NCBI RefSeq assembly: GCF_037042905.1
Contig: NC_087255.1
Location: 33,170,001-33,234,000 of the forward strand
Direction: 5' to 3'
Source: Lytechinus pictus
Taxonomy: Eukaryota
Length of the DNA stretch: 64,000 nt
Part shown: piece after piece, positions 1 through 64,000 of the stretch
How the letters are laid out: every line of letters begins with the position of its first letter
Numbering within the stretch: the first letter of the stretch is position 1
Program-made: the position numbers and the translations under genes
The notes under the pieces: generated by a model
Databases searched by the model: none
What the model saw: only the letters and a program-made list of their open reading frames with translations
Told to the model about the DNA's origin: nothing

Positions 1-420
1 TTGGCATCCAGTGGTTAAAGCAGCTGCATCATTGGGCATGTAATATTAAGTTAATCCCATAAAATTCACATACATGTATTTCAATGAGTTCATGATGAAA
101 ATATTTACTTATAGAAATTACATATTTACAAGTGTAATCATTTTATAAGAAAACAGTATTTTATCACATAAAACACCAGGAAGCTGCTGATGTGACCTCA
201 CAAAATCACCTTTGGAAAATCTAGTAATCTTTGGATATTTTTTTTCAAATCTTCATCAATAAATTTCTTTTGTTTTACTGCTTTTACCATCGGTATGTCA
301 GATTGAGCTCCCCCTAAAGATCAGTTTTATGAAACCACATCACCCGGGTGAAATTTATGGTTCAATAGAAGGGCAATACAAACATTGGTTTAAGAAATAG
401 TATTGGGGGAGAGAGTTAGT

Positions 421-1420
421 AAGAAGAGATCGTCTGTATGAGGTTGATCGAAGAGCATGAAGACAGATCAATGGTTGGTCGGTTGGTTTGTTGAATGGTT
501 GACTAATTCGTTGGTTGATTGTTTGGTTTGTTGGTTAGTTTATTGGTTGGTTGGTTGGTTGCTTTATTGGTTGTTTGACTAATTGGTTGGTTGCTTGATT
601 GGTTGAGATGAGGACGTCTGTATGAAGAGGTTGATGGAAGAGCATGAAGACAGATTGATGGTTGGTTAAATAATTATTGGTTGATTGATTGGTTTGTTGG
701 TTGGTTGATTGGTTTGTTAGTTGGTTTATTGGTTGGTTGGTTGACTAATCGGTTGGTTGGTTGATTCTTTGAGAAGAGGACGTCTGTATGAAGAGTTTGA
801 TGGAAGAGCATGAAGAATGATCGATGGTTGGTTAACTAATTGGTTGGTTGGTTGGTTGGTTGACTAATTGGTTTATTGGTTGGTTGACTAATTTGTTGGT
901 TGGTTGTGTGGGTGATAGGTTGTTGTTGGTTGGTCGGTCCTTCCCGACAAAACGGACAACACTGTAAAAAAAAATTGGGTAACAGTTTAACCAGCACGAT
1001 GTATCCAACCCTATCCAACCAATTTGCGGCAGTATTGCGGCTGTATGAAGAGGTTGATGGAAGAGCATGAAGACAGATTGATGGTTGGTTAAATAATTGG
1101 TTGGTTGATTGGTTTGTTGTTTGGTTGATTGGTTTGTTGGTTGGTTTATTGGTTGGTTGGTTGGTTGGTTTACTAATTGCTTGGTTGGTTGGTTGATCGA
1201 TTGTTTGGGAAGAGGACGTCTGTATAAGAGTTTGATGGAAGAGCATGAATACAGATCGATGGTTGGTTAACTAATTGGTTGGTTGTGTGGGTAATAGGTT
1301 GTTGGTTGGTTAGTTGGTCGGTCGATCGATCGGTCCTTCCCGACAAAACGGACAACACTGTAAAAAAAATATTGGGTAAAAGTTTAACCAGCACGATGTA
1401 TCCAACCAAATTGCGGCAGT
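421..1420. repeat. Composite satellite: (TTGG)n-type microsatellite blocks separated by a conserved ~55-bp core
   Basis: Core cgtctgtatgaagaggttgatggaagagcatgaagacagat(c/t)gatggttgg recurs at about 431, 615, 781, 1041 and 1217 between degenerate TTGG runs. 935-1035 is duplicated at about 1330-1425. Confidence 0.85.
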
Positions 1421-4161
1421 ATTTTACCCAATGCATATTGTCCAGTAAGGTTAAAAAATAAGCAGCAATTACTTTAGAATGGGCAAAATTTTCATCACAC
1501 TGGATAAATAAAAATGCCCAAAAGAAATGCCCAATGTTGGTTGGACACGTATTTATTACCCTCATCATGGACCTACTACTCTGTTGTACTCAATATTGTT
1601 TTTTTAGAGTGAAGGAGAATAATAAAGTGCTTTATTGAGAATAGAAATACAATTACAAGACTAGCTGCTATTCCACCCCGGAATCTGCCGATCATAGTTA
1701 ATTATCTTTCTGGTAATTTTAATACGTGTATCATGGTGGAAATAAAAACAATTGTCACCAATATCCATGTAGGTCTTTTGTGTGCCCACTTTCAATAGGA
1801 CGGGTTGTTTTGTCCTTTATCTAACTGTATATTTTTGATAACTTTGTATTTATTTTGTGAGTATTTCCCTCTCAGTTATTTATTTTTTTCTCATTTGATT
1901 ATCTGTATTTATACTTTGCTATTTTGTTAATTGTTGTGTTATCTATTTTTTGAGGGGCCCACATTGTACAAGCATTGCTTTTTAGTGGGTCCCTCCATTT
2001 CCATCTTAATCTAATTTCTATTGAAAAAATAGTATACTTATTTAAAACCTACAATGTGTTGCCCAAATTGTCTTAAGTGTTTTTTTTTTCTCACAACATA
2101 TGTATCATTATTTTCTTTTTTTGCAACGTATACAAATATTTATGTTTATATATGGTATACAATTCATGTATGTACAATTGATGGAAGTGAAATAAATAAA
2201 TTTGAATTTGAAATTTGAATGAAATTGAGTTACCCATATGCAAGATGGGATGCAGCCACTGTGAATTGCGAATCAATGGATAACCCTTCAGACTTTGAAC
2301 TGTTTGAAAGGTATAACACCTGCTTCCTTTGGCAAGGCGCTTATCTGTATTTAATTGGCAAACTTTCAACTCCGGTGAAATTATTTGAATGCTGAAGCGC
2401 CTGATCTGTGTAGCGGTTAATTATTGTCTTCAATTTTTATAAAGAGATTTATCATCAGTCCTCTCCCTAAACTCGGAATTCCCATTTTAACTCTTATAAG
2501 AGTGGCAAATGAGGTTGGGATGGCACAACAGTTTGTCACCTTTAATATACATTTCAGAGAGTTGTAAATCCAATCAAATGAATCGATATGCATGCGACAT
2601 ACATAAGAAACTTTTTAACTATCTGGAAGATTATTCTTTGTCAGGCCACCGGATTCGTCCCTCCCCATGGATGATATAATCAAGAGTATAGGGGATTTTT
2701 AGTATAAAGCCCATTAATTGAAAACTTTAGGAGCTGGGTGTGTTCAATAATGACGGAGGAAAATAATAAATTTGAGCACAGTCCAATATATCATAATACT
2801 GTACCTATCAGCCTATCTCGATTTACATTGTTTGTACAAGTTTATTTCCAAATTGTCATTGCTATTACGAGCATTTTATTTTGCTCTGTTGAAATGAAAA
2901 TAAAAGAATTTGTATTTGAATTTGAATCTAGACCTGCAACAATGTCTTTTAGCGCTCTTCAGTTTTCTTCTCCCGCTTTCATCATCACTCAAACATAAAC
3001 TTTCATCGAAATGGTAGTTTGCTCTCTGGGTTTGAAAAACTGTCATGAAGCGCTGGTGTATAGATTGGGGGCTTGGGGACACTGTATGGACCCCCGGGAA
3101 AAATGTAAAAAGTAGAAAAGGGGCGGAAAGGGGACCGGTGAATTGTGATGTTACTTTTTAATACTATGTCGAAATCTACCACAAGAATGTATTTTAATCT
3201 TTAAAAAGTCCAAAACTGTGAGAAAAAAATTGCTCCATACGCTACGATCAAGGGGGATCCACACTTTACAATCTTTGCTTTTTAGTGGACCCCCTCATTT
3301 CCATTTATGCTCAATATTATACTGTTTTTTGTTTTACGAAGTAAGAATGCTCGTCTGTAAAATTGTACTTGATTTGTATTACTTTATATTACTTTGTATT
3401 ATGTTTTGAATGGAAATGGAATAAAGAATTGAAATATGTTGTTCCCAAGTTTGAAATTATTGGCTCCTCACACCTCGTACTGCGCCCGGGCACCCCCTTT
3501 CCTCTTTACATGATCTAATCGACTTTCTCTTTTTTTTCTTTCCTCTCATAATTTTCTTCAGTAATTTATTTTCTTTTTTTATAATGAGTTGGATTGGTTC
3601 TTAATCGTGTTAATTGAAATTCTAGAACTTTGTAATAGACATGGATGAAGTTCTCCCAGCAACGATTCTTTTATTTAACCCCCTTGAAATCTGTGATCAG
3701 AATATATTGGCCTATTTACATCAAATCTGGGCATGTGAGTATACATACAGATTAAGCGGGCAAGTTTCTAGAGCGTGTGGGTGTTTTGATGTGCCCCCAA
3801 TGTGCCCTTTGCCCCCACCAAGTCTCTATACCATGATTCTAGCATGCCTTCTTGGAGTTTTCTTTTTCTGCCGTCCGTTCAATAACATGGTACACAGAGA
3901 TACGTGGTGGACCTTGAGTCGATATATCGCGGTGATCTGCAAATAAAAACCCACCTATAAGAGCAAACAAAACCTCTCAAAGATCATTCACTCTAGGTTT
4001 GGACCCCTTTTGTTTTGGGTACTTCGACTCACCTCGTGATATATGTAACATCGTCTTGTTCTGCAACACAGAACTTGCGGCTATTTCCTTCTGTATGGTC
4101 CATTATAATCGTTCTTTGGAGTCTTGTGAATGTTTAGTGTTCCTGAATAACTTGCTTCATC

Positions 4162-7100
4162 ATGGCTGACATGAAGGTATGGACAGTGTTACTGGTCCTG
4201 ATATCTTTTCATGGAAACTCTGACAGTCAAACTGATATGTGTAAGTACATTTTAAAAATCTATTTTCCAAATCAATATTCTCCATGTAGCATAATCATTC
4301 TCGATATATTCTCTAAGAAATTTATTTCAAAATATAAAACATGCATGCTGACAATCCTAAATTTCTAATCATCCGGTTTGTGGAGATGGGTTTAATAATC
4401 TCATCCCGGCCTATTCTTAAAAAGTCGTAAATATAGTTGTCCCAGGAAGAATGAACTCGATGAAAATGCATGAATGTAGACCTGATTTGGATTTATTGTC
4501 AAGAAGTTTTCAGAAATGGAGTGACGGCGATTTCTAAAGAAGTATGTAATACAATAGGTGCACTGTATACATAGCTTTTGGTGGCGATCTGTGATGCTGC
4601 CAGTTTCATGGGAAAACTGAAAAGTGATTTGTGTTGAGAACAGATAATTTCAGATTTACTAAACACAAGTCATGACGAAATATATCTCAAAGCCTTTAAT
4701 AGTGGGCGAAATATTGTATGATAACAGTTTCAAAACGTGTAAACCCCTTATTAGAATTCCAATTTTCAAAACGTGAAAACGTCGCGTGATTTTTTAAAAC
4801 GAGAAAACCCCTTATTAGAATTTGACAATTTTAAAATCAACATTTGTACAAATTTCGAAATTACAAAACAACAAGATTAGATTCAGGCAATATATCTATT
4901 TGTAATGATGTGTTTCACAGTTGCGGCCATGTACGGCCAGTTGGGTAATTTCACATCATATTTCGATAGATATTGCAACATTTATTTTTGCATAAAGTTA
5001 GTAATGTGTCTGCTCATAATTGATGTCCGATCAGAGGCAGTGAAAAGTATTTATCATTACAAAAGTATTTTTCCTATTGTATCAGGCCAGTAATTTCGTT
5101 TTGTCTACAATATGCAAGAAAAATCCAGTGGAGAACATGTCGAACATATTTTATCCTTGCTGCATCTAGGGCGTAGGCTGATTTGAGCATGAGCCAGAGG
5201 TGGAACTAAGGTAGTAATAGGGGGGATGCACATCTTTGGGAGGTGGAAGTAAGGTAGTATTGGGGTGCACATCTTGGGGAGGTGGAACTAAAGTGGTACG
5301 GGGGTGCACATCTTAGGGACGTGGAACTAAAGTTTGGAAAATCAGCTGTTGAAAGCAGAAGGGGTACAAATTCCGTTTTGCTTGCCAGTGTCGGAACTCC
5401 TCTGCCTCAGCGGGAGGGTGCACGTGCCCCCCCCCCCCCGCCTACGCCCTTGCTTTAAAGGGAATACGTTAGATGGTTCTCCGTCTCATAAAACTCCTTG
5501 GTTCAACAAAAAGTAATAATAATAAAAGTACAATTGAGGCGATATTCTTACACTCTCGCAAGAGTTTTGCTTTAAGAGTTAATTTTTTTTTTAATATAGC
5601 ACGAAAAATCGAATTGGATTTGTTTTTCTTACCAAATGTTTGATAATTTAATTGTATTAACCAACCTTATAGAATGGTTTAAAAAACATTTAGAGTACAC
5701 GCTTAGAATAAGTCTTTGGATGAAACTCATCGCTTCCTTGTTCGCACTGAGAGGAGCGAATCTTCCCGGATCCTTGCCATGGAATCAACCATCAGTAAAT
5801 CATGAATTTCCGAAAATTTTCTACTTTTTTTCAGTTACCATGACCATGACGACGGATATAGGTACACCACCACCAACAAATAGCACCCCACCTCCCCCTC
5901 CCCCGCCATCAATTACACCACCCCCACCACCACCATCTTCTACACCAGAACCTCCTGTTACAACAAGAACCCCGCCACCACCCCCTCCCCCATCTCCACC
6001 TCCACCCCCACCATCATCTACCATTCCCCCATCGACCACTCCTAGTCCTCCTACCACAATGACCACGCCCACAAGGAGAAGTCTTACTACCACCGTTGCC
6101 ATGACTACTCGACTAATCGAACCAACTCGGCAGACCACTCGACAGAGGACCGAACCTCCTGTGTCCGTCGAACCAAACCCTGTCGCTGAATCTCTTGGAA
6201 AGATTGGTGTCTTGTTAGCCACATCGCTAGATGAGGTATTTCATGGAGTTTCTTTATATAATCTCACCCCAGTCCAAATTTTGTTGTAGACACCGAATAC
6301 CTTCTTGTGTAATGGTATCGTAAAGGGGCATATAGACCCACCCCCCAAAAAAAAAAAAATCTTCCCAATAAAATTGTTAGTAATCGATACATGATCAATC
6401 TCATCGAAATATTATTTTTTTTAAAGTAAACTCATAAACTTTCAACTATGCACAAATCAAATTTTATGTTTATGCGAGAAGCTTGAAGATGATAGATGTG
6501 TATTGTTCGTTATACATCAGGGAATGTAAAAATAAATTGGTTTACATTATGCCTACCCCCGGGGTGAAAAGAAATCAAACAAACTTTACCAATAGTACCA
6601 ATAATAGAAGCTATAGTTTGTAAGATGGAATTATTGCATCCAAAAAAAGTATGCATTATTCAGAGTTGTGACTTTTAATTATTTTAATTATTTTAATTTG
6701 TTTAATCGTATTATGAGTATTAACCATGTAGTCTAGACTTATCTTTAATGTGTATTTTGCACAAGTTCCGAGAGCTGGTCTCTTTTAATATACAAAGGCT
6801 CTCCTCCGGTAATAATTATAGGAGTCATATCATTTAAAACCAATATTTACATTCGGGTTCTAAAGTCTGGAGTTAATTTCTTCTAATTGATAAGAATGCT
6901 AATTGTTATCATAATTTGTTAATTTCATGTCTATAAATTCATCGTAGCGAATTTTCATGGGTTAATTTTATACAAGCTAAGGCAATGCCCTTAAGCAAGA
7001 CATATTATGTACACTGCCCTTATCATTCTTCATTGGAGGCTATCAAGTCTGATGCTAACTGATTTTGATTGATTTTTAATTTTAACGCTATGATCATAAA

Positions 7101-10100
7101 TTGTTAATTTCATACTCGTGAATTCATATGTATGACTATTAACTCGTACATGGGATCCTGACTACGGTATACCAAAACCCTTAAGCAAGGCATTTGTATT
7201 TACCATTGGGTATTTTTACTTTAAAAACCTCTGTGGGTTTCATAATCATACTTATCATGGGCGGAAATCTGTTCCCAAAGGTAAGAGGGCCAGGGGCTGG
7301 AAATTTTGACAAGCAAAAAAAAAGGGTTATCACCCAAAATGTAAGGTCATTTTAACACACAAAAAATTGACAAGCAAAAAAAAAAGTTTTCACCCAAAAC
7401 GTAAGATCATTTAGTCCAAAATACATTTATAATTTCGATTGTGAGTGATGTATTTTTCTCCATCATAAAAGACCCCCAAAATAGTAGGGGGACATTTGAT
7501 ATCGTGTCCACCTAATATTTTTGGTAGGGGGACGCGTCCCCCCTGCCCCCCTGGGATTTCTGCCCATGATACTTATCGGTGTATTATTAACTTATTATCA
7601 GCATCAACCTGCGATTAGCCAGAGTCATTTTCCGTTTCTAAATCGCAAATTCCATGGCGATGATTTCACCATTCGATTATTCGATAAAGCCTGGCTCGCA
7701 CTATGCGATCCGATGCGACGCGATTTTTCAAGAAATCGCATTTTGCATTAAATATAAAAGTTCCAAGAAGTAAAATTATTTTATATAAAGTTTGGCATGA
7801 TAGGAATACTGAAACCATATTATTTGCGGCAAGCCCTGTGGTCGGAGTTAAGTCCAAATCGGCTTCAAGTCGCAGCCGATGATGACGTCATTACCATTTG
7901 GAATTGATTTTGTTTTTATTCATTCAGGGATACTCGAACTGGACTGAATTTCGATTTCAGTAGCCCTAACACTATTCTAAACTCTGATCTGTAAGATTTT
8001 ATTAGTTGGAATGTCCATATCAAATGTTTCACAATTTCTTTGAGATTCGGATCGCAACGAATCGCATAATGTGAACCAGGCTTAAAGGGGAATCCAGCCT
8101 TGGCCATTAAATGTTGTGTTGGGAAGGAGAAAAATAAATCAAACAGAATGGTGAAAGTTTGAAAGAAATCGGACAAGCAATAAGAAAGTTATGGCTGCTT
8201 AAAAATTGAGATCACTAATACTATGTAGATTTCAAATTGGCAACTAGGTAAGTAAATTATGACAAGGGGCAAGGACAACTTTCCCATAGGCCATGTACTT
8301 TATTATCAGGTATTTGTGGTTTTCTCCTAAGTACCCATTCCCCTGGGGCAGTAATCCAAATATAACCCAGGTAGTATATTGTTTTATGTCCTCATGAAAG
8401 AAAAATATCATTTGAAATAAAACTTTTGGGGAAAATGACATTTTAGCCATAATATGTATTGGAGTACATGGAAGAGTAGTCCTTGCCTTACATCACTATG
8501 ACATCCCATATGCGGCCAATTTGAAGTCTCCATGGGTATAGTGATTACCAATATTTACAACTTTTAAAAATTCATAACTTTTTTGTTGTTTGTCCAATAT
8601 TGTTCAAACTTTTACCTATCAACTTGTCTGATTTTTCTTTTCCTTATAAAAACAAGTTTTTATTTGGGTTGGATTCCCCCTTTAAAGGCCACCGCACGCC
8701 TACGACTGTTAGCGATCCAATTTTGGAACAAATCGCATTTTGCTCATTTTCTGAAGATGTGAATGGAACATATCATTTCATTTGAGGTTAAAATTAATTC
8801 AAAGAATAATATCATAACCAGTTTGAAAGATTCCAAGCCTTTATTTTGGAGTATAGGCCAAATTAGTTTCAAATCGTAGCCAATCGTACGACTGCTATGA
8901 CGTAATTACAACTATAGATATTAAATTCGCTTTTATTCTAAGAAGGATGATAGCATAGTCACAGATTTGAACATATGTATTCGTACGATGATTTAGAACA
9001 TTACACAGTAAGATATTCCAAGTCTCATTATTTTATAGCATCAAATTCTACTACATTTTATTCTGAAATCGGGTCGCAGACCAGTCGTAAGGTGTGCGGT
9101 CGCCTTAAGGCACGGAGGGGATGGATGTAGCAACCTCTTTCCATAGGTGATGTCAAATTTCAAAATGACAGGGAGGTGCGACGCCCAATCCCTCCACCAG
9201 GATCACCGCCCTTTTCAATTCCGAGTGTCTTCGTTGTTCTGAATAAAATTCCCAGGGGTGGTGTTCTAAAATTCGAATGCCCTTTTTTAGGGGGCGGGGT
9301 TCTAAATTCCAATTTCCGTTATAATTATTCGTAACATGAACAAATATTTTCATAATAAATCAATTTTTAACACACTCTCTGTCGCATCTCGATCACATGA
9401 ATAATAACATTGTAATTTGATTTTAAATAATTTATGTTTTGATCGATACGTTTTGTTCTATTTTGATCAATATTTTAGAGGGGCCTGGAAATTGTGTTTA
9501 TGTGAATTAGTTTTTCCTTCCCAAATTCCATATTATTATAATTCATAACCCTGTTCTTTCCTATAACACGTGCCAACCGATTGGAATTGATATTTATTTC
9601 TGTTTGTTTTCTTTCTTTCTTCCATCCTTTTTTATTGGGGGTTGTACTTTTTTGTATTTACACATCTGAAGTTTAACAGAGCCCAATTCAAGGAGGTTAT
9701 AGCGCGGGAAGTCAACAACTATTGTTCCGAATTCGCAGGTCAATGTGTTGGTGAAGGAAAAACTGTAAGGTACGTACCATCATAATTTTGATTATGATTA
9801 TTAATGTTCACAAAATTTTCTTTCCAAGTATGTGCAATAATTTGGTAAGAACCTGTCACAATACTGCCGGCGTACGATATCGTCTGCTTCTATTTAACAT
9901 TTTGTTGCTAATAAATAAAACAAAAATCATGCAGTGGCGTAACAGGCGGGGGGGCAGGGGGGCAAGCTGCCCCCCCTGGCGGAGCTCACCGGGAAAATAA
10001 AAAAAAAAACGGGAAAAATAAAAAAAAAGGGAGGAAGAAAGGGAAAGGGAAAGAAAAGAAAAGAAAAAAAGGGAAAGGGGAAGGAAAGGGAAGGGGAAAG

Positions 10101-13100
10101 GAAAAGGAAAAGGGAAAAGAAAACTAAGAAAAACATTAAAAAAGGGAAAACGGAAAGATAACGGGAAAAGGAAGGAAAAAGAACAAGTGAGAAAGAACAA
10201 TTCGCCCCGATATAATACATTAGCATGATTAGTAAGACAGGGAAATAAATTAAAGATGACAAAAAGGCAAACAAAAGCGGGAAAAAAAGGCAGAATGGAA
10301 TTAGCCAAATCTAAATTGGAAAATAAAGAATAGGGACAAAATAACGTACACTATACAGTATAACGAGCGGGAAGAAAAATGGATGGTATATAGCATAATG
10401 TACGAAAGTCTATCATAAACTTGCTAAATCTCCAAAGGCTCTGTCCTAGAGTCAAGACCCCGTGCAGTGGAGGCTCTTCATCTGTAACCTTTTATGGGTT
10501 CTATAACGGGCCCCTATATGGACCTGCATTAAGCTTTACGTTGAAGCACTGGCGTACAGGGGGGTGGTTCCACACCCAAGGGTAAATAAAAGAAAATAAA
10601 GGAGGCAGCGAAATGAGATGAATGAAAAAAAATATATGACATGATATTTGCTATAATGATGTAAAAATCTATCACATAATTAGAATTTCATTTTAACAGG
10701 CCATTTTTTTTCTGGCTCGCTTCGCTCGCTGGCGACTTTTTATAAATTTTCCCACATTTGCTATGGTGTGCCCCTCACAATATTTGGATGATTACGATAC
10801 ACAACTGCATTGAATTTATGTGTTGTGTTAAAGCTATATAAATACACACGCAATTTGATTAAAACAAGTGGCCATCTGTAAGGTTTAAAATGGCTTTGAT
10901 ATCAAGAGGTTCCGGGGCTCTGCCCTGGACCCCACCCATAAAGCACTGTTATATGGATGAGTTGGACCATGGCCCCCAAAAGTTCTACAACCAAACAAAA
11001 AAAAGAGGAAAGAAAGGAAAGTGTATTATATTTTTCTGAATATCACGTTAAAATCTATCTTCATGTTAGATTCTCATGAAAAGGTTTTTTTTTTATCTCG
11101 CTCGCTTCGCTCGCTCGGGACCTATATTAAGCTACTTCTTGCCAGAAGCGCCATACTCGGCCCCCTCGAGCATATAGAGCTTCGCCCTGATGCTGACAAT
11201 CATAACACAAATCCTGTTCACCGTGGCGTACAAAAAAAGAGAGAAAAAAGGAAAGAGAGGAGGGTGAAATATGATATCATCTTTTTAACATTATGTCAAA
11301 ATCTATCACAAAATTGGATTTTTGCAATAAAAATGTCAAAAAGATTTGCTCGCTCGCTTCGCTCGCTTATATATATATATTTGAGCGATACGCCATATCG
11401 CCCCCTCAAATGTTTTGCCTTGTGACGCCATTGCCTGTTCCATGATATGACCGGGAAATTTTTGGCTCTTGCCCCCCCTGGCCACCGACCCCTGTTACGC
11501 CGCTGAAATCATGTTAATGTCACATTCAAACTGGCTCCAAACCGATCGCTGATTATATTTCACCAAAAATAACATAACAGATATAACAAAAAAATTATCA
11601 TTAATCGAAGCGGTATTAACCACCAAGCCCTTATTTCTTGATACCGCCACTGCAGATATTATCATCTTCATCTTCGTCACCATCATCCTCATCTTCATCA
11701 TCATCATCGTCATTATCATCAAACATCACCATCATTATCATCATCTTCGTCACCATCAACTTCATCATCATCATCCTCCTCCTCATCTTCGTCATTATCA
11801 AACACCATCATCATGTGATACTCCAAACCTCGGTAATCTACATTCTACTCCATGATGACGATGAGTGCTTCACATCAAAATTTGCTGCATCGAATTTCTC
11901 AATGATTCATGATTATTGATTTGTGATCTTTATCGCAGTTTAACAGCCCTCTTTTTATCGAAAAGGTTGAATAGCGCGTGAAAGAAAATGAAAAGGATGA
12001 AAAATGTCTCTAGCTTCCCTGGTAATAGACGAGATCATGACCTCTAAAATTCCAGCATTAACCTCGATCGTCCATCATTTCATGCCACTGCGCGCTACCA
12101 TACAGATATTGATTGCTCGGCTCAACATCACTCATCGCCCAGTCAACGACACTCCTGTCCTTTAACAGGGCGGTGCCATTGAGGGGCGGGGGGGACGACT
12201 GTCCCCTGTGGTATTTCAAGTAGTAAAAAGGAGAGGAGAAAGGGAAAGAGGGAAGAAATAGAATATAAAAGAGAATCGTCTGGTCCGTGTAATTTTATAA
12301 TGCCCTTATATTATTCAGTTCAGAAAAATCACTGACAGGTTGTCTAAATACTTGCCCAGCCCCTCCCCCAATCAATGACCCTCGCGCCGCCCCTGGGTCC
12401 TTGTTATCATATTTTGTAGTCTTTGACAATTTGTTGATTTACTGTGTTTTTATTTTCTAGCGCCATAAATGTGGTGATTGTCAATGCCGAACCATATGAA
12501 GTTCAGGTAAATGACGCTAGACGTAAGCTCCTCCAGGAGCAGGAGATCCTGGTGGAGTATTACGTGCAGGATCCAATCTTATCTACCAACGTCATGATGA
12601 CAACAGAGCAACAACGATCCTTCCTCGCTAATGATGACGTCGATGACGCCTTAAAGGTATTGTAAAACATTTCGCTGATAATTGTTGTTGCAGGTGTCGC
12701 TCTGCGATCGACCCACGACGGATTCAATAAACAGTGAATGTATTAAAAATACCCATAAATGATAATGAACAGCTGAGGTCTTTGTCGAAAATTGGTGAAC
12801 CGGAACAGCAATTTCATCCTAAGTTTCGGACCGGCCTTAAAAAATGCAAATATGTCGTCTGTCCAGAGTCCAAGACGAAATGATTCACCAATTTTCGGAA
12901 AAGACATCTTGGTTGTTCATTGTCATGAAGGGCATTATTTTGACAATACATTTTTCCATGTCTTAAAATTGATGCAGATTCACAGGGGAAATGTGCAGGG
13001 GTCATTTTTTTAGAGATATCTCGAATGCGTTTCCTCAACATTTTTCATCTGACAAGTTTTTTAGACGTGACAAATTGTCAGATATTAGAAGCACGGTACC

Positions 13101-16100
13101 TATGACAACTCTGGTAAAGCATCTGACACACCCGACAGTCCTTTCATGTCTATTTGTCATATTTCTAAATAATCATCGAAAATAATTTAAATAGAGGATA
13201 CCAATCTATATTCAATAAGGGTTTTCTTAAAATACCTCTTGTTTCGGAGCGTTTTGGGAATAGAAAAACTAATTTTTCATTATATTCTACCAACACAGAT
13301 TAAATTTCTTGATCGTATATCCTTGATTCTTTACAGACTGACATCAGTGGTTACACTGGTATTGCACCTGTCTATGCCGATCCCGTGAATGATGAGGGAC
13401 TAGAAGGTTGGGAGATAGCTCTCATTGTTATAGGATCAGGGGCTGCAGCGGGACTCGTGGTTGGAGCTATATACTACCTCAATTATACCAAGTAAGTCCT
13501 TCCATAACTATATTTTGTAACAAAAAAGTCCGCTCTTATGTTTGTATTGTGTTTAAGGAAAATGTCGATCCTATAAATATTCAAAGATTTAAAAAAAAGC
13601 ATTATGATGGTGATCGTTTCGCCATGCTAATCTTATTCATCTTTGTCCTTATTGTCGCAGATTGTAACATAATACGTATCATATTATTTTCGTAGATCCT
13701 AAACCTAAGCGTAACTACTTTAACAGCGAGTGTGGTGGACAGCACTAAACGTCTTACGATTCATGAAACGTTTATTCTGCAGGTGACTTGTTATGACAAA
13801 ACTTTTCATGAAACTCTTCGCTCGTATGATTTAAGGCATTTCACCACTTTTCTCTTTCAGCAAATCCAAGAGCGATGAGTTAGATGTGGAACTACAGGAG
13901 AAGAAATCAAATCTAACGGAACAGCAGACTGGAAATGATTATTCTGCGGTTGTAACCACGAATGGTTTGGACCAACCAAAGACGGAAACCAAGAAAAAAC
14001 CTCCCGCGGACGAAGCTAATGTTGCTACACAGGTAAATGGTGTCTGTCATAAAATGATTCTGATATGATTGCATTCTCCCTATAGACTCTTCTTACCACT
14101 CAGCTTAATCAGAGAGTGTAGTTTAGGATTCTAATGATTTTATGCGTGCCCCCGCAGGTACCTCATTATCATCATTGATTCTCGTCAGATCTATTTCAAA
14201 TTCTTGGCAATCTGCTCCCTATTTCTTTTACTTAGAATAATTCTTTGAGTAGTTCATTTCAAAAAGTTTTCATTGAAGTTTAAAGTGTGTTTAAATGTGT
14301 GACCTTTTTATTGTTTTCATGTCAGTTTGAATTTTCGAAACAGTGATGCCATCAGTGTATACAAGCTTCGCTTAATTGGACTTAATTATTTATCAAATAG
14401 GTAAAAAATCGACACCTCATTTTATTCCCAACTTATTGCATCGAACAGGTGAAGTACAAAGATATACTGATTGAAACAGGGTATGAAGCAGTAGAAGGGA
14501 ACACTCCAAAGGAAGCTAATAAGATTGATGAAAGACCAAACGGAGGAACATCAGTGGTAGTGACTGCTGAGATTTCATCATCCTCTTCCGGCTCTTCCAC
14601 GCCATCGGACACCGAGCTAGATGCTGTAAGAATCACTTAGTAAAATCATCTATGATGAGATTATTTATTAATAAATTATAATAATTATTCTTGCTTAAGT
14701 AGCGCTTTTCTTTATCTTTCTATAAGCACTCTCCAAGTATAGTAATACTAATACAGCATAAAAGCTGTGAGCACCGGAATGGGTAGACTAGCTTATATAG
14801 CCGGGGTAATATAGGAGCGCCTTGAGCACCCAACAAGGTGGATTTGTGCGCTATATAAAATCTATATTATTATAATTAATTACTGTTTTCAGTATATATG
14901 TAACCAATTTGCATAACATTTTACAGTTTCACCAGGGCCCCGTTTCGTAAAACTTGAGTAACTTTGCCATCTAATTGTGACTTGCATTGAATCGTGATTT
15001 TGACTGTCTGCTTAGCATTGTTAACATGGTAGTTAATATTCATTTGTTGACAAGTCATCCCCAAGATATTACCTTAAATATTATTATGCTACTATATTGA
15101 GCCTATTTTTAGCTTATTGTGTGGAGGATTTGAAATAACAATGTATTTTTTGTTTATAAATATTGTCGGATTTCTTATGCACTTAATCAAAGTAAAATAC
15201 CTTGACGTGTTTTTTTTGTGTGATATAAAATCACTTTCCAATCATGCAATGGGATGAAAATTTTAGAATAACTAATCTCTATAATGCATCATTCTCATGG
15301 TCAATGACCAAATCTGTAAGATAGCTGCTCAAAGATCCATTTAACAGTAACAGAAAAAAAAACGTTGTAAAAAAGATTCAATGGCCTCCAGACATTTGTG
15401 ATATGGAACTCGAGTAATATTCACATTAATGACCCTTTTTTTAGAAATGGTTTAATATCAAATGGTAAACTCTTTAAATGCTGGGTAACATACTCTTCAT
15501 ACAATAATTGGTTAAAAAATGTATCCGACTCTGGGTAGTTTTCAACCAATAATGTGTAGTTGTCACTCAAAGCACACATTATTGGTTTAAAATTACCCTA
15601 AATTGGATATGGTTTTAACCAATTGTTGTGTGGACAGTATGTTGCTCAACATTTTTAAGAGTGTACTAACCCTTTGTGAAAAAGCTTTAGACAGACTTTC
15701 AGTTGATGTTACTTTCAATTTCTTTAGACGGCAGAAGATAAGCAAGAGATCCCACCAGACTATGAGCCACCACCACCCATAGCTGATAATAAAGACGATG
15801 AGGATCAACTTTCCAAGAAAGAAGAAGCCGAGGCCGTGAATGAGTTAGACAAGCTCATCGATTCTCAAGCACAGTAAGACAAAATTAACATACATTTTAG
15901 TTCAGTTATGCATAAGAAAAAATGAAAATGGGATTATGAAATATCTGGCCACTTAAAAAGGATTTTCCATTTCAAGTTCTACCTCCTAATGTTGAATTCA
16001 AGATAATTCGGGGCAAATTATATCATCTTGCTTACTGCTCTTTTTTTCCAGAATATAAATTATTGATAATATTAATCCATTATAAGACAAAAGTTCGTAT

Positions 16101-16743
16101 ACCGCGGCTCTTAAAAAGGTTGATCAAGATAACCATTTGGTGAATATAATTTCACTGTGGGTACATCGACCTACAGTGTGAATGTTCATAGATTGTTCAC
16201 ATTGTCGCGTGAAGATGTGATTCACTCTGTTACAATGCTCACATTAAACAGTTTGACGGTACTTTCACAGCTTGTACTTTCATAATTATAGTGGACTGTG
16301 TAAACCTATATTTCACACTGCTAAAATATGCTCAAAGTTACAAGTGTGAAGCAGTGTCTCGACAGTGTGTGTGTTCACATAGTGACCTATGTAAATGTAT
16401 TTCACACTGTTAAAATATGCTCAAATATAAAAGTGTGAAACAGTGTGTCGACAGTGTTTGTGTTCACATAGTGGACTATGTAAATGTATTTCACACTGTT
16501 AAAATATGCTCAAATTCAATGTGTGAAGGTGATATCACATTGTGTTCCACATTGTGAACACACTGTGAAACACTGTGTTCTTTGCTACAGTCCATGTAAT
16601 GCATTCGAAATGCTTGGCATACATGAAATTGGTCACTTGTTCCTATCTAATGAGTCATTCATCTCATTTTCACTTTCAGGGAGCTAACAGTCAACTCAGT
16701 AGAGTTTCAGAATCCAGGGTTTGATGCATCTCCCGAAAACTGA
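4162..16743 (+). CDS. Uncharacterised single-pass type-I membrane mucin-like protein, 503 aa, 10 exons (signal peptide, Pro/Thr/Ser stalk, SEA-like juxtamembrane domain, TM helix, acidic cytoplasmic tail)
   Basis: Exons 4162-4240, 4921-4944, 5835-6235, 9672-9769, 12461-12656, 13337-13491, 13861-14032, 14449-14625, 15728-15873, 16680-16743. All introns are GT-AG, phases are compatible and the total is 1512 nt with no internal stop. N-term MADMKVWTVLLVLISFHG, TM WEIALIVIGSGAAAGLVVGAIYYL, tail with PPDY and FQNPGF. The SEA-like assignment is inference. Confidence 0.8.
7256..7568. mobile_element. hAT-type MITE
   Basis: TIRs catgggcggaaatc / gatttctgcccatg with a perfect 8-bp TSD ATACTTAT (7248-7255, 7569-7576). 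A related copy in inverted orientation lies at about 25308-25563. Confidence 0.85.
7688..8082. mobile_element. PIF/Harbinger-like MITE
   Basis: Imperfect TIRs agcctggctcgcactatgcgat / atcgcataatgtgaaccaggct, flanked by TAA on both sides. Confidence 0.65.
8086..9104. mobile_element. Two adjacent TTAA-flanked (Kolobok-like) non-autonomous elements, 8086-8681 and 8686-9104
   Basis: ttaa|aggggaatcca...tggattccccct|ttaa, followed at the shared TTAA by aggccaccgcac...gtgcggtcgcc|ttaa. Confidence 0.7.
9932..11505. mobile_element. Non-autonomous hAT element (1.57 kb)
   Basis: Termini cagtggcgtaacagg / cctgttacgccgctg with a perfect 8-bp TSD AAATCATG (9924-9931, 11506-11513). Internal purine tract and gctcgcttcgctcgc motifs. 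Same family as 23046-27895. Confidence 0.9.
11660..11815. repeat. Degenerate (CAT)n microsatellite
   Basis: Repeated catcat/catctt/catcgt units. Confidence 0.85.
16290..16580. repeat. Short tandem repeat (~90-bp units) in intron 9 of the mucin-like gene
   Basis: tatttcacactg(c/t)taaaatatgctcaaa recurs at about 16309, 16398 and 16487. Confidence 0.75.
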
Positions 16744-17844
16744 ATGGAGTTAATGACGTTAATAATTGAATACAAGGACATAAAAAGGCGCTGGAAAAAC
16801 AACTTTGACAGAACATTTATCAAAACTGATTAGATACTTAAATATCATAATTGTTTCTCTTTAATAAGGATCATTCTCTAACTCCTCTTGGGTAGGTGAT
16901 ATTAGTTTGTTTAATCAATCAAAATGAATTACTGCTACCAATATTATCATCATCATTGCTTATTGTTAATTCAGTTGTCCACAAAAGTGGTTCACAGGTG
17001 GTAGGCCTGAATTCTTTCTCACCCTCCCTCCCTCCCCCCTCTTTCTCTCTCTCTTTCCATGTTTCCTCATTTCTATCCCTCTCTCTCTCTCTTACCATCT
17101 TAATCGCCAGTTCATTGAACCATGAATCAATATTCTCAAGCTACACAGAAAGAAACAAATCAAATATTAGCAAGGCATTTGTCAACTTATTTTAATTTCC
17201 ATTTTAATATACTATATATACCCATACAGACATTAATCTTGTTATTCTGTAGTTACATTCTTTCTTTTCATTTAGCATCATAATAATGAATGGTTTATAA
17301 TGTGTTATTATGTGTTATGTGATATTAATAAATGATTAGCGTCTTTATAAAATTCATAATCGTTTTGATGGAGTATACGTGAAAGCGAAGGGGCTTTAAT
17401 ACTAAAAGTAATTCTTGTATAGGATGCAAGCTAGCCCCCGTGTTTTAGTGTCTAGTGCCGACCAAACTTATTTTTAGCGTACAAAATTCCAATTATGATG
17501 TTTGTACGAAGATATTTTTCCTTTTGTTAATAAAACATATCTGTCGAATATATGATCATTATTAGTTGTGAGCCTAGATATTGTGTTTCTTCTCGCAAAG
17601 TCCATCATGTTTACTTAAGATAATGTCTAATGATTTCACGTTAATAACTCATTAAGGTAATGACAGTTCATATACTATTATTTTTTACTCCATTTGTGTT
17701 GAATATACAAATTAAAAATATATAATTTCCTGCATTTTGCACTTGTTTGTGGATCTTTTTCAGATATCTTTGTTAACATTCTTATGTGAGAGTAGGATGA
17801 TTGAATAATGACAAGTGCTTTGTCAATTAAGAGGGACATACCAG

Positions 17845-18117
17845 GGTCCCGTCCAAAAAAGAGTTGTGATTGATCCGATCAACCTCAACTATATGGAAAT
17901 CCATCAATGTCATAATTTTTCTTACAGGAAATTTTGGCAATGTCCTTTTGTAAACAAAGAGGAGCGTATATACTGAGTTGTTAAGAACACGATGAATGTA
18001 TAAATATACACCATTATGTAAACATTTGAGCAAACATGCATATCATATGTTGACGTTGCTGGCTTTCCATAGTTGTGGTTGATCGGATCAGTCGCAACTC
18101 TTTGTAAGACGGGGCCA
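17845..18117. mobile_element. Palindromic Harbinger-like MITE family (related copy at about 57708-57978)
   Basis: Ends ggtcccgtc..aaagagttgtgattgatcc / ggatcagtcgcaactctttgtaagacggggcc. The copy in AMPK intron 3 has the same ends and a similar interior. Confidence 0.7.
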
Positions 18118-18500
18118 AGGGATATTCTGTATAGGGGTGAAATGTACTGCTTCAAAGTGTTCATTATGTTTGTGCGAACCTCAGAGCAGCCTAAAACCAG
18201 TTCTACTTTCGTAAATATGATATCTGCTTAAATCCTTAATCATGAAAATTAAAAAGCCGCCACGACGTAATGTTAATTCAAAGGTCACTCTAAAATTACC
18301 ATTAAAATTGATATTCGAAAGATACGTCATGTAGTATGATAAATGAGACTAAAATGTTTTCATACAATGGTAATATTTTTTGTGACGGAGCAAGCTTCCT
18401 ATTTTGAACATCTACAATTTATATTCTTCGGTAGAGAATATCAACCAAAACAAGATCAAGGTAGATCCTCCTTGTCATCAACAGACCTTGATAGGATTCT

Positions 18501-20729
18501 TCAAAGATTCTTGTATGCTTGTAGCATTTCGATTGCGTTCGGGAACAGTCTCAAATCTTGACATCTCGATCGCTCAAATGTGGGTCTAAAACTCGACCAG
18601 CTGGCAACAGCTAACCCATCTTGGGCCGTCTTAGCATGCTTTCCGTCGTAGAACCTTTGCCCACCTTCATCGTATATCCTGGTTATTTCTCCAAGATTCC
18701 AGACGTCGCCGGTGGAAGCCCCAAACTGGTATGTGCCTTGCTTGAACAACACTCTGGAACCAATACCAATCAGGTCTTCAGTGGGAGTGGTATTCATAGC
18801 CACAAGATCATAAGGCTGAGTTCTGCAACTGGGATCTGGATCGTCCCAGTCAACTGTATACTTCATACTAGACTTGTCAAAGTGTGCTACCACTGCTGGA
18901 TAGAACTGCCATTCAGCGTAATGAGCAATGACGGCATCTCCAACCATTGGGATAGATGCTCTCAGACTACTTTCACTTCCATCGTATGTTTGATCGAGGT
19001 CTGATGATGCGTCGTATCTTGGTGGTTCAGTGAGAACCGTTTCTTTCAAATGCTGACTGATCTTCTTGATGATGGAATCATAGCTATCGGTAGAGTTCGT
19101 GGTGTCCACGGTCATGACGTATGGCTGATGGTCTGTCGGTAGGACCATCCCAACGCTGCTGCCCTTCCATGCATCTCTATCCTCAACTATCCCTCGACCA
19201 ACCTCCAACACGATAGCACTCTTCTTAAGAGATCGTAGAGCGAAATTAGCTTCCATCTTACAATTCTGACTGTTGGTGTACTCCTTTGACACACACATGA
19301 CCACTATTGAACTTTGCTTTAGTCCGTCCGCGATTTGCCCGAACATACCAGAATCATCAACGCTGTTCAGTTGTTCAATATCAAGCCAGACCTTTTCTCC
19401 TATTTCCTTTTCAAGGTCTTGTTTGATTTTTCGGGGATCGGAAAATTCATGGCCAGAAAAGCCTCGGACCTGTCCAGCATCAAATGAAGATTTGGAATTG
19501 GTCCAGCAGTAAGACAGGAAAACCCGCGGGGGAATTTCTTCACCTTTGGATTTCTTATCCTTCAAGGCGTTCTTGGACTCATCAAAGACAAGTTTCTTTA
19601 AGTTGGCTTCAAGTTCTTCAGCCTTCTCTTGCCACACATCAGCACTCGCAAATTGTATGTACAGTTGTCCCGCAAGCAGCATACCAGCAGTTGTCTGAAG
19701 CCATTTATCACTTTTACCGATAACGACAGGGATTACAGTTTTCCCCAGTGTTTTCTTCGCGTACAGAAGCTCGGACATGGCTTGACTGTCCTCGATGAAG
19801 TTGTCACTGAGGCAAACTAGATAGATGGAAGCATTCTTGATGAGTTGTACAGCTGATTGAATATCAATTGCTAATTGACCGTGACTGGATTGCCGTATAT
19901 TATACTTGTCGCTAAACTTCCTTGTTATCCGCGTAACAGTCTCACCATCTTTAGCAACTTTCGAAATGAATACGTCGCATGATGCATCCTTGTTCTTATC
20001 CCCCGGTGTATCCGAATCCAAACAGTTGAAAATATTTGGAATAACCCTGAGTTGATCTATCCTGAGGTCAGTGAAAGTTAAGCTATATCCAACATAGTTG
20101 TTTTTGGAAACCTGCGGATCAGTGAAATCTACATGTTTCCCGTTGTAGCGAGGCTCACCGTTTGCATCCTTTGTGATGATTGTTATTCGGCCCATATGCC
20201 ATCGATCAGATATCTGGCTTAGTTTGGCAAGCTCCGATTTTTTAGCATCTGAGAGGGTCCTGCCAGTGCTGTCGCAGATGCTGCCATCACTATTCTTGCC
20301 ACAGTAATATAGGCCTTGCTTAAAGAGAACTTTTGTCCCGACTCCAACGGAAGATGAACTTGGTACCTTATCAACACACAAGTTATCATATCTTGCTGCT
20401 TCTGGTGCCCAATTTCCGTCCGTCCATCGAATCATGTAGCTTAGAGTGTCAGGTACCCAGCTCTCAATAGTAGCAGTGAACCAACCATTACCGTACCAAT
20501 GCACAAGAGCTCTGTCTCCAACTTTTGGAGTTTCATCAGCATCATCGGATTCGTTGGTCTCTGCCTTTTGAGACGGAACTTGCTTCTCTAAAGCACTTAT
20601 CAGCTGACCAAACGATTCGTTTGTTGATACCCCAAAAGCAATATCACTCAGTGATCCTGAAAACGAGTATTTTTCGCGTAAGATTTTCTCCAACTCTTCA
20701 ACGATCTTCGGGTCGACTTCTGCTCCCAT
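18501..20729 (-). CDS. Tandem-Tudor-like / TIR / TIR / tandem-Tudor-like protein, 742 aa, intronless CDS
   Basis: Uninterrupted 2.2-kb ORF. The ORF-track start at 20738 is GTG, the first ATG is at 20729 and there is an in-frame upstream stop near 20835. Internal duplicate modules PKVGDRALVHW..WF.A...Y.I.W.D...VG.KVLFKQG.Y...W..G.IT...Y.GKH...LR.IPN (about 20528-20019) and PMVGDAVIAHY..FYPA...YTVDWDD...IG.RVLFKQG.Y...W..G.IT...Y.GKH...LR.FPN (about 18950-18525). TIR1 DVFIS...LVCLSDNF...AMSELLYA...VIPV (about 19979-19587). TIR2 RVFLSYCW...VWLD...VVMCVSKEYTNSQNCKMEANFA (about 19526-19041). Confidence 0.9.
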   Translation of the reverse strand: MGAEVDPKIVEELEKILREKYSFSGSLSDIAFGVSTNESFGQLISALEKQVPSQKAETNESDDADETPKVGDRALVHWYGNGWFTATIESWVPDTLSYMIRWTDGNWAPEAARYDNLCVDKVPSSSSVGVGTKVLFKQGLYYCGKNSDGSICDSTGRTLSDAKKSELAKLSQISDRWHMGRITIITKDANGEPRYNGKHVDFTDPQVSKNNYVGYSLTFTDLRIDQLRVIPNIFNCLDSDTPGDKNKDASCDVFISKVAKDGETVTRITRKFSDKYNIRQSSHGQLAIDIQSAVQLIKNASIYLVCLSDNFIEDSQAMSELLYAKKTLGKTVIPVVIGKSDKWLQTTAGMLLAGQLYIQFASADVWQEKAEELEANLKKLVFDESKNALKDKKSKGEEIPPRVFLSYCWTNSKSSFDAGQVRGFSGHEFSDPRKIKQDLEKEIGEKVWLDIEQLNSVDDSGMFGQIADGLKQSSIVVMCVSKEYTNSQNCKMEANFALRSLKKSAIVLEVGRGIVEDRDAWKGSSVGMVLPTDHQPYVMTVDTTNSTDSYDSIIKKISQHLKETVLTEPPRYDASSDLDQTYDGSESSLRASIPMVGDAVIAHYAEWQFYPAVVAHFDKSSMKYTVDWDDPDPSCRTQPYDLVAMNTTPTEDLIGIGSRVLFKQGTYQFGASTGDVWNLGEITRIYDEGGQRFYDGKHAKTAQDGLAVASWSSFRPTFERSRCQDLRLFPNAIEMLQAYKNL

Positions 20730-20978
20730 CCTGAACACGGATTGTTGACAACTTTCAGTTGGTTTGTATTTAACGAGTTTTATGTTTATTAAATTATAGA
20801 ATTGGTGAAAACTAAAATGAATTGTTGCAAATGTTCAGGTTTACAATCAAATAATTACACAGATGACAGCTTGGCCGGATTCGACTGACTAAAACTGAAG
20901 ATGCATGGAGAAACGGATGAACAAAACTTCTTTTAATACAAGCTATCCCATGTGACACTCTAATATGGGTTCATCAAT

Positions 20979-21859
20979 CTGTAATGAAAAAGGGAAGAAA
21001 AATCATGAACATGATGAATAAAAGTGGAGTTCACTCGAACACTTCATTTCAATTCCTTGTTTTAAGCTCATTTTAGGGTCCTCTTGAATATGATTCAGTA
21101 TATTTTAAGCCCGTATTAAGAGCTATCTGTTCTTTCAGATGAATCACCAATTAAGTGTTTATCAGTTATAACATCCCAACTGCTGCCCTGACTAAAATGA
21201 GCCGGAAATAATCAATCTTGAAATTGGTGTACGTAGGCCTATTTGCTGACTCGATTCTCGAGGGAGGGGGGTGAATAGTGGCTCTTAAGAGTGTACTTAT
21301 TTTCAGTGGTGTACTGCATCAATATTCGGGGGGGGGGGGAGGCACCAAATTATTTTATTAGTAGTATTTTCTTGGTCGTGAAACTTTCGAATATGTAGTC
21401 CAGGACAGGCTGGCCAGCCCACACCCCATCTACACTCTAAAAAATGATTGGTAAATTTAACCAATCTGTTATTGTCTCACCGACAAAAATGATCAAAATC
21501 AACCTTGGTTAACTCTACCATAATTTTGGTTGATATTGGCCATCAGTCGGACAAATTCACCAATCAAAATATCGATTACTTTGACGTCCCTATTTAGAGG
21601 GTATATTAGTATATATTGCTTATTTTCGAGTGGGGTCGATAAATGTTACAAAATGATTGAATGACATCCGACGTTTGCGACGCGATGTCCGTCCCGTCTT
21701 CTTTCGGATATTTTGGTTAGACGTACTCGATCGGACAGTTCAATGTATCCTGTAAACCAACAATTACGCAGAATTATGGAAAGTCAAGAGAATGTAATAT
21801 AAATGCAATAAGAAATATTCATATTTTCACAATTCAATTAAAGTGTGAGTCATTCTTAC
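20979..21859 (-). other. Probable 5'-UTR intron of the Tudor-TIR gene
   Basis: Minus-strand donor cg|gtaagaatg at 21859 and acceptor tttcttccctttttcattacag at 20979, upstream of the in-frame stop and the ATG. Confidence 0.55.
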
Positions 21860-23959
21860 CGCTTGACAGGATACCGTAAACAAAAACCATGAATGAATCC
21901 AAAACTAAAATTCTTAATTGCACCAATTCGCGGAGTCAAAACACTAGGTCAAAACATGGCAATTAAAATTAAAGGTCGAACTCCAAAACGCTCTTGGGTC
22001 TAGTTATGACTTGTCGATTTAGCAGTTGTAGGCCTATAAAATGTTTGTAAAAAATAATTACTGCTGGTTTTCCCCACGATTTAACAACACACTCGAGTCC
22101 AGTTTGATATGCAAACGTCGAGAACGAATTCGTACCCCTATGCAAGGAAAGTATATCCCCTCGACACAAATAACAAACCAGTGACAAATAAAGGTTTGCA
22201 TAAAAGAAGGAAATAAACTTAAGTGTTCAGCTGCACACGTCACTGCACTACCAGGAACTGCCCCTAGATATTGATAGTCTGCACGCGCAGACCATTGGAA
22301 AGTAGAAAGTCTGTAGTAGTAAAACTAGGTTCACTATGACTGTGGCTGCCTCTATCAAATTTGACACACAGACAGATACATGTAGAGTTTGGAGACTAGT
22401 TTTCACTCTATAAAGAAATGATATCATTGGTAAAATGTCAAATTTAAGTCTGTGCTCGCAGACTAAAAATAATGAATGGGTAATTCAGATCAGGGCGACG
22501 TTTAGGGAGTGACCACCCCCCCCCCCTTGATTTTTCAAGTTGTGAAAAAAAGAAGATCGAGAAGAGGGAGAGCTAGAAATATGAAGACACGATAAGAAAT
22601 AGTATAAAAAGATAGATCTCAGTCTGGGTCGATCGCGTGACTCTCCGTATGTAGGACCTGCCCCTATTATTCAACAAATACGTTATCCTATAAAAGGCCT
22701 ATAATTTTGTATTGCAATGGGCGAAAATAACAGATGGGGAAATAGTACACTGTTACGTGGGCATATTGTAAGAAAACTGAGAGAGTGAATTATTTTGGTA
22801 TTATAGTAAATAATAAGTTCTGTTATATATTTTATATTAATCTACTACTAACTTCACTAAGCGGCACTATGCATATTTAATTGATATAAAAGATGGTATA
22901 CCAACAAGAAAACACTAGCTGTTCATTATAGTCAAAATAATAAAACTTATATTGAACACATATTTTTTGTGTGCTATGATGTTGCATTATGTAAGCTTTT
23001 TTTCAGTTGGGCATATGCTATTTAATTATTAGTTTAGTGTGTTGCCAGTGGCGTAACAGACGGGGGGGGGGCAGGCTGCCCCCTGGCAGATTTCACAGGG
23101 AAAATAAAAAAAATATATATATATATATAATAGGGAGAAACAAAGAAAGAAAGAAAGAAAGGAAGGGAAAGTGAAAAAAGAGGAAAATGAAAGGGAAAAG
23201 TGAACGAAAAAACCCCAAGAAAAAACATAAAAAGGGAAAGCGGAAGGAAAGCGGGAAAATGAAGGAAAGAATAGTGAGAAAGAACAAATCAACCCGAAAT
23301 ATTATAGCAGGATTGGTAAGAAATTTAAAGATGTCAAAATGGCAAACAAAAGCGGGAAATGAAAAGAATGGAATGAGCCAAATTGGAAAAGGAAAAAAAG
23401 AGAACTTAAAAACAAGATATCAGACCGCCGAGGATTGAAATAAAGAACGGGAAGATAGGTAGATGATATATCATTGTGTATGAAGTCTATCATAAGCTTG
23501 CTATTTTATGCAATATATTAAATGGTTGCAATCAGGACATAAAAGTTCTTAGCCAAAATCTATACATAGCCCCTCTTACACGTTGTCCCTATACCCAATG
23601 AGGTAACTCCTTGCTATACCTAATAAAACGTAACACTGTCAAGTCTTACCTTAAAAAGCCTCTCAATGTTTGATTTGGCTAAATCTCCAAATGCTACCGT
23701 AGCCTCTTGTAGAGGCCCTGGCGGCTGCTTAATTCCCGGGTGCGCTCTGGATTTTTTTTAGTGGGGGTGCTGAAATCTCTCAAAGGTGGGGGGAGGAGGA
23801 GGGTACACACTTGAGTTTTCCATAATTACACACACACACACACACCCTTCTAAGGGCACCACACACACACCCACCCACCAACCCCCCCCCCCCCCATTAT
23901 ATATGACAGTCACTTCTTAGCTTTCTTCTTATAAAAGAACATAGATATATAATTAGATA

Positions 23960-24880
23960 AATCGAGCGCGAAGCGCGAGCTATTTTTTTTTTTTTGGAGG
24001 GGGGGGGGGAATTTCATGTATTTTGTCCTGAAAAATTGAAAATTTCGAGCAATGTTTGTGGTCCTGAACAAGATGCGTATGTAGCAAATAATAACCGCGA
24101 ACGTGATCAGTGCGAGCCGCATATCTTTTATATACGCTCTGGTCTGATCGAAAGGGAAGTGTTATCAGGTGGGTGTTTCATAAAGCTGTTCGTAAGTTAA
24201 GAGCGACTTTAAGAACGACTGGTGAACCTTTCTTATGCGCTAAACCATCGCCAATGGTGTACCATTTACCAAAAGAAAGGATCATCAGTCGTTCTTAAAG
24301 TTGCTCTTATCTTACGAACAGCTTTATGAAACACCCACCAGGGCTGTTTGCAGTTACCCATTAAGACGATACATATATCAACAATCAAATAATGCGAGCG
24401 CGAAGCGCGAGCTGAAAAATTTGACATTCCGACCTATATACTGGGACAATCTAAGCACTTTTTGCAATAATGAAGAGGATAGGTATATAACTATAAAATT
24501 GATGCGAGCGCAAAGCGCGAGCGGAAATATAAATGAGATTTCAGACCTAAAAACAGGACATCTAGTAAGCACTTTTCTAATCATGAACAGGATAGGTATA
24601 TAACTAACAATTGATGCGAGCGCGAGCCGAAATAAAAATGAGATTTCAGACCTAAAAACAGGACATCTTAAGCGCTTTTCTAATCATGAACAGGATAGGT
24701 ATATAACTATACAATTGATGCGAGCGCAAAGCGCGAGTGAAAACAAAATTGAGATTTCAGACCTATAATAGGGACATTCTATTCATGTTTTGTAAATCAA
24801 GAAAAAAGGGAAATTGGATATATTCTTATGTTAATAATGTGAGCGCGAAGCGCGAGCAGAAATTTTTTGATATTCTGAAC
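23960..24880. repeat. TE-internal array of GCGAGCGCGAAGCGCGAG motifs with related ~100-bp spacers
   Basis: The motif recurs at about 23963, 24393, 24503, 24615, 24719 and 24839. Spacers share tcagacct...ggaca. Confidence 0.8.
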
Positions 24881-26009
24881 TGAAACTCCTCACTGAATGT
24901 AATATGGTTTGAACAGATAAAGAGAAATCAGACGAACATAAGAATAAAGTTCGATCAAAATCCGACAAGGAATATCAAAGTTATTGCATTTTAAAGATTA
25001 GCATTATTCCGGTTAAACAGTTTTAAGCATGTCTTCATTAATATTCAATGAGCAAACTGATGATGTCATATCCGCACTTGTTCTTTTGTATCTTATTATA
25101 TAAAATTAGGTTTATTTAATATTTTTCCTTCAAGACCCCAAAACAGTTGAATTGACAACTGATTTAGTCTATTAGATATTCTTTGCTGCAACTTATTTCA
25201 TTACAAGGTAGACATATCATTCACACTGGTATGAAAAAATGAAACAATTTTGATTCCATGTAATAACACAAGAAATAGGATAGTGGGGATGTGACATCTT
25301 CAACCCACATGGGTGGAAATCCCAGAGGGGACAGGGGGACGTGTCCCCCCTACCAAAAATAGTAGGGGGACACAATATCAAATGTCCCCCTACTATTGTT
25401 GGTCTTTCATGGAGAAAAATACATCACTTCACAATCGAAATGATACCTTTTGGACTAAATGAGCTTACATTTTGGGTGAAAAACCTTTTTTTTCCCTTTT
25501 TTTTGCTTGTCAGATTTTCCAGGCCCTGGTCCCCCTACCTTTGGGGACAGATTTCCGCACATGTCAACCCCCCTATTAAATATTCATGACGACATGCATA
25601 TCACCATTGTCATAAAATATTGCTAAACTTTAGAATAACTTAACTATTTGTGATCAGATTTTCATAAAATTGTATTTAATGCTACCGGGGCTCTGCCCCA
25701 GTTCCCTTGCAGTGTGGTCTCTTCATCTGTAACATTTTCAAATGGCTGTATTACGGACCCCATGTATTGATCGTTCCAGCATTAAGCTTAACGTTGAAGC
25801 ACTGGGGTAGGTACAGGGGATGGGGGGTGTTCCTCAGCTAGCCAATTAAGGGAAAAAAAAACAAGGAAAGCAACGAAATAAAGGAAAACAATGAAATATG
25901 ATATATTATTTCCTGAATATAATGTAAAAATTAGAATTTCAATTTTAAAAAGGGCAATTTTTTTCTCGCTGGCTTTGTTCGCTGGCGACTTTTTTTTTCA
26001 TTTTCCAAC

Positions 26010-27211
26010 CAGTGGCGTACCGTGGGTCGCGGCATTGGGGGGGCACGAGCAAACATTTTGAGTCACTTAGTGAGCGCAGCGCGCCCAGTTGCCAGGTATA
26101 CTGACCTAATAGAGACATTTTAAGGACAGTGCCATTAAACGGATATGTATCTCACTGGTCAAATAATGCGAGCGCGAAGCGCGAGCTTAAAATTTTTGAT
26201 ATTCAGACCTAAAAAAGGACATTATAAAATTCTTTTGTAATCATGATACGTACCTGTCTCGCTAAATAATGCGAGCGTGAAGCGCGAGCTGAAATTTTTG
26301 TAAATATTGACCCCAAACAGGAAGATTTTAAGGACTATATTTTAGGAATCCGTTAAGAGTATACACATCTCACCATAGTCATCTAATGCGAGTGCCAATA
26401 AGCGCTTGCTGATTTTGTTAGAATTACATCTAAACATATGCACATAAAGCACTTGTAATCATGATTAACATACCCATCTCACTAATCAAATCTTGCGAGC
26501 GCGAAGCGCGAGCTGAAAATTTAGGAAATTCAGACCTGAAGAGGGGCATTTTAAGGCTTGTTTGTAGGAATTCACGAAGACCATACGTAGTTCACTAACC
26601 AAACGGTGCGAGCGCGAAGCGCGAGGTGAAAATTTTTGATATTCAGATCAGAAAAAGGAACATTTTAAGGACTGATTCTAGGAATTCATTGAGAGCAGAC
26701 ATATTTCACCAATCCGCTACTGCTAACGTAAGCACGGACAGGAAATGTTTTATATTAAGACCTTAAAATGGGGCAATCACTTTAGTCATGAAAAAGAAGC
26801 ATACTATTGTACATAAAACAATAACTCGAAGTGCGAGGAAATATATTTGGCAGTTTGGTATATATTGACTTGAAAACGGGAGGTTTTAGTTTTTATCAGG
26901 GTTATATATCTCGGTAAACAGACAATGCGAGCTTCAGGAGCTGCAATGAAAACATAGGCCCTGAGCAAATTATGTTTCATTAAGTTATGAAAAATGTTTC
27001 TTATGTAATATAACATACCATATTATTATGAAATAATATAACATTATAATGAACAATAATGTCTTTTTTCCCACTACGTTTCTCTTTCTTTCTCCCTCTT
27101 TTTCTCCTTTTCCCCGTTTTTTTTTTTTTTTTTTTTGGGGGTCAGCCGATGGGGGGGGGGGGGGGGGGGGGCACGTGCCCCCCCCCATGCCCCCCCGTAG
27201 TTACGCCACTG
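26010..27211. mobile_element. hAT element nested inside the 23046-27895 element
   Basis: Termini cagtggcgta / tacgccactg with a perfect 8-bp TSD TTTCCAAC (26002-26009, 27212-27219). Carries the same gcgagcgcgaagcgcgag array. Confidence 0.88.
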
Positions 27212-30200
27212 TTTCCAACATTTGTATTATGTTGTGCCCCCTCAAAATAATTGGTTTATTACGCAACTGTGTTGTCAAAAGCTTTATTTAATGTATTTAA
27301 TGTTGTGCCTACGCACAATTTGATTAAAAATAGCGGCAATCCGTGAGGTTTAAAATGGCTCTAATATCAAGAGGTTCCGGAGTTCCGCCCCGGACCCCAC
27401 CCGCATAGCAATGGCATATAGATGGAAGGATTATAGGGCTATGGTCCCCAAAAGTTCTACAACCGCAAAGAAAGAAAGGATGAAAGAAAAAAAAAGCAAA
27501 GGAAAAGTGTAAGCTATGTTATTTTCTGAATATCATGTGAAAATCTATCTCAAAGTTAGATTCTCAAGAAAAGGTGATTTTTTTCTCTCGCTTGGAACTC
27601 ACTCAACACGCTACTGCCGCATTGAGCTACGCCCTAATTCTCGCGCACCATCATAAAAAAGAGAAAATGAAGAGTTATATTATTTTCAGAATATCATATA
27701 AAAATCTATCACAAACTTGGATTTTTGTAATAAAAAATGTCGAAATTTTTGCTCGCTCGCTCGTTCCAATTTTATTTTTGTTACAAGAACTTTGCCCGGT
27801 ACGCCATATCTAGCCCCCTCAAAATGTATGCCTTGATATGACCAGGAAATTTTTGACTCTCCCCCCCCCCCGGTCACCTACCCTTTACGCCCCTGTGTGT
27901 TGCTGTTTAGTGTAAGTCGTTTTGGAGGTCATGGCTTGTTTTATGTGCATATTTGCATTATCTCTTTAATATTTGTATGGGAGCTTGTAATGGATTCATT
28001 TTAACTCGATTAAAAAAAATCCGGAAGTTTTTATATCGACGCCAATTCAATGAAATTTTCCAGTTGATGACTTTCTGAACTAAGCATTAACTACCACAGG
28101 GGCGTGTCTTTTGTAGAAAAGGGTTACAGTTCCATCCCATTATGGGGTATGTTCACTCGCTTTGCCCTTTGTTCGATTGCAACTTAATGTGTAATTGATA
28201 TTTCCATGTTTTTGAAGAAAAATTATCTCCATCCTCACCTCCCTCTCTCTCCCCCTCATTCCGTCACTAGATCATCCCCTCTCTCTCTCTCTCTTTCTCT
28301 CTCACGCAAAGTCACCCACACACACCCTATCGAATCAATATTGATTTCCGATTACCTTGCAAAACAATCCTGTTTCCTGTTGTTTTCGATTTTGCTATCT
28401 TTTCTTTATTTATCTTGTCACTTCTCTGGGTCACTTCATGCGAATGTCAGAATTAATTATTGTATATAAGGGGGGGGGGTTGACATCAGGCTTGCCGTTT
28501 TTCGTAATTGGTTAAAAAAATTATCGCGAGGGCGGGGGGGGGGGGCGGGGCTTTCAAATGGACATAATTCCTCGATCTCTGGCTTCTCTGCAGAATACCC
28601 TAAACTTCCCCGAATAAAACAAAAATATTGATTTGATTTGATTGATTTTATTTATTTTATTTCCACATTTCAAAACAAAAACAAAGAATATACAAGTATA
28701 ATATTTTTTTCAATATTACATAAAAGGCAAATATTTTTTTAAACATAATGAATAATGCACATAAATCATTATAAAATATCAACTGTACTGTGAAATTATG
28801 TCTATAAATACATTTTCTTTAATTACTGAACATATATATATAGAAATGTGGGAGACCTCCATCTTAAGCTTGGAGCTTGAAAGTGATGGAGGCCTCGAAA
28901 GGAAAGGGGATATAGAAAACCAGACTGTATAGTGCAATAAAAGAGACTATCTTTTATTGCACAAAATAATAGGAATATATCAAACGTGGATAGGGAATGC
29001 AGAATGCAGAATGCAGAAATAACTATGAAAGCGGGAAATAAACACCACCAAAAATAGATGCTCTATGTTATTAGTCAGTTTACTATTTTAATCAGCCCCG
29101 GGTAATCTGCATGCAGAAACTTTGCCCTGATATCTTGGGTTTTTTACAGGAATTTTTTCATAGGCGGATCCAAAGGGGCTGAAGCTGCCGCCCCCACTAT
29201 TGGCGGTGCAAAAAAGGGGGAAAGAATTTTTTTTAAGAATGGAAGAGAGAGAGAGAGGAGGGAAAAAAGAAAAGGAAAAATGAGAGGAAGAGAGGAATAC
29301 ACGGTAAATAAAAATAAGGTGAGGGAAAGATTATTTTGAACTTAAACTTGAACTTGAAAATTTCTCTCGTGCTTCCCGCAGGGCCCCGGGAACGATTTTT
29401 TTTTGGCAGGGGGCGCTTAAGTAAATTTAACAGGCAAAAAACAAAGGGAGGATCACTAAAAAATGAAGGTCGTTTTGCTCCAAAGGAAGTGAAAAGCAAA
29501 AAAAAGGGGGGGTTGCTAGTTAAGCATAGACCATGAGATAATAAAGGTCACTTTAGACAAATTTGACAAGCAAGCAAAAAAAAAAAGGTCTCAACACAAA
29601 ATGTTGGTCTCCCCCCCCCCCCCCCCCACTTCCCATAGCCAAGGCTAGCTTCTAGCTCGCATTGTCTGTTCAATGAGATTCATACCCAGGGCCGTCGCTA
29701 AAGGGGGGTGGGGTGCGACACCCCCACTATTTTGGATATCGTCGGTAAATCAGCGCTGCCGTCGGGAAAAATGAAAAAAAGGAGCGAAAAAAAAAGAAGG
29801 TAGAAAGAGGAAACAAAAAGGGAAAGAAGAGAAAGAGAAAAAAAAGGAAAAGAAAAAAAGAATTGAATATATGCATGAGCCTTTATTCTTGATATAAAAA
29901 ACGTGTGAAAATGATAAATTTTCAAGTCAAAATATGAAAAGTTCTCTGTTCGCGCTTCTGTACCGACAGTAATGTTCCGGTTTAAAGTCTAAATCTGAAA
30001 AAAATCAGCTCGCACTTCGCGCTCGTTTCATATACATATAGTGAAAATGTTGCCTAAATTTCCCTCGGAATATCAAAAATTTCCACTCGCGCTCCGCGCT
30101 CGCATTGAGATACACAGATTGTTAAATTGCATATGCATATCTGAGTTTGTTCTTTATATATACAAAAATGTGAAAATATAAGTTTTCAAGTCAAAACATC

Positions 30201-30999
30201 AAAAGTTCTCAGCTCGCGCTTCTGTACCGAGAGTGATAAGAATGTCCTGGTTTAAAGTCTAAATCTCAACCAAAATTTCAGCTCTCGCTTTGGGCTTGCA
30301 TCAAAATAATATTTAGTGAGATCAATATTCTCTCCACAAATCTCCTTTATGTTGATGTTGGACCACGGTGCTTAAAATTTCACTTTCGGGTCAGTACTAA
30401 TACCAAAAATTTCAGCGCGCGCTTTGCAATCGCTCTATGTTTTTGAGAAACACACCAATCCATGGACCTACTAGCAAATGTTCAATCTAAGTTTGTTCTT
30501 TATACAAAAACGTGTGAAAATGTTTTTAAGTCAAAATGTCTTTTAAAATTCATAATAATAATGAAATAATAATAATAATTATTGTTATTATTATTAAATG
30601 TATTGTTATTATTATTTATTATGATGATCATTATCATTATTATTATCATCATAAATAGCAGAAATTAAATCAATATTACCTTCTTTTTTTTACTGAGAAC
30701 TTTTTTTTTTTTTTTGGGGGGGGAGGGGGGGCTGTCAAATTAAAACCAGCACCCAGGCAATATAACCCCAGCTATGTGAACTTGATCATGTTGACGTTTT
30801 AATAAGCACTTTTGGAATCATGAAACGAACTTTCATTTGTCCATTCAGGCGCCTTAGACCACTCGGCCCATGACTAGTTCCCTAGCTCGGAGAGGACCTT
30901 AAGCCGTCGGTTCCCTGGTTGCTTATTATAAGACCTCGGCCACTTGTACTGCTTGCACTGTTTCCACAAGACGCGACGACGTTCAGTCAACGAAACCCC

Positions 31000-31048
31000 T
31001 TGTGCGCCATCTCTTGGTCGACCTCTTACAGTCTGCTGCTTTACAAAG
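31000..31048 (+). promoter_or_regulatory. RPL37 core promoter / 5'-TOP (TCT-type) start region
   Basis: gcgccatctcttggtcgacctcttacag: a YY1-like CGCCATCT and pyrimidine tract cctctt, about 25 nt before ATG|gtcagt. Locally CpG-rich. Confidence 0.6.
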
Positions 31049-34000
31049 ATGGTCAGTGATCCTGAAATTCCCAAAGAATCTATGTAATCTAAGAAAATCC
31101 ATCATTATTTATAAGTATTTACAACCTTGTATACATTAATGTGTTATCAGTTTTATAATACGATTATTTTGTTTAAGTAGTTTCCTTATTTGTTGGAAGG
31201 AAAAGTGTCATTTGATGGCCGTAGTGTTCATGAATCACGTCGACGATGTGGCTCGTTTACGTGAACCTAAAAACAATGGGTTTATCAAACAGTACGACTA
31301 CGAGGGCATATTTAATTGAATATGATTCGTAATCTTAACTTGCATGCGTGGTTTGTAGTCATCAGCCTGCAACTGCGAAAATGTTATTAACCATGTTAAT
31401 TAATGCCTTTTCATGTTATTGACAAAAATCCTCGGTACAATCACCCAGACCAGTGACATGTATGAATGATGTTCGGAGGTCGATGAGACCGATGCTTGAC
31501 TGCGGCGCTAATGACTGCTGTTTCGCACCGGTCGATTTCGAGCAAATTTCGACACCAGAAATCTTTTGCAAATGTCATGGCAAGGGCAAGTCTCTCAGTC
31601 ACATCTCGAGGTCAATGAATACGCCCACCAATTTCCCAAATATCTAACCCAGGGAGCTCCCGCCCGCGAAGCGGGTGGGAGCTCAGGGGCTCACCGTGTA
31701 ATTGCCAATTGGCCATAGTCACAGGACTAACGTTAGGGTAGGTTTGGTCAAAATATCTATCAAACTGAATTGTGAAAACAGAAATTATGCACTTACCACG
31801 ATTATATGGATGAAGGTTTAACGTGTGGCAGTATCCTGTCTTCCTGACATCGAGCCTTCGAGGCACAGACTGGAACCTCAAAGTCAAAAATGTAAAGTTC
31901 TGTTGGTAGCTCTCCTTTCAGAATTCAAAACAAAATGGCCGATCGAGACCGAGGCTATAGCACTAGCGCATATGGACTTTGTCAAATTCGCACATGCGCC
32001 CTACACCCTCGGTACCGGTCTCGAACGGCCATTTTGCTATGAATTCTGAAAGGAGAGCTACCGCGACAGAACTTTTCGTTTTTTGAGGTTCCAGTCTGTG
32101 CCTCGATGTAAGAATACTGCCACACGTTAGAGTTCTTAGACCTTCACCTTCATCCATAATCGTGGTAAGTGCATAATTTCTGTTTTCACAATTCAATTTG
32201 ATAGATATTTTGACTATAAATTACCCTAGTCCCGTGACTATGGCCAAATACACGGTGAGCTCCCGCCCGCGAAGGGGCTCACCGTGTATTTGGCCCTGGG
32301 TTACCAAATATCTGGAACGGCTGTAGAGCATAAACAGTCAGTACAGTACAGGTGCACGGCAATATGGGAGACTGTCTCCCATGAGAGAGATTATCTCCGA
32401 TTATTAGAGAGTTTTGTAAAGAATTTGGGTCTCCAATTTCTAATACGAGACAGTATCCAGCTTAATAATTGGGAGACCAATTTCATTTGTTTACATTTGC
32501 TGCAAAAGGATTAACTTGGCGGCAAATAAAAATGTGATAAGCAGATTCCTCATGAAAAATTACCCCTTTTCACCGTCTACTTTAAAAATTCACCTTCTAC
32601 TTTTGTTTTGATAAGGATTTTTGTTGTCATCCACACACAAAACAAACGGGCTTAGTTCTGACCTCAGTGAGACAAAATTTTGGGTGGTAAAAATTGTGCT
32701 TTTGTTGGTGTTTCTTTTGTTCTTTTGCAAAGCAAGTCTCCAATATGGGAGATTGTCTCCCACAGATATTGGAGAGAGTCTCCCATATTGGCCGTGCACC
32801 TCTACTGATAAAGTAGCCTATCTAACTTTAGATTTCTAGATCTATTAACTATTTCACATTTTTAGCTTTGATCTTGATGTCATTGTTTGGACTAGGACAT
32901 TGCTTCGCTTGGCTTTGCCGCAATTTTGATATGGACTGAACCTGAAGTTAGGCCTTCAGTGATCAAAAGATTTGCCGATGGTAGCTCACCCGTTAGCATG
33001 ATTTTGGTCTTCAGTGCATATCAATATGGTATGGTGAAACTCCAAACGATTCCGTCGAGATCAAAGCCGAAATACAGCCGTTCCTGATCGCGATATTTGG
33101 AAAAGTGTGGGCATAGTCATGTGACTGAGAGGCATGCCATGACATTTGCGAACAATTTCTGGTGGGAAAATTTGCTTGAAGTCAGATCTAGTGCGAAACT
33201 GCATTAGCGCCAAGATTACCACCTCTTCTCTCTTGTGAGGACTGAGGGAGGGTGTGTGTGCTTGCTACGTACTTTGTAACGTTAGATTCTAAGTGTAACA
33301 AAACAAATTAAAGTGCTAGATCTAGTTCAGATTCATGATTTTAAGAAAAATTACATGTTCATGCAGGGGGCGGATTCAGGATTTTCCAAGGGGGGGAGGG
33401 GGGGGGTACACTTTCCCAGGAAACGTTGACATGTTTGCAAAACAAAAAAAGGTTTCATTAAAAAATGAAGGTACTGTAACAATCGTGACGTAAACAATAA
33501 GCCCTTCCACTCTTTCATCATAATAATTCTCTTGGAAACTGCATGCTTGGAAAATATTGAGAAATATTGAATATAGAAATATTGAAATAGACAAAAGCTC
33601 ATGTCATCCATCACAGACTGAACACCATCCTGACATAGAGGTCGGAATTGAAGAAATAAGCGAGAGCGGGGCCGGTACTGGTACTGGTAATTTTTTCAAA
33701 TGTACAATTTGACAAGCAAAATTGGAAGAAAAAAATATCAGCACTTGTGTGTGTGTGTGAATGGCATATTCCATATAAAATATTGACTATGACTCTCAAA
33801 GGGGGGGGGGGGGGGGGGACACAGGATGGATGTGCTTCCTGTCACCTTGGATTCGCCACTGAGTTCATGCATGCTGTTTTCATAATCCAGGCCCTGTCCT
33901 AGCTAGCTTAGCTTAGCTAGGGGCAGGGCTATAAGTTTATTAAAAAACAAAATAAAATAGAATCAGTGTCCATAAACAACATTCCTATTGATTCTACCAT

Positions 34001-37000
34001 CGTCAGATCATTCCTCTTCTTGGTCTGCCCGGTTGCTCATTGGAGTAGAACCAATCAACCAACTGCAATGTTGATAGATCCAGGCTTAGCGAAAAATATT
34101 GTGGTTTGCTTTTACCTTTATATTTCCGAATTGCTTTATTTTCCTGAACGATGCTTTAGGAGTGAGGGGCGGATCGAAGGTACAATCGTGGATTCAGGGG
34201 GAACTTTCATCCAAACCCCTTTTTGTTTGCACTTGCAGTAGCATCGTTTAAGGTGACAGGTGCCCTAATTTTTTTTTTTTTTAATGATTTTATTTTTTTG
34301 GTCTCGTTTTCTAGTTTCATGTGTGTACTTCATCATGCAACTTGTTTTATCTCAATATTCTACCTCTTTTTTTAATAAGAGGGGGGTTAAAACATATTTT
34401 CATAAAATTCTCAAACCGGAAGTAGTATTTTACACACCGGAAGTTATTAACTCTGTCCCCAAAACCTTTGATACTGCCTTAAAAAAAATCAGAAAATCCC
34501 CAGATTTTTTTTGGCTGAAGCCCCAGATATTCCATGTAGCAAAGTGGACTACCACCCTCTGTTGGCCAAATAGGGAGAGCTACTGTATTGCACAATATGG
34601 CAGCAACTACAAGTTACATACACTATGTGACAGACATGGCGCGTTACAAATGTCCGTTATTATTAGTATTATAGCCCTTTCTTTATCGTGATATTATACA
34701 AAATTGAGGTTTTTTTAATGAAAAATGTAATAACTCGAGTTCTAATCATTGGATTTGCATGAAATTTTGTAGAATTGTGTATCTTGAAGAGTACAACAAA
34801 ATAATGATAGTTTTTGTGCATGGTACCCCCACAGGTGGAGTTGTGTATAAAAGTCCTTTCTGAATTTCTCATTATCTGACTGCTTGTTTAATCCATAATT
34901 TTTACAATTCTACTCTGAATATTTCTTAAAGCCATCTTAAATTCATCACAAAGAAGTCAGAGAATTGAATTAATCCATCAAAACTTAAATTACACTCTAT
35001 GTTGTGAAGTTATAACCATAGAAAGTTCATATAGAGAAAAATCATGATTTTTAAAGTCATGACTTTGAATGACCATATTTTGCTTATGCATAAAGCTAAT
35101 ATGCCACAGTGCAAATTTTTGTGTAGATCAGCTCATAAGCTTTCCAAAAATATATAGTTTGTTGGGGTACAGGTACTTAGTAAGAATCCTATGCTTGATT
35201 ATATACCCGTAGTCGTTTCCGCACGGTAATAGGGCACCTGTCACCTTAAGAAAAGATTTGAAAAGCATTATGGGAAAAAATAGGTTTAACAGGCCACCAT
35301 ACTTACCACAGTACTAGTAGATCTACCTATCTCTATCGTAGTTGGTCGATTGCTAGAGTTAGAATGATGAGCAACCGTGCAGTGAATGAATGGGATTGAT
35401 CCTTCATGGTATTGATGTTATAAATCACATTTTTTTCTTATTTTTAGTTCAGGGGAGTGTTTCATCAATATTTTCATCCGACAAGTTGTCAGATCTGACA
35501 TCTTTCTGTGATTTTGATTGGCTGAGAGGCACTGTTCCTATGGTAACTGTCGGATAAAATGGGAATTGTCGGATAAAACGTCCGACAAGTCCTTTCATGA
35601 AACGCTCTCCAGGTCCAGGATGACAAAAAAATATATATTTTTTTTTGATAATCAGTGATAATTGATATTAGGCCTACAATTAGTATTATATATCCATAGG
35701 CTACTATTCAGCACTGACAAAATGAGCAGTGAATAAATGGACTGGTGACCATCACTGACCAAATGTCAACTCTTTTACTGAAAATTGCTTCATTTTAGCT
35801 ATAAAAAAAATTAAAAGTAGATCAAGGTCTAGTTGCAGCAAACAATATCAATGATTTTATGAGTCTTTAAAATTGAGGTTGTCACCATATATCACGGTGG
35901 ATCCAACTTACATCAATCTGGTAAATTGACATAAATCTAAATAATTTAGAAAGTTGAAGAATGACTACACTGAAGATTGCAACACTGATAGATCAACGTA
36001 TATTTTATTCTAAGCAACAAACAATTGCACAATTATTTTAAAAAAAAATGAATTTTGTAAATTGGACCATAGGAACTTACCTATACAGTACAGGGGCCGC
36101 GGAACGGTTTTCAAAGTGGGGGGGGGGGGGGCTGAGCCAAAAGTGGGGGGGGGGGGCTGACCATGCAAAAAATCACAATTGTATGGTCATTTTTGCGTTT
36201 TTGTACACGGTTTTGGAAAAAAGTGGGGGGGGGGGGCTGAAGCCCCTGCAGTAGTACATAAATAGTGTCTGAATAAACTGTATAAGCTGACAGATATCCT
36301 CCTAAATGCTAGTTAGCTTTTTGTCATCTAACTCTGTATCTTTACGATTATTTTTGCTTAACAGACGAAGGGTACTTCCAGCTTTGGAAAGCGCCACAAC
36401 AAGACCCACACCTTCTGTAGGAGGTGTGGGCGCCGTAGCTGGCACATCCAGAAGTGTTCCTGTGCAGCCTGTTCATACCCTTGTAAGACCATTAGGAAAT
36501 GTAAGTACTTATTATAAAAAACACAAATGGGGCTCCTAACACAAAGATTAGCGATTAGTCATTAATTTGAAAGAAGAATTCTGATTAGTTCATAGTCTAG
36601 TGAGCATAATGCGCATGCAACGGTGATCTTGATTAATGATAGGCCATTTCAGTTAGCGGTTTATCACTAACCTTTGTGGTGTGGGGCCCAGGGGTTGGTA
36701 TTGGTCAGGGAATATTTACAGGAAATTTATCACATTTTTAAGTTGTGCTTAATTTCGCAGAACAGTTATATGCACAACCTGTGGCCCGTTTCATAAAGGA
36801 CTTGCAACTGTTGTAACTTGGCCATTATGGCAACTACCATGGTAACGGCTCAGCAGCCAATCAGAATCAAGGTTTCCATGGTAGTTGCCATAATGGCAAA
36901 GTTACAACAGTTGCAAGTCCTTTATGAAACGGGGCCCTGGTCTGCATGCAAATGTGGGGACTGATGACATCACTCGCACACTATTTTTTTCTTTATTACA

Positions 37001-39872
37001 TGAAATGTGAAATATTTTAATTTTAACATTGTCCTGTGAGGCAATTTTGTATTCCTCCAGGAACATCTTGAATTACCATTGTTTTGACAATTTATGGTTC
37101 AGTAACTTCAGTGAAGTTGGTCCTTATTGTCAAATCTATAAAAATGGAAGTATTGTATAATTTAAAAAAAAAAAGAAATCGGGAGGAACATCAACTCGCT
37201 CATTTGCATGTCATTAATTTGTGCATAACTGTTTTGTGAAATATACTCAAAACTTTAAAATGTCAAAACTGTTTTATTTACATCCGACTTTGATGAAATT
37301 TTCAGCGCTATGCTTGTTTGATTTTTTTCTGGGCCTGACCTTTAAAATGGTGAAAAATGATGGTACAAGCAATACATTTCAAGGCAATATCATTGTACAT
37401 GTACAATCATATTGCTGTAGAAATGATGGTTTGTCTCATCTTCTAAGAAATGACGATCAGGGGCCCGTAACACAAAGCTTAGCAATGATCAGAGAACACT
37501 TTTCTACGATTGATTTCATTGACTAAAATGAACAATCGTGAAAATCAAGCGTACGATTAATCGCTATCCTTTGTGTTACGAAACCCTGGTTAGATTTTGG
37601 GGTCATAAGAACAAATCGGTAATTATTTAACTGTTTATTAAATTCTTCAAGAGGAAAGGTTAACCCTATCTTAACTGGGCTATTTCGGACCAGTATATAC
37701 TGACCCCCCCCCCCCCAGATCTCGGCCGCTGATTGCGCAATCGCCGCAAAAATTTGCAAGCACATAGAGCCGGATTTAAACTACAAGAGTGTATAGTAAT
37801 ATTTTCAATTTTTTTTAAAAAATATTTTTTATTAATTATGCAAATAAGCATATGAAATTTGCTATAAATTGGGTTTTTTGTGTATGTATTTGCCTTTAAC
37901 TCAATTTATATAGCTAGTAGAATGCTAAAAAATTTTCTAACAGATATCTACAAAAAAATAGCAAAAACATAATTAATTTCTTATGTATTTTATTGTTTTT
38001 TAAATTCTTATGTATTTCTTTGTTTTTCAAACATTTGTTTTTTTATTGTTTTTCCCGATGAACTTTGTCGAGGACCCTTTTGCGATCATAAATAGCATAA
38101 AATAAATCCATTTAAACCAACAAAACTAAAAATAATCATACATTTATGATTTTTGGTTGAAAAACACAATTTGCATTGACTTTTTACACGAAATCACGTT
38201 TTTGAGCAATTTCTGGTCTGACATGCACTTACAAAACGTTGTGTAATTTTGGAAATGCATACCCATGCGTCGCAGTCAAATTTGTACGATGGCGTAGTGA
38301 CAAAATTTGTTGAGGGGGGTCAAATTGACCCCCCCCCCCCAGTTTAACAAGGGTTAAGGCATTAATTTGGAATAATTGCTTTCAAGAAAAGCTATGATGT
38401 AGCTCAGATAAGGTGCCTAATTGCAATCATGTCATGGTTATCTTATTGGCTACAATTACAAGCTAATTTAATTTGGTTTTAGATTAAAGATTTTCAATCA
38501 AACTTCTTTCAAGTAACCCAAATTGTGAGAATATAATGGTGAATTGGACACCACTATAAATGATACCTGAAAGGGATTAGTGAAGTAACATTGTTAATAG
38601 TACTTAGACAAATTTAATTTACTTCTGATAGAATGAATGGTTAGCAGTATCCTTTCTTTGATTGTATTATTAATCTACCTCAAAGTTTAAGAGGATCTTT
38701 CAGGTATCAAGTTAAAAAGTGTCAAACAATCAAGGTTCACCTGACAGTGCCCAGCAGCAGCAGGTAGAGCAGAGGCGTGTGAAACATGGGAACGCTATTG
38801 AAAAAAAGTGTTCTGATTCCCGTAAACCTTAAGTCAATTCCGTCTCTGATGTACTTCAAGGTTCCCTTTTATGTAGCTAGAAAGATGATTTTGATTTTTT
38901 AAGTACGAACTGCCTAGAACAGTAGATTGTTTAAAAAAAAATATCTTTGTAATGAAATATTTTTTGTTGGTTTTGTGTAGATAACTGGAGTGTGAAAGCT
39001 AAGCGCAGAAAGACTACTGGTACTGGACGCATCAGGCATCTCAGGGCAGTCAACAGGAGATTCCGGTAACTTCTACTTACATGCTTTCATTAGTACTATA
39101 CAAATAATAAACATCAGGATAGTTCATTAGTGACAATTATTGCATGGAGTAATGTTCATTAGTAAGAATTATTGCATGGAGTAATGTTCATTAGTAAGAA
39201 TTATTGCAATACTACATAGGTACCTGTGGAAAAGTTATGATGCTATTGAAGTAGGCTGTTTTCCGTCCCATGACAAAAGGAAGCAACTCTGTGGATTGAG
39301 TTTCTTTATAGTAAATGAGGAAAAATGTACTATTGTTTTATGTAAAAATATATAGAGCTACTTGCTTTTGAGCCGGCTATACATTTCAGAGATTAGGGGC
39401 TAGTGACTCACATTTCCTGAACATCCTGTAGAGCATGTACAGAAAATATCCCAAATCATTAAAGAGTCAATTGTGAAAAAAAAAAACAGAGTTGCTTTCG
39501 TTTGTCACGGGAGGGCAGTGCTGTATATAGCCGACGATGTTTGTATAGTTCAGACTGGTTTTTAAGGTACCGAATCAGTAAATTCATTTAGTTTAAAAGT
39601 TGTTGGCTCACAATTCATCTTCACAATTTTTAATAAGTTTTTATTCACTCTGTAAAGATATTATCAGTATGTTTAAATTTTAAAATCTTGATTTAGTTTT
39701 AATATTTGATTTTTTTTAATATGAAATTGAAACCATCATGACAAGTTCATTGTGTACAATACTCTCTTTGGATTTAGTGCCTCAAACCTATCTGTTTCCC
39801 TTTTCATACAGCAATGGATTCCGTGAAGGCACCAAAGCCAAACCCAGAGCCCGAGGAGCAGCTTCATCTTAG
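31049..39872 (+). CDS. RPL37: 60S ribosomal protein eL37 (L37), 94 aa
   Basis: Exons 31049-31051 (ATG only), 36365-36500, 38981-39065, 39812-39872. Product [100 protein letters not shown] at 39986. The exon 1 location is less certain than exons 2-4. Confidence 0.95.
31645..32303. mobile_element. Mutator-like fold-back MITE (almost fully palindromic, ~660 bp)
   Basis: Ends taacccaggg / ccctgggtta, ~310-bp arms, perfect 9-bp TSD CCAAATATC (31636-31644, 32304-32312). Confidence 0.88.
32344..32807. mobile_element. TIR MITE (possibly Tc1/mariner-like)
   Basis: cagtacaggtgcacggcaatatgggagact / agtctcccatattggccgtgcacctctactg. No clean TSD seen. Confidence 0.65.
33364..33861. mobile_element. hAT-type MITE
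   Basis: cagggggcggattcagg / ttggattcgccactg, with TSD tgttcatg / agttcatg (7 of 8 match). Confidence 0.65.
34252..35245. mobile_element. TTAA-flanked (Kolobok-like) non-autonomous element
   Basis: ttaa|ggtgacaggtgcccta ... tagggcacctgtcacc|ttaa. Confidence 0.8.
36783..36937. mobile_element. Near-perfect palindromic MITE with central CCAAT; relatives at about 24168-24337, 35452-35609, 61853-62010, 62641-62757
   Basis: cccgtttcataaaggacttgcaactgttgtaact...agttacaacagttgcaagtcctttatgaaacggg. Family members share tttcat...atgaaac ends and sit in CWG contexts (Harbinger-like). Confidence 0.8.
37664..38353. mobile_element. piggyBac-like MITE
   Basis: ttaa|ccctatcttaactggg ... cccagtttaacaaggg|ttaa. 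Interior homologous to 40191-40958. Confidence 0.8.
38762..38924 (+). ncRNA. Candidate structured intronic RNA (snoRNA-like position) in RPL37 intron 2
   Basis: Nested complementary segments form a three-way junction, followed by ACA about 60 nt upstream of the 3' splice site. No family recognised. Confidence 0.25.
39263..39513. mobile_element. Small TIR element in RPL37 intron 3
   Basis: ccgtcccatgacaaaaggaagcaactctgt / acagagttgctttcgtttgtcacgggagg. Confidence 0.65.
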
Positions 39873-40190
39873 GATCTAATATGGCCCACTACCGGTTATC
39901 ACCAAGAACAGCAAGCAGTAGACAATATCTCTCTCTCAAAAAATGCAAAAGACTCTTCAAAGAACTATTCCCTTCGTAAGATGTGAATAAATCCTCACAG
40001 AATCACCAATTAATTGTTTCCATGTATACGTCAATATGTTGTCCATATCTAGTACAAGGGAAACTTGTGTGATGTTGAATTTATGAAATGAGTGCTGGTG
40101 ATCTGCATGTGGTTTCATCACTACTAGTTGCTTATGAAAAATCACAGACGGGTAATGGTAAAATACAACTTATGACTTGGGCCGTGTTAA

Positions 40191-40958
40191 CCCTAAATCT
40201 CCCGGGGTATTTTGATTCTTGTCATTCCCGGCGGGGCCATTATGGCCCCCCTTAAGATCTCAGCCGCAGATTGCGCGATCACAACGAAAATTTGCATGAT
40301 GGTAGAGAATGACGTAATCTACGCAGTTACATTGGTAAATTTCACTGAATTCATATATTTTTATTCTATATGAATTAATTATGCTAATTTATTCATGAAA
40401 TCAAACTTTTTGCTCTGATTCACTAAATAAAGCTCCTAGAATGCTATTTTTTGGTGAAAATATTCTTTATAGCATTCCTAACAATTGTGAATGAAAAATA
40501 TTCAGGTACCAAGACCGATTTCTTATGTATTTTACTGTTTTTTTTATTTCTTATGTATTTCCTTGTTTTTTTACTTTCTGTTTTTTTATTGTTTTTTCGA
40601 TGGAAATCGTTCCAGATTTAATTCTGATCATAAACGAGGCAAAATTAATTAAGTTTAATCAGTAAAAGTAGAAATAATGATACATTTATGAATTTTGGCT
40701 AAATACACAATTTGCACTGGATTTGTACATGAAATCACGTTTATGAGCAATTTTGGGTCTGACATGCACTTACATAATGTTGCGTAATGTCGTAACCGCG
40801 TACCCGGGCGTCACAAATTTGGCCTCAAAATTTGCGCGAGACTTGAAAGTAAAAAGTCAGTGAGCGGCGAGGTCAAAAAATTTTTACGCAGCAGATATAT
40901 CACGAAAATTGTCGAGGAGGGGGCCATTATGACCCCCCCCCCCCCGGGAGAATTAGGG
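40191..40958. mobile_element. piggyBac-like MITE
   Basis: ttaa|ccctaaatctcccgggg ... ccccgggagaattaggg|ttaa. A Kolobok-like aggggtactcca...tggagtactcct element follows immediately, to about 41232. Confidence 0.8.
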
Positions 40959-43900
40959 TTAAAGGGGTACTCCATGCTGAAAATAATATGATTTGAACAC
41001 AGAAAGAAAATTCAGACAATGAAACACTGAGAATTTGTTGATAAAAATCAGACGACAGTAATGACATTTCAAAAATTTTGCATTATTTCGGGGAAAGAGT
41101 TCTAGGCAACCTCAAAATCAATAACGTTTGTGTTTGTTATCAGATTTTGTTAAAGTTTTCAGCATTTTGCTTTGTGAAGTTAACTCTATGTAGATTAGAT
41201 GTAGATAACTATTTTCAGCCTGGAGTACTCCTTGAAAGGGGAAGTCACCCTGATGATAAGTTTGTTTTAATTTAAAAAAAACTTGGAGAAAAATATTGGT
41301 TGCTGATTTGATGGAAATCCATCAAAGAATAGTTTGGAATTTATAAAGCTTTTTTTATTTATAAAGTCATGTGTGAGCAGCTCTCCCACATATTGTTAAC
41401 TAAAAATTAAATAAATTCAAATTTTCAATGGGACACTGATCAATAAAAAATATTGTTCATGTATAGAAGTGGTACTAAATGATGTATCTGATGATATCCC
41501 CCATACAAATGAAATGTTCTTTATTTCTTTGAGAAAATTGCTTTTTCTAGAATTTTTATCACACAACATATATGGAGGAACTGCTTGAATGTTACATCAC
41601 AAAACTTAACCAAGATTTTCTCAATTTTTTTTCTGCTTTTATTAAAACCGACTTAGTGTTGGTAAATTTCCCATTTAAAAGCAGTAGAAATAAAATACAG
41701 AAAATGAGTTCCTTCACATAAATTTTTATTAAGGGAAAAATTTTAATTTCCCAATTCTTTGTGATGAAAACACATTTTAATGTTCTGAGGAGGACATCTA
41801 CAAGAAACTTGAAGGGGGAAAAAAGAGATCTCGAGCGATATTTTGGTGCTTATATCGGGCAAAAACTAATATTTTTAAAAATAATTTTCACGGCCCACTG
41901 AAAAACTGCAACATTGGATGATCATTAGACATACCAGTGAATGGGGATTTTCTAAGGCTCTTGTTTATTTTCTTGGAACTCTTTCAAGGTGTCCCAAGCC
42001 CCCATGGTATTTTTTCCCCTGATACGGTTAACTGTTTGGTTAATAGGAGGACTTGATGTTAAAGCACAAGACAGTTCATGAGAACCCTATACACTAGAAT
42101 AGAATTCAGTAAGTATGCACACTTGGGCAATGTACAAAATCCAAAATTTTACCACAGGCAAGGTAGATGATAGTGTCATCTGAATGAATTAACAGCCATG
42201 GAAATGTACATTATAGACAAGAACATCGTTGCCATATGTGTGGAAAGGAAATCAATTTGGTTGATCAGTTGGATCCTATTGTAGTGTTAGCATTTCCTGA
42301 AATTTCTGTGCTATAACGTAAAGTCTGTGGCAGGTAGATTGAATAAACATGAGAGATGATTGGCAAGAATTGACAAGAGGTATAACAGAAAAGAGAGAGA
42401 GGAGTAGCCTTTAACGAGATTGGGTGAACAAGTCATATTTGACAACCCTCTTTGGTTTTGATTGGCCCGGGGGGGGGGGGGGGGTGACTGTCTACAAGGT
42501 TGACTGAACACCATTATCAGAAACTTTCAAGAATGTACCACATACAAGTATGGTGTCTTGTTTTCCTCTGCCTCAATAATAACGTTAATGATTACACTCA
42601 TTTGTTGGGCTGTTGAAAAGAAAACACTTTCTGCCTAATTCCAGCAATTTTGATACCTTTTTCACAGCAGGAGTGTGCATTGCCCATCAGTGAAAAACAA
42701 CCCTTTTAACAAATTCTTGTGAATGAGCATGGTGTCTACCTTGTAATAAGTCCTCCCCCCAAACACCTGGGGTATCTGGTTGAGGTATACGACTCTTACT
42801 ATGGTTACTTGGAGAATGACTTCATTCATGACAGTCCCCAAATGAGAGTGTAGGTTGCAGATAGGAAGTGATTTTCCTTCCCCAATAATTTTGTTAGATT
42901 GTTTGATTAGGTGTTAATGTCAAAAAGGAGAGTAAAACCATATTGGGAAATATAGTTGATTGAAAAAAAAAGGGATGCTAATAGGAATTTAAGCAGTTCC
43001 ATCAAAATCAATTACAAAATGAGAAAGTTCTGAAAGGTCAATTTTTCTTGTCTACAGCAATCCTCAAATTGGCAATCTTGCTTCCAATGTGACGGGATAA
43101 CTGATCTGAATTATAGTGTACAGACCAGTGGAAGGAATTGGTACAGCTCTACATGTTATGTACACAAAAAATTATATTCAAATAAAAAATTTTCTGACAT
43201 CTCAAGCTCTCTCAATGTGCAGCTCGTTTCCTCAGCTCAATATATATCATGAAAAATAAATTTGACAAAACATGCATGTTTGTAAGTTCAGAAAATATAA
43301 AACAGCAAGATGACCATCTTTAGTCTAGAAACAATGGAGAAAGAGATGTCAAATTTTGTGGTCAAACATGGATTCAGATTTGTACTACATATCCTGCCAT
43401 TTTGAAGCAACTTTCATAACTTTGTCATTTTGTAACTGATTTTGATACTTCTTTGGGGGGAAAAGCTTTCCAGTTACAGATCCAGACTTCTCCAATACTG
43501 AATATCTCATGCTATAATATCCACCTGTCTGCAGGATATTGCTCCATTGACCAGCGGCAGACTGAGTAGTTCAACTTGGCCATCTTTTAAGGTCGACTTT
43601 CGATTGATTTCTCCTCTGCTTCTCTCATCAGAAACTCTAAATTGATTTACTATGGATACAATTCATTATCAGTTGCGAACTTCCAACTGGTATTTGCAAC
43701 ATCCAAACACCCCTACCCACAAAAATTGTTTTTCATAGAAAATAAGCATATACAAATTTCATCAAAATCAGAGGTTAGCAAAATACATTTTTAATTTTGT
43801 ACAACAGTTTAAATGCACCGACAGTTAATTTGCAATAAGTTGCCCACTTTTCTATTTTATAACCCAAAATATGAAATATTTCAAATTTCCCTCAATATAT

Positions 43901-45541
43901 TAATAATTCTTCAATATGTGGAATTTGTATTATCTTAACTATTTGTGATTTTAAGAGCTTTCTTTAGGTCAAATAGAAATAAAAAAAAAACCTGAATGTT
44001 CCATTTCTATATTTCATAATAAAAAAAAAGGAATATGATATAATTTGCTTTCTCATTCACATATCACCCATGTTGTGCATATAACTGTTTTGTGAGTATA
44101 TGCAAAAGTTTAAAATGTTAGAACTATTCTAAGTTTACACCCAATTTTAATATATTTTAGTATAATTTTTTTTTGGGGGGGACTCTACCTTTAAATGTAA
44201 TACTTTTGTTTTATATCCAGTTGACATATATACACAAAGACATGAAATTAAATAATTGTATTTAATGAAATTATTTTATTTCATAAAACAAAAACCCATG
44301 AATGGGTATCAATACATTACAGAATCAATATGAGGAGAATGTTGATAAGACTTGGGGGCCGAGGGAATCATATTTATGGAAATGTAATGTCATCAAGTTC
44401 ATCACAGTACCTAAAATAAATGTATACCTGCTCCGTTTTCTCTCCCGTTGTTCTCATCCAGCATGTTCTAATCTACATGACTATGTCTTCAACCAGTTTG
44501 ATTACTAACCATTTGATCTAGTCATCTAACCCATGGCATTAACTATTTTGTCTAATTTCCAGTTACATGTAGGACTACATCCATTTTGTCTAATACTCAC
44601 TTGGTCTAAAATCACTGTTTGATGTACTGCTCATGATCAAATTTTCATTGACAAAGTACAAAATAATAAATAGACAAAGTGTAAATTAGACCAACGAGGT
44701 ATTGGACCGAGTGTGTATTAGACTAAAAGTAGTATAGACCAATCAGCAATAAACAATGCTTGTGGACGAAGTGAATATAAACTTGAGTAAATGACTTAAC
44801 TTTTAAAGATACCCTACTTCAATTCTGTAATGTATTCAGCTGGTAGCAAAGTGCTGAACTTGGTGATGGTGATAGAGAATGGATCTGAAGGGGATGTAAT
44901 AGAAGAGTCGAGGTGTTTTCCCAAGATCGTAGAGCGACCTTTCATTGACAAATCATGGGGAGATCAAGGCTAATCTAAGGGATTCAAGTTGTTCACTCGG
45001 CTGCATGCCTGGAGGTTTTATGTAATAGATGCCGGCATGTCTGGGAGGTCTATAGGCGAGCAATAGTTAGTAGACCGACTAACCAGAAGTAAACTGCATG
45101 TTTTCACTTTGAATCACGTAAATTCACAGAGGTTATTTATTTTGGTTTAGCAATCAAGAGACCTGCTATGATTCTAGGAATTGGGATTGTTGGAAACTAG
45201 AACTGCAATGATCTGAAGTAAATAACCATCACGAGTCCGGTCAAATTCGTGCTTCAATTCGCATTAGTCCGATGGGCGCTCATGACGGACAGATTAATAT
45301 GCAAGTCAATTGGCCATTTGCAAATGTTGTATTGATTCAATTTCCCCATGATTTGTCAATGGCAGGGCTCTTTAAAGCAATCCCATCTAGCCCATTACTT
45401 GTCGCCAAAATTAACTTTGATTTGAAAACTGACGCTAGACACCACACAGACAACATATTGAAAGCGGACACTTGATTGTCTTTAATATCTTCATCTGAAG
45501 CTGGAGATATAACAGTTTTTGAGACGATGTGTCACCAAGAT

Positions 45542-45937
45542 GAGTGACATCTTTATAGCTTTTGCTTGTGTTCAGGTGGTAGTGGTACCCAACAACTGAA
45601 CATGTGGTCGATGTTAGTGACATCTCAACATCTTGTCTCCTACTTTGGTTCAGGCGGTAGTGGTATCCCTACAACTTGACCTGTGGTGGATAACAGTGAC
45701 ATCTCTCCATCTTGTCTCTTGCTTGGGTTCAGGTGATAGCGGTATCCCTACAACTAAACCTGTGGTCGATGACAGTGACATCTCTTCATCTTGTCTCCTG
45801 CTTGGGTTCGGGTGGTAGCGGTATCCCTACAACTCAACCTGTGGTTGCAACAGTGACATCTCTTCATCTTGTCTCCTGCTTGGGTTCGGGTGGTAGCGGT
45901 ATCCCAACTGCTGAACCTGTGGTCAATGACGGTGACT
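45542..45937 (-). repeat. ~79-bp tandem repeat (about 5 copies) built from the ARMC7 C-terminal codons and stop
   Basis: The gtgac anchor recurs at about 45544, 45617, 45696, 45775, 45853 and 45932. The unit encodes [18 protein letters not shown] on the minus strand. Confidence 0.85.
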
Positions 45938-48900
45938 CTGCCATTAGGCGTTGCTCTGGGGTACAGTAGTCCTGAAATTACAAATAAGAGGAGAAAATCC
46001 ACCATGAATTAATGTTTGAATATCTCTTTATCATGATTTCATCAAGTTAACAAATTAATGTAAAATCAAAGCTATTTGGTAATAAAGGTATATTCTATGA
46101 CATGAAAGTACTATGCCTTCTCAAACCATATACTATTGGTGGTGAGGGAAGAAGTTAGAATTCTCACCTGGAGAAAGACATTGGCTAGGTTACTCAACCT
46201 CTTGCTGCTGGACCCTGAAAACCTCTGCATACATTCAATAATTGATGGCGCTGTGATTTCTACAAGATAGATGCATGTTTAAAAATGAAGAGAGTAAATA
46301 TGACCCTAGAACCTTGAAGTTCACAAGAAGCTGTATGATCATTTATTGTTTCAAAATCAAATACAAATAAAATACAAATCTATTCAGTCACAGACCTGCC
46401 AACATTTGAATTTTGAAAATGGGGACAAGTGTCCATGTGGGCCCCTTTGAGTTTCTTTGGGCACAGCCTGACAGGGGTGTAAGGAGGAAGTGCCCCTGAA
46501 GTTCAGAAAGTTTTTTTTAAATGGCCAGTGTTAGCTTAAATTAACACATGAATATGAATATCTACAATGGCTTTCCATCAAAACACAAGCATAAAATGCA
46601 TAATGATTAATTTTTTTCAAATCAACACGCTACGGCTGATTGGCCATAGGACCTCAATAAGTTGCTTAAATAGATATAATAATATATATGTTGGCCCCAT
46701 AACCCAAAGATTAGCAATTAATTGCTAAATGAAATGGCCTATCAAGATCTTCGATGCATGCGCATTTTGCTCAGTAGACTGACTAGGATCCAATCAGAAT
46801 TGTTCTTTCAAATTAGCAATTAATCCCTAACCTCTGTGTTACGGGGCCCTTATCTATGTAAAAGAGCAGTTTTATTCTTTATCACTTGATGAAAATTACC
46901 TTGTTTAGAAGCTGGTGTCATGAGGTACATTAAGGTCGTGATGGCTGACAAAACAATCTCTTCATTCGGACTAAATGTGTAAGACAAGAAAAAGACTAGT
47001 GCAATTAAAGCTTATGAAACCTCATTCACCGTACAACCTGCTAGTATAAAAAATCTGTGCATTTCTCTTTGGATATTTAAACAATACAAAACGAAAATTT
47101 ATATGAATGAAAATGGGCAATTTTTCGTAAAACTGTTGCTATAACTATCAATTCTGATGATTTTTTTATTCCAAAGTATAAAAATGAATATAAAATAATC
47201 AACAGTTGTTGCCCATACAAGTATGAGGAACAAAGGCATATTAATCTTGAATATATAAAAGCTCTGTCCCTCTATGGGTTCAATTATGACAACTTTTTTT
47301 TATTATGGTTAGTTGAAAGGTCTAAGTTTTGCGTAATAAAGTAAACTTTACACAATTTTCTTTCTTGGGTCATATTAAAGCAGCTTACCTCGATAAACAA
47401 TCTTTTACCAGAGAAACACCATCATTTGCTAGAATATGGGCCTTATTCTCCTTATCTTGGAAAAATATCACAAATAATAAAACGAGGTTGTATAAAGAGT
47501 GATCATGACTGTGGAAGGGGTGGGGGGGGGGGTGGGTGGGTTGGGGCATGAGGGAGGAAATGTGAATTGTAAACAAGGGGTACATGTAGCATCAATGCAT
47601 GTTGCTATATTAATCAAATTTGTCAAGTGCTATTTGTAAGCAGTGCTTTCACTTATCAAAATTAATTATACTGAATTGAACAGCAAACAATTCCAGGAAT
47701 TTCCTCAAATATCCTGAGATTATTCAAATGGCCAAGAATGCCTTAATGTTTTCTTATGAGTTGTTACAGAGATAAATAATTGCTTCTAACTTTGAATGCT
47801 GTCTTTAAATTTGTGAGAAAGTCGAGCAAGCAAGAAAAAAAATACAGGCAAAGGGACCTACAGGTCTGCTTTAGTAAGAATTATGTAATGTTTTAAAATC
47901 ATCAATTTTTTTCAATTCCAGGAGTTATTTCTAAAAAAATCGAAAAAAAAAAACTCATAGAAGACAGATGTGAATATCAGCATGGCATGTAAATAGATAT
48001 ATTTGTAACTATTTGAGTTTGCTAGTTACCTAGTACAAGGTTGCAAAGTCCGCCGATACCAAACTCAACAAGCCGTTCTGATGGCTCAGTTAAGGTATCT
48101 GTATAAAATAGAAAAGGGGAAAATTATAGAAATTAATCAGAAAACTAAAATAAGAAAATATTGCTACTACAATAATCATGTATGAATGTTGAAAAATTAT
48201 CATACATTGTAAAACTAGCATATATTCTTCATTTAATCAGTGTGACAATGTATTTTCTAAAACATCCTTTCCTTCCACTCTCAAAATGGACTTCACCTGT
48301 CACAATGCGAGGTTTCATAAATAACAATAATATGGTCCATTTATATAGCGCAGCTACTATAATTGCATGAGGGTCATTCTATCTGGATTCACCCAGTGGT
48401 TGCACCCGACCGTCTCAGAATTCATTGTAATTTGGTACACATAAAATTCACCATGGCCCACGTACAAAACAAAAAAAATAAGTCCAATTGGTCCGTCGGT
48501 TCTCGCGCTACGGCCCGCCCTTTTCTCCTTGTTTTGACAAAAATGGGCGTGACCTTCAACTTTCAATGGCCACTGCGTCGTAACGTGTTGACCAATTTTC
48601 ATGAAACTGGTACCATTTATTAGGAAATTCAGAGAGGAATCCAAAACATGCATCAAATAATGTATTGGAGCGATTTATAAGGTCGTGACCTTTGACCTTT
48701 ACTTTGACCTTGAGTTTGACCCCCGGACAAATAATTTTTTAACTTGATTTTCGTGTATGTTAATTATTTGTATGATATTGACAAAATATGTTAAAACCAA
48801 TGATGATATTTTATTTCTTCACCTTTTAAAACTCTTCCAAAGATACCATGAAATTTCACTCTAGTCCCACATACTAATATTCATGTTAGTAAAGTGTTTA

Positions 48901-50979
48901 CCAGTTACATGATTTCTTCCAATCTTAAGTTACAGTATGTATGCACATGAAAAGAAATTAAGCTCATCAGTTCACAAATGAAACATTAAACATTTATGCT
49001 CATGAATAGTTATCTGTTTAGGCATTTTGATGTTCAGCAATATATATCATATATATATATATATATATATATTCTTGTTTAATGGTAAAGTGTTTACTTT
49101 AATCATCAAATTGTTGAGTATATGCCTATTTACTAACAAGAATATATATATTCACGACCTTATAAATCGCTCGAATACATTATTTGATGCATGTTTTGGA
49201 TTCCTCTCTGAATTTCCTAATTAATGGTACCTGTTTCATGAAAATTGATCAACACGTTACGACGCAGTGGCCATTGAAAGTTGAAGGTCACGCCAATTTT
49301 TGTCAAAACAAGGAGAAAAGGGCGGGCCGTAGCGCGAGAACCGACGGACCAATTGGACTTTTTTTTTTTTTTTGTGCGTGGGCCATTGTGAATTTTATGT
49401 GTACCAATTTACAACGAATTCCGAGAGGGTCGGGTGCAAAATTGCACATTCATTGGGTGAATTGGCATGGAATGACCCATATACTCTACTGCGCTTGATA
49501 CTTGGTATCATATAATTACCCCGGCTATAGCTCAGTCGCCATATATAGGCGCTAAAGCATTCAAGGAATAAATCCTACCAGGTACACATTCACCTCACAT
49601 GGGTCGAGTGCAGCACAATGTGGGTGAATTTCTTGCTGAAGGAAAACACGCCATGGATGTGATTCGAACCCACATCCCTCTGGTTGAAAGACGAGTGTCA
49701 TAACCACTAGACCACGACGCCCCCATCTGTGTATGTTACTTATGTACAATGAATGATGTTCTGCACTCTGCAGAAAGTAACAGGAAAGGCTTTATACAAG
49801 AATTAAACATATGATCACAAATGCAACCACAATCTGAATGAGAAAATATGCAAAGCTTTATTAAAGAATAAAAGAGTTTATTAAATTAAATACCTACCTA
49901 GGAACAAATCAACTGCATTTAGTTGTCTCAGGTACTCATAGTTTATTGGATCATAGGCAAAGTTAGCCAAATTAGCCAGCACCTGTTCTCGGCAACCTAA
50001 GATTATAAGGAAATGAAAAGGAACATCAAAGAAGGGGATATGATTTAGTGAGCAATAAGAAGAGTCTCAGGATCTGTGTCCACCTAAAACGGGAGTTGAG
50101 GCACTAGCTGCAAAAAAATGAGAGCTATAATTGAATTATATTCAGGCAAATTTCTTTTTTAATTGTGCTTTTTTTAAGTATTGACATTCAAATTCAAAAC
50201 TGACATACATTGTACATGCAGTACTTATCATGAGAAAATAAGCAAAGACCTGCCCACAATGACAAATTTTTTCAGTCACTCACTTGCATCATGTGCATGG
50301 CCGGTGCTGTGGGAGGACACACTAAAATGTAAACTTTTTCAGACTTTTATAGTAGTTTTAACAGGCATGACAGGGTTTATTTTGCAATCTACACTCCAAG
50401 CACACAAACTTTAAAAAAAATTACATAGCAAAGAACTATTACAAAAAAATTTATGTCAAGGTGTTTGGTTATATAATGGTTGCTGATTTATTATTTTTTT
50501 TAATCTAACAATATCAAATAGTGTCTAAGAAGTGTTTCCTGAGCAATTTTGCTTTCTTGGTCTTTATACCTTTATACCGCATCTACTGGAAAAATACAGT
50601 TGTTCCTGCATAGCTGCAGTCAAGTTTTGGAAATGAAATGTTAACATTACTAAGTAGATGTTTTAAAAATAAAAAAAGTATAAATTTCCTGAAAACAAAA
50701 TGTATAAAAGACCATTCACAAATCTTAATAATTTGCTAGGGTGGGTATACAAAACAGAACAGGCCAGGTCTTTCTCAAAGTTTTAAAACTTTTAAAGTAA
50801 ATTTAGGCCAGTTTCACTTTCGATTTTTAAACTTGCTGGGGAGTTAGTTTAACACCAGTTTACCTACCATCGTCCTCAGTCTGTTGAAACTCTATCATCA
50901 AGTTCTGTAGATGTTGTAATCTCCCAATTCCATGTTGAAGTGGTGTACGAGCTTCCAGTCGATCCCTTGACTGAAACAT
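45864..50979 (-). CDS. ARMC7: Armadillo repeat-containing protein 7 (minor-spliceosome factor), 205 aa
   Basis: Exons 50979-50868, 49996-49898, 48098-48030, 47455-47389, 46970-46900, 46259-46168, 45971-45864 (618 nt, all GT-AG). Diagnostic segments [71 protein letters not shown]. Confidence 0.93.
48325..49724 (-). mobile_element. tRNA-derived SINE, interrupted near its 3' end by a TIR element
   Basis: Minus strand begins ggggcgtcgtggtctagtggtt (A box) ... ggttcgaatc (B box), then a body, then a tail gcgctatataaat plus (TAT)n at about 48325-48350. A related 3' fragment lies on + at about 14795-14875. Confidence 0.8.
48371..49478. mobile_element. Long-TIR (~320 bp) non-autonomous DNA transposon inside the SINE, ARMC7 intron 2
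   Basis: 48371-48688 is the inverted complement of about 49153-49478 (gggtcattc...gaatgaccc). The supplied ORFs 48357-48656(-) and 49184-49498(+) give near-identical translations for this reason. Confidence 0.85.
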
Positions 50980-63273
<12,294 letters not shown>

Positions 63274-64000
63274 GTAAGTTCTCAAGTATTGTATCCTCTG
63301 GAAGAGTTTCTACATGCATTGCAAGTAGAAATAAAATGCATCTCTAATTGCTTCGTGCAAAAGCAACTCATTTGTATAGATTGACCTCAATGCATTACTT
63401 AAAAGGAAGAGGGCAACCACTCTTCTAAATGTAGGTTTGGGTTGAAGTTTCTCCATGGCAAAAAGAAAAATCATCGTCCAAAAACTTACAGTACATTTTC
63501 ATGTAATATGCCAATTCAAAGTTCAATTCAAAATTTATTTCAATCAATCATAAAAATACAAATTAGATAAAAACATGGGTTTGGGAGCCCCTGGAAGTTT
63601 TCATTTAAAAAACTTGTTGTGGGTGGGACTCCACTATGATACAATTAAATACAAATATAAGACATACATAAAGAGTAAACAACAAATAACGTTGAAATAT
63701 AATCTAAAAAAAAAAAAAGAAACAATGGGCTAATATAGGAGAAATAAACAAGCAAGCAAGAAGTAATGATTTTAAATCATAGTGACCTACAGTGTGCTAT
63801 TGGATTTTCATACTGAGAGAAGGAAGGTGCTCTTTAAAAACTGAAAAGTTGTTATCATGAGGTTGAAGGTAATTTATGAAGAAAGAACTTTTCAATTTTT
63901 AAAGAGCCCCTTCCTTCTTTGGGAAATTTGTGATAGAGAGAGATTCATATCCTATGTGTTTGCCTCCTGGAAACATGTTTGAGACTTATTCTGTGATATT

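What the first reader, a model, noticed from the sequence alone, without database searches (positions are those of the whole stretch)
18501..20729. Symmetric Tudor-Tudor/TIR/TIR/Tudor-Tudor protein: candidate methyl-mark-gated NADase immune sensor
Seen: two homologous ~150-aa modules flank two TIR folds, and there is no signal peptide, TM, LRR, SAM, ARM, death or NACHT region. The first half of each module (VHWYGNGWF...YMIRWTDG and IAHYAEWQFYPA...YTVDWDD) has the aromatic/Asp spacing of Tudor cages such as those of 53BP1 or SMN. Known: Tudor aromatic cages bind methyl-Lys or methyl-Arg, and SARM1-type, bacterial and plant TIRs hydrolyse NAD+ when clustered, unlike scaffold TLR/MyD88 TIRs. Inference: multivalent binding of methylated ligands (histones, Piwi or Sm tails, pathogen proteins) could cluster the TIRs and trigger NAD+ depletion or cyclic-ADPR signalling. 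I do not recognise this architecture from any characterised gene, though uncharacterised homologues may exist.
Basis: partly seen in the sequence, partly recalled or inferred. Interest (0 to 1): 0.9.

Follow-up and report, generated by a model that had tools for sequence, protein, structure and literature searches.

The report
Tandem-Tudor / twin-TIR protein family
A sea-urchin gene encodes a soluble protein in which two TIR immune-signalling domains sit between two methyl-mark-reader-like tandem Tudor modules; the design is conserved from choanoflagellates to deuterostomes and I found no study of it, so it may link protein methylation to TIR signalling.

Summary
Window 20729..18501 (minus strand) is one coding exon for a 742-aa soluble protein. 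Its order is a short helical N-terminus, a tandem Tudor module, TIR1, TIR2 and a second tandem Tudor module.

- **Tudor modules.** They are homologous to each other (E 7e-20). The C-terminal one folds with high confidence (pLDDT 91.6) and matches the tandem Tudors of SETDB1, UHRF1, SGF29 and 53BP1. The canonical cage positions (W/Y, F/Y, W, D, Y) are conserved across 41 modules.
- **TIRs.** They are paralogues (hhalign E 2.6e-31). Both keep the Glu that aligns with the catalytic Glu of plant SNC1 and bacterial Cat1. Both lack the ligand-binding Trp four residues upstream. Their folds match scaffold and enzymatic TIRs equally well.
- **Distribution.** Six choanoflagellates, corals, an anemone, hydrozoans, a tunicate and Lytechinus carry the family. 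The module almost always occurs with TIRs.
- **This genome.** It holds two intact paralogues (dN/dS 0.195).
- **Literature.** Nothing on this architecture was found.

The mechanism (methyl-ligand binding clusters the TIRs, which then consume NAD+ or signal) is plausible but untested. A non-enzymatic adaptor remains a serious rival.

The parts
18501..20729 (-). Complete CDS (742 codons plus stop at 18501-18503) in a single coding exon
   Evidence: ORF list. ATG at 20729-20727. 94% identical to Lytechinus variegatus LOC121423874 over its full length.
20553..20729 (-). N-terminal segment of about 60 aa with two helices, acidic (pI 4.4)
   Evidence: AF2 helices at residues 10-24 and 39-53. Conserved within subfamily A. 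pI.
20004..20543 (-). N-terminal tandem Tudor module (ORF residues 66-245). Tudor-1 cage candidates are W81, F87, W105, D107 and Y117. Tudor-2 carries a subfamily-specific insert of about 26 aa that forms a helix.
   Evidence: Homology to the C-module. Cage columns. Secondary structure. Codons checked.
19554..19991 (-). TIR1 (ORF residues 250-395). Glu E323 (codon 19770-19772) is at the catalytic position and Gln319 is at the Trp(-4) position. It lacks the box-1 aromatic and the AA-loop insert.
   Evidence: Pfam. Profile against PDB (Cat1 E 3.2e-7, SNC1, MyD88). Motifs. VIA Z 13.8-15.5 to solved TIRs.
19014..19553 (-). TIR2 (ORF residues 396-575), the canonical TIR_2 match. Glu E496 (codon 19251-19253) is at the catalytic position and Asn492 is at the Trp(-4) position. 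It has an invariant SYCWxNS box and a conserved AA-loop insert (..FSDPRxIK).
   Evidence: VIA Z 13.3-14.5 to TIRAP/MAL, 11.4 to SfSTING TIR and 9.9 to TIR-SAVED.
18504..18965 (-). C-terminal tandem Tudor module (ORF residues 592-745). Tudor-1 cage candidates are Y607, Y613, W631, D633, D635 and Y643. Tudor-2 has family-wide invariant residues including Q667 and H701. A C-terminal helix follows.
   Evidence: AF2 pLDDT 91.6. Foldseek and VIA matches. Conservation.
20730..20979 (-). 5' UTR portion of the coding exon. An AG acceptor lies at 20980-20979, preceded by a T-rich tract.
   Evidence: Sequence. Contigs of runs X1 and X15 cover about 18276-20979 and stop there. One X1 contig continues 17 nt into sequence that is not contiguous in the genome.

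Best explanation
The gene encodes a soluble sensor-effector protein of an old choanozoan family.

**Sensor (inferred).** Each flanking tandem Tudor module presents a conserved aromatic cage in its first barrel: W/Y, F/Y, W, Asp and Tyr. This cage most likely binds a methylated Lys or Arg on a basic peptide. The second barrel has a second, even more conserved surface (F-x-Q-G-x-Y, G-x-H-x-K).

**Output (inferred).** The central pair of paralogous TIR domains is the output. Bivalent binding to a multivalent or clustered methylated ligand would bring TIR pairs from several molecules together. Alternatively it would release an intramolecular autoinhibited TIR1-TIR2 arrangement. Either event would create the TIR-TIR interfaces that switch TIR domains on. 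TIR2 is the better conserved domain and is the likelier catalytic or nucleating unit. TIR1 is the more degenerate domain and is the likelier partner.

**What the output is (my preferred reading).** Cleavage of NAD+ or a related nucleotide through the conserved Glu (E496, possibly E323), in an atypical pocket that lacks the usual Trp.

**Shown here:** the architecture, the folds, the internal duplications, residue conservation, purifying selection and the phyletic range.

**Inferred only:** ligand class, clustering, catalysis and an immune role.
For: - **Architecture and folds.**
- **Cage conservation over 41 modules.**
  - Position a is W in 17/17 N-modules and Y, H or W in C-modules.
  - Position b is F or Y in 41/41.
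  - Position c is W in 39/41.
  - Position d is D in 40/41.
  - The beta4 position is Tyr in 37/41.
- **Cage mapping.** Positions a-c fall on the columns of KDM4A W967, Y973 and F932 in the HMMER alignment printed. The cage role of those KDM4A residues is from published knowledge, not from a tool.
- **Charge.** The Tudor modules are acidic (pI 5.3-5.6). This favours basic peptide ligands over nucleic acid.
- **TIR duplication.** TIR1 and TIR2 are paralogues with E323 aligned to E496 (hhalign 99.9%, E 2.6e-31).
- **Catalytic-position Glu.** It aligns with the CLNEL Glu of plant SNC1 and the WDEL Glu of the NADase Cat1. It is kept in at least 90% of 25 full-length homologues in both TIRs.
- **Nearest relatives.** The closest solved protein by sequence for both TIRs is the bacterial NADase Cat1. 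Language-model neighbours of TIR2 are bacterial TIR_2/ThsB-like clusters (a lead only).
- **Linkage of module and TIR.** Nine of ten atypical hits still carry TIR_2.
- **Not MyD88-dependent in origin.** The family occurs in choanoflagellates, which lack MyD88 and IRAK (PMC6040629).
- **Selection.** The two paralogues in this genome give dN/dS 0.195. The values are 0.10 for the C-terminal Tudor module and 0.15 for TIR2.
Against: - No assay exists.
- The Trp four residues before the Glu binds ligand in SARM1 (PMC7075850). Here it is Asn in TIR2, nearly invariant, and Gln or Glu in TIR1.
- From my own knowledge, many non-enzymatic TLR TIRs also carry a Glu at the catalytic position.
- The best structural matches are scaffold TIRs: TRR-2 at Z 15.5, MyD88 at 15.0 and TIRAP at 14.5. 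They lead RPS4 and SARM1 by only 1-2 Z units, so the result is effectively a tie.
- In C-modules of subfamily B the first cage position is often His.
- The self-association test of the TIR pair gave no answer.
- Two raw RNA-seq runs showed no reads on the gene, with about 6% of each run read.
Confidence: 0.45

Rival explanations
1. The protein is a non-enzymatic TIR adaptor or scaffold. The twin TIRs only nucleate or bridge TIR-TIR assemblies, as TIRAP, TRAM or MyD88 TIR filaments do. The Tudor modules recruit methylated partner proteins into that signalling complex.
For: - The top structural matches of TIR1 are Hydra TRR-2, MyD88 and IL-1RAcPb. Those of TIR2 are TIRAP/MAL filaments.
- The ligand-binding Trp(-4) is absent from both TIRs (PMC7075850).
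- Among metazoan TIRs only SARM1 had known NADase activity as of 2020 (PMC7075850).
- Sea urchins have very large TLR repertoires that need adaptors (my own knowledge).
Against: - The family predates MyD88 and IRAK and is present in choanoflagellates.
- The Glu is conserved in both TIRs across about 25 homologues.
- No death, kinase or other relay domain is present.
- The nearest solved sequence relative is an NADase.
Confidence: 0.3
2. The protein is a TIR effector, but the Tudor modules are not methyl readers. They would bind another ligand (an unmodified peptide motif, a small cation or a nucleotide) through the invariant Tudor-2 surface. Or they would serve mainly as intramolecular clamps that autoinhibit the TIR pair.
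For: - Every column invariant across all 41 modules lies in Tudor-2: F74, Q76, G77, G92, G108, H110, F130, R139 and P142 in A3 numbering. None lies in the Tudor-1 cage.
- Lys is conserved two residues after the invariant His in all C-modules.
- The symmetric flanking arrangement would suit a clamp.
Against: - The Tudor-1 cage positions are nevertheless 90-100% conserved in type.
- The modules are acidic, which disfavours nucleotide or nucleic-acid binding.
- All structural neighbours are histone-mark readers.
Confidence: 0.15
3. The protein is a chromatin or DNA-damage-response factor rather than an immune protein. A 53BP1/Crb2-like tandem Tudor would read histone methylation, and the TIRs would act as oligomerisation modules in the nucleus.
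For: - The Pfam hits are to the Crb2 (Tudor_3), 53-BP1_Tudor, SETDB1 (Tudor_5) and KDM4A types.
- The structural neighbours are all chromatin readers.
Against: - No basic NLS-like cluster was found by a simple scan.
- Several homologues, including the paralogue in this genome, begin with MG followed by a Ser at position 6. That is a myristoylation-like N-terminus, which points to membranes rather than the nucleus.
- No BRCT or other DNA-repair domain is present.
Confidence: 0.1

Closest known systems
SARM1 / C. elegans TIR-1 (ARM-SAM-SAM-TIR NADase)
   Same: It is a soluble animal and choanoflagellate TIR protein with a regulatory domain or domains. A Glu sits at the catalytic position. The TIR fold matches at Z 13.7-13.8.
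   Different: - There are no ARM or SAM domains.
- There are two TIRs instead of one.
- The Trp at -4 is replaced.
- The sensor domains are tandem Tudors.
- It is not an orthologue.
Bacterial sensor-TIR effectors (Cat1 CARF-TIR, TIR-SAVED, TIR-STING, ThsB)
   Same: The logic is the same: a ligand-binding domain fused to a TIR that is activated by oligomerisation. Cat1 is the best PDB sequence match for both TIRs. The matches to ThsB models are weak.
   Different: - The sensors there bind cyclic nucleotides.
- Here the flanking domains are eukaryotic-type royal-family barrels.
- The E-values are modest, so direct kinship is not established.
Tandem Tudor readers: SETDB1 TTD, UHRF1 TTD, SGF29, 53BP1/Crb2, KDM4A
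   Same: The module has the same two-barrel fold: Z 11.7 to SETDB1 and 8.0-8.4 to UHRF1 and SGF29, and Foldseek probability 1.0 to 53BP1. Aromatic and Asp residues sit at the cage columns.
   Different: - Sequence identity is only 13-18%.
- The module carries its own invariant Tudor-2 motif set and a C-terminal helix.
- The module is fused to TIRs, not to chromatin enzymes.
Mollusc Toll receptors with tandem TIRs (PMC4929906)
   Same: Two TIR domains lie in one polypeptide in an invertebrate.
   Different: Those are transmembrane LRR receptors with C-terminal TIRs. This protein is soluble and is flanked by Tudor modules.
Uncharacterised eukaryotic TIR clades 3 and 9-13 of the 2026 TIR atlas (PMC13142454)
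   Same: These are divergent TIRs, common in non-model animals, that nobody has studied. This family probably belongs among them.
   Different: I could not place the TIRs in that tree. The paper does not mention Tudor fusions.

Membership tests
TIR domain (Pfam STIR clan) | Significant match to the TIR or TIR_2 profile above the curated cut-off | tested here: met
   TIR_2 scores 67.9 bits against a cut-off of 28, in two stretches. TIR scores 29.5 bits against 21.3.
TIR domain (Pfam STIR clan) | Flavodoxin-like TIR fold for both copies | tested here: met
   TIR1 (residues 251-388) gives Z 13.8-15.5 to TRR-2, MyD88, RPS4 and SARM1. TIR2 (residues 397-572) gives Z 13.3-14.5 to TIRAP/MAL.
NADase-type TIR (SARM1, plant TNL, bacterial TIR) | Catalytic Glu on helix alphaC | tested here: met
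   E323 and E496 align with the Glu of SNC1 CLNEL and of Cat1 WDEL. Both are at least 90% conserved.
NADase-type TIR (SARM1, plant TNL, bacterial TIR) | Ligand-binding Trp four residues before the Glu (W-x-x-x-E) | tested here: not met
   TIR2 has Asn492, nearly invariant. TIR1 has Gln319, or Glu, Gln, Ile or Lys in subfamily B. The role of the Trp is taken from PMC7075850.
NADase-type TIR (SARM1, plant TNL, bacterial TIR) | NAD+ cleavage that depends on the Glu and on oligomerisation | not testable with these tools
   This needs biochemistry. The self-association prediction gave no answer.
Royal-family tandem Tudor domain | Two SH3-like five-stranded barrels in tandem | tested here: met
   The AF2 model has pLDDT 91.6. 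VIA gives Z 11.7 to SETDB1, 10.8 to fly SETDB1 and 8.0-8.4 to UHRF1, SGF29 and SAWADEE. Foldseek finds 48 hits at E<=1e-3, and all 50 rows listed are tandem Tudors.
Royal-family tandem Tudor domain | Aromatic cage of three to four aromatic residues with or without an acidic residue at the canonical positions | tested here: met
   This is met at the sequence level only. The residues are W81, F87, W105, D107 and Y117 in the N-module and Y607, Y613, W631, D633 and Y643 in the C-module. The columns are conserved in 37-41 of 41 modules and map onto the KDM4A cage columns. The 3-D geometry was not inspected.
Royal-family tandem Tudor domain | Methyl-lysine or methyl-arginine binding | not testable with these tools
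   This needs peptide arrays, ITC or NMR.
SARM1 orthologue | ARM - SAM - SAM - TIR architecture | tested here: not met
   No ARM or SAM hit appears in Pfam even at E<=1.
MyD88-type TLR adaptor | Death domain plus a single TIR | tested here: not met
   There is no death domain. The family is present in choanoflagellates, which lack MyD88.

The most novel reading that the evidence does not exclude
This would be a second NAD+- or nucleotide-processing TIR enzyme lineage of animals and choanoflagellates, independent of SARM1. Its activity would be gated by reading protein methylation through two tandem Tudor modules. Methylation state of host or pathogen proteins, for example histone, Sm/Piwi-type or viral proteins, would then be coupled directly to NAD+ depletion or TIR-derived second messengers. 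The active-site pocket would be atypical, with an Asn in place of the usual Trp and a family-specific conserved AA-loop insert.
Probability: 0.25. Interest if true: 0.85.

Novelty: new variant of a known kind. Interest (0 to 1): 0.6.

Why it matters
TIR proteins are the most widely shared immune module of life. In animals, as of a 2020 survey, only SARM1 was a known enzyme (PMC7075850). A 2026 survey reports several uncharacterised eukaryotic TIR clades, some of them common in non-model animals (PMC13142454).

This family offers a concrete, testable case. The predicted sensor is a methyl-mark reader, an input class I did not find described for any TIR effector. The family is old, because it is shared with choanoflagellates. 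It is under strong constraint. It is present in tractable systems: Lytechinus embryos, Clytia, Hydra and Salpingoeca rosetta. If it is enzymatic, it would link protein methylation to NAD+ signalling. If it is not, it would define a new adaptor type that predates MyD88.

Tried and rejected
- **Self-association.** Complex prediction on two copies of the TIR1-TIR2 unit returned 'no answer' (score 0.00). This is not evidence either way.
- **Single-sequence PDB search.** phmmer of the whole protein against PDB found nothing. Profiles were needed.
- **Foldseek on the full-length model.** It returned mostly Tudor hits and spurious long alignments and did not resolve the TIR type.
- **PADLOC and NCBIfam.** They gave only weak, sub-threshold TIR-like hits to ThsB, Argonaute-associated TIR and FxsC.
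- **Word-based search with the C-module region.** It found only close relatives.
- **Literature.** Seven searches for Tudor plus TIR, or for accession names, found nothing relevant. The Gerdol et al. 2017 classification of invertebrate TIR proteins (the ecTIR-DC families) is not held. I cannot exclude that it lists this family under a number.
- **Horizontal transfer.** I considered it as an explanation for the 59% identity between urchin and Clytia. I did not adopt it. The tree shows a slowly evolving subfamily A on a long stem, and cnidarians hold both subfamilies. That fits an old duplication with differential loss.
- **SARM1 orthology.** Rejected because no ARM or SAM domains are present.
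- **Transmembrane receptor.** Rejected because no hydrophobic segment is present.
- **Cage geometry.** Model coordinates and PAE were not available to scripts. Cage geometry and inter-domain contacts could not be measured.
Full report
**1. What is in the sequence.**

Residue numbers follow the 745-aa ORF listing; subtract 3 for numbering from the real ATG.

- The window is AT-rich (33-43% GC) and poor in ORFs, so it looks eukaryotic.
- Its only long ORF is 18501..20738 on the minus strand.
- The listing begins at a GTG. The first ATG is at 20729-20727.
- The protein is 82.8 kDa with pI 5.16. It has no hydrophobic segment; the maximum Kyte-Doolittle 19-residue mean is 1.12.
- It is 94% identical to an uncharacterised Lytechinus variegatus protein.
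- A second intact, intronless paralogue of 793 aa lies on another contig of the same genome. It shares 79% identity with the window's protein. By my reading of the translation it closely matches the Lytechinus pictus entry.
- dN/dS between the two copies is 0.195. By region it is 0.10 for the C-terminal Tudor module, 0.15 for TIR2, 0.21 for the N-terminal Tudor module and 0.26 for TIR1. Both genes are under purifying selection.

**2. Transcription.**

- Contigs of two small public runs of the same species cover about 18276-20979.
- They stop at an AG acceptor (20980-20979) that follows a T-rich tract.
- One contig carries 17 further letters that are not contiguous in the genome.
- This looks like a spliced mRNA with the whole CDS in one exon. 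However, those runs are only guessed to be RNA.
- Two raw RNA-seq runs showed no reads on the gene, with about 6% of each run read.
- The expression evidence is therefore modest.

**3. Domain anatomy.**

- Pfam finds TIR_2 (E 1.5e-18, two stretches) and TIR.
- Profiles of each TIR, built from 25 homologues, match each other (hhalign 99.9%, E 2.6e-31). The pair is an internal duplication.
- In a full-length AF2 model (pLDDT 78, pTM 0.54), TIR1 (residues 251-388) matches solved TIRs:
  - Z 15.5 to Hydra TRR-2
  - Z 15.0 to MyD88
  - Z 14.3 to RPS4
  - Z 13.8 to SARM1 and to RPP1
- TIR2 (residues 397-572) matches TIRAP/MAL at Z 13.3-14.5.
- The two flanking modules (residues 66-245 and 592-745) are homologous (E 7e-20).
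- A profile of 41 modules hits the Tudors of KDM4A, PHF20/PHF20L1, TDRD3, LBR and PHF19 in PDB. 27 of 41 modules hit Pfam Tudor_3.
- The C-module model is confident (pLDDT 91.6) and is a two-barrel tandem Tudor. VIA gives Z 11.7 to SETDB1, 10.8 to fly SETDB1, and 8.0-8.4 to UHRF1 TTD, SGF29 and SAWADEE. Foldseek gives probability 1.0 to 53BP1, SETDB1 and UHRF1.
- A short two-helix acidic N-terminal segment (residues 1-62) is an additional element.

**4. Cage residues.**

- The HMMER alignment to KDM4A places three module columns on KDM4A W967, Y973 and F932. Those residues form that protein's methyl-lysine cage (published knowledge).
- Across 41 modules:

| Cage position | N-modules | C-modules / all modules |
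|---|---|---|
| a | W in 17/17 | Y, H or W in C-modules |
| b | | F or Y in 41/41 |
| c | | W in 39/41 |
| d (Asp two residues after c) | | 40/41 |
| e (a second acidic or amide residue two further on) | | D or N |
| beta4 Tyr | | 37/41 |

- In this protein the residues are W81, F87, W105, D107 and Y117, and Y607, Y613, W631, D633 and Y643.
- An Asp inside the cage is typical of readers of lower methylation states, such as 53BP1 (my own knowledge).
- The modules are acidic, which fits basic peptide ligands.
- I could not inspect cage geometry because coordinates are not exposed.
- All columns invariant in every module lie in the second barrel: F-x-Q-G-x-Y, G-x-H and R..P. This marks a second functional surface of unknown role.

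**5. Enzyme or scaffold?**

- Both TIRs keep a Glu at the position that aligns with the catalytic Glu of plant SNC1 and of the CRISPR-associated NADase Cat1.
- That Glu is kept in nearly all homologues. The exception is the S. rosetta model, which has Gln in TIR1 and a deletion in TIR2.
- Cat1 is the best PDB sequence match for both TIRs.
- Against this, the Trp four residues upstream binds ligand in SARM1 (PMC7075850). Here it is Asn in TIR2 and Gln or Glu in TIR1.
- TIR2 instead has an invariant SYCWxNS box and a conserved insert of about 20 residues in the AA loop. Subfamily-A TIR1 has lost that insert and the box-1 aromatic, so the pair is asymmetric.
- The structural matches do not separate scaffold from enzymatic TIRs.
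- A dimer prediction gave no answer.
- I therefore hold the NADase reading as the most likely single option, but well short of established.

**6. Distribution.**

- A profile search of 1.84 billion representatives found 81 proteins at E<=1e-30 and 313 at E<=1e-10.
- Named members come from:
  - Choanoflagellates: Monosiga brevicollis, Salpingoeca rosetta, S. infusionum, S. macrocollata, S. helianthica and Didymoeca costata.
  - Cnidarians: Stylophora, Actinia, Hydra and Clytia.
  - A tunicate: Clavelina.
  - Echinoderms: Lytechinus.
- The same architecture is the top AlphaFold-DB cluster hit (E 1.9e-61). Its automatic name is a 'pats1 kinase' label, although the aligned span shows no kinase-like region.
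- Nine of ten atypical hits still carry TIR_2. Variants add EF-hands, Di19-type zinc fingers or extra modules. One has four modules and no TIR.
- A maximum-likelihood tree shows two subfamilies:
  - Subfamily A (urchin, Clytia and unnamed sequences) sits on a long stem with short tips.
  - Subfamily B holds other animals and all the choanoflagellates.
- The urchin genome has only A-type genes.
- Choanoflagellates lack MyD88 and IRAK (PMC6040629). The ancestral role therefore cannot have been MyD88-dependent.
- That paper lists Ank, Arm and SH2 as TIR partners but not Tudor. A possible reason is that the Pfam Tudor hits are often sub-threshold.

**7. Comparison and novelty.**

- The logic resembles bacterial sensor-TIR effectors and SARM1. 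The protein is not a member of either.
- It has no ARM or SAM domains and no cyclic-nucleotide sensor. One active-site hallmark is not met.
- I found no paper on a Tudor-TIR protein.
- A 2026 atlas states that several eukaryotic TIR clades common in non-model animals are uncharacterised (PMC13142454).
- I rate this a new variant of a known kind: a TIR effector or adaptor with a new class of input domain.
- Confidence by claim:

| Claim | Confidence |
|---|---|
| Architecture | About 0.95 |
| Methyl-ligand reading | About 0.6 |
| Catalytic TIR output | About 0.5 |
| The combined mechanism as stated | About 0.45 |

Noticed in passing
window 17838-18123: A MITE-like element of about 286 bp lies just downstream of the gene. 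Its 55-nt terminal inverted repeats are 82% complementary. In transcriptome-like contigs the summed depth reaches about 36,800, and many reads show 'opposite strands' joints.
   Followed up: partly
L002:1210-3591 (G000:C20:17390334-17392715): This is an intact intronless paralogue of 793 aa. It has a K/S/Q-rich low-complexity insert of about 50 aa after the N-terminal helices. Its N-terminus, MGNKVS, fits the N-myristoylation pattern. The window copy begins MGAEVD, which fits less well.
   Followed up: partly
P0014 (817 aa, ENA metagenome contig of 214 kb): This relative has four tandem-Tudor modules and no TIR domain. It is the top hit of the module profile.
   Followed up: no
P0045, P0022, P0024, P0030: These family members carry extra N-terminal domains. 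P0045 has an EF-hand pair. P0022, P0024 and Hydra P0030 have Di19-type zinc fingers. S. rosetta and Clavelina have coiled-coil-like N-termini.
   Followed up: no
AlphaFold DB cluster hits A0A7D9D6V2 and A0A210QEP3: These family members are automatically named 'serine/threonine kinase pats1'. A0A7D9D6V2 aligns to this protein over nearly its whole length, and that span shows nothing kinase-like.
   Followed up: no
L004:6001-8238: Subfamily-A homologue P0007 is also a single uninterrupted ORF, on a 2.4-Mb eukaryote-like contig of a metagenome assembly. Intronless coding regions may be a feature of the subfamily.
   Followed up: no
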